NCBI GenBank assembly: GCA_937975685.1 | Contig: CALJUG010000004.1 | Span: 31,494 to 95,493 of the forward strand | Source: an uncultured bacterium | Lineage (GTDB): Bacteria > Planctomycetota > Planctomycetia > Pirellulales > PALSA-1355 | Reading direction: 5' to 3' | DNA: 64,000 nt | Shown: positions 1 to 64,000 of the stretch, piece after piece | How positions within the stretch are numbered: the first letter of the stretch is position 1 | Layout of the letters: each line of letters opens with the position of its first letter | The notes under the pieces: generated by a model | What the model was told of the DNA's origin: nothing | Database searches by the model: none | What the model saw: the letters and a program-made list of their open reading frames with translations, nothing else | Position numbers and translations under genes: made by a program

Positions 1-345
1 CACCACAAGCGGATGGTCGAAAAGCACAAGGCCCGGCTGCAAGAGATTCAAAATGCCCGCATGGCCGGGCTCCGCGCGCAGGCCGACAACATCTCGAAGC
101 AAAGCGTGACGATCGAGGCCAATGCCAACGACGAAGGCCATCTGTACGGCTCGGTCGGCGCGCCGGAAATCGTCGCGGCGATGAAACGTCACGAGTTCAC
201 GCTCACCACCGACCAGATCCGGCTCAAGGGCCCGCTCAAGGAGCTGGGGCTGTACACGGTCGGCGTGCACCTGGGGCACGAAATCGAGGCCGAACTCAAG
301 GTCTGGGTCGTGCCTACCGTGACCGACGCGCCCGAGAAGTCGTAG
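1..345 (+). CDS. rplI: 50S ribosomal protein L9, C-terminal part (5' end outside window)
   Basis: The frame is open from base 1 (HHKRMVEK...). The L9 C-domain is recognisable: 'EGHLYGSVGAPEIVAAMKRHEFTLTTDQIRLKGPLKELGLYTVGVHLGHEIEAELKVWV'. dnaB follows directly, the classic rplI-dnaB pairing. Confidence 0.85.
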   Translation, partial: HHKRMVEKHKARLQEIQNARMAGLRAQADNISKQSVTIEANANDEGHLYGSVGAPEIVAAMKRHEFTLTTDQIRLKGPLKELGLYTVGVHLGHEIEAELKVWVVPTVTDAPEKS

Positions 346-441
346 CGCCCGCCGGTCGGTTCAGGCAGCACGGCGCCGGCAAGTGGCCACACGCGCTTGG
401 GGCTGGGATTCGGAGGTTGTCACTTCTTCTCGCAGGGAGGC

Positions 442-1857
442 ATGCGCATGAAGATCAATTCCGAGATTCTCGATCGGCAGCCGCCGCGCAACCTCGATGC
501 CGAGCGGGGCGTGCTGGGCAGCATTCTGCTGGTGCCGACCGTCTGCGACGAAGTCTCGCTGATCCTGCGGCCCGAGGACTTCTACGACGACGCGAACCGC
601 ATCATCTTCACGCACATGCGCGAGATGAACGACGGCAACCAGCGCATCGACACCATGCTGCTCAGCGAGCGGCTCAAGCGGGCCGAGCAGTACGAGCAGA
701 TCGGCGGCGCGTCCTACCTGGCCGAGATCCTGCAATCGGTACCCACGGCCGCCAACGCCGCCTACTACGCCCAAATCGTCCGCGACAAGGCCACGCTCCG
801 CGCGCTGATCCACTCCAGTACCGAAATCCTGCGCGACGCCTACGACGACGGCACGGCGCCCCAGGAAATGCTGGCCCAGGCCGAGCAAAAAATCTTCGCC
901 ATCCTCGACGCCCGCAGCTCGGGCCACGTGGTGTCGATCGAGGAGATTCTGCACGAGGCGATGTCGCGGCTCGACAAGCGAATCACCCACAAGCACGCCA
1001 TTGGCGGCGTGGAGACCGGGTTTCGCGACTACGACAACCTGACCGGCGGGCTGATGAACTCCGAGTTGATCATCCTGGCCGGCCGCCCCAGTATGGGCAA
1101 AACGGCGCTGGCGCTGAACGTGACCGAGTACGCCGCGATGAAGGGCGGCACCACCGTGCTGTTCGTGAGCCTGGAAATGGCCTCGGCCGAGTTGGCCGAT
1201 CGCATGGTCTGCACGCTGGCCCAAATCAACGGCCAGCGGTTGCGCAACGGCATGGTGGGTACGGCCGAGCGGACGCGGCTGGTGGAAAAGATGAACGAGC
1301 TGGGGCAGGCCCCGCTGTACGTCGACGACACGCCCAGCCGCACGATCACGGAGATCGCCGCCACGGCCCGGCGACTGAAGCGGCGCGACGGGCTGGGGCT
1401 GATCGTGATCGATTACTTGCAGTTGATCGAGCCCGACAATCCGCGCGATCCCCGGCAGGAGCAGGTGGCCCGCATCGCCCGCCGGCTGAAGGGGCTGGCG
1501 CGCGAGCTGGAGGTGCCCGTGCTATGCCTGGCGCAGTTGAATCGGCAGGCGGAGGCCTCGCGCGACAACAAGCCGCGGCTGAGCCACCTGCGCGAAAGCG
1601 GTGCCATCGAGCAGGACGCCGACGTGGTGATCTTCGTCCACCGCGAGGAGTACTACGCCACGAACGAGGAAGACAAGGCGAACCTGGCCGGCCAGGCCGA
1701 GTTGATCATCGCCAAGCAGCGCAACGGCCCGACCGACACGGTCAAGTTGCACTGGTTCAAGGACTTCACGCAATTCCGCGACGCGGCCCAGGTGCCTTAC
1801 GAGGAATTCGAGCAGTTCAACGCCGCCCAGAGCTACGCCGGCGAAGAGCCGTTCTAG
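442..1857 (+). CDS. dnaB: Replicative DNA helicase DnaB
   Basis: N-terminal DnaB domain 'PPRNLDAERGVLGSILL'. Walker A 'GRPSMGKTALALN', 'DYLQLIE', 'SGAIEQDADVVIFVHREEYY'. The longest ORF starts at TTG 397. I place the start at ATG 442 (or 448) because GGGAGG lies at 435-440. No intein. Confidence 0.95.
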   Translation: MRMKINSEILDRQPPRNLDAERGVLGSILLVPTVCDEVSLILRPEDFYDDANRIIFTHMREMNDGNQRIDTMLLSERLKRAEQYEQIGGASYLAEILQSVPTAANAAYYAQIVRDKATLRALIHSSTEILRDAYDDGTAPQEMLAQAEQKIFAILDARSSGHVVSIEEILHEAMSRLDKRITHKHAIGGVETGFRDYDNLTGGLMNSELIILAGRPSMGKTALALNVTEYAAMKGGTTVLFVSLEMASAELADRMVCTLAQINGQRLRNGMVGTAERTRLVEKMNELGQAPLYVDDTPSRTITEIAATARRLKRRDGLGLIVIDYLQLIEPDNPRDPRQEQVARIARRLKGLARELEVPVLCLAQLNRQAEASRDNKPRLSHLRESGAIEQDADVVIFVHREEYYATNEEDKANLAGQAELIIAKQRNGPTDTVKLHWFKDFTQFRDAAQVPYEEFEQFNAAQSYAGEEPF

Positions 1858-2239
1858 GTTCGCCGATCGGTGCCTGCCATGCGCACGCTTGTGGGAGCAT
1901 GCTGGCGTGCGCTTCTTGCATGGCTCCTGCATGAACCTGGAATGCATGCCAGCGGTCCGCGTGCGGCACCTGCTCTGGAGCGTGCTAGCGGGAATCCGAA
2001 ATCGCGGGGAGATTCCCACCAGGCGGTGCGATTCGCGCACTTGGCGAACAACTCGCCTTGTCATGGGGCGCGGGTTGCTGTATCTCTACGCCGCTTTTGG
2101 CGGCCGGACCAGGTATGTCCCATCTGCTCCGGACCGGTTCGCCAGGACATAACGCAGCCGGTGCCACGGTCTTAGGGCCGCGGCCATCGGTGCGGCCACA
2201 TCTGAAGTTTCTTTCAACTTGATTCAAGAGCGAGCGTTC

Positions 2240-5200
2240 ATGGCTCTCGTCGGCCGCCAGGTCTTGCGATTGCTGCGCACAGCGTCAGCCGCGCTGATGG
2301 TCTGCGCCGCGGCGGCTGCCTTTCCAGGCGCGTTGCCGGCCCAGACGACGCCCAGCATGGCGTCGATGGAGCGGGCCACGCCGCTGCCGCCCCCGCAGCA
2401 AACCCTCGAGCTGCCTCCGCAAGGGTCGTTGCAGCCGCCGCCCCCCGCGCGGCCCGCGGCGCCCGTGCTGCAAGTGGTCGACATCAAGATCGAGGGCAAC
2501 CGCAAGCACTCGCGCGAGACGGTGCTCAACGCCATGAGCACGCGGATCGGCCACCCCTTCGAGCAATCGGCCTTCGAGCGGGACGTACGCAAGCTGACCT
2601 CGAAGAGCTGGTTCGTGCACGTCGTGCCCCGCAAAGATTACGTGCCCGGCGGCATCATCATCACGCTGGCCGTGGTCGAGCGCCCGGTGCTGGAGTACGT
2701 CCACTACCTGGGCAACCAGCGGATGAAAGACCGCACGCTGGCCAAGAAGAGCGGGCTGAAAAAAGGGGACCCGTTCGATCCCTACGCCGTGCGCGAGGGC
2801 GCCCGCAAGCTGGAAACCTTCTACCAGTCCAAGGGCTTCAGCGACGCCTCGGTCGAGGTGCCCGAGGGCACCAAACCCGGCGATCGCGGCGCGGTGTACC
2901 TGATTCACGAAGGCCAGAAGCTCAAGTTCAGCGACATCTCGTTCGTCGGCAACAGCCGGGCCATTGCCCCCGACGGCCGGCTCAAGAAGGTGATCGAATC
3001 GCGCGAGCCCTTTCTCTTCTTCTTCAAGGGCGAAGTGGACCGCAACAAGATCAAGCGCGACGAGGAAAAGCTCGAGCTGTACTACCGCAGCCTGGGCTTC
3101 TTCAAAGCCCGCGTCGGCAGCGACTATGAGTACAACGAAGACGAAGACCGCATGAAGCTGGTCTTTTACATCGACGAAGGGGTGCGCTACAACGTGCGCA
3201 ACGTCTCGTTCATCGGCAACCACGTCTACCCCGAGGAAGCCCTGGGCGCCGATCTGCAGCTCAAGTCGGGCGACGCCTACGACCAGTCGAAGATGCAGGC
3301 CGATATCGGGGCGCTCAAGGACCTGTACGGCTCGAACGGCTACGTCTTTGCCGACGCCAATGCCGACCTGCGGTTCGATCTGGAACCCGGTGTCGTGGAT
3401 CTGATCTACAAGATCGAAGAAGGCCAGCAGTGGCGGATCGGCGACATCACCGTCACGATCAAGGGCGACAACCCGCACACCAAGCACTCGACGATTCTCA
3501 ACCAGTTGGGCATGCGGCCCGGCGACATCGCCGACATTCGCCAGTTCCGCGCCGGCGAGCGACGGATCAAGGCTTCCGGCTTGTTCAACATGGACCCGAG
3601 CAAGGGCGAATTGCCCAGCATCACGTTCCGGCTCCCCGAGTGGGCCGAAGCCGTGGCCGAGAATCCCCAGCGCGACGACGTGCGGCAGGCCAGCGGTTCC
3701 AGCTCGGTCCGCGGCCAAAGCCCCGACGACGACGAACCGTGGTCGGTCACCCCGCGATCGACGTCGGGTACGACCACGACCGCGCGCCAGCCCGCGCGCC
3801 GCCATCAGCGTGAGGCCGGCCGCACGACGGTGCGCGGACAGAGTCCCGACAACACGGCCGGCTGGGGCGGTTCGCACGTGAAACCCGTTTCGCCGGGACC
3901 GTCGTCCTTTGCCGTCAACCCGCCGACAACCGCGCAGCAGCGCTACGCGGCCGGCGGAGCGCAGTACGGACCGGCGGTGGGCTATTCCAACCAGGCACGT
4001 TACGACGCGCCCGTGCAGCCGGGCCCCGGCGGCCAGGTCACTCCGGCGCAGTACGCCGAGCCGGCCCAGGATCCACTCTCCAACGACACAATTCCGCCCT
4101 CGGGCGGCTATACGCCGCGCGACTTCGGTTCGGCTCCGGAAGTGACCCCGCCGGGCAACTTCCTGGGCCCCGATGGCATGCCGGGCACGCAGCCCAGCCT
4201 GCCGATCGACGTCGTGGCCAGCGAAGGCCAGACCGGCCGGTTCATGCTCGGTGCGGGCGTCAACTCCAACGCCGGTCTGGTGGGCTCGATCGTGCTGGAC
4301 GAGCAGAACTTCGACTGGCGCCGCTGGCCCACGAGCTGGGAAGACTTCCGCTCCGGCCGCGCGTTCCGCGGTGCCGGCCAGAAGCTGCGGATCGAAGCGG
4401 CCCCCGGTACCGAGGTGCAGCGCTACCTGTTCAACTTCTCCGAGCCGTTTCTGTTCGACACGCCGGTGAGCTTCGGCCTCAGCGGATACTACTTCAACCG
4501 GATTTACCTGAACTGGACCGAACAGCGCCTGGGCGGCCGCGTCACGCTGGGATACCAGTTCACGCCCGACTTCTCCGGCAGCCTGGGTCTGCGTGCCGAA
4601 GACGTGCTGTTGCCGGCAAGCAGTTTTAATCCTGAGGGCGTGCCCGATCTGGATGAGGCCGCGGGGCGCACGCAACTGTACAGCGCACGGGGATCGCTCG
4701 CACACGACACTCGGGACAGCACGTTCCTGCCGACCGAGGGCCACTACATCACCACGACGTTCGAGTACTTTGAAGGCACTTTCCAGTACCCCTGGTTCGC
4801 GCTGAACTTCCAGCAGCACTGGCTGTTGCGGCAGCGCCCCGACGGTACGGGACGCCACACCCTGAGTTACTACAACCAGCTCGGCTTCGCCGGGTCGGAC
4901 ACGCCGGTCTACGAACGGTTCTTTGCCGGTGGCTTCTCGACCCTCCGCGGTTTCCAGTTCCGCGGTGCATCGCCACGGCAGGACAGCCTAACTGAACCCG
5001 GCGAATCCGCCATCGTGGGTGGTGACTTTCAGTTCTTGAACTCGGTGGAGTACATGTTCCCGGTTACGGCAGACGACATGCTCAAGATGGTGGCCTTCGT
5101 CGACTTCGGCACCGTCGAGGAGAGCGTCGCAATGACTTGGGATGAGTTCCGCATCGCCCCGGGCGCAGGCATTCGCGTGACGATTCCCGCGATCAGCGCA

Positions 5201-5293
5201 GCGCCGATCGCGGTCGACTTTGCCGTGCCTGTCAAACACGCCGAGGGCGACCTGATCCAGAACGTCAGCTTCTTCGTCGGCGTGGCACGCTAG
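2240..5293 (+). CDS. bamA: Omp85/BamA-family outer-membrane protein assembly factor with a long low-complexity insert
   Basis: Signal peptide 'MALVGRQVLRLLRTASAALMVCAAAAAFPGALPAQ'. About five POTRA-like units (e.g. 'VVDIKIEGNRKHSRETVLNAMSTRIGHPFEQSAFERDVRKL'). C-terminal surface-antigen barrel ('GRFMLGAGVNSNAGLVGSIVLDEQNFDW ... FAGGFSTLRGFQFRGASP ... NVSFFVGVAR'). ATG 2240 is preferred over TTG 2219. Confidence 0.85.
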   Translation: MALVGRQVLRLLRTASAALMVCAAAAAFPGALPAQTTPSMASMERATPLPPPQQTLELPPQGSLQPPPPARPAAPVLQVVDIKIEGNRKHSRETVLNAMSTRIGHPFEQSAFERDVRKLTSKSWFVHVVPRKDYVPGGIIITLAVVERPVLEYVHYLGNQRMKDRTLAKKSGLKKGDPFDPYAVREGARKLETFYQSKGFSDASVEVPEGTKPGDRGAVYLIHEGQKLKFSDISFVGNSRAIAPDGRLKKVIESREPFLFFFKGEVDRNKIKRDEEKLELYYRSLGFFKARVGSDYEYNEDEDRMKLVFYIDEGVRYNVRNVSFIGNHVYPEEALGADLQLKSGDAYDQSKMQADIGALKDLYGSNGYVFADANADLRFDLEPGVVDLIYKIEEGQQWRIGDITVTIKGDNPHTKHSTILNQLGMRPGDIADIRQFRAGERRIKASGLFNMDPSKGELPSITFRLPEWAEAVAENPQRDDVRQASGSSSVRGQSPDDDEPWSVTPRSTSGTTTTARQPARRHQREAGRTTVRGQSPDNTAGWGGSHVKPVSPGPSSFAVNPPTTAQQRYAAGGAQYGPAVGYSNQARYDAPVQPGPGGQVTPAQYAEPAQDPLSNDTIPPSGGYTPRDFGSAPEVTPPGNFLGPDGMPGTQPSLPIDVVASEGQTGRFMLGAGVNSNAGLVGSIVLDEQNFDWRRWPTSWEDFRSGRAFRGAGQKLRIEAAPGTEVQRYLFNFSEPFLFDTPVSFGLSGYYFNRIYLNWTEQRLGGRVTLGYQFTPDFSGSLGLRAEDVLLPASSFNPEGVPDLDEAAGRTQLYSARGSLAHDTRDSTFLPTEGHYITTTFEYFEGTFQYPWFALNFQQHWLLRQRPDGTGRHTLSYYNQLGFAGSDTPVYERFFAGGFSTLRGFQFRGASPRQDSLTEPGESAIVGGDFQFLNSVEYMFPVTADDMLKMVAFVDFGTVEESVAMTWDEFRIAPGAGIRVTIPAISAAPIAVDFAVPVKHAEGDLIQNVSFFVGVAR

Positions 5294-5315
5294 GCCGGCT
5301 GAGCCGTCGTCGGAA

Positions 5316-5696
5316 TCACCAGCGATAGCCGTAACCGTAGTACCGCGGCGTGTAGATCGGGTAGCGGTAGCCGCCGAAGGGGTAGCTGAACGTGCTGCCC
5401 GCCCCGTAGTAGGGCACGCGGCCGTAGTAGCCGTAGTACGGTCGAAACGCGTTGTAGCCCCGGTAGTACGGACGGTAGCCGTAGCGATAGTCGAAGCCGC
5501 GGGCATACGGTCGGTAGTACGAGCGATAGCCGTAGCCGTAACCGTAGTAGCCCCGCACGGGCGTGACAGCCAGCCCGGTGCCGGTCGAACGATAGGTGGC
5601 CGCCACGCCGGGTGTGGCCGCTTTGACGACAGGTGTTGCGCAGGTGAAACAACCCACGACTGCGAGCGCAACTGCCGCTTTGGTCAAACGTTTCAT
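5316..5696 (-). CDS. Small secreted Tyr/Gly/Arg-rich low-complexity protein, function unknown
   Basis: ATG start and signal peptide 'MKRLTKAAVALAVVGCFTCATPVVKA'. The tail is 77 aa with 28 Tyr by my count (YYGYGYGYRSYYRPYARGFDYRYGYRPYYRGY...YGYGYRW). It converges on the bamA stop 23 nt away. Being low-complexity, coding status rests on the signal peptide and the intact frame. Confidence 0.55.
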   Translation of the reverse strand: MKRLTKAAVALAVVGCFTCATPVVKAATPGVAATYRSTGTGLAVTPVRGYYGYGYGYRSYYRPYARGFDYRYGYRPYYRGYNAFRPYYGYYGRVPYYGAGSTFSYPFGGYRYPIYTPRYYGYGYRW

Positions 5697-5814
5697 CGAT
5701 CTGCCCTCCTTTGAGACACCGCTGGTGTCGCCTGGGCAGATCGCTAGTGCAAACCTGATGCCGCTGATAGCAGCCAGAAGGACAATCCGCAGGACGCGCC
5801 CCGCCGCTAACCGC

Positions 5815-6663
5815 TTAGGAGGGGCCGCCTTGCAGGCTGACGGCCAGCTTGCCCAAGGCTTCGGTTTCGATCTGGCGGACCCGTTCGCGGGTCAGGCCTA
5901 GCGCCTCGCCGATCTCTTTGAGCGTTTTGGGCTCATGGTCCTCGAGGCCGAACCGCATCCGCAGCACCGTGGCCTCGCGGGGGTCCATGGTCTCGAGCAT
6001 CTGCATCACGTGGACCAGGTTGTCGCTGTCGACCAGCTCCTCGTCGGGGCTCTTGAGCCGCTCGTCCATCACCATCTCGCCGAGCGACCAGCCGGTTTCC
6101 GATTGGTCGGTCTGCGGCGTGGAGTTGTAGATGCGGATGGCCTTCTTGATGATCGGCAGCTTCTTCTTGGGCAAGCCCAACACGCGGGCCACTTCCTCGG
6201 GCGTGGGCGTGCGTCCCAACTCTTCGGCCAGCCGCGCCGTGGCCCGACGCCACTTGCTGAGCAGTTCGACCATGTAGGCCGGAATGCGGATCGTCTTGGC
6301 CGTGTTGATCAGGGCCCGTTTGATCGACTGCTTGATCCAGTAGCTGGCGTAGGTGCTGAAGCGGGTGCCGACGCCGGGATCGAACCCCTCGACCGCGCGT
6401 AGTAGGCCGAGGTTGCCTTCTTCGATCAGGTCCTGCAGGCTCAGGCCCTTGCCGGTGTAGCCCCGGGCGATGTTGACCACCAGCCGCAGGTTGGCGCGGA
6501 CCATACGGTCGCGGGCGCGGATGTCGCCGTTGCCGATGGCGGTGGCCAGTTCTTGTTCGTCCTGGGCCGTCAGCAGCGACGTCTCGTTGATCTCGCGGAG
6601 ATAGGTCTCCAGCGGCGTCTGCACGGCGGATGTTTGTCGTCGTCGTGTCGTAGTCATACCCAT
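5815..6663 (-). CDS. RNA polymerase sigma factor, sigma-70 family (RpoD/RpoS-like, regions 1.2-4.2)
   Basis: Region 2 'ANLRLVVNIARGYTGKGLSLQDLIEEGNLGLLRAVEGFDPGVGTRFSTYASYWIKQSIKRAL'. Region 3 'IRIPAYMVELLSKW'. Region 4.2 'LKEIGEALGLTRERVRQIETEALGKL'. Confidence 0.9.
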   Translation of the reverse strand: MGMTTTRRRQTSAVQTPLETYLREINETSLLTAQDEQELATAIGNGDIRARDRMVRANLRLVVNIARGYTGKGLSLQDLIEEGNLGLLRAVEGFDPGVGTRFSTYASYWIKQSIKRALINTAKTIRIPAYMVELLSKWRRATARLAEELGRTPTPEEVARVLGLPKKKLPIIKKAIRIYNSTPQTDQSETGWSLGEMVMDERLKSPDEELVDSDNLVHVMQMLETMDPREATVLRMRFGLEDHEPKTLKEIGEALGLTRERVRQIETEALGKLAVSLQGGPS

Positions 6664-7037
6664 TCGGTAGCCATGCCCTGGACTGCGTTGTTTGGAACAA
6701 CTTCACTATCGTCGTCTACGAAAGACTTTCTGCACGTCGCGTGCCGCGCGACGAGGTGAGACGAATGTGAGGTGCGTTCGCGGTGTGCCGAAAAAAGCGG
6801 CCCCACGGATCACGACCCGCGCGGCGAAACGAAAGTTCGCATTGTGCCCGGCGTAGTGCCGGCATGTGCCTCGCCGGCGCGCCGCAGAAAGCTGCTGTGC
6901 AGGTTGCGCCGGAGAAAGCGGCCGTGCCGCCGCCGCGCGCCGCCCGGGCAGGGCCTGCGCTGGCGCCGTCCGCGGCGGAGGCTTGACGCCCAGGAAGTAC
7001 ATCGATCTTCCGGTCATGCCAATCGCCGGGCCTAGCA

Positions 7038-7075
7038 CGAAAACGACCCCGCGAGGACTTACCCCGCGGGGTCGT
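7038..7075 (-). terminator. Rho-independent terminator candidate downstream of rpsA
   Basis: An 11-bp perfect stem ACGACCCCGCG (7043-7053) / CGCGGGGTCGT (7065-7075) with an 11-nt loop. On the minus strand the stem is followed by UUUUCG. It begins 30 nt after the rpsA stop (7105-7107). Confidence 0.55.
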
Positions 7076-7104
7076 GCGATATCTCAAGTTTGTTGCGCTT
7101 GACG

Positions 7105-8883
7105 CTACTTGATCAGCGGGCCGGAGTCGCCGCCGACGCCGCCTTTGAGCTCCGAGGGCGGCGGGCTGGAAGCCGACTTGGCCGCCGAGGCGCCCGATTC
7201 GGCATCGGCTTTCTCAACGTCTTCTTCCTTCCAGTCGACCCGCTTGCGCGACAGGCCGATCTTGCGCTCGGCCGCGTCGACGCGCAGGATCTTCACCTCG
7301 ATCTCGTCGCCGACCTTGACGATCTCTTCGGCGTTCTCGACCTTGTGGTCGGCCAGCTCCGAGATATGCAGCAGGCCTTCCAGCCCGTTCTCGAGCCCGA
7401 CGAACACGCCGAAGTTGGTGATTTTCGTGACCGTGCCGGTCACGAGCTGGCCCGGCTGATACTTGCTGGGAATGTCGCTGGCCCAGGGATCTTCCTCGAG
7501 CTGCTTGAGTCCCAGGGCGATCCGCCGCCGCTGCTGGTCGACCGAAAGCACCTTGCAGTCGACCTGCTGGCCCTTTTCCACGACTTCGCTGGGGTGGCTG
7601 ATCTTGCGGGTCCACGACATGTCGCTGACGTGCAGCAGGCCGTCGATGCCCTCTTCGATCTCGATGAAGGCACCGTAGTTGGTCAGGTTGCGCACGGTGC
7701 CGTTGACCATCGTGCCGGGCGGATAGCGCTCGGCCACCTTGTCCCAGGGGTTGGCCTGGGTCTGCTTCATGCCGAGCGAGATCTCCTGCTTGTTCTTGTC
7801 GATGTTGAGCACCACGACGTCGATTTCGTCGTCGATGTGCACCAACTCGTTGGGATGGCTGATCCGCTTGGTCCAGGACATTTCGCTGATGTGCACCAGG
7901 CCCTCGATGCCTTCTTCGAGCTTCACGAAGGCCCCGTAGCTCATCACGTTGACGACCACGCCGTGCACGACCGAGCCGACCGGGTACTTGTCCTCGACGT
8001 TCTCCCACGGGCTGGGCGTCTTCTGCTTCAGGCCCAGGGCGATCTTTTCCTTCTCGCGGTCGACGTTGAGGATCTGGACCTCGATCTCCTGGTCGATGGA
8101 GACCATCTCGGACGGATGCCCGATGCGGCCCCAGCTCATGTCGGTGATGTGCAGCAGGCCGTCGATGCCGCCCAGGTCCACGAAGGCACCGAACTCGGCG
8201 ATGTTCTTGACGACGCCCTTGCGCAACTGGCCCACTTCGAGCGTGGAGAGCAGTTGGGACTTTTTCTCGGCGCGCTCGGCCTCGATCAGCGCCCGGCGGC
8301 TGACGACGATGTTGCGCCGCGCGTCGTCGATCTTGAGCACCACGCACTGGATCGTCCGGCCGATGTAGTCGCCGATGTCCGCCGGGCGGCGAATGTCGAC
8401 CTGGCTGGCCGGCAGAAACACGTTGACGCCGATGTCGACCAGCAGGCCGCCTTTGATCTTGCGGGTCACGGTGCCGGTGACGATGTCGTTTTCGTGCACC
8501 GTTTCCATCACCTTGAGCCAGGCCTCGATCTTCTCGGCCTTGCGCTTGCTCAGGGTGATCATGCCGCGCGAGTCTTCGTGGCGGCCGAAGACGTCCTCGA
8601 CTTCCTCGACGAGCACCTTGACGGTGTTGCCTTCCTCGGGCGGTTCGTCTTCCTCTTCCCACTCGTTGCGCGGGATGACGCCTTCGCTCTTGTAGCCGAC
8701 GTCGACCAGGACGAACTCGTTGTCGACGCGGAGGATGCGGCCCTCGACGATCTTGTTGACCGACAGTTCGCCGCCGCCCCAGTCGAGTTCCTCAGTGGCC
8801 GTGCCGCCCATGGCCTTGGCCAGTTCTTCCTCCCATTCCTCGGGTTTGGGATCCAAGCCGCGAATCAGATTACGATTTACCAT
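7105..8883 (-). CDS. rpsA: 30S ribosomal protein S1 (six S1 domains)
   Basis: Repeated S1 motifs, e.g. 'GTVTRKIKGGLLVDIGVNVFLPASQV', 'GVVKNIAEFGAFVDLGGIDGLLHITDMSW', 'GVVVNVMSYGAFVKLEEGIEGLVHISEMSW', 'GTVRNLTNYGAFIEIEEGIDGLLHVSDMSW', 'GTVTKITNFGVFVGLENGLEGLLHISEL'. Confidence 0.95.
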   Translation of the reverse strand: MVNRNLIRGLDPKPEEWEEELAKAMGGTATEELDWGGGELSVNKIVEGRILRVDNEFVLVDVGYKSEGVIPRNEWEEEDEPPEEGNTVKVLVEEVEDVFGRHEDSRGMITLSKRKAEKIEAWLKVMETVHENDIVTGTVTRKIKGGLLVDIGVNVFLPASQVDIRRPADIGDYIGRTIQCVVLKIDDARRNIVVSRRALIEAERAEKKSQLLSTLEVGQLRKGVVKNIAEFGAFVDLGGIDGLLHITDMSWGRIGHPSEMVSIDQEIEVQILNVDREKEKIALGLKQKTPSPWENVEDKYPVGSVVHGVVVNVMSYGAFVKLEEGIEGLVHISEMSWTKRISHPNELVHIDDEIDVVVLNIDKNKQEISLGMKQTQANPWDKVAERYPPGTMVNGTVRNLTNYGAFIEIEEGIDGLLHVSDMSWTRKISHPSEVVEKGQQVDCKVLSVDQQRRRIALGLKQLEEDPWASDIPSKYQPGQLVTGTVTKITNFGVFVGLENGLEGLLHISELADHKVENAEEIVKVGDEIEVKILRVDAAERKIGLSRKRVDWKEEDVEKADAESGASAAKSASSPPPSELKGGVGGDSGPLIK

Positions 8884-9069
8884 GCGATTGTTTCGTGTGC
8901 CGTTTCCGCCAGGGTGCCCCTCGAGGGGCCGCAGCGACTGGAAGCGCGCGGCCGAGCCTCGTCCGCCTCTTGAGATGGGCGAGCGCCTGACTTGCTGTAA
9001 AGTCCCGGTTTCGCGCTTCGCCGGCCAGCTACGCTAGTGGCCTGAAGGGCCAAGCGCGAGGAATCGCAA

Positions 9070-9098
9070 ATTATACAGGTATACCGATTTGCGAGCAA
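9070..9098 (-). promoter_or_regulatory. Sigma-70-type promoter candidate for rpsA (TTGCTC-17-TATAAT)
   Basis: Read on the minus strand: TTGCTC (9098-9093), a 17-nt spacer, then TATAAT (9075-9070). This is the only AT-rich patch in the 480-bp divergent spacer. It implies a 5' UTR of about 180 nt. Confidence 0.4.
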
Positions 9099-9206
9099 CG
9101 ACATCCCGCCGCCAGACAGGGGGCATCGGGGCCAGTGGAGCCCGGAGCATCGGGGCGCGGCCGTCACACAGGTAGGCGGGGGGTTCGGCCGGGTGGGAAC
9201 CGTTGT

Positions 9207-9236
9207 TTGACATTGCACCCCGCGCGGGTCTAAATT
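9207..9236 (+). promoter_or_regulatory. Sigma-70-type promoter candidate for the pilM-like operon (TTGACA-18-TAAATT)
   Basis: TTGACA at 9207-9212, an 18-nt spacer, TAAATT at 9231-9236. It lies about 130 nt upstream of the ATG at 9366. Confidence 0.3.
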
Positions 9237-9365
9237 GAATGTTCATGAGGAGTTGGACAACCCTGGTGGGATCATCTCTCCAGCATTCACTCGAATCACA
9301 GGGTTGCGAGCGGCGGGCGTGCAGCCATCCGCTCGATAGCGTTCGCGTGGAACAGGGCTAACGCA

Positions 9366-11462
9366 ATGGCGAAAAGTGGCGCCGTTTGGGGTATCGATAT
9401 CGGGCAATGCGCGGTCAAAGCGCTGCGCTGCCAGCCCGGCGAGACCGACGACGTAATCGTTGCCGACGCCTTCGATTACATCGAGTACCCGAAGATTCTC
9501 AGCCAGCCCGACGCCGACCCCGCCGAGCTGGTGCGCGAGGCACTCGAGCTGTTTCTGTCGCGCAACACCGTGCGCGGCGACAAGGTGGCCATTTCCGTCT
9601 CGGGCCAGAGCGGCCTGGCGCGGTTTATCAAGCTGCCCCCGGTCGAGTCGAAAAAGATTCCCGACATCGTCAAATACGAAGCCAGGCAACAAATTCCCTT
9701 TGCGCTGGAAGACGTGGTCTGGGATTACCAGCAAATGCAGGGGGGCAGCGAAGAAGACGGCTTCGCCCTGGAAACCGAAGTCGGCTTGTTCGCCATGAAG
9801 CGCGACCAGGCCGAACGGGCCCTCAAGCCGTTCGACGACGCCGGCATCGAAGTCGATATCGTGCAGCTCACGCCGCTGGCGATCTACAACTTCACCGTCT
9901 TCGACCAGATGAACGATTTGCCTCCGGCCGAAGAGTACGACCCGGAGAATCCGCCCGAGTCAATCGTCGTCATCTCGCTGGGAACCGACACCACGGACCT
10001 GGTGATCACCAACGGGTACCGCGTCTGGCAGCGGAGCATCGCCCTGGGCGGGAGCCATTTCACCAAGGCGCTGACCAAGGAGCTGCGGCTCACGTTCGCC
10101 AAGGCCGAACATCTGAAGAAGAACGCTTCGCAGGCCGAAGATCCCAAGGCCGTGTTTCAGGCCATGCGGCCCGTGTTCAACGACCTGTTGACGCAAATTC
10201 AGCGGTCGATCGGCTACTTCACCAGCATCGATCGCGACGCCAAGATCGGCCGCGTGATCGCCCTGGGCAATGCCATGAAACTGCCCGGGCTGCAGAAGTA
10301 CCTGTCGCAGAACCTGGGCCAGAACGTGGCCGAGGTGAAAGGCTATCGCGGGCTGAATGGCCCGACCGTGGTCGACGCGCCGGCCTTCAAGAGCAACCTG
10401 CTCAGCTTCCCGGTGTGCTACGGACTGGCGCTACAGGGGATGGACAAGTCGAGCCTGTCGACGAACCTGCTGCCGCCGGAGATTCTCACCGACCGGATGA
10501 TCCGGGAGAAGAAGCCGTGGGCCGTGGCGATGGTGGCCATGTTGCTGTTGGGCATCACGATCAACTTCCTGGGGCACTGGCGGGCCTGGAACTCGGTGCA
10601 CCCCGAGAGGTTCTCCGCGGCCTCAAGCGCCGCCGATCAGGCATCCAGCATGGCCAGCAGCGCGCGCAGCGACTACGAGGCCCAAAAGGCGAAATTCGAA
10701 GAGATTCATGCGATCGGCGAGGGCCTGGTCAGCAACGTCGAGGGACGCTTCTTGTGGCTCGAGTTGATCGCCGCGCTGAACCAGTGCCTGCCGTCGGATC
10801 CGCCGGGCGAGCGTCCTGAAGAAATCGGCCAGCGCGAAGAAATCCATATCACGGGGCTCGATTGCGAATGGTACCCGGATCTGGCCACGTGGTATTCCTC
10901 GGGGATCGGTGAACGCATTCAAGCGGCCAAGCAGGCCGAGCAGGCGCCCGGCAGCGCGGGCGGTGCGGACACAGCTTCGCCGGATGGCCAGGGCGTGCCG
11001 CCCGAGTCGGCGGATCCTTTCGGGGCGGCAGCCAACGGGGCCGGACCTGGGCCGGGGGCGCCTCCCGGCGGAACGCCGGATACGGGCCCCACGGGTCCCG
11101 GCTGGGTGATCGAGCTGCGGGGGTATCACTATCACAACGAAGACCGTCGGCGGTTCGGCGCGGCTTTCGTGCGCGATACGCTGGTCGAAAACCTCCGCGA
11201 GAAGGAGGTTCAGGTGCTTGATCGGAGCGGCAATCCCACGACCGTGCCCGTCTCGGACTTGGGGATCAGCCATCCGGTGATCCTCACCGACGACGTCACC
11301 TTAAAGGACGAGACGATCGAGGACCGCACGACGGGAGAGAAGATCCCCGTGAAGGTGTGGCATTTCACTTTGCAGTTTGCCTGGTCGCCGACCACGATCA
11401 GCGAGCGCGAGGAAAACAAAGCGCAGGCCGACGCCGCGTTGACCGCGGTGGGGGGACAATAG
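9366..11462 (+). CDS. pilM: PilM-like actin-fold ATPase fused to a PilN-like transmembrane/periplasmic module
   Basis: N-terminal PilM-type motifs 'VWGIDIGQCAVKAL', 'ISLGTDTTDLVITNG', 'IALGGSHFTKAL', 'VIALGNAMKLPGL'. These are followed by the PilN-type 'TNLLPPEI' peptide, a TM helix 'WAVAMVAMLLLGITINFLGHW', a coiled segment and an alpha/beta-like tail split by a Pro/Gly-rich insert. Confidence 0.8.
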   Translation: MAKSGAVWGIDIGQCAVKALRCQPGETDDVIVADAFDYIEYPKILSQPDADPAELVREALELFLSRNTVRGDKVAISVSGQSGLARFIKLPPVESKKIPDIVKYEARQQIPFALEDVVWDYQQMQGGSEEDGFALETEVGLFAMKRDQAERALKPFDDAGIEVDIVQLTPLAIYNFTVFDQMNDLPPAEEYDPENPPESIVVISLGTDTTDLVITNGYRVWQRSIALGGSHFTKALTKELRLTFAKAEHLKKNASQAEDPKAVFQAMRPVFNDLLTQIQRSIGYFTSIDRDAKIGRVIALGNAMKLPGLQKYLSQNLGQNVAEVKGYRGLNGPTVVDAPAFKSNLLSFPVCYGLALQGMDKSSLSTNLLPPEILTDRMIREKKPWAVAMVAMLLLGITINFLGHWRAWNSVHPERFSAASSAADQASSMASSARSDYEAQKAKFEEIHAIGEGLVSNVEGRFLWLELIAALNQCLPSDPPGERPEEIGQREEIHITGLDCEWYPDLATWYSSGIGERIQAAKQAEQAPGSAGGADTASPDGQGVPPESADPFGAAANGAGPGPGAPPGGTPDTGPTGPGWVIELRGYHYHNEDRRRFGAAFVRDTLVENLREKEVQVLDRSGNPTTVPVSDLGISHPVILTDDVTLKDETIEDRTTGEKIPVKVWHFTLQFAWSPTTISEREENKAQADAALTAVGGQ

Positions 11463-11463
11463 C

Positions 11464-12690
11464 ATGGATCAAGTCAAGGTCGTCCTGGGCTACGTGCAGA
11501 AGTACCATTTCTGGTTGCTGTGCGTCGTCGTGATCGTCGCCGGGCTGGTCGGCTGGATGAAAGCCAGCGGGAGCCTGTCGCAGGAGTACCAGACGCACAA
11601 AGGCACGGTGACGGGCAAGTACGATTCCCTGGTAGGCATCCTCAACGGCGAGACGCCCCCCAATGCCGATTGGACGGCGTCGCTGGCGGAGCTCACGCAA
11701 CAGGAGCGCGAAAAGGTGCGGGCCGCCTGGCAGGCCGTGTACGACGATCAGCAGAAGGTGCTCGATTGGCCCATCGACGTGATGGGCGACGAGTTTGCCC
11801 AGCGAATCGCCGACGCCAAGCCGGGCAGCGAGATCCCGCAGAACGACCGCGCCTTCTATCAGAACAATGTCATCAACAATGAATTCCCGCGGCTGCGCGA
11901 AATCGTCGAGGCCCCCGCGCCGGACGCCATGACGGGCCGCAGCGACGGCGACGATCAATCGAGGATGGCCCAGTACAAAGTCGTGTGGGACAGCGAGAGC
12001 CAGGACGACGTGCGCGAAATGCTCGCGATGACCGGCAGCGTCCCTACGTCGCAGGCCGTCTGGCAACGGCAGGAAGATCTGTGGGTATTCAAGGCGCTGT
12101 TGAACATCATCCGCAAGACGAACGAGGGCACGCAATACAACTCGCGGGTCAAGATCATCGAGGAGTTGTCGATCGGCAAGGAGGCGGCCGAGAAGTTCGC
12201 CGAGGGGAAGGCCCCGGGACACATTGAGACCTTGGCCAACGCCGCGCCGAGTGGCGCGGCCATGACCCCGCCGGCACCGCCGCCGGACCCGACCATCGAG
12301 CGCCCGTTGGACGAGAACCGCTATCTCGACGCCGACGGCAATCCGCTGCCCACGCTGCCCCCCGGCGAGCAATACAAGCGGATGCCCGTGTTCATGAAGC
12401 TGGTGATGGATCAGCGCGAGATCGGGCGGTTGCTGGCCGAATGCGCCAACTATCCGCTGCCGGTCGAGGTGCACCAGTTTCGCCTCAATCCCAAGTCGAA
12501 GCAGGAAAAAAGCAAGCGATCCAGTCAGTCATCGACCGGAGCCGCTCAAGCGCGGATGGGACCGCCGGCCGCCGTCCCCGACGCGTATGACGTGACCGTC
12601 GAGATCAGCGGAATCATTTACATCTTCAATCCGCCCGACATGGAAAAACTGGGAGTCCCGGCCGACGGCGCGCAGTTGGCCGGCAGGTAG
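11464..12690 (+). CDS. Single-pass membrane protein of the PilM-secretin cluster (unknown family)
   Basis: The ATG lies 1 nt after the pilM-like stop codon (11460-11462). N-terminal TM 'HFWLLCVVVIVAGLVGW'. GC-rich third positions throughout. I recognise no family motif. Confidence 0.7.
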   Translation: MDQVKVVLGYVQKYHFWLLCVVVIVAGLVGWMKASGSLSQEYQTHKGTVTGKYDSLVGILNGETPPNADWTASLAELTQQEREKVRAAWQAVYDDQQKVLDWPIDVMGDEFAQRIADAKPGSEIPQNDRAFYQNNVINNEFPRLREIVEAPAPDAMTGRSDGDDQSRMAQYKVVWDSESQDDVREMLAMTGSVPTSQAVWQRQEDLWVFKALLNIIRKTNEGTQYNSRVKIIEELSIGKEAAEKFAEGKAPGHIETLANAAPSGAAMTPPAPPPDPTIERPLDENRYLDADGNPLPTLPPGEQYKRMPVFMKLVMDQREIGRLLAECANYPLPVEVHQFRLNPKSKQEKSKRSSQSSTGAAQARMGPPAAVPDAYDVTVEISGIIYIFNPPDMEKLGVPADGAQLAGR

Positions 12691-12716
12691 CGAGCCCTTC
12701 GAGGATCGAGGCAGCC

Positions 12717-14288
12717 ATGAAAAAAATGAGCCTGGATGTCACGAGCATCAAGAACTGGATGCTGTCGCACGGCGAGAAGCTGGCGCTGGGCATCGTGGGG
12801 CTGGCGTTCCTGTGGTTCGCCTACTCGGCGTTCTCGCGCGAGTCGCTCGACTCGCAATACGAGCCGACCAACCTGCAACAGAAGGCCAGTGCCGTGACGC
12901 AACACGTGGCCAATTCGCGCTGGGATCCACAGACCCAGGAAGTACGCACCGCCAACTACCTGGAGCGGGCTCGCGCCAAGGAGATCGCGCCGGACACGCT
13001 TTCGCTGAAGCTGCCCTTCGATCCGCCGTCGACCGACCCCAAGGCCAAGCGCGGCGAGCCGAAAGTGCTGCCTCCTGAAGAACCGCGCGTGGCGGCAGGA
13101 ATCGGCGTGTTTCGCGTGGACCAGCCCGCCGAAGGCGGAGACAAGAAAGTCGGTCTGCGCGCTCAGCCGTGGGCCGTCGTCACGGCGGTCGTGCCCTACG
13201 AGCAGCAACGGGAAGCGTTCGCCGCGGCCCTGGCCAACGCCGTGGGCTACTCGGAGGACCAGGACAGGCCCGAGTACCTGATGCCCGTCTTACAGCGCAC
13301 CGATGTCAACCCTTCGCAGCCCGACCAGGTCGACTGGAAGGACGTGCCGGTCGCCAAGGACTTCGAAAAATCGTGGGCTGGCGGGTCGAAGCAAGAACTG
13401 GCCGACAGCGAATTCGTGCATGCGGAGCTGACCGGCCCCCTGGGTCCGCTGGTCGTGGGCGATTGGGGCGAAGAAGTGCTGCACCCCAAGGTGCTCCGCG
13501 TCGGCCAGCGCCGGCCGGCGGCCGAGGCTGAGCCCGAGGCCGCGGAGGCCGAACCCGAAGAGCCCGCCGAGCCCAGTCGATTCGGGGTCCGTAGTCCCCG
13601 CCGCGAGGCCCCCCGCAAGCCCGCAGCCGACAACAAGAACACGAAAAAGGGTGCTGTCGAGCCGGCACCGCATCGCCTGGTGCGCGTGTTCGACTACACG
13701 GTCGAACCGGGCAAATACTACCGCTATCGCCTGATCGTGGCGCTGCGGAACCCGAACGCGGGCAAGATGCCGCACACGCTCGAGGACCCCGCGTATGCCA
13801 CCAAGAGCGTCCTGGTCGCCGAGCCGACTCCGCCAACCGAAGTCGTGCGGATTCCGCATGGACACGGCGTGCTGGCAGGCCCCGTCGAAGCCGGATCGCG
13901 CCACTCGGGCCCCACGGCCAACTTCGTCGTCACGGCCATCGATCGCACCACCGGCCTGACCGCCCCGATCGAGCTCAAGGAAGTGCACCGCGGCGCCGCG
14001 GGCAACACGTCGATGACGGAGGTGCCCGTCAAGCATCCGATCACGGGCCAGGTGACGAACGTCGAGCTGAAGTTCGATTCGAACTTCGTCGTGCTCGACA
14101 TGCACGGCGGCGAGTCGATGCCCGGCAAGATGCGTGCCACGTATCCCGGCGAGATTCTGTTCATGGATGCCGACGGCAAGATGACCGTGCGCAGCGAGCT
14201 CGACGACGCGGCGCAATACGAAGAAATCCTCGTCAAGGAAGACAAGAAGCCCGAGGACGAGAAAGAGCGTATTCTCTCGAATCGCTAG
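12717..14288 (+). CDS. Single-pass membrane protein of the PilM-secretin cluster (unknown family)
   Basis: There is a 26-nt gap after the previous gene. N-terminal TM 'LALGIVGLAFLWFAYSAF', an acidic Pro/Glu/Ala linker (AEAEPEAAEAEPEEPAEP), then a beta-rich-looking C-terminal half. I recognise no family motif. Confidence 0.7.
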   Translation: MKKMSLDVTSIKNWMLSHGEKLALGIVGLAFLWFAYSAFSRESLDSQYEPTNLQQKASAVTQHVANSRWDPQTQEVRTANYLERARAKEIAPDTLSLKLPFDPPSTDPKAKRGEPKVLPPEEPRVAAGIGVFRVDQPAEGGDKKVGLRAQPWAVVTAVVPYEQQREAFAAALANAVGYSEDQDRPEYLMPVLQRTDVNPSQPDQVDWKDVPVAKDFEKSWAGGSKQELADSEFVHAELTGPLGPLVVGDWGEEVLHPKVLRVGQRRPAAEAEPEAAEAEPEEPAEPSRFGVRSPRREAPRKPAADNKNTKKGAVEPAPHRLVRVFDYTVEPGKYYRYRLIVALRNPNAGKMPHTLEDPAYATKSVLVAEPTPPTEVVRIPHGHGVLAGPVEAGSRHSGPTANFVVTAIDRTTGLTAPIELKEVHRGAAGNTSMTEVPVKHPITGQVTNVELKFDSNFVVLDMHGGESMPGKMRATYPGEILFMDADGKMTVRSELDDAAQYEEILVKEDKKPEDEKERILSNR

Positions 14289-14360
14289 CTGCTGGCAGAT
14301 CGCCGCACGCGGCGTCGCCAGCGGCCGCCCGGATTCGTGGCCGGGTATCGTTGTAGGAGA

Positions 14361-14395
14361 GACGCGCCGTCGCCGGCGGCTCAGGCTCAACGGGG
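14361..14395 (+). repeat. Short intergenic repeat, family 1, diverged copy
   Basis: GACGCGCCGTCGCCGGCGGCTCAGGCTCAACGGGG. It differs at 2 of the first 25 nt from the copies at 25186 and 34181, and has the same orientation. Confidence 0.6.
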
Positions 14396-14816
14396 ACGCG
14401 CGCGTTGCTGGCGGTGCGGGTGCATTCGTCGGCCACTCTGGCCCTCGCGGCTTTTTCCTGACAATCGCGTTCGCCGCGGGTGTCGTCGCGCCGTGCGCCG
14501 CGGCGGCAGGTGGCAAAAAAGGATCAAGTGGGCTTGACCCATCCGGCGGCTGCCGATATCTATCCCCGCTCTTATCTCGAATCCAGTTCTGGCAAACGTC
14601 GAACAAACACCGCTCGCGCACGACGGCCACGCGCTACGGCACGCGGCAACGTACGCGGGCGGAACTGTGATCCCGGCCACTTTCGGCCAAGCAACTCAAT
14701 ACTCTGGCATGCGAACCTCGAGGCGAGGCAGGTCTACGGTCCGCCGTGTTTGGAGCCCCGCGCGGGCAAACGGCGACAACCGGCGGACGCCACGCGTCTT
14801 GAGAAGGAGAATCGTC

Positions 14817-17800
14817 TTGAAAACGTCGAAATCGCTCTGGCATTTCGTCGCCCTGACGCTGGTCGTCTCCGCGTTCTTTCCGGCCATGACGTTCGCCCAT
14901 CCGGGCACGTCGCTGTTGCTGCTGCAAACGGCGGTGACGCAGGCCGACGGCTCGCGCGTCGTTTCGGGGCGCCAGGAGGCCGAGCAGCTCATGGTCCGGG
15001 CCCGGCAGGCTCTCAAGCAAGGCGACCTGGACACGGCCGAATCGCTCACCCAGGCCGTCGAGCAGATGCGCGTCAGCTACGGCATCTTCCACTTCGGGGA
15101 TACGCCGCGCAAGCTCCGCGCCGACGTGCAAGCCGCCCAGCGCAAGAGTGCCAAGCAGCCGCAACGCCCCAGCCAGAAGTTCACCCCCCAGGTGGCCCAG
15201 ACGCGGCGAACGGCCCCGGCTCCCACCGGCAATCCTTCCGCCGGACGCATCGCGTCGCACGGTCCGCAGCGCATCGAGACGCCGCAGCAGGAGCCGCGGA
15301 TGCAAGTACCGCAGGCCGAGGGACGCATCAAGCCGATCCTGGCGCCGCTCACGACGCCGGCCACTCCCGAACAAGAGGCGCATGCCGTGCCCGGCAAGCT
15401 GCAGCCGGTGGCCGGCGCGCGCAAGCTGACCCCGCCGGCCGATCCGGCCGCGCGACAGAAGAGCGATGCCTTGCTGCTGGGCGCCCGCCGTGCCCTGGCG
15501 GTCGGCGACGTGCGCCGCGCGGCGGCCGCGGTCGAAGCCGCCCAGCAACTGAACGTCGAATACGGCTATCACGACGACACGCCCGATCGGGTCCAGGACT
15601 CGATCGTTTCGTATCGCCAGGCGAGCCAGTTGATGGAGCAGCGGCAGGACGCGGCCGCCCGGCGGCAGTTCGCCGACGTGCTGCTGGACCAGGCCGAACA
15701 CCTGGTGCGGTGGAAGGAATACGACGAGGCCGAACGCCTCGTGCACCACGTCAAGGGGCTCAACGTCAACTACAGCCCATTCGATGTGCAGCCCGAGACG
15801 CTGCTGGAACGCATCGCCAGCGCGCGGCGCGGCGGCCCGCAACCGCCGAATGACGCCGGCGCCGAAGCCACGGCCGCGGCGATGCCTGCCGGCGAGAAGC
15901 CCGCGGGCGAACCGTTTCCCGTGGGGCAGGCGGTCTACGACGAAGGCGACCAGGCTCCGCAGGCTCGCCAGACGAACGCTCAGGAAGAACTGCCGCTGGA
16001 GGGCGCCGAGCCAATTCCGCAGGGCGGCAATGCCATGCAATTGTACGGCTTGGGCGAACAAGCGCTGCGGGCGCGCGACACGAAGCGGGCCCTGGAACTG
16101 TTTCGCCGGGCGTACGAGCTGCGCGATCAACTCGATCCCACGGTAGCCCAACGGTTGCAGGATCACTTGCAGTTGCTCTCGGCTCCGCCCAAGGCGACAC
16201 GGGGCGTCGAACCGCAACTGCTCGACGACGCCGCCAGCGAGCAGCAGTTGCTCGTGCGCCAGGTCTCGAACGATCTGGCCAAGCAGGAATTGGCCGCCTC
16301 GAAGATTCAGCAAAAGGAACCGCGGCGCTCGATGGAGATCCTGAAGGAAGCCCGCGCGGCCGTCGAGGCCTCGACGATCGAAGCCGAGGCCAAGGGCGTG
16401 CTGCTGCGGCGCGTCGATCGCAAGATCAACGAGCTCGACCAGTACATCGTCGAGCATCGCATCCAGATCGAGCAGGACGAAAAGAACCGCCAGGTGCTCG
16501 AGGAAGTCGACCGCCGCTTGCAGGCCAAGGTCGAGGTCGACGAAAAGCTGGCCAAGCTCGTCGACGACTTCAACCGCTACATGGACGAAGAGCGCTTCGC
16601 CGAGGCCGAAGTGTTGGCCAAGCGGGCCCGCGAACTGGCCCCCGACAACCCCATCGTCAAGCAGCTCATCTGGCAGAGCAAGTTCGTCAAGCGCACGCAG
16701 CGCAACCGCGCGATCGGCGACGCGAAGGAGTCGGGCTATTGGGCCGCGATGACCAGCGTCGAGCAGTCGGCCGAACCGTTCGACGACAACAACCCCTACC
16801 GCTTCGGCGACGCCAAGAAGTGGGAAGATCTCACCAAGAGCCGGGGCGAAATGATGTCGGAGCGCAAGTCGCGGCGCAGCGAGCGCGAGCTGGAGATTGA
16901 AGCCAAGCTCCGCACGCCGGTGTCGCTCAAGTTCCGCGAGCGTCCGCTGTCCGAGGTGCTCGAGCACCTGGCCACGCTGGCCGCGGTGAACCTGTATGTC
17001 GATCCGCTCGGCCTGGAAGACGAAGGCGTCGGCAGCGACACGCCCGTGACGATCGACCTGACGCAGGAGATCACGCTCAAGAGTGCCCTGACGCTGATTC
17101 TCGAGCCTTTGCACCTGAGCTACGTGATTCAGAACGAAGTGCTCAAGGTCACCAGCGAACAACTCTGCGACGGCGTGACCGACGCGCGGATCTACGACGT
17201 AGCCGACCTGGTGATCCCGATTCCGAACTTCACGCCCAACGGCCGCTTCGGCCTGCAAGGGGCGATCGCCGAGGCCTACAACATGACCGGCACGGGCGTG
17301 GGCCTGAGCCCCGGTTCGGCCTTCGTGGCCGGCCACGACGGCTCAAGCGCCAGCGGCCTGATGAGTCCCGAGATGCAGGCTCAGATCGCCCAGTTGATGC
17401 CGGGCGACGGGCGCATGGCCTCGGGCATGAACCAGCCGATCGGCATGGGTCCCGGCGGCATGGGCGGCGGTGCCCAAGCCGACTTCGACTCGCTGATCGA
17501 GTTGATCACGACCACCGTCAAGCCGCAAACCTGGGACGAGGTGGGCGGCCCCGGTTCGATCTCGCCGTTCGAGAACAATCTCAGCCTGGTGATCAACCAG
17601 ACCGAGGACGTGCACGAGGAGATCGTCGACCTGCTCGAGCAGTTGCGCCGCAACCAGGACCTGCAGGTGACGATCGAAGTGCGGTTCATCACGCTCAGCG
17701 ATACGTTCTTCGAGCGGATCGGCGTCGACTTCGACTTCAACATCATCAACACCAGCGCCACGGTCGATCCCGACCCGCTGGTGCCGCCGCGCAACAAGCG

Positions 17801-18635
17801 TGAAATCGTCGGCCTCACGCCCACCGGCGGTTTCACCCAAGACTTGGGCATTCCGTTCACGCAGGAAAGTTTCGCCCTGGCCGTGCCGCAGTTCGGCACG
17901 CCGGTGCCGGTGAGCCAGTTCGGCTTTGCGATCCTCAGCGACCTGGAAGCGTTCTTGCTGGTCGAGGCCGCTCAAGGCGATCGACGCAGCAACGTCTTGC
18001 AGGCTCCCAAGGTCACGCTATTCAACGGCCAGCAGGCGTCGGTGTTCGATCAGACGGCCATGCCGTTCGTGATCAGCGTGATTCCCGTGGTCGGCGACTT
18101 CGCGGCCGCGTATCAGCCGGTGATCACCGTGCTATCCGAAGGCACGGCGCTCACGGTGCAGGCGGTCATTTCGCACGACCGCCGCTTCGTGCGGCTCACG
18201 GTGTTGCCGCTGTTCAGCCAGATCGGCGACGTGACCGAGTTTACCTTCTCCGGCTCGAGCACCACCAGCGAGGCCGCGGCCGCGAGCGAAAGCACCGGCG
18301 GCGAGGCGGGCGATTCGGAGGCCATTGCCGAAGAAGTAACGCTCACCAACGACGGCGTCACCGTACAGTTGCCGAACTTCTCGTTTGTGTCGGTAGTGAC
18401 TACTGTCAGCGTGCCCGACGGCGGTACCGTGCTGTTAGGCGGCATCAAACGCTTGAGCGAAGGCCGCAACGAGTTCGGCGTGCCGCTGTTGAGCAAACTG
18501 CCGTACCTCAACCGTCTGTTCAAGAACGTCGGTATCGGCCGCGAAACGCAAAGCTTGATGATGATGGTCACGCCGCGGATCATCATCCAGGAAGAAGAAG
18601 AGGAACGACTGGGCATCCAGTTGCCCTCCTCGTAG
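14817..18635 (+). CDS. pilQ: Giant secretin (PilQ/GspD family), 1272 aa
   Basis: C-terminal secretin core 'LQVTIEVRFITLSDTFFERIGVDFDF ... SNVLQAPKVTLFNGQQA ... TVSVPDGGTVLLGGIKRLSEGRNEFGVPLLSKLPYLNRLFKNVGIGRETQSLMMMVTPRII'. N0/STN-like domain 'PVSLKFRERPLSEVLEHLATLAAVNLYVDP'. I place the start at TTG 14817: GAAGGAGA lies at 14803-14810, and a signal peptide 'LKTSKSLWHFVALTLVVSAFFPAMTFA' follows. The longest ORF (14667) adds 50 Arg-rich residues. Confidence 0.85.
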   Translation: MKTSKSLWHFVALTLVVSAFFPAMTFAHPGTSLLLLQTAVTQADGSRVVSGRQEAEQLMVRARQALKQGDLDTAESLTQAVEQMRVSYGIFHFGDTPRKLRADVQAAQRKSAKQPQRPSQKFTPQVAQTRRTAPAPTGNPSAGRIASHGPQRIETPQQEPRMQVPQAEGRIKPILAPLTTPATPEQEAHAVPGKLQPVAGARKLTPPADPAARQKSDALLLGARRALAVGDVRRAAAAVEAAQQLNVEYGYHDDTPDRVQDSIVSYRQASQLMEQRQDAAARRQFADVLLDQAEHLVRWKEYDEAERLVHHVKGLNVNYSPFDVQPETLLERIASARRGGPQPPNDAGAEATAAAMPAGEKPAGEPFPVGQAVYDEGDQAPQARQTNAQEELPLEGAEPIPQGGNAMQLYGLGEQALRARDTKRALELFRRAYELRDQLDPTVAQRLQDHLQLLSAPPKATRGVEPQLLDDAASEQQLLVRQVSNDLAKQELAASKIQQKEPRRSMEILKEARAAVEASTIEAEAKGVLLRRVDRKINELDQYIVEHRIQIEQDEKNRQVLEEVDRRLQAKVEVDEKLAKLVDDFNRYMDEERFAEAEVLAKRARELAPDNPIVKQLIWQSKFVKRTQRNRAIGDAKESGYWAAMTSVEQSAEPFDDNNPYRFGDAKKWEDLTKSRGEMMSERKSRRSERELEIEAKLRTPVSLKFRERPLSEVLEHLATLAAVNLYVDPLGLEDEGVGSDTPVTIDLTQEITLKSALTLILEPLHLSYVIQNEVLKVTSEQLCDGVTDARIYDVADLVIPIPNFTPNGRFGLQGAIAEAYNMTGTGVGLSPGSAFVAGHDGSSASGLMSPEMQAQIAQLMPGDGRMASGMNQPIGMGPGGMGGGAQADFDSLIELITTTVKPQTWDEVGGPGSISPFENNLSLVINQTEDVHEEIVDLLEQLRRNQDLQVTIEVRFITLSDTFFERIGVDFDFNIINTSATVDPDPLVPPRNKREIVGLTPTGGFTQDLGIPFTQESFALAVPQFGTPVPVSQFGFAILSDLEAFLLVEAAQGDRRSNVLQAPKVTLFNGQQASVFDQTAMPFVISVIPVVGDFAAAYQPVITVLSEGTALTVQAVISHDRRFVRLTVLPLFSQIGDVTEFTFSGSSTTSEAAAASESTGGEAGDSEAIAEEVTLTNDGVTVQLPNFSFVSVVTTVSVPDGGTVLLGGIKRLSEGRNEFGVPLLSKLPYLNRLFKNVGIGRETQSLMMMVTPRIIIQEEEEERLGIQLPSS

Positions 18636-18667
18636 ACGCGGCATCGAACGATTGCGTTGTCGCACGC

Positions 18668-18709
18668 GGCGCTCGCCGTTTCCCCCCCCTCGGCGAGCGC
18701 CGTTTTTTT
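18668..18709 (+). terminator. Rho-independent terminator after the secretin gene
   Basis: An 11-bp perfect stem GGCGCTCGCCG (18668-18678) / CGGCGAGCGCC (18691-18701), followed by GTTTTTTTG. Confidence 0.8.
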
Positions 18710-18811
18710 GCGCGCCGGCGGCAGGGGCACGAGCCGCCCCTGCTGACAGCGCCCGCCACGCCGCGTAGAATGCAGCGGTAACGCCAGCCTGCATCGGGGA
18801 GTCGCCAAGGT

Positions 18812-19201
18812 ATGAGCGGTAGCGTGTGGATTGCGATCGGGGCCGTGTTGGCCGGGCTGGGTGTGGCGGCCGGGGCCATCGGTGCCCACGTGCTCAAAGA
18901 AACGTTGAAAGTCGAGCCCTCGGTGCTCGAAACGTACGAAACGGCCGTCCGCTACCAGATCTATCACGCCCTGGCGCTGATCGTCGTGGGCTTGCTCGCT
19001 GCGCGCGGTTCGAGCGGGCTGCTGAACGCCACGGGCATCCTCTTCGCCCTGGGCATCGTGCTCTTCTCGGGAGGCATCTACGCCTGGCTGGCCACGGGCG
19101 TGCGGCCGTTCATCATGGTCGTGCCCGTCGGCGGATCGGCCTGGATTCTCGCCTGGCTGATGTTGGCCGTCGCCGCGCTGACCACGCGGGCGCCCGCATA
19201 G
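18812..19201 (+). CDS. DUF423-family small membrane protein
   Basis: Four TM helices. Contains 'LAGLGVAAGAIGAHVLK' and 'YQIYHALALIVVG', typical of DUF423/YgdD-like proteins. Confidence 0.8.
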   Translation: MSGSVWIAIGAVLAGLGVAAGAIGAHVLKETLKVEPSVLETYETAVRYQIYHALALIVVGLLAARGSSGLLNATGILFALGIVLFSGGIYAWLATGVRPFIMVVPVGGSAWILAWLMLAVAALTTRAPA

Positions 19202-19245
19202 AGAGGGGCGACCCGCGCCGCCTGACATCCCGCGGGTGCGAGATG

Positions 19246-19812
19246 TCAGACGGCCACGAAGTCTTCCAACTCCTTGGCGAGTCGCTTCCGGGCGACGTGC
19301 AGCCGCCGCTTGATGGTACCGACCGGCGAACGGAAGCCCTGGCTCATTTCGAGCAGGCTCTGACCTTCGACGTAGAAGGCCACGAGCGTTTCGCGGTCGA
19401 GCGCGCCCAGCCGACCCAGGCCGGCGCGCACTTGCAGTTGCCGCTCGCGGGTCACGGCACGCGAGAACGGGGTCTCGTTCTCGATGCAGGTCGCCGCGAT
19501 CGTTTCCGGCTCGACGGCAATGGCGGTCCGCTTGCGCACGGCGCGGTTGATGGCCATGCGGTTGGTGACCGACTGCAGCCACGAGCCGAAGGCGGCCGGC
19601 TCGATGAGCTGGCCGATCTTCTGCATGGCGCGGACCAGGACCTCCTGGCACACTTCCTGCGCTTCGGCGTGGTTGCCCAGCCGGCGCAGGGCCGTGGCGT
19701 ACACGGCCCGCTCGTAGCGCCGGGCCAGTTCGCCGAAGGCATCCCGGTCGCCCCGCTGCGCGTCCCGCACGAGGCTTTCCTCACTCGCTTCATTCAGGCT
19801 CAGCGTTTCCAT
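19246..19812 (-). CDS. ECF-type RNA polymerase sigma factor
   Basis: Region 2 'RDAFGELARRYERAVYATALRRLGNHAEAQEVCQEVLVRA'. Region 4 'ETLVAFYVEGQSLLEMSQGFRSPVGTIKRRLHVARKRL'. ATG 19812 has GGAGAG upstream. No anti-sigma gene fits downstream: only 44 nt separate it from the convergent DUF423 gene. Confidence 0.9.
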   Translation of the reverse strand: METLSLNEASEESLVRDAQRGDRDAFGELARRYERAVYATALRRLGNHAEAQEVCQEVLVRAMQKIGQLIEPAAFGSWLQSVTNRMAINRAVRKRTAIAVEPETIAATCIENETPFSRAVTRERQLQVRAGLGRLGALDRETLVAFYVEGQSLLEMSQGFRSPVGTIKRRLHVARKRLAKELEDFVAV

Positions 19813-20629
19813 CACTCTCTCCAGAAAAAATGCTCACGAAACTTCGGCACAAGTTGCCCTGGGAAGGCCGGAGGCTCGGAAACGACGTGCGGACGCGAAA
19901 ACGCGATCGGTCCGCGGTTCCCGGGCCGGGTTGACGGCTAGTCGTTGGTGATAAGTGCGAGCGGTTCGCGACTTATGACTGGACGACCAATGGCGAGGTA
20001 ACTCGCAACCGTCGCGGCCTCAGAACTACCGGGCACATGGCCTCGGTAATTCGAGCCACCCCAGCGGTGACCACGGTCATGGGCCAAGAGCGCTTAAGCT
20101 CCAGGCCCCAACCGCGGGCACGTTTGCTGGCGTGCCGCGATTCGAGATGCTGCGCAGCATAAGCGCACGAATCACCGCCGGCCGTCACGACGACGTCTTG
20201 GCCAAAACCAAAGACGGTGCGATTCGTAACTGCGGTGTTGATGTTCGTACGCATCGGGATGCTCCCTGCGCTGCGCGCGGTGAGAGATTAAGGAAACCGA
20301 TTGGCTTAAAGCCAGGAAAGGCGGCGAGCTATGAACACGCCACCCCCCATAAGGCTCGCACGGTTTGGCCGCCCCGTCAAGCCAAGGGTGTCTCCACCCC
20401 CGACCGGGTCGGCCGTCGCTGGGTTAGACACCGTATCGGCCCGAAGGTTCACCGTGGGTTCAGAAAGTTTTTGCCGGCCCGACAGATTCGCGTCCACCGG
20501 CCGAAAACGAGCCATTCCACGCCGGGACGCTCCGGCGGCCCCGGCTGCTTGACGCCCCGCTCTCCAAGCCCTAACGTCTAGACCTGGAAACCTTTACAAA
20601 CGCTCACTTCACGGAAAGGCCCTCACCAC

Positions 20630-21409
20630 ATGGCCGGTTTCTTCAAGGAGCTGCTGGCGGGCGGCAAGGTGATTCGCGTGTTCTGCAGCGGGCGGCTGCT
20701 GCACCCGGTGTCGATCCAAATGTTCGGCCTGGCCGGCGGCTACGACGGCTTCTGGCTCGATGCCGAGCATGCGGGCATCTCGACCGAGCAGATCACCAGT
20801 GCGGCCCTGGTGGGGCGTGCCTGCGGTCTGGGAAGCTTCCTGCGGCTGCCGATGACCAGCTATGCCACGGTGACCCAGGCCCTGGAGTCGGGGGTCGATG
20901 GCGTGATGGCCGCCCAGGTCACTAGCGCCGCCGAAGCCGAAATGTTCGTCACCTGGGCCAAGTTCGCCCCCCGCGGCATGCGCGGGCTGAACACCCAGGG
21001 GGCCGACGCCCACTTCACCCGCAAATCGCAGATGGAGCTGGCACACGACGCCAACCGCGACAACTTCGTGGCCATTCAGATCGAGACGCTGGGGGCGCTG
21101 GACGACGTCGACGCGATCGCGGCCACCGAGGACGTCGACCTGTTGTTCGTCGGCCCGGCCGACCTCTCGCAGTCGCTGGGCGTGTTGGGTCAGCCCGAGC
21201 ACGAAAAAGTGTGGGAGGCCATCGATCGCGTGGCTGCTGCCTGCAAGCGGCACGGCAAGGGCTGGGGCATCGTGCCGGCCAGCCCCTCGTACGCCGACCG
21301 CTGCATCGAGAAAGGCTGCCGCATGCTCACCTTTGGCAGCGACGTGATGGCCATGCGCCTGGGCGTCGAAGCCCTGAAGACCATGTTCGCCAGCGGATTC
21401 GAAGCGTAG
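20630..21409 (+). CDS. HpcH/HpaI-family aldolase (2-keto-3-deoxy-acid aldolase type)
   Basis: 'GYDGFWLDAEHAGIS', 'RLPMTSYATVTQALESGVDGVMAAQVTSAAEAE', 'FVAIQIETLGALDDVDAIAATEDVDLLFVGPADLSQSLG'. Confidence 0.85.
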   Translation: MAGFFKELLAGGKVIRVFCSGRLLHPVSIQMFGLAGGYDGFWLDAEHAGISTEQITSAALVGRACGLGSFLRLPMTSYATVTQALESGVDGVMAAQVTSAAEAEMFVTWAKFAPRGMRGLNTQGADAHFTRKSQMELAHDANRDNFVAIQIETLGALDDVDAIAATEDVDLLFVGPADLSQSLGVLGQPEHEKVWEAIDRVAAACKRHGKGWGIVPASPSYADRCIEKGCRMLTFGSDVMAMRLGVEALKTMFASGFEA

Positions 21410-21439
21410 TGCTTCGCGCGCCGCCGCGCTTGATTTCTT

Positions 21440-21538
21440 CACACTAGCCGAAGCGCGAGCGAGGGTCGTTGGTTTGCTTGGCGGACAACGCCTCTCTCGC
21501 ACGACGAGTCACCCTCGCTCGCGCTTCGGGCTAGTGTG
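21440..21538. repeat. REP-like palindromic element, family 2, copy 1
   Basis: The arms CACACTAGCCGAAGCGCGAGCGAGGGT (21440-21466) and ACCCTCGCTCGCGCTTCGGGCTAGTGTG (21511-21538) are reverse complements apart from one indel, with a 44-nt spacer. It lies between convergent genes. The core recurs at 60206-60281. Confidence 0.8.
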
Positions 21539-21584
21539 CGGAAGGGGAACCCTTCACTCGCGCCGCGGTAAGCTCGCGCGAGCG

Positions 21585-23228
21585 TCAGGTGATTTGGCGC
21601 GCTTCGAGCGAGAGGTTCTTTACCTGTTTGCGGGCGATGTCGCGAATGTCGTCGCGGGCGCGGAAGAAGGCCTCGACCACCTCGGCGTCCCATTGCTGAC
21701 CCGCCCCGCCGCGGAGGATCGCGTCGAGCTTCTCTTCGGGCATGCCTTCGCGATACGGGCGATCGCTGCCCATCGCGTCGAACGAATCGGCTACGGCCAC
21801 GATCCGCGCCAACAGCGGAATCTCGTCGCCGACCAGGCCGTGCGGGTACCCGCGGCCGTCCCACTGTTCGTGGTGATGCAGCACGACCGGCAGCACGTCG
21901 TCGAGCTGCTTGATGTCGCTGAGAATGCGGTGTCCGATTTCGGTGTGCGTCTTGATGTGCTCGAACTCGGCCGTCGTCAGCCTTCCCGGCTTGCGGAGCA
22001 CGTCGTCGTCGATGCCGATCTTGCCCACGTCGTGCAGCAGCCCGGAAATGTAAACCGTTTCGATCTGGTTGCGGTCGCAATGCATTTCCTCGGCCAGCCG
22101 CACCGCCACGCGGGCCACGCGATCGCTGTGGCCGCAGGTGTAGGGATCCTTGGCGTCGATGGCCGATGTGAGCGCGCGGACCACGCCCTTGAACAGCTCG
22201 TGCTGCTGCTCGTAGAGCTCGGCGTTGCCGCTGTGGATGCCGAGAATGGCCGCCACGGAGCTGAGCAGGCTGGCTTCGACCGTGCCGAACTCACCGCCGG
22301 AGGAATGGTTCACCGCCACGAGCCATCCGAACGAGCGCGAGCCTTCGCTCAAGGGCACGACGACCAGCTCGTGCACCTGCGGCCAACGCCAATCTTCCTG
22401 GCTGGTGGTGGGCCGGTTGACGATGATCGGCCGCTTGCCGGGCGAGGGGGCGAGCTGGGCCACGATTTCGCGCAGCTCTTCGTTGCGAATCAAGCTGGGC
22501 CCGAACGTCAGCAGCGTCGGCTGGCTGCCTTCGCGAGCGCCCTCCAACTGCACGGCCATCGATTCGACCGGCAGCGCCTCGGCCAGCCACTCGAGCGCCA
22601 ACGCGGCCAGCTCGTCGCCGCGGCTGGTGAGCTTCAGGTTCTGGGTCAGCCGGTAGATCAGGCTAATTTCTTCGTACGTCGTCGACAGGTTGAGCGTCAG
22701 CTCGCGCACTTCGCGGTCGAGCGTTCCCAGCCGCCACTCGGCGGCCATCCGCTCGGTGGCCAATTGCCCCATCCGCGCCAACACGTCAGGGGCCCACGGC
22801 GTTTGCGCGGCGATCCAGCTTTCGGCCTCTTCGGGCGCCACGCCCAACAGCTCGGCGGCCTGGGCCAGTTGAGCGATCGTGGCACTGTTGCTGGTAGCGA
22901 ACGTGCCCACGGCCACGACGCACTGTTGGTGCTCGCCGTGCACGGGCAACGCCATCACCACCAGCGGCGGCGACTCTTCGATCAGTTCGGCCTTGCCGCG
23001 CGAGGCCACGGCGCGGCACAGCTCGCCGCGCACGAGCCAATCGCGCGCGTCCTGATCGGGCGCGCGATGCACGAGTTCGCCGGTCATGCCGTCGACCAGG
23101 TGAAACTCGATCGCGAACCACTCGCGGAGTTTGTCCAGCAAGTTCGACCGCCAGGCGCGGACTTGCGGCGAAGGACACGGCTCGGGAGGCGCAGCAGGGT
23201 GCGTGGCGACGCTTGGTTTGGGCGACAT
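21585..23228 (-). CDS. HD-GYP domain protein with GAF-like sensor region (putative c-di-GMP phosphodiesterase)
   Basis: 'CGHSDRVARVAVRLAEE', 'LLHDVGKIGIDDDVLRKPGRLTTAEFEHIKTHTEIG', 'HHHEQWDGRGYPHGL', 'ARIVAVADSFDAM'. The start is uncertain: ATG 23228 or TTG 23288. Confidence 0.85.
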   Translation of the reverse strand: MSPKPSVATHPAAPPEPCPSPQVRAWRSNLLDKLREWFAIEFHLVDGMTGELVHRAPDQDARDWLVRGELCRAVASRGKAELIEESPPLVVMALPVHGEHQQCVVAVGTFATSNSATIAQLAQAAELLGVAPEEAESWIAAQTPWAPDVLARMGQLATERMAAEWRLGTLDREVRELTLNLSTTYEEISLIYRLTQNLKLTSRGDELAALALEWLAEALPVESMAVQLEGAREGSQPTLLTFGPSLIRNEELREIVAQLAPSPGKRPIIVNRPTTSQEDWRWPQVHELVVVPLSEGSRSFGWLVAVNHSSGGEFGTVEASLLSSVAAILGIHSGNAELYEQQHELFKGVVRALTSAIDAKDPYTCGHSDRVARVAVRLAEEMHCDRNQIETVYISGLLHDVGKIGIDDDVLRKPGRLTTAEFEHIKTHTEIGHRILSDIKQLDDVLPVVLHHHEQWDGRGYPHGLVGDEIPLLARIVAVADSFDAMGSDRPYREGMPEEKLDAILRGGAGQQWDAEVVEAFFRARDDIRDIARKQVKNLSLEARQIT

Positions 23229-23461
23229 GGGACTTCGGCGGGATGGGCCTCGGTTGGGTGCCAGGAGGCCAAGTTGCCTCCACCACAACCCTACGCCACG
23301 AGCGCGGTCCGATTAGTGGCCTGGAAGCAGTTGCAGCGGGCCCACGACGGCCCGGACGCAGCAGGCACGGGTTGCAACGATCGTGACCCACCGAGCGGGG
23401 GCAAGGTGCGCTTCGGGCCCACAGATGCGTGAATCGGGGCCGAGAAACAGCCAGGCGGCGT

Positions 23462-24493
23462 CTAGCTCCCCTGGCGGTCGCGGTAGCGGGCGCTGACGCG
23501 CTGGAGCACGGCCCGCTCTTTGGCCGAGAGGCCCTCCATGCCCTTTTCGTGCAGGCGCACGAGAATGGCGTCGACCTGGCGCTCTTCTTCGCGCTCCATC
23601 GAGCGGCGCTTGCGACGGCGCTGCTCGCGCCGTTGCTCGATCCAACGTCGCACGGCGCCGACCGGCCGACGCTGCGGCTCCATCGTCCGCTCGAGGCTCG
23701 TATAACCCTGCGAGAAGTCGTAGCTGAAGAGATCCTCTTCCCAGTCGCTTTCTTCCTGCTTGGTCGCCTCGGCCCGGGCACTGGCCCAGATAAACACGGC
23801 GAACAGCGCCAGCGGCACCCAGGTCGGCAGCACGTCGGCGCTTTTGATGTCACTGACCAGCCAGGCCAGGATGCAGACGCCCACGGCGGTGAGCTTGGTC
23901 GTGCGCACCGCCACGAGGCTGGCGCTGCGGTAGTCGAGCGCCGGCACCAACAGTGCGCGCAGCACGCGAGCGCCGTCCAGCGGGAAGGCCGGCAGCAGGT
24001 TGACGATGAACAGCACCCAGTTGATCCAGAAGGCGAGCTTGAGCGTCACCGCCCACCAGGCGCCGGTGATCAGCCCCACCGGCTGCAAGGGACTGATCAG
24101 TTCCCAGACGTTCGCCCCGGTGGCAAACAACAGCGGAAGCGTGATCAGCACGATCGCCAGGTTCACGATCGGGCCGGCAAGCGCGGTGAGCAATTCGGCC
24201 TGCGGCTCGCGGGGTAGCTCGGGATGCGCGAGACCTCCCAAGGGGCCGAGCACGACCGAATCGACACTGCCGCCGACGCGCAACGCGATCAGCGCGTGAC
24301 CCGCTTCGTGGGCCGCGACGCTGGCCAGCAACACGGCCACCGCCAGCACGCCGTAGCCGATGGCTTCCTCGCCGGGATGGCTCGTGCTGAGAAACAACAC
24401 GAACACGGCCACGGCCACGAACAAGGCGTGAAAGCCGAGGTGCATGCGGCGCAGTCGGGCCAAAAACAGGCTGAAGGGGGGCACATCACTCAT
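23462..24493 (-). CDS. Site-2 protease family (peptidase M50) membrane metalloprotease
   Basis: HExxH 'AAHEAGHALIAL' in a TM helix. Second motif 'FIVNLLPAFPLDGARVL'. A highly charged C-terminal tail of about 110 aa (EESDWEEDL...RREQRRRKRRSMEREEERQ). Confidence 0.85.
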   Translation of the reverse strand: MSDVPPFSLFLARLRRMHLGFHALFVAVAVFVLFLSTSHPGEEAIGYGVLAVAVLLASVAAHEAGHALIALRVGGSVDSVVLGPLGGLAHPELPREPQAELLTALAGPIVNLAIVLITLPLLFATGANVWELISPLQPVGLITGAWWAVTLKLAFWINWVLFIVNLLPAFPLDGARVLRALLVPALDYRSASLVAVRTTKLTAVGVCILAWLVSDIKSADVLPTWVPLALFAVFIWASARAEATKQEESDWEEDLFSYDFSQGYTSLERTMEPQRRPVGAVRRWIEQRREQRRRKRRSMEREEERQVDAILVRLHEKGMEGLSAKERAVLQRVSARYRDRQGS

Positions 24494-24618
24494 AGAAAAA
24501 TCGCACCCGGCCGGACCAATGCGCCTGCGGCCGTTTGGACCAAAACGGCCTCCGTCGCTATCTTAGCAGCCGCCGAAAGACGAATCAACGACGCCGCATT
24601 GGCGCAGAAAGCACCCCC

Positions 24619-25140
24619 ATGACCGACGAACCCGAACTGCTGCTGACGGCGCGCCGGTTTCGCGTCGTCCGCCACCGCGAGATCGGCAACGACGGACGCG
24701 AGCACGTCAAAGAGACCGTCCAACACCCCGGCGCCGTTACGATCCTCCCGATCCTCGACGACGGCCGGGTTTGCCTGATCCGCAACTGGCGCGTCGCGGT
24801 CGGCAAGACGCTGGTCGAGCTACCGGCCGGCACGCTCGAACCCGATGAAGACCCCGCCGCCAACGCCGCCCGGGAGCTGATCGAGGAGACCGGCTTTCGC
24901 GCTGCCAGCATCGAGCCGCTGCGCGAGTTCACGATGTCGCCGGGGATTCTGAACGAACGCATGCATTTGTATCTGGCCACGGGGCTGACGCCGGGGGAAA
25001 CGGCACTGGAGGCCGGGGAGCGGATCGAGCCGCTGGTGGTTTCCTGGGAGGAAGCGATGGGCATGGTGGATGACGGCACGATCGAGGATGCCAAGACGCT
25101 GGTGGGATTGATGTATTACGATCGGGTGCGCGGGAAGTGA
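24619..25140 (+). CDS. NUDIX hydrolase (ADP-ribose pyrophosphatase-like)
   Basis: Nudix box 'GTLEPDEDPAANAARELIEETGF'. ATG 24619 ('MTDEPELLL') is preferred over the longer ORF from 24535. Confidence 0.85.
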   Translation: MTDEPELLLTARRFRVVRHREIGNDGREHVKETVQHPGAVTILPILDDGRVCLIRNWRVAVGKTLVELPAGTLEPDEDPAANAARELIEETGFRAASIEPLREFTMSPGILNERMHLYLATGLTPGETALEAGERIEPLVVSWEEAMGMVDDGTIEDAKTLVGLMYYDRVRGK

Positions 25141-25185
25141 CGAGTGGCGGCGCGGGAGATGTTAGGCGCGGAACACGTTTGGGGG

Positions 25186-25221
25186 GACGCGCCGTCGCCG
25201 GTGGCTCCGGCTAACGGAGGG
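25186..25221 (+). repeat. Short intergenic repeat, family 1
   Basis: GACGCGCCGTCGCCGGTGGCTCCGGCTAACGGAGGG. The first 25 nt are identical to the copy at 34181. It lies between convergent genes. Confidence 0.7.
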
Positions 25222-25227
25222 ACGACG

Positions 25228-27558
25228 CTAGCGGCGGGCGGAGGTGAGTGGGTGGGGATCGGCGCCGGGGGGATCGGGCGAGCGGAGCGGTACCTGCCAG
25301 CGGGTGACGCGCGATTCGGTCGGGGGACCATCGGCCGGTCCGGCGAACGTTAACGCTCCGCGCACCAGGCCGGCGACTTCCAACTCGGCTTCGTCCAGCA
25401 CCCAGGCACTCGAGCCGGGGGCGCGCCACACGACCACCGACGTCTCGGGCGGCATGATCGTGCCCTGCCCTCCCCAGGCGAACGCCGCGGCAAGCGTCTC
25501 GGGCCGCTCGGCTCCGCGCAGGACGACCAGCCCGCCCTCGACGCTGCCGGCTAGCGCGCTGTCGTGGGCCGTGATCGTGATCCGGCCCGGCTTATCGCGC
25601 ATGCGGCCGTAGCGGCATTCGAGCACAGGGCTTTCGCCGCGCGTCGTGACCCGAGTGAGCACCAACGACACCGGTGCGTCGTCCGCCGGACAATCGTGCA
25701 GCCGCACCACCGGTCCGGCATCGCGGCATAGCGCGTTTTCGAGCCGCACGTTGCAACCACTCGCGCCGCGGCAGTCGACCACCGAAGCGACCGCGTCAAA
25801 CACGCAATCGAAAAACGCCAGTTCGCCGGGCAGGCCGGCTGCCCCCTTGTTCGCGCCGGCCCACAACAACGCGTGCGGCGGCTGGGCGCTCTCGCTCGAA
25901 AACGAGCAGCCGCGGAACGCGACCGTTTGGGCTTCGACCACCAGCATCGCCGCCTGCGGCAGCGGACGGGTGCTGGTGCTCGGCGGTGCTTCCCAAATGA
26001 AGTCGATGCCTTCGAACGTGACCCCTTCGCGGTCGATCACCAGCCCGCGGCGCGGCACGCTGACCAGCGGGCGCCGTCCGGCGCGGCCACGCACGCGCAC
26101 GTGGGGCCGCAGATCGAGCTGCTCGACGTGCAGCACCCGGCCGGCCGGCAGCACGATGTCGCGCGATGCCGAAGTTGTGGGCGCGACGGCCGCTGCCGGC
26201 TGCACTTCGGGATCGGCGACCGGGGCACTTGGCGTCGGCAAAGGCCCGGTCGGCAAGAGTGTTTCCGGTATGTCCGGCAGCTTCTCCGCCGCTGGAGGTT
26301 CCAGTTCGGACGGCTTGTCGGGCGGAGCGCTACTCGTCGGAGCGGCGGCCACTTCGGTGCTCGACCAACGGCCGACGATCCAGGGAGCCAGCGCGATGCC
26401 GACCAGGATGACGGCCGTGGCGGCCGCCACGGCGACGCGCGCAGCAAGGCCCGCCGGTTTGCGCGAGGCTCCACCGCGCGGCACGAGTTGCCAACTCGAT
26501 TGCGGACGCCGCACCAGTTGTGCCAGCAGCGCCGCCCCGCCGCGCGTCGTCGGGCCCAGCATTGCACCCACTTCGGCGAACGACTGCGGGCGCGAAGCGG
26601 GATCGCGAGCCAGGCAGGCTTCGATCGCCGCGGCCAGCGCGTCGGGCACTTCGGGGGCCAGCAAGCGCACGTCGAGCGGTCGGGCCGCGTGCACGGCCTT
26701 CAGCTTGGACAGGCTGTTGCCGCCGGGAAACGGCGCGCGGCCCGTCAACAGGTGCGTCCACAGGCAGCCGCAGGCATAGAGATCGCTGGCGGTCGTGGGC
26801 GGGGAACCCGCGGCGATGCGTTCCGGCGCCAGGTAGTCGTACGCCTCGACGTGCAGCTCGCCGAAGCTGTAGCCCTCGTGCGGACGCACCGCGCCCCGCA
26901 GTCCGGCAGCACCCAAGGTCACGTGGCCGGAGGCTTGCAGAAACAGTTCGCCTGCGCCCAGGTCACCGTGTACGAGGCCATTCGCCTCGAGGACGGACAA
27001 CATGGCCGTCATCTCGCGTGCCGCGTGCAGCACGGCTCGCGGGGGCAAGCGTCCGTTTTCAACCATCCAGTCGGCGGCGCGCGTGCCCTCGATCGGTGCG
27101 GTGGCGGCCCAGATGAGCTTGCCGCGCACGCCGCAGTCCTCGACCAGCGCGAGTCCGGTGCCTGCCAGCGGCGCGGATTGAGCCACCAGCCCAGCCAGCG
27201 CCTCGGCCGGCGCATCAGCAGCGGTCTGGTTTGCGCGCACCACGTAGAGCCGCACCTGCCGGCCGGTCTGAGCGTGCCGGGCGGCGTAGCAGTCGGCGTA
27301 GTAGGCTCCGGCCAGCGGGCGAACGACCACATACGGGCCGACCAGCAAGGCCTCGCCGCGGCCGGCGTTGATTTCCGCCGCCTGATAAGGCGAGAGCACG
27401 CGCATCTGCGCCAGTGCGTCGACCCACACCGATTCGAAGTCGGGCAGATCGCCGGCCAACCGCGCGGCACGCGGAGCCGCCGAGGCGAGTTGCTCGGGCG
27501 TGGCCAGCTTGAGCCGCACGAAAAGTGCCGTCAGGTTGGGCGGAGGCTCAAACCGCAT
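25228..27558 (-). CDS. Transmembrane Ser/Thr-kinase-like protein, predicted pseudokinase, with a large extracytoplasmic domain
   Basis: The kinase C-lobe is retained ('DYLAPERI', 'DLYACGCLWTHLLTGRAPF', 'DPASRPQSFAEV'). The catalytic signatures are degenerate (see findings). TM helix 'VAVAAATAVILVGIALAPWIV', a Pro-rich linker, then a C-terminal domain of about 300 aa. Confidence 0.75.
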   Translation of the reverse strand: MRFEPPPNLTALFVRLKLATPEQLASAAPRAARLAGDLPDFESVWVDALAQMRVLSPYQAAEINAGRGEALLVGPYVVVRPLAGAYYADCYAARHAQTGRQVRLYVVRANQTAADAPAEALAGLVAQSAPLAGTGLALVEDCGVRGKLIWAATAPIEGTRAADWMVENGRLPPRAVLHAAREMTAMLSVLEANGLVHGDLGAGELFLQASGHVTLGAAGLRGAVRPHEGYSFGELHVEAYDYLAPERIAAGSPPTTASDLYACGCLWTHLLTGRAPFPGGNSLSKLKAVHAARPLDVRLLAPEVPDALAAAIEACLARDPASRPQSFAEVGAMLGPTTRGGAALLAQLVRRPQSSWQLVPRGGASRKPAGLAARVAVAAATAVILVGIALAPWIVGRWSSTEVAAAPTSSAPPDKPSELEPPAAEKLPDIPETLLPTGPLPTPSAPVADPEVQPAAAVAPTTSASRDIVLPAGRVLHVEQLDLRPHVRVRGRAGRRPLVSVPRRGLVIDREGVTFEGIDFIWEAPPSTSTRPLPQAAMLVVEAQTVAFRGCSFSSESAQPPHALLWAGANKGAAGLPGELAFFDCVFDAVASVVDCRGASGCNVRLENALCRDAGPVVRLHDCPADDAPVSLVLTRVTTRGESPVLECRYGRMRDKPGRITITAHDSALAGSVEGGLVVLRGAERPETLAAAFAWGGQGTIMPPETSVVVWRAPGSSAWVLDEAELEVAGLVRGALTFAGPADGPPTESRVTRWQVPLRSPDPPGADPHPLTSARR

Positions 27559-27669
27559 GCGTTACCGCGCGAGTGCAACACGTTGCCGATAGGCGCGAAG
27601 AAAGCGGCGCGCCCCCGAGTGCCGTTTAGCTATCAGAACGCGCGCGGGCCGGCAAGAGCAGCGAGGTTG

Positions 27670-28689
27670 CTAGCTGGGCTGGGCGCGAAGCGGATTGCGG
27701 TACAGCACGTCGGCCAGCCAATCGGGACCACGCGGCTCGTCGCGGGGGCGCTCGAAATGCCACTCGGGGTGCGTGGGCACCAGTGCGTCGTCGTAGGGCC
27801 AGGCGTGAAACGGCTGGTAGCCCAACGCCGCGGCGAGCTTGCTCGAGTCGAGCGTCACGTTGCCGGCACGCGGCGGCACCGGCCCGGCGTCGATCCGCGG
27901 GCAACCCACCAGGTGCCGCGGGTCGTAGCCGCCGACGCGGTTGATGATCTGCGCGATGTGGTACAGGCTCAGTTGCCGCGGACCGCCGGCGTGGTACAGG
28001 CCCGCCAGCCGGCTGGCCAGCACGGCTTCGCAGAGCCGATTGAGGCAATCGGTGTAGGTGGGCGTGCGCACTTCGTCGAAGTAGAGCGTGGCCGGCTTCG
28101 ACTTCTTGAACCGCGACTGGATCCAATCGATCGCGCCGGCGTGGCCGTTGAAGCTGATGCCCATGGGCAGGCTGATCCGCAGGGTGCAGGCTTGCGGAAG
28201 GCGCTCGACGAGAAGCTGCTCGGCGGCGACCATCGTCTTGCCGTAGACCGTCACCGGGTCGGTGGGATCGTCCTCGACGTGGTTGCCACCGCCGGTGCCG
28301 GAGAACACCAGGTCGATCGACAGGTGCACGAGCCGCGCGCCGTATTGCTCGACCACGCCGATCAGGTTGCGCACGCCCTCGACGTTGATCCGCCAGGCCA
28401 GCGGCGGGTCGAGCTCGCAAGCCCGCAGCGCGCAGTTGCCGGCACAGTCGAGCACGGCGGCAAAACGATGCTCGTCGAACAGCCGGGCCAGGCCTTCACG
28501 ATCCTCGGCGTTACAGGCCACGATGCCGGGGCCGTCCAAGCGCCAGTTGTCGCGCTGGCGAATGCCGATCACCTGGCCGGGATACTTCGCCTGGAAGTAG
28601 GAGAGCGCGTTGTAGCCGGCCACGCCGGCCACGCCGGTGATCAGCAGCGGCAGCGGAACACGGTTGTCGTCAAACGCCGAGCGAAACAT
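27670..28689 (-). CDS. RmlD-like NAD(P)-binding SDR-fold protein (sugar-nucleotide reductase/epimerase family)
   Basis: Rossmann motif 'LLITGVAGVAGYNAL'. 'VHLSIDLVFSG' and 'VTVYGKTMVAAE' resemble the dTDP-4-dehydrorhamnose reductase core. ATG 28689 is preferred over 28791. Confidence 0.7.
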   Translation of the reverse strand: MFRSAFDDNRVPLPLLITGVAGVAGYNALSYFQAKYPGQVIGIRQRDNWRLDGPGIVACNAEDREGLARLFDEHRFAAVLDCAGNCALRACELDPPLAWRINVEGVRNLIGVVEQYGARLVHLSIDLVFSGTGGGNHVEDDPTDPVTVYGKTMVAAEQLLVERLPQACTLRISLPMGISFNGHAGAIDWIQSRFKKSKPATLYFDEVRTPTYTDCLNRLCEAVLASRLAGLYHAGGPRQLSLYHIAQIINRVGGYDPRHLVGCPRIDAGPVPPRAGNVTLDSSKLAAALGYQPFHAWPYDDALVPTHPEWHFERPRDEPRGPDWLADVLYRNPLRAQPS

Positions 28690-28978
28690 GAGCCACGAGC
28701 CGTACGAGCTAGCGAAATTCGAACGAAGAACCAATTCTAGCAACGGAGCCCAGGGGCCGTAACCGGCGTGCGCATCGCGGGGCCAAGGCACGAACAGCCT
28801 TGCTCATCTCGCTTGACCGTCGCACTTTAGCCGCCTTAGACTGGCCCCGCTCGGCCGGTGATCGCGACGGGGTGTGTAACATTCCGCGAATTGCTGCGCT
28901 TGCGCAGGGTAGCGGCCCAGCGCGCCCCAAGCGGCGGCCGCCGACCAACCTGACTTTCCGCCCCACGGGAGATGCACG

Positions 28979-30412
28979 ATGAGCGAGGGCACGACCACCA
29001 CCCGCGGCAGTTTTGCCAGCAACTTCGGCTTCATGATGGCCGCGGTGGGCAGCGCCGTCGGGCTGGGCAACATCTGGAAATTCCCCTACATCACCGGCGA
29101 ATACGGCGGCGGGGCGTTCGTGTTGGTGTACCTGGTGTGCATCACGATGGTCGGGCTGCCGCTGATGTATGCCGAGTTGATCATCGGCCGCCGCGGCGGT
29201 AGCGACATCCTGGGGGCGCTTCGCAAACTGACCCAGAGCAAGGGTGCGCTGGGCACCGCTTTCAGTTACCTCACCGGGCTGATGGCCGTGTTGTCGGCCT
29301 TTCTGATGCTGGCCTTTTATTCCGTTGTGGCCGGCTGGGCCGTCTATTTCTTTCTGCTTTCGGTGGGGCTGATTCCCGCGGTCGAGTTCGGCAATGCCAC
29401 CGTGTTCGACGAACTGGCCGCCAACGCCCGCACGTCGGCCATCTGCCACACGGTGTTCATGCTGATGACGATCGGCGTCGTGACGCTCGGCGTGCATCGC
29501 GGCATCGAGTTTCTCTGCAAGACGCTGATGCCGCTGCTGTTCGTGATTCTCACGGCCATGCTCGGCTACGTGGCCTACACCGGCGGGCTCGATCAGTCGC
29601 TGTCGTTTCTGTTCCGGCCCGACTTCAGCAAGCTGACCTCCTCGGCCGTGCTCGAAGCCCTGGGGCACGCGTTCTTCACGCTCTCGCTCGGCATGGGGGC
29701 GATGGTCACCTACGGGTCGTACCTCAAGGAAGAAGGCCGCGTCATTCGCGACAGCGTGGCGATTGCGGCGCTCGATACGATCGTGGCCTTGCTGGCCGGC
29801 ACCGTGATCTTCGCCGTGGTGTTTCAGGGCGACCTCGAACCTTCGGCCGGGCCGGGACTGCTGTTTCAGACGTTGCCCGAGCTGTTCGTGAACATGCCGG
29901 GCGGTCGCTTCGTGGCCTGCGTGTTCTTCGGCCTGGTGGTGTTCGCGGCCTGGAGCTCAGCCATTTCGCTGCTGGAAGTCGTGGTGGCCTACTTCGTCGA
30001 CGAATGGAAGTGGCCGCGATTTGTTGCGGCCGGCGGCATCGGAGCCGGTATTTGGGCGCTGGGTCTGGCATGTGCCATGGGCGTGATGATGACCCAGGAC
30101 ACGACGCTGCAAGACGGGCTCGACGACATCGTGTCGCGCTACATGCTGCCCATCGGCGGGTTGCTGATCGCCATTGCGGCCGGTTGGCTGGTGCTGCCCG
30201 AGGACGGATTGAGCGGCTTTCGCCACATGGTCAAAGGTGGCGCCGTATTCGGGGGCATCTGGCAGTTTCTGATTCGTTTCGTCACGCCGATCATGGTGAC
30301 GATCGTGCTGCTGTGGCAGATGGGGCTGTTCGATGCCTGGCTCAAAGGCGAAACGCCCGCGCCGCCCGCGGAAAAAGGCGAGTTGGCGGCCCCGAAGGAG
30401 CCGGCCGGGTGA
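28979..30412 (+). CDS. Sodium-dependent transporter, neurotransmitter:sodium symporter (SNF) family
   Basis: 'FGFMMAAVGSAVGLGNIWKFPYITGEYGGGAFVLVYL' and about 11-12 TM helices. Confidence 0.9.
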   Translation: MSEGTTTTRGSFASNFGFMMAAVGSAVGLGNIWKFPYITGEYGGGAFVLVYLVCITMVGLPLMYAELIIGRRGGSDILGALRKLTQSKGALGTAFSYLTGLMAVLSAFLMLAFYSVVAGWAVYFFLLSVGLIPAVEFGNATVFDELAANARTSAICHTVFMLMTIGVVTLGVHRGIEFLCKTLMPLLFVILTAMLGYVAYTGGLDQSLSFLFRPDFSKLTSSAVLEALGHAFFTLSLGMGAMVTYGSYLKEEGRVIRDSVAIAALDTIVALLAGTVIFAVVFQGDLEPSAGPGLLFQTLPELFVNMPGGRFVACVFFGLVVFAAWSSAISLLEVVVAYFVDEWKWPRFVAAGGIGAGIWALGLACAMGVMMTQDTTLQDGLDDIVSRYMLPIGGLLIAIAAGWLVLPEDGLSGFRHMVKGGAVFGGIWQFLIRFVTPIMVTIVLLWQMGLFDAWLKGETPAPPAEKGELAAPKEPAG

Positions 30413-30505
30413 CGCAGTTGCCCGGCATCGGGGGCGGTGCTACGATACCCGAGCGACCGGCCGCCCGAACGCAAGTGGGCGGCCGATTGTCCATAATGGC
30501 TGTAT

Positions 30506-30582
<77 letters not shown>

Positions 30583-30688
30583 TTTTTCGTGGCGGCCGCG
30601 GCAAAGTTCTTTGTTCGCCGGCGAGCCGAGTGAACGACACGCTGGCGGCCGTGGCGCACATGAAGTTCTCCCCTGCCCCACCCACCTG

Positions 30689-32077
30689 ATGACCGACCCT
30701 CCCAGCGGCAATCCTCAGAACGCCTACCTTCAGGAAGCCGCCGGGGCCGCGCCGCAGAGCGCGCAGCGGCGGTTTCTCGAGGCCGAGGGGCTGCGGCCGA
30801 TGACGCTGTTCCTGTGGGCCGCCTTGCTGGGCAGCCTGGTGGGACTGGTGGGCGGCGTGTTTCAGTTGACGCTGACCTCGATCACCGATTGGACCGAGAA
30901 CCTCGCGGCCTCGTTCGCCGGCGGACCCGTGCTGTGGTGGCTGATTCCCACCGCGTTTTCGGCGGTGGTCGTCTATGCGTCGTTTCTGCTGGTACGCCAC
31001 GTGGCGCCGGAAACCTCGGGCAGCGGCGTGCAGGAAATCGAGGGCGGATTGGACGATCTGCGACCGCTCCGCTGGCGGCGCGTGCTGCCGGTGAAGTTCG
31101 TCGCGGGCTTGTTGTCGCTCAGCGGCCGCATGGTGCTGGGCCGCGAAGGACCCACGATCCAGATGGGCGGCAACCTCGGCAAGATGTTCGGCGATTTGTT
31201 CAAGCTCTCCAACGTCGACGTGCACACGCTGATCGCCGCCGGCGCAGGCGCCGGGCTCTCGGCCGCGTTCAACGCGCCGCTGGCGGGCATCCTGTTCGTC
31301 GTCGAAGAGATGCGGCCGCAGTTCAAGTACAACTTTCTTTCGGTGCACTCGGTGCTGATCGCTTCGGTGATGTCCGACATCGTGCTGCGGGCGCTGATGG
31401 GGCAATTGCCCGACATCGAGATGCCGATTCTCGAGCCGCCGCCGCTTGCGAGCTTGTGGCTGTTCCCCATCTTGGGCGTGTTTTTCGGCGTGTTCGGGGT
31501 GGTGTTCAACAAGCTGCTGGTGTTCACCCTCGACTTCTTCGCCAGCCTGCAGGGTTGGGCCTACTCGCTCACCGGCCTGATCGTCGGCGCCGGCGTAGGA
31601 CTGCTGGGGGCGCTGCGGCCCGAGGTCGTGGGCGGCGGCTACGAAGTGATTCCCTTGGCACTGAGCGAATCGATTCCGATCGGCATGATGCTGGGACTGT
31701 TCATCGCCCGATTCGGCTCCACGATGCTCAGCTACGGCTCGGGAGCGCCCGGCGGGATCTTCGCGCCGATGTTGGCGTTGGCCACCGTGTTCGGCATGTG
31801 GTCGGGGCACTACGCGCACGATTGGTTCCCGGACTGGGTGGCGCATCCGCAGATCTTCGCCGTGGCCGGGATGGGCGCGCTGTTTTCGGCGACGGTACGC
31901 GCGCCGTTGACGGGCATCGCGCTGACGATCGAGATGACCGGCAACTACGAGTTGATCCTGCCGCTGATTCTGACCTGCATGGTGGCGGCGATCGTCGCGC
32001 AAGGATTGGGCGGACGCCCGATTTACACCGTGCTGCTGGAGCGGACGCTGAAGCGGGCCGAGGTGCAGGACGCGTGA
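30689..32077 (+). CDS. clcA: ClC-family chloride channel / H+-Cl- antiporter
   Basis: Selectivity motifs 'GSGVQEIEG', 'GREGPTIQMG', 'GAPGGIFAPML'. ATG 30689 is chosen; the longer ORF starts at 30611. Confidence 0.9.
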   Translation: MTDPPSGNPQNAYLQEAAGAAPQSAQRRFLEAEGLRPMTLFLWAALLGSLVGLVGGVFQLTLTSITDWTENLAASFAGGPVLWWLIPTAFSAVVVYASFLLVRHVAPETSGSGVQEIEGGLDDLRPLRWRRVLPVKFVAGLLSLSGRMVLGREGPTIQMGGNLGKMFGDLFKLSNVDVHTLIAAGAGAGLSAAFNAPLAGILFVVEEMRPQFKYNFLSVHSVLIASVMSDIVLRALMGQLPDIEMPILEPPPLASLWLFPILGVFFGVFGVVFNKLLVFTLDFFASLQGWAYSLTGLIVGAGVGLLGALRPEVVGGGYEVIPLALSESIPIGMMLGLFIARFGSTMLSYGSGAPGGIFAPMLALATVFGMWSGHYAHDWFPDWVAHPQIFAVAGMGALFSATVRAPLTGIALTIEMTGNYELILPLILTCMVAAIVAQGLGGRPIYTVLLERTLKRAEVQDA

Positions 32078-32102
32078 GAGTGGAGGCGGCGCGGGTAAGC
32101 CA

Positions 32103-32201
32103 CCCCCTCCCCGACACTCCCCACAAGGGGGAGGTAGAAAACGATAGTTCGGGGCGCCAATATTCCGCCCCCCCCCCTTGTGGGAGGGTCGGGGAGGGGG
32201 G
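32103..32201. repeat. C/G-tract palindromic element between convergent clcA and parB
   Basis: The left arm is CCCCCTCCCCGACACTCCCCACAAGGGGG (32103-32131). The right arm CCCCCTTGTGGGAGGGTCGGGGAGGGGG lies within 32168-32201. They are reverse complements except for a short internal mismatch, with a spacer of roughly 40 nt. Confidence 0.7.
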
Positions 32202-32234
32202 AGCCTTACAGCAAGAGCATGCTTGCTTTGCAGT

Positions 32235-33188
32235 CTACCCGGCCTTGATGTGGACACCCGCGCAGAGGTGCTCGCGCAGCCGCTCGAACTCTTCGGGGCT
32301 GGTGAAGTGGACGACGATCTGGCCGCGGCCGGCGGCGCGCTGCTTGATGTCCACTTTCGTGCCCAGGGCGCTGCGCAGCTCCTGCTCGAGTGCGGCGGAG
32401 TGCTCGCGCGAGCGGCGCGGAGCGCGGCCGCGGGCTGGAGCCTCGCCGCCGACGACGGCCAGCGGCTCGTGGTCGGCCTGGTGGATCGTCTGCTGCACCA
32501 GCTCCTCGGTGGCCCGCACGCTCAAGCCCTCTTCCTGAATCCGCCGGGCGAATTCCAACTGCTCGCGCTCATCGCCCAGGGGCAGCAGCGCCCTGGCGTG
32601 GCCTTGGGTCAGGTTGCCGGCACACAGGTCGACCTGGATCGCCTCGGGCAGTTCGAGCAGGCGGATCAGGTTCGCGATCGTCGAGCGGTCGATGTTCAGC
32701 CGGCCGGCCAGCTCTTCCTGGGTGCAGCCGTAGCGCTCGAGGTACTCGTGGAAGGAGTGGGCCTTTTCCAGCGCGTTGAGATCCTTGCGCTGCAGGTTCT
32801 CGACGATGGCCACCTCGGACATCTGGCGGTCGTCGGCCTCGCGCAACTGCACGGGCACCTTTTCCCAGCCGGCCTTGATCGCGGCCCGCAAGCGCCGCTC
32901 GCCGGAGATCAACTGGAAGCGTTCGCCGTGGCGGCGGACGACCAGCGGCTGGATCATGCCGTGCGTCTGGAGGCTGGCGGCCAGTTCGCCAATGGCCGCG
33001 TCGTCGAAGTCGATGCGCGGCTGGAAGGGATTGTTCTCGATGTCGTAGACGTGCAGGTGCAACAGACCGTCGTGGCCGCCTTGCCCGTCGTCGTCAGCCA
33101 TGTGCGCGGCGTCGACCATCTCTTCCGAACCAAGCGGCCGACCCAGCAATGCCTCGAGCCCGCGTCCGAGTCTTCTTTCCTTGTTCAC
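32235..33188 (-). CDS. parB: Chromosome partitioning protein ParB
   Basis: 'RRLGRGLEALLG', 'NPFQPRIDFDDAAIGELAASLQTHGMIQPLVVR', 'ISGERRLRAA', HTH 'TQEELAGRLNIDRSTIANLIRLL'. It overlaps parA by 4 nt. Confidence 0.95.
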   Translation of the reverse strand: MNKERRLGRGLEALLGRPLGSEEMVDAAHMADDDGQGGHDGLLHLHVYDIENNPFQPRIDFDDAAIGELAASLQTHGMIQPLVVRRHGERFQLISGERRLRAAIKAGWEKVPVQLREADDRQMSEVAIVENLQRKDLNALEKAHSFHEYLERYGCTQEELAGRLNIDRSTIANLIRLLELPEAIQVDLCAGNLTQGHARALLPLGDEREQLEFARRIQEEGLSVRATEELVQQTIHQADHEPLAVVGGEAPARGRAPRRSREHSAALEQELRSALGTKVDIKQRAAGRGQIVVHFTSPEEFERLREHLCAGVHIKAG

Positions 33189-33964
33189 GTCTTGAGCACC
33201 TCCATGCAGAGTTCAACGTAGGCCCGAGAGCCGCGTGCCCGCGGCGCGTATTCAATGACCGATTGCCCGTGGCTGGGAGCTTCGGAGACCGCCACGTCGC
33301 GCGGAATGACCGTGCGAAAGACGATCTCGCCAAAGAAGTCGCGCACCTCCTCGTCGACCTCGCGCGTCAACTCGAGCGTATCGTCGTACATCGTCAACAC
33401 GATGCCGCCGAATTGAAGACGCTCGGGCCGAGTGTCCATCACGCGGCGGATGACCTCGATCATCTGCGCAAGCCCTTCCATGGCGAAGTACTCGCACTGG
33501 ATGGGCATCACCACTTCGGTCGAGCTGGCCAGGGCAGTTTGCGTGAGCTGGCCAAGCGACGGTGGACAGTCGATCAGCACAAAATCGTAAGCAGACAGGC
33601 CGCTAGCTAAGTGTTGGCCGAGCGTGGCCGAACGGCTCTGTTCGCCGGCCGCCAGGGCCTCGACATCCTGGAAGCTGCGGCTGCCGGGAAGCAGCTCCAG
33701 GTTCTCGATCCGCGTCTGGCAGAGCGATTCCTTGAGCGGCTGGCGCGACACGAGCGGGTGGTGATCCGTGGGCTGGCAGCCCAGTCCCGAGGTGGCGTTG
33801 CACTGGGGATCGAGATCGACCAGCAGCGTGCGGCGGCCGCTTTTGGCCAGGGCGGCGGCCAGGTTGACCGCCGTGGTGGTCTTGCCGACCCCACCCTTCT
33901 GATTGGCCACGCACAGAATCCGGCCCACGACGCGCCCCTGTGGCAAGCGATGGTGTGGAAGCAA
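33185..33964 (-). CDS. parA: Chromosome partitioning ATPase ParA/Soj
   Basis: Deviant Walker A 'NQKGGVGKTTTAVNLAAALA', 'LLVDLDPQCNAT', 'DFVLIDCPPSLG'. The longest ORF starts at TTG 33964. GTG 33928 is an alternative. Confidence 0.95.
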   Translation of the reverse strand: MLPHHRLPQGRVVGRILCVANQKGGVGKTTTAVNLAAALAKSGRRTLLVDLDPQCNATSGLGCQPTDHHPLVSRQPLKESLCQTRIENLELLPGSRSFQDVEALAAGEQSRSATLGQHLASGLSAYDFVLIDCPPSLGQLTQTALASSTEVVMPIQCEYFAMEGLAQMIEVIRRVMDTRPERLQFGGIVLTMYDDTLELTREVDEEVRDFFGEIVFRTVIPRDVAVSEAPSHGQSVIEYAPRARGSRAYVELCMEVLKT

Positions 33965-34084
33965 CTGAGGAGGCGCGATTGTACCGCGGGGCTGAAATGG
34001 GCCCTATGTCAGTTCGACCGGGCGCCGTTGAAGCGCAGCGATCGGCACGCAGAAGTGGCGCGCGACGGTGCTAGCAAGCGGGAG

Positions 34085-34100
34085 TGTTTCACGTGAAACG
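34085..34100. other. parS: parS centromere-like site 1
   Basis: TGTTTCACGTGAAACG matches the conserved parS consensus tGTTNCACGTGAAACa at 15 of 16 positions. It lies 121 nt upstream of parA. Confidence 0.8.
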
Positions 34101-34180
34101 GCGGAGGATGGGGGAAGGGTGAGGACGCGGGAGGGACAGACGGTTTGCGCGGTGGGATAAGAGACACGGAGAGGGCACGG

Positions 34181-34220
34181 GACGCGCCGTCGCCGGTGGC
34201 TCCGGGCTAATCGGTGGGAG
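34181..34220 (+). repeat. Short intergenic repeat, family 1
   Basis: GACGCGCCGTCGCCGGTGGCTCCGGGCTAATCGGTGGGAG. It sits between the two parS sites. Confidence 0.7.
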
Positions 34221-34237
34221 TGAAAACTCCGGCGGGG

Positions 34238-34253
34238 CGTTTCACGTGAAACG
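34238..34253. other. parS: parS centromere-like site 2
   Basis: CGTTTCACGTGAAACG has a 14-bp perfect palindromic core GTTTCACGTGAAAC. Both sites sit in a 22-nt direct repeat GTTTCACGTGAAACGGCGGAGG. Confidence 0.8.
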
Positions 34254-34281
34254 GCGGAGGTTGGTGAGACCGTAGCGGTCG

Positions 34282-35586
34282 TTAGTCGAGCGGGTTGATC
34301 ACCAGGCCGCTGAGCAGCTTCGGGTAGAAGTACGTGCTCTTGGCGGGCATCCGCTCGTTGTGTTCGCTGATCGAGCGAATGTGATCGAGCGTGGCCGGCA
34401 TCACTAGCGCCGCCAGCGATGCCTCGCCGCCTTTCAGGTTCTCGACCACCTCGTCGACGTCGTGCACGTACTTGGGCCGCTCCCAGTCGGCACCCTCGAG
34501 CAGGTGCTCGACCACCAGGCGGTGCAGGATGCTGACGCCCAGCCCGCACCAGTCGGTGCTGTGTTCCTGGGCCAGCTCGGCCATCTTCTCCTTGCCGGCC
34601 GAGGTGATCGTGGCCAGGGTCCAGGTGTTGTCCTGTCTCGTGAACAGTCCCAGCGTTCCCTGGTCGCCGCCGGTTTCGATTTCTTCCCAGACTTCGCGGG
34701 CTCGCTCGGGCCCCCGGCCTGCGGTGCGGCATTCGAACAGGTCGCCCAGCGTGGCCGCCAGCGACTCGGCCGTGAGCCCCGCCCCGGCGGCAAACAGCCG
34801 GTGGGTGGGCAGCACGATCATGCCGGGGTCGTTCATGCCGACACACATCATCAGCACGAAGTTGGCCGCGTCGTGCGGCTCGATCGGGCCGCGCGTCGAG
34901 ACCAGATCGTCGCGGTAGTTGCAGGCCGTTTCGTAGCGGTGGTGGCCGTCGGCGATGAACATCGGCTTGTCGCCCATCAATCCCGTGACGGCCGAGACGG
35001 TGGCGACGTCGGTGACGGGCCACAGCCGGTGCACGACGCCCAGGTGGTCGGTGGCTTCGATCGCGGGCTCGCCGGCGATGGCCTTTTCGAGCTGTTCCTG
35101 CACGCCGGCCCCTTCGTCCGGGTACAGGCCGAAGATCTGGCTGAGGTTCGCGTGGCAGGCCTTCGTGAGCAGCAGCCGGTCCTGCTTGGGGCCGGACATC
35201 GTTTCTTCGTGCGCGTAGACCTTGCCCTCGCCGAACCGCTCCAAGCGCACCCGGGCCATGAACCCGCGGCGGGTGAACTCCTGGCCGCCGACGGCGAACA
35301 CCTGGTGGTAGACGTAGAGGGCCGGTTGGGCTTCGGCAAACAGCACGCCCTCGCGCCGCCAGTTGTGCAGAAACCCGGCGGCGCGGCTGTAGCGGTTGTT
35401 CTCGTCGTCGTCGCCCGGCTCGTGGCGATTGAGAATCAGCCGCACGACGTTGGCCGGGTGCTTCTTGTAGAGCTCCTCCTGCATCTGCGGACTGATAACG
35501 TCGTAGGGCGGAGCGACCACATCGGATAACGAGCCCACGTGGCCCAGGTCGTACCGCAGCCCGCGAAAGGCGTGAATCTCAGGCAT
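34282..35586 (-). CDS. DUF1015-family protein
   Basis: 'MPEIHAFRGLRYD...VVAPPYDVIS', 'MFIADGHHRYETA' and the overall length fit DUF1015. Confidence 0.8.
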   Translation of the reverse strand: MPEIHAFRGLRYDLGHVGSLSDVVAPPYDVISPQMQEELYKKHPANVVRLILNRHEPGDDDENNRYSRAAGFLHNWRREGVLFAEAQPALYVYHQVFAVGGQEFTRRGFMARVRLERFGEGKVYAHEETMSGPKQDRLLLTKACHANLSQIFGLYPDEGAGVQEQLEKAIAGEPAIEATDHLGVVHRLWPVTDVATVSAVTGLMGDKPMFIADGHHRYETACNYRDDLVSTRGPIEPHDAANFVLMMCVGMNDPGMIVLPTHRLFAAGAGLTAESLAATLGDLFECRTAGRGPERAREVWEEIETGGDQGTLGLFTRQDNTWTLATITSAGKEKMAELAQEHSTDWCGLGVSILHRLVVEHLLEGADWERPKYVHDVDEVVENLKGGEASLAALVMPATLDHIRSISEHNERMPAKSTYFYPKLLSGLVINPLD

Positions 35587-35707
35587 GTCTGCACCGTGGT
35601 GTCAAAAAAGAACAGGGCTTCGGTTGTTATCCCGAAGCCCTGGAGGGTTGTCAATTCGCCAGGTCTGGTGCGGCCCGCCGGAGCTTGAGCGCGCCGCGGG
35701 AGTCGCC

Positions 35708-37021
<1,314 letters not shown>

Positions 37022-37051
37022 AATATATCTCCTTCCAGGAACTGACTTTGT

Positions 37052-37144
37052 GCGAGCGGCCCACCGGTCCAGAGAGGACCGCGGCCGCGACCTATCATAA
37101 GGCACCACACCCGCTACTGGCAAGGCAGCGGCACGCTCCGCCGG
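37052..37144 (-). promoter_or_regulatory. Candidate SAH-riboswitch-like leader of ahcY (unverified)
   Basis: The minus-strand leader reads CCGGCGGAGCGUGCCGCU...AGCGG...ACCGGUGGGCCGCUCGC. The 5' GGAGCG and 3' CGCUC, the 5' CCGG and 3' CCGG, and an internal CCGCU/AGCGG hairpin can form a P1/P2/pseudoknot arrangement. This resembles my recollection of the SAH riboswitch consensus. No model search was done. Confidence 0.25.
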
Positions 37145-37151
37145 ATTCCGG

Positions 37152-37823
37152 CTAGGGGTGCCGATGGGACGCTCTGGCGAGGGCCTCGCGCGTTAAGGTG
37201 ACGAAGCGCTTGACGAGTTTCGGCGACTTCACCCCCGGAGCACTCTCCACGCCGCTGGCCACGTCCACGGCCCAGGGGCGCACGATCCCCACGGCGTCGT
37301 GCACGTTGTCGGGCGTGAGTCCGCCGGCGAGCACCAGCGGCAGGCCGCGCAGCTTCGTGCGGTTTGCGGCCAGCATCTCCCAGTCGAGCGTCGTGCCGGT
37401 GCCGCCGTAGTGGCCGTCGCGCTTGGCGTCGCACAACAACATCCGCGGCATCGCCTGCTGCCGGTGACACCCTTCGAGGTAGGCAACCACGTCGTCGACG
37501 TTCGTTCCGATGCGCGCCGCGCGCACGATGGGCGCGGGCCGCACCTCGCGCAGAAACTCGGGCGGCTCGCCGCCGCAGAACTGCACGGCATCGAGCGGCA
37601 CTTCGGCAAACGCGCGGCGGACGTCGCCGGTCGGCGCGTTGACGAATACCCCCACTTTACAAACGTGGGGCGGCACCGCGGCGGCGATTTCGCGAGCCCG
37701 CTCGATGGTGCAGTATCGCGGACTATCGGGGTAGAAATTGATGCCGATCGCGTCGGCCCCGGCGTCGGCGGCCAGGCGCGCGTCGTCGGCGGTGGTGACG
37801 CCGCAGATCTTCACTCGGAACAT
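37152..37823 (-). CDS. trpF: Phosphoribosylanthranilate isomerase
   Basis: '[37 protein letters not shown]', '[20 protein letters not shown]', '[10 protein letters not shown]'. ATG 37823 is chosen. Confidence 0.9.
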
Positions 37824-37970
37824 GGTCTTCCTCGGTCGGTCACATGCTAGCTGGGTAAGTATAGCGTTTCCGGGCAAGCGCGTCCCTTGGCTTCAAGACG
37901 CGCTGCGCGGGCGGTCGATGACGAACAGGAACCGCTACGTCCCGCCGAACGTTGGCCCAGGTTGTTGTTG

Positions 37971-39143
37971 ATGTCGCTTCGCTTCCTCACCCGGTCGTCG
38001 AGACCGCGGGCGCGCCGCTCCCCGCCGGGAGTCCGGCTCGGCCTGCGCCTGATCGTGGCGCTGTTGAGTTTGGCCGGCGCCGCCGGCCTCGCCGCGGCTG
38101 TGGACATGGACAAGGTCGCGGCGGTCGGGTCGCGGCAGGAACTGAACCGCCGCATCCAGCAGGCTCGCGACAAGGTGGACCAGGCCCGGATCGCGGCCGA
38201 AGAAACGCGGCACCGGCTCGACGCCTTCTTGTCGCGGCATTTCGCAGAGCAGAAAGCGGCCGAGCCCCCACGCTTCGCGCCGGAACGGGCCACGGGCCCA
38301 CCGGTGGCGCTGCCGAATCCCGAGATCGTGAAGCTCGAGGAAGAGCTGGCCGTGCTGCGCGTCCACCGGATGCGGCTGCTTTCGTACCTGACCGAAGCGC
38401 ACCCCGAACTGATCGAGCTCGACGTGCGGATGGCCACGATCAGTGACCGCATCGACGGCCTCAAGGTACCGGAACTGCCGCCCCCCTCGAACGACGACGA
38501 CGTGGAACGGCAGTGGGCCGAGTTCGTCCAGCAGCACAAGCAGCAATCGGCCCACGACGCCCAGGAGTATCAGCGCCTGTTCGACGAGTGGACCCAGGCC
38601 GAAGACGCGCTGACCGCCGCGATCGACGAGTGGAAAGCCGCCCAGGAAGACCTGGAGCTGTTGCCCGACTTGCTGGACGACGAGCAAGTGGCGGTGCAAG
38701 CGCAGCCGGTGCCCGAGATGGCCGCCGCGCCTGCCGCTCCGGACGTCGAGAAACGTGCCACGGATGACAACGAAGCCAAGCACGCTGCCCAACCGGCCGC
38801 GGCCGAAGCCTCGGGCTCAGCGCCACTGGCGCTTGCGGCGCTGTTGATCGCGCTGGCCGTGGCGGCGCTGGCGGCCGTGCGTCTGGCCCGGTCGGCGGTC
38901 GATCCGGTGTTTGCCAGCGTCGATGAAGTGGCCGCGGCGCTGGCCTTGCCGGTCGTGGGCCTGTTGCCGGCCGGCGGAAGCTTGCCGCGCAGCGCGCGAC
39001 AGAGCGTCACCAAGACCAAGCTGCGCCACTGGATCGTGCCGGTGCTCGTGGCCGTGGTGGTGCTGGTGCTGGGCACGCTGGCCGTGAAGAACGCCGAGGG
39101 CCTGCGAAACCTCGTGCACGAATCGATCTCGGGAATGCGATAG
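37971..39143 (+). CDS. Polysaccharide co-polymerase (Wzz/PCP)-like membrane protein
   Basis: N-terminal TM 'LRLIVALLSLAGAAGLAAAV', a long coiled-coil region, a second TM 'LALAALLIALAVAALAAV', then 'ASVDEVAAALALPVVGLLP'. That last segment resembles the linker preceding BY-kinase domains in Wzc-type proteins. A third TM follows. The family call is tentative. Confidence 0.55.
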   Translation: MSLRFLTRSSRPRARRSPPGVRLGLRLIVALLSLAGAAGLAAAVDMDKVAAVGSRQELNRRIQQARDKVDQARIAAEETRHRLDAFLSRHFAEQKAAEPPRFAPERATGPPVALPNPEIVKLEEELAVLRVHRMRLLSYLTEAHPELIELDVRMATISDRIDGLKVPELPPPSNDDDVERQWAEFVQQHKQQSAHDAQEYQRLFDEWTQAEDALTAAIDEWKAAQEDLELLPDLLDDEQVAVQAQPVPEMAAAPAAPDVEKRATDDNEAKHAAQPAAAEASGSAPLALAALLIALAVAALAAVRLARSAVDPVFASVDEVAAALALPVVGLLPAGGSLPRSARQSVTKTKLRHWIVPVLVAVVVLVLGTLAVKNAEGLRNLVHESISGMR

Positions 39144-39344
39144 CAGCAAGCTGCTAGCAGACGCGTGTGGGGGTCGGACCCGGTCGACATCGAGGGCGTC
39201 CGATCGAAACGCGGGACGAAACTTCGTCCCAAGCGCACGCTCGCAGTGCAGAGCGACCTGCGGGCATGCCGAACCAATAAGAGTCTGCGGGCCGGCAGAT
39301 CGCTGTAAATGTCATGCGGATAGGATGTTTGGGGGACATCGGGA

Positions 39345-40826
39345 ATGTATGAGGCGTTTTTCAAACTCAGCAGCCGCCCGTTTGTCTCGACGCCCGACAC
39401 GCGCTGCTACTTTCCAGCCACGCTGATCGAAAACGCGCGCCAGACGCTGGTGCGGCTCATCGAGCGCGGCGAAGGGCCCGGCCTGGTGATCGGACCGCCG
39501 GGCACGGGCAAGACGCTGTTGTGTCATCTGTTGGCCGAACATTTTCGCGACACGTTCGCGGTGTCGATGCTCGGCGGCGGGCGGCTACGTAGTTGCCGCG
39601 TGCTGTTGCAGACGATCCTTTACGAGTTGGGCCTGCCCTGCCGCGGCATGGACGAAGGCGACTTGCGGCTCAACTTGCTGGATGCGCTTGAGCCGAAGGA
39701 CGGCTCGCGCGGACTGCTGCTGCTGGTCGACGAAGCGCACGCCCTGCCCTGGCGGCTGCTCGAAGAAGTGCGCTTGATGACCAACCTGGTGCGCGACGGC
39801 CAGCCGCGCGTGCGGGTCGTGCTCTCGGGCAACCCGGCGCTGGAAGAGCGGTTCGCCAGCCCGAAGCTGGCTTCCTTCGCGCAACGCGTGGCCGGGCGGT
39901 GTTATCTCGAGCCGCTCGACTGCGCCGAAACCTCGCGCTATGTCCTCGGTCAACTCCAGAATGCCGGGGGCGTCCCTGAAAAGCTGATCGACGAGGACGC
40001 GCTCAAGAGCGTGTACCGGGCCACCGACGGCGTGCCGCGGCTCGTCAACCAGGTGTGCGACCATGCCCTGGTGCTGGCCAGCCTGGGCGGACGCGCCCAG
40101 TTGAACAGCCAAGCCATCGAAGAGGCTTGGGCCGACTTGCAGCAGTTGCCGGTGCCCTGGCGCGGCGGCGCGACGGAGGTGACCGGCGGCATCGTCGAAT
40201 TCGGCGGACTTTCTGACGACAACGATCTACCCGAGGCGATCCCCTTCCGCGGCTGCGAGCCCGAAACGCCGCTGCACGTGGCCGAGCCCGAGGAACAACT
40301 CGACGCGATCGAGGAGCACATTTCGTCGCTGGCCGAGGAAGGTCGCCCCGCAGAAGCTTCCAGCGAGGTGGATCTCGACTTTCCCGAATTCGGCGATCCG
40401 TTCAACGAGCAGTTCGCCGAGGAAGAGGTGGTGCTCAACCCGCACCGCTCCGACATGGAGATCTTCGCCGACGTGCCGCGCGTGAGTTGCTGGGAGGGCC
40501 ACCAACTGGGCGCGATGCTCAAGACACTGGGCCCTCTGGCCCCCGAAGTCAGCCCGCGGCCGAACGTGACGCTCTCGTGGCCGCCGATGGAAGCCGACGA
40601 GGCCCACGACGTCGGGGAGGAGACGCAATCGGCTCCGGCCGCGCACGTCCAGCCCGAGGAGCCGCCGGCCCCGCGCAAGACCGAGCCGCTCGAGCGTCTC
40701 TCGGGCGGCCAGAGCGATCGCGACGTGATCGTCGTGGAAGAAGGTTCAGACGCGGCGCACGCTCGGATGGAGCGGGCGGCCAAGGCGGAGTTTCGTCAAC
40801 TGTTTCGCAGACTCCGCCACGGTTAG
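39345..40826 (+). CDS. ExeA/GspA/MshM-like AAA ATPase
   Basis: 'MYEAFFKLSSRPF' N-terminus. Walker A 'GPPGTGKTLL', Walker B 'LLLLVDEAH', 'RVVLSGNPALEERF', 'RVAGRCYLEPL'. Acidic C-terminal half. Confidence 0.85.
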   Translation: MYEAFFKLSSRPFVSTPDTRCYFPATLIENARQTLVRLIERGEGPGLVIGPPGTGKTLLCHLLAEHFRDTFAVSMLGGGRLRSCRVLLQTILYELGLPCRGMDEGDLRLNLLDALEPKDGSRGLLLLVDEAHALPWRLLEEVRLMTNLVRDGQPRVRVVLSGNPALEERFASPKLASFAQRVAGRCYLEPLDCAETSRYVLGQLQNAGGVPEKLIDEDALKSVYRATDGVPRLVNQVCDHALVLASLGGRAQLNSQAIEEAWADLQQLPVPWRGGATEVTGGIVEFGGLSDDNDLPEAIPFRGCEPETPLHVAEPEEQLDAIEEHISSLAEEGRPAEASSEVDLDFPEFGDPFNEQFAEEEVVLNPHRSDMEIFADVPRVSCWEGHQLGAMLKTLGPLAPEVSPRPNVTLSWPPMEADEAHDVGEETQSAPAAHVQPEEPPAPRKTEPLERLSGGQSDRDVIVVEEGSDAAHARMERAAKAEFRQLFRRLRHG

Positions 40827-40853
40827 AGCGCGACAGCGCAAGGAGCGACGGCC

Positions 40854-41702
40854 ATGAGTCGCATGCTGGACGCGTTGCGAACCCTCGAAGCGCGCAAGCG
40901 CCGCGAGACCGTACCGCCGCCCGAGGCGGTGGCCGCGGAGATCGCCCCCGCGCCGCTTGAGCACGACGAACCGGAGATCGAGGCCCTGCTCGACGAGATT
41001 TCCGACGGCCTGGCCGAAGAGCTGGGCGAACCCAAGCCCCAGCAGCAGCAGGCGGAACCGACCGCATCGCCGCGCATCGTCGAGCCGGCGCAACCACAGG
41101 CGCCCTTCGAGACGTGCGTGCTGCCGATCGTTCCCGAGCCGGACGAGGCCTACCTGCAGATGGCCGAGCGGATCGGCGAGCAGCTTTCGGTGAACTACTC
41201 GAACGTGGTCGCCTTCGTGACCGCGGGACACGAAGTCGAGCGGCAGTTCTCGATGACGCAGTTGGCGCAGGCGTTCTCGCAGCAGATGATCGGCGACGTG
41301 CTGCTGATCGACGGCGACTTGCGCGCCGGACGGCTCTCCAAATCGATCGCCCGGCGCGGGCCGGGCATGATCGAGGCCATGCTGGGCAAGACCCCCTGGC
41401 CCGACATCATCCATCCCACGAACCTGCCGCGGATCGACTTCGTGGCCCGGGGCCTGGCGCAGGTGCCCACGCTCGAGCGGTCGGAGTTCGGCTGGGCGGC
41501 GCTGCGGCCCATGTACCGCTTCGTGCTGATTGGTCCGGCCGACGCCGGGGAGCCGGAAACCCAGTGGCTGGCCTCGCGCTGCGACGCGGTGTATTACGTG
41601 CTTTCGCGGCGGCACACGCGCCGCTCGCTGGCCACGGCCACCGTACACGCCCTGCGATCGGCCGGAGCCAACGTGGCAGGCGCGATCGTGGCCGACGACT
41701 GA
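40854..41702 (+). CDS. BY-kinase/ParA-fold-like protein with a degenerate P-loop
   Basis: The C-terminal 190 aa align by eye to the CpsD/Wzc ATPase core ('VLLIDGDLRAGRL', 'IDFVARG', 'YRFVLIGPAD', 'DAVYYVLS'). Where Walker A GxxGxGKS/T should be, it reads 'TAGHEVERQFS'. There is no C-terminal Tyr cluster. Confidence 0.6.
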   Translation: MSRMLDALRTLEARKRRETVPPPEAVAAEIAPAPLEHDEPEIEALLDEISDGLAEELGEPKPQQQQAEPTASPRIVEPAQPQAPFETCVLPIVPEPDEAYLQMAERIGEQLSVNYSNVVAFVTAGHEVERQFSMTQLAQAFSQQMIGDVLLIDGDLRAGRLSKSIARRGPGMIEAMLGKTPWPDIIHPTNLPRIDFVARGLAQVPTLERSEFGWAALRPMYRFVLIGPADAGEPETQWLASRCDAVYYVLSRRHTRRSLATATVHALRSAGANVAGAIVADD

Positions 41703-41788
41703 TGCCGCGGGCGGTGGTGCGCTTCCGACCTGCCGACTAGAATTCAGTGCTTTGCCATGCCGCATTGCACTGACTCCTTCGAGGCTCC

Positions 41789-42739
41789 TTGATGCGTACG
41801 TTTCTGGTCACCGGTGGCGCAGGGTTCATAGGTTCGCACATCGCCGAGGCTCTGGTGGCCCGGGGAGATCGGGTGCGGGTGCTCGACAATTTGTCGACCG
41901 GCAAGCGCGAGAACCTTGCACATCTCGAAGGCAAAGTCGACTTCGTCGAGGGCGATATCACCAGCGCCGACGATACGGCCGCGGCGGTCGAGGGCGTCGA
42001 CTGCGTGTTCCACGAGGCGGCGCTGGCCTCGGTGCCGCGCAGCATGGAGCGGCCGCTCGATACGCACGCGGCCTGCGTGACCGGCACGCTGCTAGTGCTC
42101 GACGCGGCCCGCAAGGCGGGCGTCCGCCGGCTGGTGTACGCGGCTTCCAGCAGTGCCTACGGCGATCAGCCCACTTCGTCGAAGCGCGAGACCGATCTGC
42201 CGGTGCCGATCTCGCCTTACGGGGCGGCCAAGCTGGCGGGCGAAAACTACTGCCGGGCCTTCGCGGCGGCCTACGGCTTCGAAACGGTGTGCATTCGCTA
42301 CTTCAACGTGTTCGGCCCGCGGCAGGATCCGCACAGCCAGTACTCGGCCGTGATTCCCAAGTTCATCACCGCCATGCTCGGCGGCAAGCGGCCGATCGTG
42401 TTCGGCGACGGTCTCCAGTCGCGCGACTTCACCTACATCGAGAACGTGGTGCACGGCAACCTGCTGGCCGCCGACGCCGAGGCCGCGCAATGCTCCGGCC
42501 GGGTGTTCAACGTAGCCGGCGGCCGCAACACCACGCTGCTTGAGCTCCTGTCCGTGCTCAACCGCGAGCTGGGCACCAACATTCAGCCCGAGCATCAGCC
42601 CCCCCGCCCCGGCGACGTGCGCGAGAGCCTCGCCGACATCACCCAAGCCCGAGAATGCCTAGCCTACGAGCCGCAAGTCGACTTCGAGGAAGGGATTCGG
42701 CGTTCGATTGATTACTACCGAAGTCTAGTGCGGAAGTAA
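41789..42739 (+). CDS. NAD-dependent nucleotide-sugar 4-epimerase/dehydratase (extended SDR)
   Basis: 'LVTGGAGFIGSHIAEALV', 'LDNLSTGKRENL', 'ASSSAYGD', 'SPYGAAKLAGE' (YxxxK intact), 'RYFNVFGPRQDP'. Confidence 0.9.
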   Translation: MMRTFLVTGGAGFIGSHIAEALVARGDRVRVLDNLSTGKRENLAHLEGKVDFVEGDITSADDTAAAVEGVDCVFHEAALASVPRSMERPLDTHAACVTGTLLVLDAARKAGVRRLVYAASSSAYGDQPTSSKRETDLPVPISPYGAAKLAGENYCRAFAAAYGFETVCIRYFNVFGPRQDPHSQYSAVIPKFITAMLGGKRPIVFGDGLQSRDFTYIENVVHGNLLAADAEAAQCSGRVFNVAGGRNTTLLELLSVLNRELGTNIQPEHQPPRPGDVRESLADITQARECLAYEPQVDFEEGIRRSIDYYRSLVRK

Positions 42740-42753
42740 GTTGCAACAAGAAT

Positions 42754-42780
42754 GGGACGCCACTTGCGTTCCCTTTTTCT
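42754..42780 (+). terminator. Rho-independent terminator candidate after the epimerase gene
   Basis: GGGACGC (42754-42760) / GCGTTCCC (42766-42773) form a stem with one bulge, followed by TTTTTCT. Confidence 0.55.
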
Positions 42781-42959
42781 AGAGTGCATCTGACGGGCAA
42801 AGGCCGCCGAGCTGCCGCATTGCGCCATTCAGCGCGCCAGTGAATTGCGCAGCGTCAGCTCGCCGTATGCGGCGCCGGCCTTGATGACGTTTTGTCCAGA
42901 CATGACTGACGCACCCTAGCGGACGCTATACTGATTGGCGGTGTCTTGGGGCGGTGACA

Positions 42960-43223
42960 ATGGACAAGTATCTACAAGAGCTTCGTGAGCGTCGCCAATG
43001 TACGCCTGTTCGAGTTCTCGGACGCTTGCACGATCGAACGATCCGAGTTCTGCTTTGGGCCGAGCATGGAATGGCAGACTTTGGCATTCCGATGGAGTTT
43101 CCGATTGACCTCATTCCTCCCGACCTTCGGATGCCAAATTCCGATTTCTTCGTGATATTTAGGGGCGACGAAATCATGGAGGTTCGGCGAGATCTGCCAG
43201 CAGAGGGACTTGGATATCACTAG
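42960..43223 (+). CDS. Small hypothetical protein in a lower-GC islet
   Basis: An 87-aa ORF (ATG 42960; GTG 42954 is also possible), 'MDKYLQELRERRQCTPVRVL...'. No motif recognised. Its composition is atypical for this window. Coding status is uncertain. Confidence 0.35.
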   Translation: MDKYLQELRERRQCTPVRVLGRLHDRTIRVLLWAEHGMADFGIPMEFPIDLIPPDLRMPNSDFFVIFRGDEIMEVRRDLPAEGLGYH

Positions 43224-43263
43224 ATCGCGTGTGCTGCCGCCCGGATGAGCGCGAGGTCGTAGG

Positions 43264-43827
43264 TCATTTTTCTTCCTCGAGGATCTCTTTGATCCGTGCA
43301 AACAGTTCGATCCTCTTCTCGACTAGTTCACGCGACGCGCCGGCCCTTATCCACTCCTGGTAGTCGGCGATTCGTGCGGCCGCGATGTCACTTGCGCTCG
43401 CGCCGTTCGTTGCTCTTCGACTTCGGTTCGCACCGTGGTTCAGCAGGACGCGAACGACTTCTTCGCTACCGCCGTGGGCGGCTCGCATGAGCGCGGTCAC
43501 GCCCTTCGAATCCGCCGCATCGACTTCGGCACCGGCGCCGAGGAGCGCCTCTGCACCTTCGCCCGACCTGGCGTACATCAGAGCCACGACATGGCGTTCC
43601 ACGCGCCGGTCGACGGGGGATCGATAGGTCAATCGAAGATTCGGGTCAGCTCCGCAAGCCAACAGACAGCGCACCGCATCGATCTGATTGGTATACGTGG
43701 CGTTGTAGAGCGCCGAGTTGCCAACGCGATGGTTTGTGACATCTGGATCGACGCCCGCGTCGAGAAGTCGACGAATCTCGCCAACATCGTTGTTGAGCGC
43801 AGCGGTCAGCAATTCCTCAGCGCTCAT
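43264..43827 (-). CDS. Ankyrin-repeat protein
   Basis: Three to four ANK units ('GNSALYNATYTNQIDAVRCLLACGADPN', 'GVTALMRAAHGGSEEVVRVLLNHGANRS'). ATG 43827 has AAGGAG 6 nt upstream. It lies directly downstream of the methyltransferase stop. Confidence 0.8.
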   Translation of the reverse strand: MSAEELLTAALNNDVGEIRRLLDAGVDPDVTNHRVGNSALYNATYTNQIDAVRCLLACGADPNLRLTYRSPVDRRVERHVVALMYARSGEGAEALLGAGAEVDAADSKGVTALMRAAHGGSEEVVRVLLNHGANRSRRATNGASASDIAAARIADYQEWIRAGASRELVEKRIELFARIKEILEEEK

Positions 43828-43854
43828 GCGAGGCTCCTTTCGGCAATTGCACAC

Positions 43855-44616
43855 CTATCTCGGCTTGATCGCCAGAAACCCAAGATACCCCGGCGGGAAC
43901 TTCATCTCGTCGTACTTCTTCAAGGTGCGGACGCGGAAGCCGATGGTGCGTAGCAGGGTGAGGACGTCGTCGCGCTGGTAGAGTCGCAGGCGATGCAGCT
44001 CGTGCTCGCGGCGGTAGGTGTCGCCCGACTTGCGGAAGGTGGTGATGTCGCGCGTCAGAGTGCGGCGCTTGTCGTCTTCGACGGCTTCGTACAGGCAGGC
44101 CCAATCGTCGCCCGCGCTGTAGGTGCGCGAGCGCCCCGTGGGCACGCGGCCGACCAGCGCCACATCGAACAGGAACACGCCACCCGGGGCAAGCGCGGAG
44201 TACACGCGGCGAAACACCTTCTTCAACACGGTCTGCGTGTTGCGGCGGTCGAACAGGTAGTTGAAGATCTCGCCCACGGCGGTCACGGCCACGCAGGGCG
44301 GAATCTCGGCGTCGACGAACGAACCGCAGCGAAACGTGCCAGTCGGCACGCGCTGGCAGGCCAGATCGACCATGGCCTGCGAAATGTCGTAGCCCAGGAC
44401 GTCGAAGCCGGCCTCGGTCACTTCGGCCGCTTGAATGCCGCTGCCGCAACCGAGCTCGACGACCTGTCCCTCGTCGAAGCCCAGGTCGTGCAGAATCGGC
44501 AGAAGCGTGCGGGCCGCCGATTGGGCGGGGATGCCGAAGCCGGCGTCGTGGATGAAGGCCAGGTCCGTGCCATACGCACCGTTGCCGTCTTGCGTACCAC
44601 TGCCGTTGTCGGCCAT
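43855..44616 (-). CDS. Class I SAM-dependent methyltransferase
   Basis: Motif I 'VVELGCGSGIQAAEV', 'GYDISQAMV', 'GGVFLFD'. ATG 44616 has GGAGA upstream. There are 4 nt between the MFS stop and this start. Confidence 0.85.
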   Translation of the reverse strand: MADNGSGTQDGNGAYGTDLAFIHDAGFGIPAQSAARTLLPILHDLGFDEGQVVELGCGSGIQAAEVTEAGFDVLGYDISQAMVDLACQRVPTGTFRCGSFVDAEIPPCVAVTAVGEIFNYLFDRRNTQTVLKKVFRRVYSALAPGGVFLFDVALVGRVPTGRSRTYSAGDDWACLYEAVEDDKRRTLTRDITTFRKSGDTYRREHELHRLRLYQRDDVLTLLRTIGFRVRTLKKYDEMKFPPGYLGFLAIKPR

Positions 44617-44620
44617 CAAG

Positions 44621-45871
44621 TTATCTCCGGCGGGCAAACAAAGCGTAGCACACGCCGGTCAGCATCACGCCGATCGACAGGCTGACGAACGTTGTGGTAT
44701 AGGGCGGCAGGCCGGCCCCTTGGCTGACCTCGACCGCGCGGCCCACGACCGGAGCGCCGACAAACATGCCCGTGTCGAGCATGGCCAGCATGACCGAAGT
44801 GCCCATCCCGCGGTAGCGGCTGGGAAACGAAGTGGCTCCCTGGGCGGTGACGCTGGGAAACAACACGGCGTGCGAGATGCCGGCAAAGACCCCCGGCAGC
44901 ACGAGGGCCCACTGGGTCCGCACCGGCAAATACAGCAACAGGCTCACCGCCAGCGACGCCAGTCCGATCAGGATCATGGGCCGCACTCCGTAGCGCTGCG
45001 GAAAGCTGCGCGTGGCCAGGCGTGCCATGAACGCCGTGCCGGCGTAGGCGACCCAGAACGTGCCCGTGTTCTCAATCGCCCGAGCTTCGATGAAGGTCGG
45101 CAGGAACGTGGTGGGGATCACCAGCCCGAAGCCCAGCACGACGGCCAGAAACATGACGCCGCCGGGATGATAGCGTTTGAGCACCCACAGCATGGGCGAA
45201 CGGCGGTGCGACGGCCGCCGGGTATCGTGTCGCGTGGCCAATTCGGCGCAGAACAGCGAAATCGTGCCCAGCGCCGCGGCCACCGTGAACATCCACACCA
45301 GGTCGGTGCGGGTGATCGGTTCGTGTCCGCAGAAATAGTCGCCCAGCATCGGACCGACCGCCATCCCGATGAAGCCGCTGGTGCCCAGCGTGCCGATCAC
45401 TTCGGCCGTGCGTTCCAGCGGCAGGCGGCGCGAAATGCTGGTGATCGACGAACCGAACACGCCCGCCAGGCTCGTGGCGTAGAGAATGCGCAGCACAAAG
45501 ATCCACGGCCCGCGCGGATCGCTAACGGTCAGATGAGCGAGCAAACTGAGCACGAACAACGTGTTGGACCACAGCCAGACCCGTCGGGCCCCGAAGTGAT
45601 CGATGCCGTAACCCTGAAACAAGCGCATGGCCAGGCTGCCGACCATGCCCAAGCCCACGATCAAGCCGACGTTCCACTCGGTTCCGCCCAGGTAGAGCAC
45701 GAAATCGGCATACCGGTACATCAACGCCATCGCTATGGTGAAGGCGGTGTTGCCCAGATAGGTGAGCCAGAAGGTGCGGCCGTACAGCGGGCCCTCGTCG
45801 CGCCGCCGCGCCGGGGCCGGTAGCCTGGCTGGCGCGGCGGACAACTCGGAAACTTCCGACGAAACGCTCAT
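44621..45871 (-). CDS. MFS transporter
   Basis: About 12 TM helices. 'GYGIDHFGARRV' fits the MFS loop 2-3 motif. ATG 45871 is chosen. Confidence 0.8.
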   Translation of the reverse strand: MSVSSEVSELSAAPARLPAPARRRDEGPLYGRTFWLTYLGNTAFTIAMALMYRYADFVLYLGGTEWNVGLIVGLGMVGSLAMRLFQGYGIDHFGARRVWLWSNTLFVLSLLAHLTVSDPRGPWIFVLRILYATSLAGVFGSSITSISRRLPLERTAEVIGTLGTSGFIGMAVGPMLGDYFCGHEPITRTDLVWMFTVAAALGTISLFCAELATRHDTRRPSHRRSPMLWVLKRYHPGGVMFLAVVLGFGLVIPTTFLPTFIEARAIENTGTFWVAYAGTAFMARLATRSFPQRYGVRPMILIGLASLAVSLLLYLPVRTQWALVLPGVFAGISHAVLFPSVTAQGATSFPSRYRGMGTSVMLAMLDTGMFVGAPVVGRAVEVSQGAGLPPYTTTFVSLSIGVMLTGVCYALFARRR

Positions 45872-46043
45872 AGAGGCGGGAAAGTAGGGAGGAACGGGCC
45901 CTGGCAACCTAGGATTGTAGATGGAGCACGGCACCGCGGATAGAGACGCCCGTGCCCATGCTTAGGTTCGAGTGGTCCTTGCGCGAGTCTCGGCAACGCC
46001 TTACGTCGCGCGCGAGGACTTTTTCCAGGCGGCATTGCACACC

Positions 46044-46889
46044 ATGAGCGCACCGCACCCGACGCTGGTCACGCTGGCCACGTACAACGAGATCGAGAAC
46101 CTGCCGCGCCTCATCGAGGCGATCCTGGCGGCCGTGCCGGAAGTCGACATTCTGGTGATCGACGACAACTCGCCCGACGGCACGGGCCGCTGGTGCGACG
46201 AACAGGCCGAGCAGGAGCCCCGGCTGCGCTGCTTGCACCGCGAGGGCAAGCTCGGCCTGGGCACTGCCACGATCGCGGGCATGCAGTACGCCATCGAGTA
46301 CGGCTACCGCTACGTGCTCAACATGGACGCCGACTTCAGCCATCATCCGCGGCATTTGCCGGCCATGCTGGCGGGGATGGAAGGCGGGGATCCGCCGACC
46401 GACGTGATGATCGGCTCGCGCTACGTCGCCGGCGGCGGAGTCGAAGGCTGGCCGCTGCACCGGCAGATCATGAGCCGCACGGTGAACGCCTATGCGCGGT
46501 TGCTGCTGGGCCTGCGAGCCCGGGACTGCAGCGGGGCGTTTCGCTGCTACCGCGTGTCGCTACTGGAACAGGTCGATTTCAATGAAGTCCGCTCGCGGGG
46601 CTACTCGTTTCAGGAAGAGATCCTCTGGCGGCTGAAGCGGCTGGGCGCCACCATGCGCGAAACGCCGATCACGTTTGCCGACCGCGAACGCGGGGCCTCG
46701 AAGATCAACGGCAGCGAGGCCTTCGCGGCGTTGAGGATCCTGTTTCGGCTGGGACTGGAGAACTGGTTCTCGCCGCGGCGGAATGCATTCGCGTCGATCC
46801 CTCGCGGCGGCGCTAGCGCCACCAGCGAAACGCCGCACAGGGCGCCAACGGCCGCGCGGGGAGAAGAGCGCGGCGCCGGGAACTGCTAG
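46044..46889 (+). CDS. GT2 polyprenol-phosphate mannosyl/glycosyl transferase (Dpm1-like)
   Basis: 'LATYNEIENLPRLIEAI', 'ILVIDDNSPDGTG', 'NMDADFSHHP', 'IGSRYVAGGG'. Confidence 0.85.
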   Translation: MSAPHPTLVTLATYNEIENLPRLIEAILAAVPEVDILVIDDNSPDGTGRWCDEQAEQEPRLRCLHREGKLGLGTATIAGMQYAIEYGYRYVLNMDADFSHHPRHLPAMLAGMEGGDPPTDVMIGSRYVAGGGVEGWPLHRQIMSRTVNAYARLLLGLRARDCSGAFRCYRVSLLEQVDFNEVRSRGYSFQEEILWRLKRLGATMRETPITFADRERGASKINGSEAFAALRILFRLGLENWFSPRRNAFASIPRGGASATSETPHRAPTAARGEERGAGNC

Positions 46890-46956
46890 AATGGCAGGAG
46901 TCTTTTCGCGGCGCGGAGCTTCCTAGCGTCGCCGTTTCTCGGACGCGCGGGTTAGC

Positions 46957-47919
46957 ATGGCCATTCTCGTCACCGGCGCTGCCGGATTCATCGGCAGCCA
47001 CTTCGTCGAGCGGCTTCTCGCCGAACGCCCCGACGCGCGCATCGTGGCGCTGGATGACTTCAACGCCTACTACGACCCGGCGCTCAAGCGTCAGAACGCG
47101 GCAGGCATCGCCGGTAGCGAGCGCGTGACGCTCGTCGAGGGATCGTTCGGCGATGCGCGTCTGGTGGAAGACGTGATGACGCGGCACGAAGTGCGCGCGA
47201 TCGTCCATCTGGGTGGATACGCCGGCGTGCGGGCCAGCGTATCGATGCCGCTGGCGTATGCCGAAGCCAACGTGCAGGGCACGCTCGTGCTGCTGGAGGC
47301 CGCGCGGCTGCACCCGGTGGAGCGGTTCGTGTTGGCTTCGTCGTCCACCGTGTACGGAGCCGGCTGCGACGTGCCGTTTCGCGAGGACGCGCCGCTGGGC
47401 GTGCCGTTGAGCCCTTACGGAGCGAGCAAGCGGGCAGCGGAGATCTTTGCCGAGTACTACACGCGCATGCAGGGCGTGCCGGCCGTGTGGCTGCGGCCGT
47501 TCAGCGTGTACGGCCCGCGGATGCGTCCCGATCTGGCGATGCACGTGTTTGCCAGCGCGATTACCGCCGGGCGTCCGATTCCACTTTTTGGCGACGGCAG
47601 CTACCAGCGCGACTTTACGCACGTGAGCGACGTGTGCGCAGGGCTGCTCTCGGCGATGACGGCCGAGGGCGTGGTGGGCCAGGCGATCAACCTGGGGCAT
47701 CACAAACCGGTGGCCGTGGCCGAGCTGGTGCGGCTGCTGGAAGACGCCTTGGGGCGCCAGGCGAACATCGACCGCAAGCCGGCATTCGCCGGCGACATGC
47801 CGGTGACGTGCGCGGACCTGTCGAAAGCCGAGCGGTTGCTGGGCTATCGGCCGCGGGTGACGATCTCCGAGGGCGTGCGCGACTTCGTGGCGTGGTTCAG
47901 GGGACAAAGCACCGGCTGA
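46957..47919 (+). CDS. NAD-dependent epimerase (UDP-glucuronate 4-epimerase-like)
   Basis: 'ILVTGAAGFIGSHFVERLL', 'LDDFNAYYDPALKRQN', 'SSSTVYG', 'SPYGASKRAAE', 'RPFSVYGPRMRPD'. Confidence 0.9.
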   Translation: MAILVTGAAGFIGSHFVERLLAERPDARIVALDDFNAYYDPALKRQNAAGIAGSERVTLVEGSFGDARLVEDVMTRHEVRAIVHLGGYAGVRASVSMPLAYAEANVQGTLVLLEAARLHPVERFVLASSSTVYGAGCDVPFREDAPLGVPLSPYGASKRAAEIFAEYYTRMQGVPAVWLRPFSVYGPRMRPDLAMHVFASAITAGRPIPLFGDGSYQRDFTHVSDVCAGLLSAMTAEGVVGQAINLGHHKPVAVAELVRLLEDALGRQANIDRKPAFAGDMPVTCADLSKAERLLGYRPRVTISEGVRDFVAWFRGQSTG

Positions 47920-47959
47920 AGTTGAGTCAGCACCGCGCCGCCCCATCACGCTGCTCGTA

Positions 47960-48685
47960 TTATTGTTCGCCCATCAGCTTGGCGACGTGGGGCTCGATCG
48001 ATTCGGCCCAGATTTCGTAGCCCTTGGGGCTCAGGTGCAGCAGGTCGGGCATGACCTCGCGGGTGAGCGTCTTGTCTTCCTCGAGGAAATTGGGGCCGAT
48101 GTCCAGGTAATAGACCATCTCGTCGTCGGCCAGCTTCGAGGCGATTTCGCTGGCCTTGGCGTTCTTTTCGCGTTGCGGGCTAGGCTTTTCGCCGCGGGGG
48201 AAGATGGCCAGGATGAGGATCTTCATCTCCGGCAGTTCCTTGCGCAGCTTTTCGACGATGGCGGTGATGCCCGCGCCGATCTCTTCGGCCGTGTTGTCGT
48301 TGCCGTTGGAGTTGTTGGTGCCGATCATCAGCACGGCCAGCTTGGGCGAGATGCCGTCGATGTTGCCGTTCTCGAGGCGCCACAGCACGTGCTGGGTGCG
48401 GTCGCCGCCGATGCCAAGATTGGCCGCGTTGCGCTTGTCGTAGTACTTCTTCCAGACGTCCTTGCCGTTGCCTTCCCAGCCCTGGGTGATCGAGTCGCCG
48501 ATGAACACCAGGTCGATGTCGCCTTGCTTGACCCGCTCGTTGATTTTTTCGTGACGCGCCATCTGGCGAACGTGCGGCACGGCCTTGACGGTCGTGGGTA
48601 CGTCTTTGGCCACGGCGGAGCCGGCGGCAACAGCGGCCAGCAGGGCACAGGAAACAAGCGCGCGAAACGGCGAACGAAACGTCAT
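47960..48685 (-). CDS. Secreted SGNH/GDSL hydrolase (PAF-acetylhydrolase-like esterase)
   Basis: Signal peptide 'MTFRSPFRALVSCALLAAVAAGSAVA'. Block I 'FIGDSITQGW', block II 'LGIGGDRT', block III 'MIGTNN', block V 'DLLHLS'. Confidence 0.85.
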   Translation of the reverse strand: MTFRSPFRALVSCALLAAVAAGSAVAKDVPTTVKAVPHVRQMARHEKINERVKQGDIDLVFIGDSITQGWEGNGKDVWKKYYDKRNAANLGIGGDRTQHVLWRLENGNIDGISPKLAVLMIGTNNSNGNDNTAEEIGAGITAIVEKLRKELPEMKILILAIFPRGEKPSPQREKNAKASEIASKLADDEMVYYLDIGPNFLEEDKTLTREVMPDLLHLSPKGYEIWAESIEPHVAKLMGEQ

Positions 48686-48848
48686 GGCAGAAACTCCCGG
48701 GAGTGAAGTTGGCAGGACACCACCTGGTTTGGTCCGCCCAACAACCGCGGGCGGCGGTGCGGCATAAGAATAAATCGCCGCACGGGCCGTGAACAGCGTG
48801 GGGCGCGAAAATCGTCGCGCTCCTGTGGGAAACCCGCGTTTCGCGCGA

Positions 48849-50186
48849 TTATTGCAGCGCCCCGACTTCGGTGAAATTCGTGAACGAGTAGTTCCCCATG
48901 AAGGGGATCACACCGTAGATGCCGCGGGTGAACACCAGCTCGATGGTGTCGTCGGTCCAGAGAATGCGGCTCTTGGGCACGAGCACCAGGTCGTTGTCGC
49001 TGACCCAGATCTCGCCTTCCGGGCAGGGCACTTTGCCGAGCAGGGCGTTGCGCAAGTTGACCACCGTGGCGATCAACCGCCAGTCGTCGGCGCGGCGAAA
49101 CACAACGACCGAGCTGATGTGCGCCCCGACATTGTAGCTGCCGGCCAGGGCAATGGCCTGCATCACCGTGGTGGGCGCTTCCAACTCGTAGCGGCCGGGG
49201 TGTTTCACCTCGCCCAGTACGTAAACGTAGCGCGGAGCGCGGCGCGACAGCACGGGCACCACCTCGATGCCTTCGATCCGTTCGTTGAAGCGGGCGTTCA
49301 ACTCGCGCTCGAACTCGTCGATCGTCAGACCCTGCGCCGGCACCGACCCCACGACCGGCAACTGGATCGTGCCCTCGGGCGTGACGCGCCCGGGCAGCAC
49401 CTGCCCGCCGAAGCCCGAGCGGCCGGCGACCGTGAAGCGAAGGTCTTCGAGCTGCGTGTCGACCTTGACCGGAGTGACCGTGATGGCCGGCACGCGGAAG
49501 TATTTCTTGTAGTCGTTTTCCAGATTCTCGCGCAACTCCTGCACGGTGAGGTTCGCGGCGCGCACCTGTCCCAGCAGGGGCAGCGTGATCGTGCCGTCGG
49601 GCAACACCACAAGGGTGCGCTGCAGGTTCGTATCGGTGGCCGATTCGACGTTGAGCTCGTCGCCCACGTTGATGCGGTAGGCCGTGGGTGTCTCGTCGCG
49701 TGTGACACGGAACACGAACTCAAGTTGATCGTCGACCCGCAGGCGATAGGTCGACACGTGCGGCAACCGGGCCCGGCCCACGTACTCGCCCTGCGAGTAC
49801 TCCTGAAAGTCGGGCACGGGCCCCAGGGCCTGCCAGCCGCGCCGCGTGCAACAGGGATCGGTGCCGTTGCAGTCGATGGCCGGCGTCGGGTAGGGCGAGG
49901 CGGACGTCAGGTGCTGGCAGAGCTGCACGATGTTGTCGCTCGAGACGATGGGGATCTGCCAGGGATCGCGGCAATGGCTCGCGCTCTCTTGGGCCGCCGG
50001 CCGCTCGGCCGGCGCGGTCTCGCGCCCCGGCGAAACGTCGCCCCCGCCGCCCGCCAACACGACCAGTCCCCACAACACGCCCGCGGCGGCCGCCGAAGTA
50101 CCCGTCCACCAGCAGCGCTTCAGGATGGACGCTCGCTGGGTGTCTCCACGTGACAAACGCAAACAGGTGACGGGCACGCGCTTCAT
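48849..50186 (-). CDS. Polysaccharide export protein (Wza-like, Poly_export + SLBB-type repeats)
   Basis: 'YRLRVDDQLEFVF', 'LPDGTITLPLLGQVRAANLTVQELRENLENDYKKYFRVPAITV', 'PEGTIQLPVVGSVPAQGLTIDEFERELNARF', 'GEVKHPGRYELEAPTTVMQAIALAG'. A Cys-rich N-terminal region. Confidence 0.8.
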   Translation of the reverse strand: MKRVPVTCLRLSRGDTQRASILKRCWWTGTSAAAAGVLWGLVVLAGGGGDVSPGRETAPAERPAAQESASHCRDPWQIPIVSSDNIVQLCQHLTSASPYPTPAIDCNGTDPCCTRRGWQALGPVPDFQEYSQGEYVGRARLPHVSTYRLRVDDQLEFVFRVTRDETPTAYRINVGDELNVESATDTNLQRTLVVLPDGTITLPLLGQVRAANLTVQELRENLENDYKKYFRVPAITVTPVKVDTQLEDLRFTVAGRSGFGGQVLPGRVTPEGTIQLPVVGSVPAQGLTIDEFERELNARFNERIEGIEVVPVLSRRAPRYVYVLGEVKHPGRYELEAPTTVMQAIALAGSYNVGAHISSVVVFRRADDWRLIATVVNLRNALLGKVPCPEGEIWVSDNDLVLVPKSRILWTDDTIELVFTRGIYGVIPFMGNYSFTNFTEVGALQ

Positions 50187-50199
50187 CGGTGCTCTACCT

Positions 50200-51561
50200 T
50201 TAGCGGCGGGGATTCCAGGGCAGCCAATCGGCGACGCCGCCGCGGGCTGTAGTGACGGTCGGTTGCTCTCCGGCGGCCACGGGCGGCGCCGCGGCCGGAG
50301 CTTTGCCCGCCGGCGGCGTCGCGGCGTCGCTGGCGGGCTTGGTGTGGGCGAACGTGGCCGGATCGACCCAAGTCACCGCGGGTCCTCCGCGACCAGCGCC
50401 CTGCATCTCGAGCTGCGCCGCCTGGCCCAGCGACTTTTCGGCCAGCATGCCCTGGCCGAGCTTCGACTGGACGCTCGCCAGGTTGCGCAGGGTGGTGGGG
50501 TGCGGTCGCATCGCGGCGCTGCGCGACAACAGCTCCCGGGCGCCTTCGAGGTCGCCATCGTGAGCCAGGATCACGCCCAATTCGTTGGCCGCGCGGTAGT
50601 TGCCCGGATCGGCCACCAGCGCCGCGCGAAACAGCACCTGGGCCCGGTCGTTGCCTTGCAGATGCTCGGCGAGGCTGCCGTCGATGTCGGTCTGGGCGAC
50701 TTTGGCCAGCCCGAACAGTGCGGCCGATCCGCAAGGATCGCCGGCGGCCGCGGTGGCCAGCCGCTCGAGCGCGAAGTCGTGGTACCGCCGCAGGGCCGCG
50801 GTGGACGTGAGCCCGTCGGCGGGCTGGCCCTTGGCGATCGGCGTGCGATGACCGCTGGCGATGCGCGCCACGTCGAGCGGCTTGCCGCCGGGCCGCGCGC
50901 GGACGAAGTCGCGGCTTTCCTCGAGAGCGGCCAACCCTTCCACCAGGCTCCGCGAGTAGAACCGCGAGTCGTGCGCCAGGTCGTTGGCCTGGGCCAGCAG
51001 TTCCAGCGCCGCCACGAACTCGCCCTTGGCCAGGTAGATCGCATTGCGCTCGGCCAGCCGGAAGCCGTGCCGCACGCGGCGCCCCGCCTGCTTGATGGCG
51101 GCGGTCACTTCGCCACTGATCCGTCGCTCGCCGGTGGGCTCCACGGTCTCGGACGCCGAGGGCAGGCGCCGGCTGCCCGCGTAGGGCGGGGCGAAGCTGG
51201 TGGGACGCAACGACGCGGCGGGCTCGGCCGCGGGCGCAGGCTCGCTCGCCTTGGCGGGCGATTCGCGGGGCGCCTCGAGCGGCGCGGGAGCACGATCGAC
51301 CGGAGCGCTCTCGACGGCCGCGGCATCCACGCCCGGAAGCCTCGCGGGGGGCGCGTAAGGATCGGCTTCGGGCGTTTCGCGTTGGGCCACCTCGACCGGC
51401 TCGGCGGTGGGCGGACGCCAGGCACCTGGGGCCGCCTGCTGCAACTCTTCGAGCGGCGACGGCGCAGGCACAGCCGGGGCACTTTGGCCCGAATCGCAGC
51501 CCGCGCCCAACAGCCAGGGCGCGACGCAGAGCGCGCATGCGGCAAGCGTGTTACGATCCAT
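50200..51561 (-). CDS. TPR-repeat protein, probable lipoprotein
   Basis: Signal peptide with 'WLLGAGC'. A Pro/Ala-rich linker. TPR-like units ('ALVADPGNYRAANELGVILAHDGDLEGARELLSRSAAMRP'). It ends 13 nt upstream of the Wza-like gene. Confidence 0.7.
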   Translation of the reverse strand: MDRNTLAACALCVAPWLLGAGCDSGQSAPAVPAPSPLEELQQAAPGAWRPPTAEPVEVAQRETPEADPYAPPARLPGVDAAAVESAPVDRAPAPLEAPRESPAKASEPAPAAEPAASLRPTSFAPPYAGSRRLPSASETVEPTGERRISGEVTAAIKQAGRRVRHGFRLAERNAIYLAKGEFVAALELLAQANDLAHDSRFYSRSLVEGLAALEESRDFVRARPGGKPLDVARIASGHRTPIAKGQPADGLTSTAALRRYHDFALERLATAAAGDPCGSAALFGLAKVAQTDIDGSLAEHLQGNDRAQVLFRAALVADPGNYRAANELGVILAHDGDLEGARELLSRSAAMRPHPTTLRNLASVQSKLGQGMLAEKSLGQAAQLEMQGAGRGGPAVTWVDPATFAHTKPASDAATPPAGKAPAAAPPVAAGEQPTVTTARGGVADWLPWNPRR

Positions 51562-51835
51562 CGCAGGTCCGAAGGGTGCATCCGTGGCAACGCCGCGGCG
51601 GTCCGTGTCGCGGCGCAAAAGTCATCATCAGCCATCGACCAGAAACGCGGACGCTAGCGAGCGAATCAGCGACAAGGATCGAGCGCCGGGCGGCGCCGCG
51701 CCCGACTAGCCGTCAAAGAACGCGCGCGCCGAACGCGCCGTTCGCTATGAGCCGAATCAACCTTCTCGGCAGACGTTTCCGCTCCACAGGAACGCCCGGA
51801 GCAATCGCGCCGAGTCGCACATCCGCGCCGCGCAG

Positions 51836-52789
51836 TCAGGAGCCTTCTTGCCCCGCTTCCCGGGCCAGCAAACCTTCAAGATGTTCCGCGACGCAGCCGG
51901 CCAGCACGCCGGTGTTGTAGCCGCCCTCCAGCACGCTGACGACCTTGCCGCCGGCGTAGGTGTCGGCCACGTCGAGCACCGTCTCGGTCAACCGGGCAAA
52001 GTCTTCGGTCTCCAGGCCCAGCGAGCCGACCGGATCGTCGGTATGGGCGTCAAAACCGGCACTGATGATCACCAACTCGGGCTTGGTCTGCGCGGCGAGG
52101 CGCTCCAAGCCCGTGCGGAACGTGTCGAAGTAGGCCTCGCGCGCGGTGCCGAATTCGACCGGCAGATTGAGCTTGGTACCCAGGGCCTTGCCGGTGCCCG
52201 TCTCGTCGGGCCGGCCCGTGCCGGGATAGAAAGGCCAGCGGTGGATGGACAGGAACGCCACGCGCGGGTCCTCCCAGAAGGCCGCCTGCGTGCCATTGCC
52301 GTGATGCACGTCCCAGTCGACGATCAGCACGCGGTTGACGTCCAACTCGTCGGTCGCCGTGTGCGCGGCCACGGCCACGTTGTTGAACAGGCAGAAGCCC
52401 ATCGGAGCGTCGTGCAGGGCGTGGTGCCCCGGCGGCCGCACCAGGCACAGGGCCTGCTTGTCTTCGCCGGAAACGACACGCTTGACCGCGTCGGAGGCGG
52501 CGCCGGCCGCCAGCCGCGCCGCGTCGCAAGACTTTTCGCTCACCCGGGTATCGATCTCGATACGCCCTCCGCCCCCACGGCAATACGCCTCGACTGACTG
52601 CTGATATTCGGGCGTATGGACGCGCGACAGCCGCTCGGCGCTGGCCGGCTGCCAGTCGGGCCGGCGGCAACGCTTGTCGAGCCGGGTGCGCTCCAGATGC
52701 CGCATGACCTGCACCAAACGCTCGGGGCGCTCGGGATGCGTGCCGGTCTGGTGCTGGAGAAACAGGGGGTCGTAGTAGAGCAGCGTCAT
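51836..52789 (-). CDS. Histone deacetylase-family amidohydrolase (AcuC/acetylpolyamine amidohydrolase-like)
   Basis: 'RPPGHHA', 'GFCLFNNVAVAA', 'VLIVDWDVHHGNGTQ', 'ISAGFDAHTDDP', 'LEGGYN'. Confidence 0.9.
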   Translation of the reverse strand: MTLLYYDPLFLQHQTGTHPERPERLVQVMRHLERTRLDKRCRRPDWQPASAERLSRVHTPEYQQSVEAYCRGGGGRIEIDTRVSEKSCDAARLAAGAASDAVKRVVSGEDKQALCLVRPPGHHALHDAPMGFCLFNNVAVAAHTATDELDVNRVLIVDWDVHHGNGTQAAFWEDPRVAFLSIHRWPFYPGTGRPDETGTGKALGTKLNLPVEFGTAREAYFDTFRTGLERLAAQTKPELVIISAGFDAHTDDPVGSLGLETEDFARLTETVLDVADTYAGGKVVSVLEGGYNTGVLAGCVAEHLEGLLAREAGQEGS

Positions 52790-52958
52790 GGGCGGGTTTT
52801 CTCCAGACGTTTCTCAAGCGCTGGCCAGGCGCGATCCCGGGGCCTGTCGGCGTCGATCGTCACGGGCGTGCTGGCACGCAGCGTAAGCGGCTTAGCAGGC
52901 AGCACTTGGCGCGACCCAGCCGCGGGGGGCTGGGTCGCCCGGGGCGAACCTGTACAAC

Positions 52959-52988
52959 TTGACAGATTCGGCGCCGTCTTGGTATCCT
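52959..52988 (+). promoter_or_regulatory. Sigma-70-type promoter candidate (TTGACA-18-TATCCT)
   Basis: TTGACA at 52959-52964, an 18-nt spacer, TATCCT at 52983-52988. It lies about 100 nt upstream of the ATG at 53090. Confidence 0.3.
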
Positions 52989-53089
52989 AACGAGGGTAGA
53001 AATCTATCAAACCCCAAGCGTCCTTTCGGTTTGCGTGCGTCCGCCACGCCGCCTTTTGGGGGATACGGTCAGAGAGGTTTCGCAGTTTC

Positions 53090-54262
53090 ATGCACGGGCT
53101 CCCCACGCGCATCTCCGCAATCGGTGTGCAGGTATCCATCCTGCTGTGCGCCGCAATCGTTGCGCTCTCGCCCCTGGTGGCCCGGGCTCAGGCGCAACAG
53201 CGTGTGATGCCGAACGACGTGCGTCGGATTTTCATGGCCGGGAGGCTGAGCGCCCAGGACAAGCAAACGCTCACGAACTTCTACAAAGACGTCGTGACGA
53301 TCATGATGAAGCCCTCGACCGGCGACCAGGTGCCCGACGTACGTGCCAAGGGATACAAGAACCTCGTTCGCGGCGTGAACAAGAACCCGGCGCTGGACTA
53401 TGTCAACAAGATGCTGCTGGATGGTCTGTTCCGCGTGGCCACAAGCGGGTCGTATTCGCCGGCGGCGAAGTACAACGCCATGCTGTTCCTGGGCGAGCTT
53501 ACTGAAGAGAACGTCAAGCCGCTGCCCGAGGCCTTGCCCAAGCTGATGCTGGTGCTGACGCGGGCTCCGGCGAGCATGGACTATCTCAAGCCGGCGACGT
53601 TGATCGGCCTGAAGCGATTCGCTCAGGAAGGGGCGATTCCGCAGAACCAAATCGGCGCGGTTGCCGGGGCGATGCTGCAGATCGTCAACGAGACCGATCC
53701 GCCGGCGGGGCGCTCGGCCTCGGCCCACGCCTTCATGCGGCGTAGCGCCGCCGAGGTGCTGGCCGAGATCGGCCATCCGGGCCCCAACGGTGAAGTGGTC
53801 AAGGCATTTACGGCCATCGCCACTAATCCTAAGTCGCGGCTGTCGCTGCGTTGTTCGATGGCGCGGCTGCTCGGCGAACTGAACTATCCGGCTGGCTCGA
53901 AGATCGACGTGCAACAGATCGCCGCCACCATCGGTCGGCAGACCATCGAAAATTGTCAGCGCGAGGTCCAGCAGGCCGAGGAAGCCGATCGGGAACCCTC
54001 GCGCCGCGTGCTGCTGTACTCGCTCGACAGCGCCTACGAGGGGCTCAAGGGCCTGGCCAAGTCGGCCCCCAACGGCGAAGCCGAGACCTACATCCGCAAG
54101 TTGTACGGCACGATCTACTCGCTCTATCGCGATCTCGACGACCAGGAAAAGACGCCCGACGCCGAGCTGGCCGCAATGGTCAACACGGAGCTGCCGACCA
54201 TCGAGGAAGTGCTCCAGACCGGTCCTCCGGCGGCGTCGAGTGAGACGCTGGAAGCCGATTAA
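53090..54262 (+). CDS. Secreted alpha-helical (ARM/HEAT-like) protein, unknown function
   Basis: Signal peptide 'VQVSILLCAAIVALSPLVARAQA'. The rest looks helical-repeat-like. I recognise no catalytic motif. Confidence 0.6.
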   Translation: MHGLPTRISAIGVQVSILLCAAIVALSPLVARAQAQQRVMPNDVRRIFMAGRLSAQDKQTLTNFYKDVVTIMMKPSTGDQVPDVRAKGYKNLVRGVNKNPALDYVNKMLLDGLFRVATSGSYSPAAKYNAMLFLGELTEENVKPLPEALPKLMLVLTRAPASMDYLKPATLIGLKRFAQEGAIPQNQIGAVAGAMLQIVNETDPPAGRSASAHAFMRRSAAEVLAEIGHPGPNGEVVKAFTAIATNPKSRLSLRCSMARLLGELNYPAGSKIDVQQIAATIGRQTIENCQREVQQAEEADREPSRRVLLYSLDSAYEGLKGLAKSAPNGEAETYIRKLYGTIYSLYRDLDDQEKTPDAELAAMVNTELPTIEEVLQTGPPAASSETLEAD

Positions 54263-54342
54263 CGCCCCGGGGAGACAGGACGTCACCCTTCACCCAAACA
54301 CGATTCGCATTTCGCCCTTTCTCCAAGGCAAAAGGATTTGCC

Positions 54343-55494
54343 ATGAACGCCTCCCCAGGATGGGCCGCGGCGCCGTTTCGCTGCCGCCACGCTCTCGCGC
54401 TGCTCTGCACGCTCACGCTCGCGCCGTTGCTCTCCGGCTGTAAGACCGATCCCACGCACAACCCGTTTCTGGCCCAAGCGCCGGAATCGGAAACCGGCGC
54501 CGAAGATTCCGCGGCCGGCATGACCGACGACGAGTATGCCGCACCCGGCCACGCCTACGACGAAGCCCGCGACCTGGTCAACCGCCTGCAACAGCGCGGC
54601 CGGGAGTTGCAGGAGGCCACGGCCACGGCCACCGACGCGGCGCGTTCGCTCCGCGATGAAGTGCAGGCCACGGCGGTCGAAACCGGCGCCGACGTGCAGC
54701 AGACCGCCGCCGCGATGGCCGACGACGCCCAGGCCTATGGACGCGATCTGGCCCAGCGCTCGGTAGCCGACGCGCAAGCCGCGGCCCGGGCCGCCGGACG
54801 CGCGGCGCAGTTGCAGGCGATTGCCTCGCTCGAGGATCGACCGCTCGAGCAAGCCGGCCCGCTGCTGCTGGTGGCCATGTCGCAGGGCAGCCCGGAAGTG
54901 CAACAAGCGGCCGCCGAACAACTGGGCCGGCGGTGGGCGCCGGCGGCCAGGTATACCGTCGAATCGGTGGCCAGGGGTCGCCAGGCGGCCATCGAGCGGC
55001 TGCGGCAGGAGTGGATCGCCCAGCACGGCGAGATCAACGACGCGGCGCTGGCCGCCACTGCCCAAGCGCACCAACTCATCGATGGTGCCCAAGAGCAGCT
55101 CGATCACGCACAGGCCGTCGTCGCCGACACGTCGCGGCGGCTCACCGAGATGCAGGAAGCCGTGGCCGCGATCCGGCAGGCCAATCTGCCCGCTGCCGCG
55201 CGGCAGCAGGCCGCCGAAAAACTTGCCCAAATGGCGGCCGACGCGGACGCGGCGGTGCGGATTCGCGCCGCCCAGGCCATGGGCGACGTCGCCGATCCGG
55301 CCTTCATGCCCGTGCTGATGGGCCAGCTCGACGACGAGATGGACGTGCAGATCGCGGCCATGGAAAGCCTCGAGCGCATCGCCGGCCGCGACGTCACGGC
55401 AACACCCGATGGCCGCGCGCTGAGCACCGATGAGCGCGCACGCTCGTGGCAATTGTGGTACCGCGAGCAGCAGGACGCCGCCGGTTCGCCGTAG
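54343..55494 (+). CDS. HEAT-repeat lipoprotein, unknown function
   Basis: Lipobox 'LAPLLSGC'. Ala/Gln-rich coiled region. HEAT/PBS-lyase-like units ('AVRIRAAQAMGDVADPAFMPVLMGQLDDEMDVQIAAMESLERIAG'). Confidence 0.65.
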   Translation: MNASPGWAAAPFRCRHALALLCTLTLAPLLSGCKTDPTHNPFLAQAPESETGAEDSAAGMTDDEYAAPGHAYDEARDLVNRLQQRGRELQEATATATDAARSLRDEVQATAVETGADVQQTAAAMADDAQAYGRDLAQRSVADAQAAARAAGRAAQLQAIASLEDRPLEQAGPLLLVAMSQGSPEVQQAAAEQLGRRWAPAARYTVESVARGRQAAIERLRQEWIAQHGEINDAALAATAQAHQLIDGAQEQLDHAQAVVADTSRRLTEMQEAVAAIRQANLPAAARQQAAEKLAQMAADADAAVRIRAAQAMGDVADPAFMPVLMGQLDDEMDVQIAAMESLERIAGRDVTATPDGRALSTDERARSWQLWYREQQDAAGSP

Positions 55495-55505
55495 GGAGCG
55501 CGGGG

Positions 55506-56045
55506 TTAGGCGGCCTCGGGCACGAGCTGGGTGGTCGGCTTTGCGCCCAGTTGCGTGACTGCCGCATACAGGCCGAAGAAGCCGGCGGCGAACAGCACGT
55601 TGCTGGCCAGCGAGTTGGCCAAGAACGGCACGGCCACGGCGTAGCACCGGGCCAGTCCTTCCCAATTGTGCGGATACCAGAAGTACCACACGGCCAGGTT
55701 CGACAGGCCGTAGTGCACGAGCGACGAGGAGACCGCGCCGGAACCGACCGACAGTGGCGAAAGCCCGCGCCGCAAGACGCTGCGCCAGGCAATGGGCACG
55801 AACAGCGAGACGTAGACCGCGGCCATCATCGCCATGCCGTAGCCGCCCAGGAAGACATCGCTGATCGACATGGCCAATAGCGGCACGCAAACCGCCGTCA
55901 GCCGGCTGCGGAAGTAGAAGCCGGCGAACAGCGCCGCGGCCGTCACGGCGTTGAAGTTCGGCGTTTCGCTGACCAGCCGCACGGCCACGGCCAGCGCCAC
56001 CAGGGCCACGAACACGGCCGTCCGAATCGCTTGATCTCGCTTCAC
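55506..56045 (-). CDS. Polytopic membrane protein (about 5-6 TM) paired with the DUF4430 gene
   Basis: Hydrophobic throughout ('AVFVALVALAVAVRLV', 'AAALFAGFYF', 'MAMMAAVYVSLFVPIAW', 'NVLFAAGFFGLYAAV'). It may belong to the family I remember as DUF6580. That name is uncertain. Confidence 0.6.
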   Translation of the reverse strand: MKRDQAIRTAVFVALVALAVAVRLVSETPNFNAVTAAALFAGFYFRSRLTAVCVPLLAMSISDVFLGGYGMAMMAAVYVSLFVPIAWRSVLRRGLSPLSVGSGAVSSSLVHYGLSNLAVWYFWYPHNWEGLARCYAVAVPFLANSLASNVLFAAGFFGLYAAVTQLGAKPTTQLVPEAA

Positions 56046-56131
56046 GTCACCTGCTCCTCATTGCATCAAGAGAATCGCACGCCGCGGGTGCAGCGCCGGT
56101 GCGACCGAGTGGAAACGTCCCGTCGTGCCGC

Positions 56132-56626
56132 TCACCGATTGTAGTCGTATGCTTTGAACTCCCACAAGATGGCGTCGCCGGGCTCGAGGCGATAGGCCCC
56201 CACGCCCACGTCGGCGTCCTTCTTGTTGACCGAGTAGAGCCAGTTCTTGCCGCTTCCCTCGTTCTTCAGCTTGCCGATACCCGTTACCAGCGTGGCCGTG
56301 CCGCGCCCGCGCTTCTCGAACTTGACCCCGTGGGGGTGCTTTGCGGCGGCGTCGATCGCGTCGAGCACGGTCATCGAATCCTGCCAGGGCAGTGCGGTGA
56401 AATGCACCTGCACCCCGTCACCGTAGTCGACCACCATGCTCACGGTGTCGGGCTTGTCTGCCGCCTGGACCGTGGCGGCCGCGAACACCAGCAGCAGCCA
56501 TGCGGCCACCACCGGCAAGCGGGGCCTGGCACGATTTGCCAGGCGTGCTGAGCCTGGGTGTGCGAGCAAGCACGCTGCGGGGTCATGTGTGCGGCGAGGG
56601 GCGATCATGCCTGTAAGATGAGACAT
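56132..56626 (-). CDS. DUF4430-domain secreted protein
   Basis: Signal region 'LPVVAAWLLLVFAAATVQA'. 'MTVLDAIDAAAK ... LVTGIGKLKNEGSGKNWLYSVNKKDADVGVGAYRLEPGDAILWEF' is the DUF4430 pattern. The start is uncertain (ATG 56626 or 56608, TTG 56644). Confidence 0.7.
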   Translation of the reverse strand: MSHLTGMIAPRRTHDPAACLLAHPGSARLANRARPRLPVVAAWLLLVFAAATVQAADKPDTVSMVVDYGDGVQVHFTALPWQDSMTVLDAIDAAAKHPHGVKFEKRGRGTATLVTGIGKLKNEGSGKNWLYSVNKKDADVGVGAYRLEPGDAILWEFKAYDYNR

Positions 56627-56794
56627 CGGGCGGAGGTTTGTCAAATCGCCCGGGCCACTTGTGAGGGCCTGCGCCGGGCGGTATCAATAAGACTTTGTGG
56701 CAGAGCATTTTCTCTTGCGGCGCCGCAGTCGCCCCTGGGGCGTCCCCTCGTCAATTTGCGACCCGCCGGTCGCCATCGGAAAGGCAAGCGAACC

Positions 56795-58936
56795 ATGGCC
56801 GAACCAGGCTTCATGACCCTCAGCATCGAAGACGATATCGCGGTGCTCACGCTCGACGACCCGCGCGGCAGCGCCAACGTGCTCTCGCGTGCGTTACTCG
56901 AAGAGTTGGAAAAGAACTTCGACGAGCTGGAAAAACGCAAGGACCTAGCCGGGCTGGTGATTCGCTCCGGCAAGCCGGGCGTGTTCATCGTGGGTGCCGA
57001 CATCCGCGAGTTCGTGGCCAACATCGACGCGCCCAAGGATCAGATCGCGGCCATGTGCGACAACGGCCGCACGCTCTTCCAGCGATTGTCGAAGATGCCG
57101 TTTGTCACCGTCACGGCGATCGTCGGCCAGTGCGTCGGCGGCGGTGCCGAATTGGCGCTGTGGTGCGACCGCCGCGTGATGTCGAGCGATTCGAAAGCGG
57201 CGTTCGGCTTTCCCGAAGTGAAGCTGGGGCTGCTGCCCGGCTGGGGCGGCACGGTGCGCTCGGCCCGCGTGCTGGGTTTGGCCAACGGCATCGAGCTGGT
57301 GACCGGCGGCGAATCGATCGATGCCGAGACCTCGCGGCTGATGGGGCTGATCTCCGACCTCGTGCCCTCGGACCACCTGCTCGAGGCGGCCAAGAACGTG
57401 ATTCGCGCCGAGCAGAAATCGGGCGACTGGAAGCAGGACCGCGAAGTGTGGGCAGGCCCGGTTGATATCAGCGACACCGAGTTGGGCTTCCTGGGCGCCA
57501 CGGCGTCGGCCGTGATTCAGGGAGCGACCGGCGGCAAGTACCCGGCGCCGCAAGTGGCGCTCGAGCTGATGCTCGAATCGGCCGGCCAGGACGCCGACAG
57601 CGCGGGCAAGGCCGAGGCCCAGGCCATGGCCGAGTTGTTCGGCTCGCCGATCAATCGCGCGCTGATCAACATCTTCTTCCTCACCGATCGCAACAAGAAA
57701 GACAAGGGCATCGACCGCAAGGACGTGAAGCCGGCCGAGATCAAGTCGGTCGGCGTGGTGGGGGCCGGCATCATGGGCCAGGGCATCGCCGCCGCGACGC
57801 TCAAGCGCAACCTGCCGGTGATGCTCACCGACGCCGTGCCCGCGGCCATTTCCAACGGCGTGCAGCAGGTGCTCGAAGAGGTCGCCTACGACAAGCTGAC
57901 CAAGGGCCCCGACGCCGGCAAGGCCGTGAAGTTCGCCGGGCTGATCAATCCGGCCACGGTCGACGCCGAGATTGCCCCGTGCGATCTGATCATCGAGGCC
58001 ATCATCGAAAAGCCCGAAGCGAAGAAAGAGTTCTTTGCCCGGCTCGAGCCGCAGATGCGGCCCGATGCCATCCTGGCCTCGAACACCTCGACGATTCCGA
58101 TCACGAAGCTGGCCAACGGCCTCAAGCACCCCGAGCGGTTCTGCGGCATTCACTTCTTCAACCCGGTGCGGCGGATGCCACTGGTGGAAGTCATCCGCGG
58201 CGAGAAGACCAGCGACGAAACGGTCGCCACGGCCGTGGCCTATGCCAAGCAGATCGGTAAGTCGCCGATCGTGGTGAACGACGGGCCGGGCTTTCTGGTC
58301 AACCGGCTGCTGCTGCCGTACATGAACGAAGCGCTCGAGCTGATCTCCGACGGCGCGCAGGTCAAGCACATCGAGCGGGCGGCCAAGGACTTCGGCATGC
58401 CGATGGGCCCGATCACGCTGTACGACGTGGTCGGCCTGGACACGGCGTTTCACGCCGGCCGCGTGATGTACGAGGCGTTTCCCGATCGCACCGTGGGCTC
58501 GCCGATCTTGGGGGCGATGGTCAAGGCCGGTCGACTCGGGCAGAAGTCGGGCGCCGGCTTCTTCGCCTACCAGGGCAAGAAGGGCCGCGGCACGCCCGAC
58601 CCCGAAGCCGACAAGATCGTCCAGACCTACATCCGCAAGCAGGAAAAGTTCACGCCCGAACAGATCACGCATCGGCTATTCCTGCCGATGGTGCTGGAAG
58701 CCACGCGGATCCTCGAGGAGAAGCTGGTGCGCGACCCGCGCGACGTCGACCTGGGGCTGATCTTCGGCGTCGGCTTCCCGCCGTTCAAGGGCGGACTACT
58801 GTTTTGGGCCGATACGCTGGGGGCGGCCAAGATCATCGAGCTGCTCAAGCCGCTCGAGCACCTGGGCCCGCGGGCACAGCCCACCCCGATGCTGGAAGAT
58901 ATGGCCAAGACGGGCAAGAAGTTCTACGACTTGTAG
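56795..58936 (+). CDS. fadJ: Fatty-acid oxidation multifunctional protein: enoyl-CoA hydratase / 3-hydroxyacyl-CoA dehydrogenase
   Basis: Crotonase part 'VFIVGADIREF', 'GGGAELALWCDRRVMS', 'FGFPEVKLGLLPGWGGT'. HAD part 'VGVVGAGIMGQGIA', 'ILASNTSTIPI', 'GIHFFNPVRRMPLVEVI', 'GFLVNRLL'. ATG 56795 is preferred over the ORF start at 56558. Confidence 0.9.
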   Translation: MAEPGFMTLSIEDDIAVLTLDDPRGSANVLSRALLEELEKNFDELEKRKDLAGLVIRSGKPGVFIVGADIREFVANIDAPKDQIAAMCDNGRTLFQRLSKMPFVTVTAIVGQCVGGGAELALWCDRRVMSSDSKAAFGFPEVKLGLLPGWGGTVRSARVLGLANGIELVTGGESIDAETSRLMGLISDLVPSDHLLEAAKNVIRAEQKSGDWKQDREVWAGPVDISDTELGFLGATASAVIQGATGGKYPAPQVALELMLESAGQDADSAGKAEAQAMAELFGSPINRALINIFFLTDRNKKDKGIDRKDVKPAEIKSVGVVGAGIMGQGIAAATLKRNLPVMLTDAVPAAISNGVQQVLEEVAYDKLTKGPDAGKAVKFAGLINPATVDAEIAPCDLIIEAIIEKPEAKKEFFARLEPQMRPDAILASNTSTIPITKLANGLKHPERFCGIHFFNPVRRMPLVEVIRGEKTSDETVATAVAYAKQIGKSPIVVNDGPGFLVNRLLLPYMNEALELISDGAQVKHIERAAKDFGMPMGPITLYDVVGLDTAFHAGRVMYEAFPDRTVGSPILGAMVKAGRLGQKSGAGFFAYQGKKGRGTPDPEADKIVQTYIRKQEKFTPEQITHRLFLPMVLEATRILEEKLVRDPRDVDLGLIFGVGFPPFKGGLLFWADTLGAAKIIELLKPLEHLGPRAQPTPMLEDMAKTGKKFYDL

Positions 58937-59020
58937 TGGCAGGTACAATTCTTTAGAGACCCACGACGCGTGCCCGCCGCGGCGCGCCTCCGATACTCAA
59001 ACCGCGAGGTAGGTAGCCCG

Positions 59021-60178
<1,158 letters not shown>

Positions 60179-60205
60179 GTGACGACCGGCATGCTCGCAC
60201 TCTTA

Positions 60206-60281
60206 CCAGCCCGAAGCGCGAGCGAGGGTCGTCTAATCGTCTGAGCCGACAAGACCCTCGCTCGCGCTTCGGGCCAGTGTG
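60206..60281. repeat. REP-like palindromic element, family 2, copy 2
   Basis: GCCCGAAGCGCGAGCGAGGGTC (60209-60230) and GACCCTCGCTCGCGCTTCGGGC (60253-60274) form a perfect 22-bp inverted repeat with a 22-nt spacer. The arm sequence is the same as the element at 21440-21538. It lies between fadA and the acyl-CoA synthetase gene. Confidence 0.8.
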
Positions 60282-60434
60282 TTGACTGCGCGGCTCTCTG
60301 ATCGCAAAAATTTGCCGCTGTCGCCGGTGCGCGCGCTACCAATCGGTTTTTTCTATTGGTATCCTGATGGGCGGCGGGTCCCCCACTTCTGCCGCCGGCG
60401 CTTTCAATTCGGGTCCTTCGAACCAGGTATCGCC

Positions 60435-62105
60435 ATGCATGCTGCGTCTCCTGAAACGATCGTTTCCCTGTTCGCCCAGCGCGTCGAGGCCGACGGCGAC
60501 AAACCGGCGATCCACTTTCGCCAGGAAGGCGAGATCACCACGCGCACCTGGAACGAAGTCGCCGCCAAGGTCCGGCGCACCGCCGCGGCTCTGGCAAAGC
60601 TGGGCGTCAAGCCCGGCGACCGCGTCGTGCAGGCCTCGGAAAATCGCTACGCGTGGATCGTCACTGATCTGGCCGTGCACCTGGCCCGCGGCATCCACGT
60701 GGCCGTGCATGCCACGCTGACCGGTCCGCAGATCGCCTGGCAGATTGCCGACAGCGGCGCCAAGCTGGTCATCGTGTCGGGCCCCGACCAGGCCAAGAAG
60801 CTGGCCGCCGCGACCTCGCATTTGCCCAAAGGCGTCGAATACGTTTCGTTCGATCCCTGCACCGAGGTCGAGATCGGCGGGCAGGAGATTCGCTCGCTGT
60901 GGCAACTGGCCGAGGAGTGCAGCGAGGACGAGGGCAAGGAGCTCGAGAAGGCGGCGCTTGCCGAAACCAAGCCCGAGGACCTGGTGACGATCCTGTACAC
61001 CTCGGGCACGACCGGCGAACCCAAGGGCGTGATGCTGTCGCATCGCAACCTGACGTCGAACTGCCAGGCCGTGATGAAGGCCTTCACGGTCGAGCCGGGC
61101 GAAGTGCGGCTCAACTGGCTGCCGCTGTCGCACATCTTTGCCCGCACCACCGACTACTATTTGTGGATTGCCGCCGGCGGCGAGTTGGCGCTGTGTGCCA
61201 GCCGCGAGGAGATCATTTCCGATTGCCAGGCGCTCAAGCCGCACTACCTCAACGGCGTGCCCTACTTCTTCGACAAGGTGATGCGCACGCTGCAAGAGAA
61301 GGGCGTGGCCGACGCGCCCGGCGCGCTTCAGGCTACCTTCGGCGGACGCATGAAAATGTGTTGCGCGGGCGGGGCGGCGCTGCCCGACCACGTCAACCAG
61401 TACTACCTCGACCACGGCATCCAACTCGTGCAGGGCTACGGCCTGACCGAAAGCTCGCCGGTGATCAGCACCGGCACGATGGAAGACCATCGCGTGGGCA
61501 CGGTCGGCAAGCCGATCGACGGCGTGGAAGTGAAGATCTCCGACGAAGGCGAGGTGCTCACCCGCGGCCCGCACGTGATGGTCGGCTACTGGAACATGCC
61601 GGAGGACACGGCCGAGACCATCAAGGACGGCTGGCTGCACACGGGCGACCTGGGGGCGATGGAAGACGGCTTCCTCAAGATCACCGGTCGCAAGAAAGAG
61701 CTCATCGTCACGGCCGGCGGCAAGAACATCGCCCCCACCTACATCGAGGGTCTGCTCACCGCCGACGGGCTAATCGCCCAGGCGGTCGTGATCGGCGATG
61801 ACCGCAACTACCTCACCGCGCTGATCGTTCCCGAGCCTGAGGCGCTGAAGGCCGAAATCATCAAGCGGCAGATTCCGGTGCTGACCGCCGAGCAGGCCGT
61901 GGCGCATCCGGACGTGTACGCCCTGTACGAGCAGCGCATCAACGAGCGCCTGGCCGACGTGTCGAACTCCGAGCACGTGCGCAAGTTCACGCTGCTGTCG
62001 CGCGGGCTGACGCCCGAGACCGGCGAGCTGACGTTCAAGCTGAGCCTGAAGCGCGACGTGATCATGAAGAACTTCGCCAAGGAGATCGAGGCCATGTACT
62101 CCTGA
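60435..62105 (+). CDS. fadD: Long-chain fatty acid-CoA ligase (AMP-forming)
   Basis: AMP-binding motif 'ILYTSGTTGEPKGVMLSHRN', 'GYGLTESS', 'GWLHTGDLG', 'ITGRKKELIVTAGGKNIAP'. ATG 60435 is chosen. Confidence 0.9.
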   Translation: MHAASPETIVSLFAQRVEADGDKPAIHFRQEGEITTRTWNEVAAKVRRTAAALAKLGVKPGDRVVQASENRYAWIVTDLAVHLARGIHVAVHATLTGPQIAWQIADSGAKLVIVSGPDQAKKLAAATSHLPKGVEYVSFDPCTEVEIGGQEIRSLWQLAEECSEDEGKELEKAALAETKPEDLVTILYTSGTTGEPKGVMLSHRNLTSNCQAVMKAFTVEPGEVRLNWLPLSHIFARTTDYYLWIAAGGELALCASREEIISDCQALKPHYLNGVPYFFDKVMRTLQEKGVADAPGALQATFGGRMKMCCAGGAALPDHVNQYYLDHGIQLVQGYGLTESSPVISTGTMEDHRVGTVGKPIDGVEVKISDEGEVLTRGPHVMVGYWNMPEDTAETIKDGWLHTGDLGAMEDGFLKITGRKKELIVTAGGKNIAPTYIEGLLTADGLIAQAVVIGDDRNYLTALIVPEPEALKAEIIKRQIPVLTAEQAVAHPDVYALYEQRINERLADVSNSEHVRKFTLLSRGLTPETGELTFKLSLKRDVIMKNFAKEIEAMYS

Positions 62106-62136
62106 CGTGGGGTAACCGTATACTCAATAAAGGTAG

Positions 62137-62158
62137 CTACCGACCGTTCGGACGGTAG
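62137..62158. promoter_or_regulatory. Inverted-repeat operator candidate upstream of the acyl-CoA dehydrogenase gene
   Basis: CTACCGACCG-TT-CGGACGGTAG pairs at 9 of 10 positions per arm. It lies in the AT-richer 100-nt spacer, flanked by TATACT (62119-62124) and TATAAA (62161-62166). Confidence 0.3.
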
Positions 62159-62206
62159 GGTATAAAACAAGAGTCTGTCCAACACATCCAAACCCGTGAG
62201 TTCGTC

Positions 62207-64000
62207 ATGAATCCTCAAACGCAAACCGAGCGGCGCGACGCCAGCGTCGAAGATCAGGACAACAAGGCATCCTTCGCCGAAACCGCGCTCAAACTGGGTG
62301 GCAAGAGTGAGGACGAAGCACGCCGCATGGGAGCCGTCGATAAGGCGGACGACCAGGTTGAAGAGCTGTTTGCCAAACGCTTTCAGACGAAGAACAGCCC
62401 GGTGCACCGCGCCGTGTGGGATCGCGAGTTGCCGGTCTCGCTGTTTCAGAGCAAGGCGAAGGCTCCGCCGGCCGACGTGCAGAAGGTGATGGACGACTCG
62501 ATCGACGTGATGTCGCGGCACGTCAAAGCCGGCACGAACCTCGACGAGAATCGCAAGGTCCCCCAGAGCGTGCTCGACGAACTGGGCGAGGCCGGCTACT
62601 GGGGTCTGCTGGTTAGCAAGGAATACGGCGGATCGGGATCGCCCTTTGCCGCCTTCGCGGGCTTTTTGAGCAAGATGGCCATGGTCGATCCCACCGTGGC
62701 CGGCCTGGCTTCGGTGCACGGCTGCATCGGCGCGGTCGACCCGGTGCGCACGTTCGGCAATCCCGAACAAAAGCAGAAGTTCCTGCCCGATCTGGCCAGC
62801 GGCAAGCGGTTGAGCGCCTTCGCGCTGACCGAGCCGGGCGCCGGATCGGACCTGACGGCTCTGAAGACCGAAGCCGTGCTCGACGGCGACGAGTACGTCG
62901 TCAACGGCGAGAAGCTGTTCATCACCAACGTCGTGCCCGGCCGCACGATCGGCCTGGTGTGCTTGATCAACAAGAAGCCGGCCGTGCTGGTCGTCGACCT
63001 GCCGGAGCACGAGAACGAGCACTTTCAGCTTCGCAAGTACGGCCTGTACGCCCTGAAGCACACGTACAACCAGGGCATCATCTTCAAGGACCTGCGTGTT
63101 CCGGCCGAAAACCTGCTGACGCCCACGCGGGGCGACGGTCTGACGATCGCCTACCACGGCCTGAACCTGGGCCGCATTTCGCTGTGTGCCAACGCGGCCG
63201 GCACCATGCGGCTGATGATGGCCAGCATGATCCCCTGGGCTCACTACCGCAAAACTTACGGTGCCCCGATCGCGACCCGCGAGCTGGTGCAGCGCCGTTT
63301 GGGCAAGATCGCCGGCATGATCGTCGCTTGCGACGCGCTGGTCCAATGGGGCGGCGGCCTGATCGACGAAGGCTATCGCGGCGAAATGGAATGCGTGATC
63401 GCCAAGGTGTTCGGTAGCGAAGCCCAGAAAGAGGCCGCCATCGAGCTGTTGATGAAAACGCACGGCGGCCGCTCCTTCCTGCACGGCCACGTGTTCGGCG
63501 ACAACGTGCACGAGTACCTGGCCCCCTGCATCTACGAGGGCGAGGGCGAGATGCTCTCGATGGCCTTCTTCAAGTCGCTGGTGAAGAACCACGGCACCGA
63601 GTATTTCGAGCCGGTGGGCAAGGCCCTGCACGCCGCCGGCATCAAGAAGCCGAACCTCGGCAACCCGTCCCACCTGTGGGCGCTCAAGGGCCCGATGGCC
63701 AACTACAGCAAGTGGCTGGCCGGGCAGTACATGCGTCCCAAGTCGCGGCCGCAACTGCCGACCATGCCCGAGAGCCTGCGTCGCCATGCCGATTTCGCCG
63801 CCACGTTCCTGCAACGGTCGCCGCGCGAAATTTCCGGCACGATGAGCAAGCACCAGTTGGGGCTGGCCGACCGGCAGTGCCGGATGTCCGAGCTGTCGCA
63901 GCGGCTGCAGGACGCCGTGACGATCCTCTGCACCTCGCTCTACGCGGCCGGACAGGCCGACGAAGTCGTGCGTCAGGCCGCCGACGTGTTCTGCCAGGAG
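62207..64000 (+). CDS. Large acyl-CoA dehydrogenase (3' end outside window)
   Basis: This gene is not in the supplied ORF track because the frame has no stop before the window end. It reads ATG 62207 '[11 protein letters not shown]...'. Motifs: '[15 protein letters not shown]', '[14 protein letters not shown]', '[12 protein letters not shown]', 'LNLGRISL', 'IYEGEGEM'. The 681-aa minus-strand ORF 61808..63853 is its shadow. Confidence 0.85.

Follow-up and report, generated by a model that had tools for sequence, protein, structure and literature searches.

The 64-kb stretch of DNA analysed here (the window), which comes from a MAG, carries, between bamA and a sigma factor gene, a genuine gene for an exported mini-protein rich in Tyr, Gly, Arg and Pro, as a preliminary description of this DNA had proposed: the gene has a Shine-Dalgarno sequence, encodes a signal peptide and has kept its reading frame among orthologues with dN/dS of 0.2-0.3. 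Judged by profile comparison, many small bacterial proteins resemble it and form with it one large family without annotation. As to its role, we tentatively suggest, with somewhat less than even confidence, that it is an exported, disordered, cationic envelope protein rich in Tyr and Arg, cohesive or adhesive in character and docked by its C-terminal strand, and that the gene has its own sigma-54-type promoter-like element and leader hairpin. The coordinates of the features discussed below are collected in Table 1.

Table 1. Features of the bamA/sigma factor region of the window, in positions of the window
Feature	Position	Strand	Remarks
bamA, four POTRA stretches and Omp85 barrel	2219..5293	(+)	TIGR03303 364 bits, cut-off 297
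Spacer between convergent stops	5294..5315	.	22 nt; folding z-score 0.13
CDS of Tyr-rich exported protein	5316..5696	(-)	126 aa; orthologues keep frame, dN/dS 0.2-0.3
C-terminal strand PRYYGYGYRW	5319..5348	(-)	aromatics at 0, -2, -4 and -6; W126 is the sole Trp
Tyr/Gly/Arg/Pro low-complexity tail, aa 50-126, RPY and GYGY units	5319..5549	(-)	predicted disordered
N-terminal mature part, aa 27-49, A-x-Y-R ... V-T-P-V-R motif (ATYRSTGTGLAVTPVR)	5550..5618	(-)	orthologue alignment
Signal peptide, aa 1-26 (MKRLTKAAVALAVVGCFTCATPVVKA|A)	5619..5696	(-)	also contains lipobox-like VVGC, aa 13-16
Predicted leader hairpin, CGATCTGCCC pairing GGGCAGATCG, inner stem GACACC/GGTGTC	5697..5743	(-)	conservation and covariation
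Shine-Dalgarno sequence AAGGAGGG	5704..5711	(-)	7 nt 5' of ATG; GGAGG invariant in 9/9 aligned leaders
Sigma-54-like -24/-12 element CGGCATCAGGTTTGCA (GG-N10-GC)	5748..5763	(-)	consensus TGGCAC-N5-TTGCW
RpoS/RpoD-like sigma-70 family gene, 282 aa	5815..6663	(-)	directly upstream of Tyr-rich gene, same strand

The gene and its orthologues

The position and strand of the reading frame and the preliminary count of 28 Tyr in the last 77 residues (36%) agree with our recount. The whole protein has exactly the sequence of REK17207.1, annotated as hypothetical in a Planctomycetota MAG. It contains 29 Tyr, 19 Gly, 14 Arg and 10 Pro, and would measure ~100 aa (~12 kDa, with a net charge of about +12) once its signal peptide is cleaved; in the tail there are 7 Pro in 77 aa (9%) and Gly makes up 18%. 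Tyr averages 2.0% in the other long ORFs of the window with high GC3 (that of the Tyr-rich gene is 0.79), giving a binomial P of 3e-22 for the Tyr-rich ORF, and no second ORF across the 64 kb approaches such a Tyr content. The earlier remark that the protein is unusual for a bacterial exported protein needs correcting insofar as it implies a one-off, as at least 739 clusters of similar sequences were found.

Between the sigma gene and bamA, intact orthologues measuring 110-136 aa are present at L001, L002, L006, L007, L020, L022, L081, L082, L090, L093 and L094 and on the P0019 contig. The order in which the sigma gene is followed by a Tyr-rich gene converging on bamA recurs in at least 13 Pirellulales loci, which answers in the affirmative the suggestion that synteny beside bamA be checked; a composition-corrected homologue search, likewise suggested, yielded phmmer homologues down to E = 6e-8. 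The sigma gene is 90-96% identical among the loci where it adjoins a Tyr-rich orthologue. The orthologues differ in length and retain the reading frame nonetheless, third codon positions differ about twice as often as first and second positions do, and frame, signal peptide and motifs have been kept across genomes whose BamA proteins are only 51-64% identical.

Architecture of the mature protein

Following the signal peptide, the orthologue alignment reveals a short N-terminal motif with the consensus AVYxxxxxxxxVTPVR, in which V47 is invariant and A33 nearly so, and which AlphaFold models with a pLDDT of 72-78. The tail beyond it is predicted to be intrinsically disordered: in an AlphaFold2 model built from a 52-sequence alignment, pLDDT falls below 50 for most of residues 57-126, and secondary structure is absent there. 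Its repeat units are typical of the family at large, with YRPYY present in 151 and YGYGY in 142 of 177 members, and family tails as a whole consist of 32% Y, 19.5% G, 14% R and 10% P, with a median net charge of +9.5 and acidic residues at only 125 of 9250 positions.

The protein closes with a strand of alternating aromatic residues. The last residue is W, F or Y in 119 of 124 family members (55, 42 and 22, respectively), against a tail background of 1.6% W and 0.6% F, and hydrophobic residues other than Tyr occur at frequencies of 0.42-0.80 at positions 0, -2, -4 and -6 as compared to 0.064 elsewhere in the tail. As a family feature, this strand matches what has been published on the C-terminus of outer membrane proteins (OMPs), whose final strand has an aromatic last residue, Tyr at +3 and a hydrophobic residue at +5 (PMC3582582). 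The strand of the window protein itself is "tyrosinised" (YYGYGYRW), and its match to this beta-signal could partly reflect composition. A C-terminal motif, GFSFGFGW, is common to Pirellulales orthologues and to a locus assigned to the Alphaproteobacteria by its ribosomal operon. Three conserved elements had been overlooked in the earlier reading of this DNA, namely the N-terminal motif, the strand of aromatic residues at the C-terminus and the regulatory leader.

Breadth of the family

Profile searches recovered the at least 739 similar small proteins (counted as sequence clusters), the alphaproteobacterial locus among them; E-values from low-complexity profiles can be inflated, and what looks like a broad family may be partly homology and partly convergence. 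Its members are built alike, from a signal peptide, a short motif and YRPYY/GYGY repeats, with W, F or Y at the end of a distinct C-terminal strand. Homologues surfaced only by way of exhaustive phmmer, synteny and profiles; a word-indexed search with the single sequence matched the protein itself and nothing else. Against Pfam-A, 7 of 10 family representatives matched 0 families at E up to 10 and the remaining 3 gave noise only, and an NCBIfam search produced no credible match. The best hit of a PDB profile search was an unrelated viral penton protein (E = 0.026). No names were found among the family matches and no function names in cluster look-ups; nothing relevant came from literature searches, whether on the repeat and C-terminal motifs or on Tyr-rich exported proteins of envelopes or of Planctomycetes, and a tblastn search of plasmids with an alphaproteobacterial-type member gave no match.

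The leader and its promoter-like element

The predicted fold of the leader is a hairpin in which the ribosome-binding site is sequestered, the 3' arm overlapping the Shine-Dalgarno sequence and the 5' side containing an invariant GGCGAC. In the alignment of orthologous leaders, 84.6% of cells are paired, as compared to at most 48% in slid controls, five pairs show compensatory change, and the covariation score was reached by 0 of 500 shuffles. A scan against Rfam gave no match. When metagenomes were scanned with the strict leader pattern, L090 was the only further true case, accompanied by two chance matches.

Upstream of the hairpin lies a -24/-12 element resembling those recognized by sigma-54, kept as GGCAY-N5-TTGC with fixed spacing in 10 orthologous leaders. 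Matches to the -24/-12 consensus with one mismatch are no more frequent in the window than expected by chance (2 found, 3.2 expected), and the weight we give to the element therefore comes from its conservation in orthologues and not from the single match in the window. Some distant orthologues have a sigma-70-like TTGACN-N16-18-TAGCAT in its place. The 64-kb window contains neither rpoN nor a gene for an enhancer-binding activator; related Pirellulales loci do have a sigma-54 gene (with its RpoN box) and genes for GAFTGA activators, and sigma-54 regulons of Planctomycetia, together with a link to the "bacterial exterior", have been described (PMC12316311, PMC3162934). To be set against the element is the geometry of the leader, in that the covarying outer-stem pairs would fall very close to a canonical sigma-54 start, or else 5' of it. 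Scans of positions 5100-6900 found no sigma-70 promoter and a single terminator-like site, which lies on the opposite strand inside the sigma gene and is unrelated. With its combination of a -24/-12-like element and a ribosome-binding-site hairpin, the conserved leader is a compact candidate regulatory element, of which few are known in the phylum.

A proposed cohesive envelope protein and its nearest analogues

The explanation that we tentatively prefer starts from what the sequence shows: export by Sec and cleavage leave a protein of ~100 aa composed of the N-terminal motif, the disordered YRPYY/GYGY tail and an amphipathic aromatic strand ending in Trp. This low-complexity protein would serve as a cohesive or adhesive material of the envelope or the cell surface. 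Multivalent pi-pi and cation-pi contacts of Tyr and Arg could form between the molecules themselves and with anionic polymers of the envelope (LPS, peptidoglycan, acidic polysaccharides), and the beta-signal-like strand may provide docking or anchorage to the outer membrane or else nucleate self-association. Expression would proceed from the gene's own conserved sigma-54-type promoter-like element, and the 5' leader hairpin would modulate it by sequestering the ribosome-binding site. Cohesion, adhesion and polyanion binding we infer from composition alone, and the analogies with phase-separating, adhesive and dityrosine-forming proteins drawn in the preliminary description are likewise analogies of composition only. 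Counting against this explanation, the window protein has no beta-barrel domain and so is not a classical BAM substrate.

Several known systems share parts of this design. With the beta-barrel OMPs that are substrates of BAM, the Tyr-rich protein shares the Sec signal peptide, the aromatic residue in last place and, counted from the C-terminus, an alternation in which every second residue is aromatic or hydrophobic; unlike them, it has no barrel (at least 8 amphipathic strands) and no predicted strands, with room for at most one strand of membrane length. Sulfur globule envelope (Sgp) proteins are reportedly rich in Gly and aromatic residues and repetitive. Those of Allochromatium vinosum (SgpA, SgpB and SgpC) combine small size and a structural role with Sec-dependent export (PMC10386293), traits that the Tyr-rich protein would share. 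Compared with Sgp as described, the Tyr-rich protein differs in being strongly cationic, rich in Arg and Pro and equipped with N- and C-terminal motifs of its own, and its family is hosted by Planctomycetota and Alphaproteobacteria, with no sulfur-oxidation context in the loci read; no Sgp names occur among the profile-search matches listed. With the eukaryotic prion-like and RGG regions of the FUS type it has in common Tyr and Arg "stickers" spaced by Gly and predicted disorder, and it departs from them as an extracytoplasmic bacterial protein of ~100 aa that is rich in Pro and has no RNA-binding context. As compared to the curli and Fap amyloids, its gene has only the sigma factor gene and bamA for neighbours instead of a secretion/nucleator operon, and its repeats are made of Y, G, R and P and not of Q and N.

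Sticker-and-spacer proteins have so far been studied almost only within eukaryotic cells, and the preferred explanation, if true, would mean that low-complexity proteins of this kind also operate in the bacterial periplasm or at the bacterial surface. It would also provide a name and a testable design for the at least 739 unannotated sequence clusters. Short, cationic and one-third Tyr, such proteins could easily be synthesised and may be of interest as adhesive or crosslinkable biomaterials. A broader version of the same idea, to which we assign a low probability, would make the family a new class of envelope protein, i.e., an extracytoplasmic disordered Tyr/Arg "sticker" that docks to BamA or the outer membrane by its beta-signal and forms a cohesive layer (condensate-like or crosslinked) tying the outer membrane to anionic polymers, represented by hundreds of clusters in Planctomycetota and Alphaproteobacteria and, beside bamA of Pirellulales, constituting one of three unrelated families.

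The bamA neighbourhood

The gene converges on bamA with exactly 22 nt between the stop codons, as had been noted; the TAG of bamA occupies 5291-5293 and the stop of the Tyr-rich gene 5316-5318. The spacer folds no better than its shuffles and contains no convincing terminator. It is possible to read this arrangement as the sign of a BAM-directed factor, in which the C-terminal beta-signal-like strand would pair with BamA or a BAM partner through beta-augmentation and the protein would act as an accessory, regulator or decoy of OMP assembly in Planctomycetes, in which most canonical Bam lipoproteins are not known to occur. Consistent with such a role are the fit of the alternating aromatic strand to a beta-signal and the tight convergent pairing with bamA, with 0-70 nt between the stops, in at least 13 loci. 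In addition, the post-bamA slot of other Pirellulales holds small, exported proteins rich in aromatic residues that belong to two further families, not homologous to this one, and all 19 strongly Tyr-rich ORFs detected in 80 loci lie downstream of bamA (18 within ~0.7 kb of its end and one at ~1.3 kb). One of the families in this slot, "QRPYPYHLDYY..." (type B), was considered for a common origin with the Tyr-rich family, which was rejected at an hhalign probability of 2.4%.

Several observations speak against a BAM-directed role. As the two genes are convergent they do not form one operon; the flanking genes are of the housekeeping type (ssb, rplI, dnaB, bamA and sigma), and a vertically inherited neutral position explains the synteny; in many Pirellulales the slot holds apt or nothing; and no bamA lies near the family members found elsewhere, among them those of other Pirellulales and that of the alphaproteobacterial locus. 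Adjacency to bamA is confined to two Pirellulales subfamilies, the other members not being beside bamA, and a family-wide link was rejected, four loci of other subfamilies sitting elsewhere. We regard the BamA link of the family as unproven and a BAM-directed function of the window protein as unlikely. The BAM accessory set of Planctomycetes is poorly known, and the combination of a beta-signal-like C-terminus with a conserved position at the side of bamA would offer a concrete handle on the organisation of the outer membrane in these bacteria.

Crosslinked, lipidated or antimicrobial alternatives

A tail with 28 Tyr in 77 aa, many YGY, YRY and YY units and regular Pro, in a protein that is exported, also invites the idea of a crosslinked matrix, in which YxY and YY units would be coupled oxidatively (as dityrosine or isodityrosine) by a peroxidase, laccase or tyrosinase of the periplasm or surface into an insoluble wall or sheath. 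Plant extensins, low-complexity cuticle proteins of insects and the spore-coat proteins CotC and CotU of B. subtilis are Tyr-rich, repetitive structural proteins, crosslinked through Tyr, of extracellular or surface locations with YxY/YY units and regular Pro, which the Tyr-rich protein likewise has, and they supply the analogy. There is no sequence relationship to these proteins, however, and no hydroxyproline/glycosylation system or associated oxidase here, and CotC and CotU, unlike the Tyr-rich protein, do without Sec export. No oxidase gene is conserved beside the Tyr-rich gene in any locus examined, and nothing in the sequence demands covalent chemistry. Crosslinking has a small share of our confidence.

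The Sec signal peptide claimed in the preliminary description is borne out by an n-region (MKRLTK), a 14-residue hydrophobic core and a VKA|A cleavage site, identified by a rule-based check only, and by a helix that AlphaFold predicts at residues 2-18 (pLDDT ~85); similar N-termini occur in 116 of 124 family members. The same segment contains V-V-G-C, which matches the relaxed lipobox [LVI][ASTVI][GAS]C, and the protein might instead be a lipoprotein whose mature form begins at a lipidated Cys16 and hangs from the membrane as a disordered cationic brush. Many orthologues (P0002, P0003, P0005, P0007 and P0009-P0012) have G/A-C at the equivalent position, but several of these Cys are surrounded by poor -3/-1 residues, and the Cys is missing from the close orthologues L001, L020, L090, P0014, P0015, P0022 and P0024, all of which have an AxA-type cleavage site ~10 residues past the Cys position. 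Since the Cys is not conserved, cleavage of the window protein by signal peptidase I is favoured and lipidation, for the same reason, is down-weighted to something we think unlikely.

Much further down the scale is a secreted cationic peptide with an antimicrobial or competitive function, comparable to the small, secreted, cationic NLP/CNC-type peptides of nematodes and arthropods with their GY repeats. Its small size, its export, its strong positive charge and its abundance of Gly and Tyr bring the Tyr-rich protein close to these peptides. In contrast to those peptides it is bacterial, and its gene is single-copy and vertically inherited in a housekeeping neighbourhood, with no immunity, processing or dedicated export genes at the Tyr-rich loci; the protein has a Sec signal peptide in place of a bacteriocin leader, and a dN/dS of 0.2-0.3 indicates purifying selection with no signature of an arms race. 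We consider this function very unlikely.

Repetition in the DNA

The preliminary description had also called the DNA itself a degenerate repeat. This proved to be only weakly so: 8 of the 21 copies of GTAGCCGTA in the whole window (at most 1 mismatch) lie inside 5325-5546, and there is no true tandem array, the Tandem Repeats Finder (TRF) output for the gene amounting to micro-arrays of 9 nt (x2) and 6 nt (x3.5). The longer degenerate copies have spacings that are all multiples of 3, and the periodicity of the DNA therefore reflects repeated Tyr-Gly-Arg codons and not a non-coding repeat; a frame-independent, head-to-tail non-coding tandem repeat is rejected on these spacings together with the TRF micro-arrays. 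Translation and promoter-like signals are present, the frame is kept and the region is unlike a non-coding repeat, the opposite in each of these three respects of what had been named as refuting the gene. That the frame is a chance product of GC-rich non-coding repeat DNA between bamA and the sigma gene, as might be argued from the 66% GC of the window, the long open ORFs that the same DNA carries in several frames and the frameshifts in two relatives, L008 and L073 (both MAG assemblies that retain the two halves of the protein), is effectively refuted by the conservation of motifs and frame across genomes at dN/dS 0.2-0.3, by the strongly conserved Shine-Dalgarno sequence and leader, and by a TRF result without a real tandem array.

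The protein and its reading frame

The minus-strand open reading frame that converges on bamA encodes a protein of 126 aa, MKRLTKAAVALAVVGCFTCATPVVKAATPGVAATYRSTGTGLAVTPVRGYYGYGYGYRSYYRPYARGFDYRYGYRPYYRGYNAFRPYYGYYGRVPYYGAGSTFSYPFGGYRYPIYTPRYYGYGYRW; REK17207.1, named "hypothetical protein" in a Planctomycetota MAG, has the identical sequence. The preliminary description of a secreted mini-protein that is about one-third tyrosine is borne out: n, h and c regions follow one another at the N-terminus as in a Sec signal peptide, and 28 of the 29 Tyr residues lie in the last 77 positions (36%). The whole protein also contains 19 Gly, 14 Arg and 10 Pro, with a single acidic residue and no Lys beyond the signal peptide, and its mature form would have about 100 aa, a mass of ~11.9 kDa and a net charge of ~+12. 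Among the window's 40 long ORFs of high GC3, mean Tyr content is 2.0% (binomial P = 3e-22 for the excess in the Tyr-rich ORF), and no second ORF in the 64 kb comes near such a content. GC3 of the gene is 0.79, in a window of 66% GC, and a Shine-Dalgarno sequence, AAGGAGGG, lies 7 nt 5' of its ATG.

The further claim that the DNA itself is a degenerate repeat stands in part. Nine-mers resembling GTAGCCGTA do cluster, 8 of the window's 21 falling within the gene region, but TRF detects no more than two arrays, 9-nt x2 and 6-nt x3.5, and the intervals between the longer degenerate copies are multiples of three, which is the signature of recurring Tyr-Gly-Arg codons. As a DNA repeat the region is weak.

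AlphaFold2, run on the larger of our two family alignments (A2, 52 sequences), gave a mean pLDDT of 58.7, with a helical signal peptide, residues 20-50 modelled at moderate confidence yet without secondary structure, and a tail that from residue 57 is mostly below 50. The monomer is best described, on this prediction, as intrinsically disordered. Read from its sequence, the product would be a small, cationic protein exported by Sec, in which a Tyr/Arg/Gly/Pro low-complexity tail is combined with conserved N- and C-terminal modules.

A family with a conserved C-terminus

The composition-corrected search that had been proposed did yield homologues: exhaustive phmmer returned five besides the window protein (E 6e-8 to 9e-4), a profile built from 11 sequences, syntenic or related (A1), matched 141 proteins, and the A2 profile matched at least 739 at E <=1e-3 among 8000 candidates scored, although E-values of such biased sequences are to be read with care. 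The architecture and end motifs common to the members argue for a real family. The profile matches listed are all of 83-183 aa, and none of them has a Pfam domain or a name other than "hypothetical". A signal-peptide-like N-terminus is present in 116 of 124 members, whose tails consist of 32% Y, 19.5% G, 14% R and 10% P, with acidic residues nearly absent and a median net charge of +9.5. Of 177 sequences, 151 contain YRPYY and 142 contain YGYGY. The Pirellulales subfamilies also conserve a short motif that follows the signal peptide, A-[VI]-Y-R ... V-T-P-V-R-[YW].

The last ~10 residues form a separate module, in most cases R-P-G-[FI]-S-[FL]-G-F-G-[WF], GRVGVGVW or GRPAFRYGVGWY. Of the 124 members, 119 terminate in W, F or Y (W 44%, F 34%, against tail backgrounds of 1.6% and 0.6%), and the non-Tyr hydrophobic fraction is 0.42-0.80 at positions 0, -2, -4 and -6 as compared to 0.064 in the remaining tail. 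In the window protein the module is PRYYGYGYRW, of which the final residue is the sole Trp of the protein. This C-terminal strand fits the published description of the outer-membrane protein insertion signal, with an aromatic last residue, Tyr at +3 and a hydrophobic residue at +5 (PMC3582582). The member at L085, an alphaproteobacterial locus by its rplS-trmD-rimM-rpsP operon, ends in GFSFGFGW, as do Pirellulales orthologues. Two tandem paralogues of the wider Tyr-rich family at L083, a locus unrelated to bamA, end in ...GPRVSVGVGVW and ...GGYGVGVGVW.

Neither ten representatives nor the family profile gave a credible match in Pfam, NCBIfam or PDB, and the searched literature held no match to the motifs. 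We rate these proteins, on their sequences, as an undescribed, widespread bacterial family with an architecture of its own; the family is large and unannotated, and its composition and conserved C-terminal signal are striking.

Conservation beside bamA

The neighbouring bamA is bona fide, with POTRA repeats, an Omp85 domain and a TIGR03303 score that exceeds the cut-off. Between its last POTRA match and its Omp85 barrel match, this BamA carries a ~260-aa insert rich in Pro, Gly, Gln and Ser. Upstream, the Tyr-rich gene is preceded by a gene for a 282-aa RpoS/RpoD-like sigma factor.

A BamA genome scan gave 80 Pirellulales loci, in which a scan detected 19 Tyr-dense ORFs; each lies downstream of bamA, and 18 are on the strand that converges with it. 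In the family of the window protein, a sigma gene followed by the Tyr-rich gene, which converges on bamA, dnaB and rplI, is the order that recurs in L001, L002, L006, L007, L020, L022, L062, L081, L082, L090, L093, L094 and the contig of the homologous protein P0019. Among these genomes BamA is only 51-64% identical, as compared to 90-96% for the sigma factor where a Tyr-rich orthologue adjoins it, a conservation that is unusually strong for a sigma factor lacking region 1.1. The 22 nt reported between the two stop codons were confirmed, and the convergent stops are 0-70 nt apart in all orthologous loci (spacers compared in L001, L007, L020, L081, L082, L093 and L094). Because the stops are so close and no terminator is recognisable between them in the window, the two transcripts may overlap.

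The orthologues keep an open frame of 110-136 aa, even in distant relatives, with a signal peptide, a common short motif and a Tyr-rich tail. The exceptions are L008 and L073, each with one frameshift and both halves recognisable, which may reflect either MAG assembly error or a recent pseudogene. At the codon level, dN/dS is ~0.2-0.3 (L020 versus L090, dN 0.115 and dS 0.363; window versus L081, dN 0.349 and dS 1.67), and differences are about twice as frequent at third positions as at first and second ones. Conserved frame, motifs, synteny and dN/dS together lead us to reject the reading that this is not a gene; it is under purifying selection and has a conserved leader of its own.

Features of the window and of related loci
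Feature	Location	Strand
BamA insert (residues ~458-715)	window ~3590-4365	+
Convergent spacer	window 5294-5315	
Tyr-rich gene	window 5316-5696	-
Leader hairpin, 3' arm covering Shine-Dalgarno (predicted fold, covariation)	window 5697-5743	-
Sigma-54-like -24/-12 element, GGCAY-N5-TTGCR	window 5748-5763	-
Sigma gene	window 5815-6663	-
PilM-like gene	window 9366-11462	
-24/-12-like motif GGCATTTCACTTTGCA	window 11359-11374	+
ORF after PilM-like gene	window 11464-12690	
Frameshifted orthologues	L008:9214-9606; L073:8980-9345	-
Tandem paralogues	L083:5374-5808; L083:6001-6396	+
Second slot family	L071:9222-9773; L032:7908-8426; L014:9465-10142; L075:9480-10058	-
Second slot family	L036; L048; L049; L068; L072	
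Third slot family	L014:9033-9458; L075:9026-9418; L040:9690-10136; L022:1165-1425; L062:9453-9809; L044:4234-4578	-
Third slot family	L052; L065	
RpoN-box or GAFTGA activator genes	L063 ~3153; L070 ~3110; L076 ~1225; L078 ~2965	+
RpoN-box or GAFTGA activator gene	L025 ~585	+
RpoN-box or GAFTGA activator gene	L017 ~9979	

Possible functions

We infer that the protein is a self-associating envelope or surface material, in which multivalent Tyr/Arg contacts would bind anionic polymers and the C-terminal aromatic strand would dock at the outer membrane or nucleate assembly. It is most like a loose class of secreted Gly/Tyr-rich structural proteins, which includes sulfur globule proteins, extensins, cuticle proteins and the spore-coat proteins CotC/CotU, and its composition recalls that of eukaryotic Tyr/Arg low-complexity domains. 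The sulfur globule (Sgp) proteins are exported and have a structural role (PMC10386293).

A functional link to BamA is a live but minority reading. In its favour, the two genes form a tight convergent pair that is conserved, the C-terminal strand agrees with the description of the insertion signal (PMC3582582), and in other Pirellulales this slot is taken by two more families of small exported proteins rich in aromatic residues. The second family, unannotated, has the invariant core FQRPYPYHLDYY(K/R).(R/K).GGSYAPYFGNLYGPP and shows no homology to the Tyr-rich family that hhalign could detect (probability 2.4%); the third, Trp/Tyr-rich and directly after bamA, has motifs like GGWYGYGFPVSTYRWGWFGAE..YPRVGW or YG.FGA...GYYGD..W, also given as (Y/W)G.FGA...GYYGD, and in some loci stands in tandem with a gene of the Tyr-rich or the second family. 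Neither has a Pfam match. Yet, being convergent, the two genes are not co-transcribed, the housekeeping neighbourhood means that the position could be simple inheritance, members at L083 (with a tandem paralogue), L085, L087 and L089 are far from bamA, and many Pirellulales have apt or nothing in the slot.

Alternatives to such an envelope material would be a tyrosine-crosslinked product, a protein lipid-anchored at Cys16, a BAM accessory factor or an antimicrobial. The protein is not an outer-membrane barrel, since it has no barrel, and it belongs neither to a curli- or Fap-type amyloid system nor to any Pfam, NCBIfam or PDB family.

The leader

The 118 nt that separate the Tyr-rich gene from the sigma gene are not neutral. 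Ten leaders (window, L001, L007, L008, L020, L081, L082, L090, L093 and L094) have in common a sigma-54-like element with rigid spacing, an invariant GGCGAC and a GGAGG Shine-Dalgarno core, a combination found solely before Tyr-rich genes in ~1 Mb of fetched loci. Pairing in the predicted hairpin holds in 84.6% of cells over the ten sequences, as compared to at most 48% with slid partners; five pairs have compensatory changes, and the covariation score was reached by none of 500 shuffles. The leader has no Rfam match. A canonical sigma-54 start would fall within the outer stem of the hairpin. The distant orthologues in L022, L024 and L073 have a sigma-70-like TTGACN-N16-18-TAGCAT in place of the sigma-54-like element, and in L093 and L094 both are present and overlap.

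Sigma-54 regulons have been described in Planctomycetia (PMC12316311). The 64-kb window contains no rpoN or sigma-54 activator gene; in several related Pirellulales loci, an RpoN-box gene and GAFTGA-bearing activator genes are found no more than a few kb from bamA. Elsewhere in the window, a -24/-12-like motif with one additional spacer base lies ~90 nt upstream of the ORF that follows the PilM-like gene.
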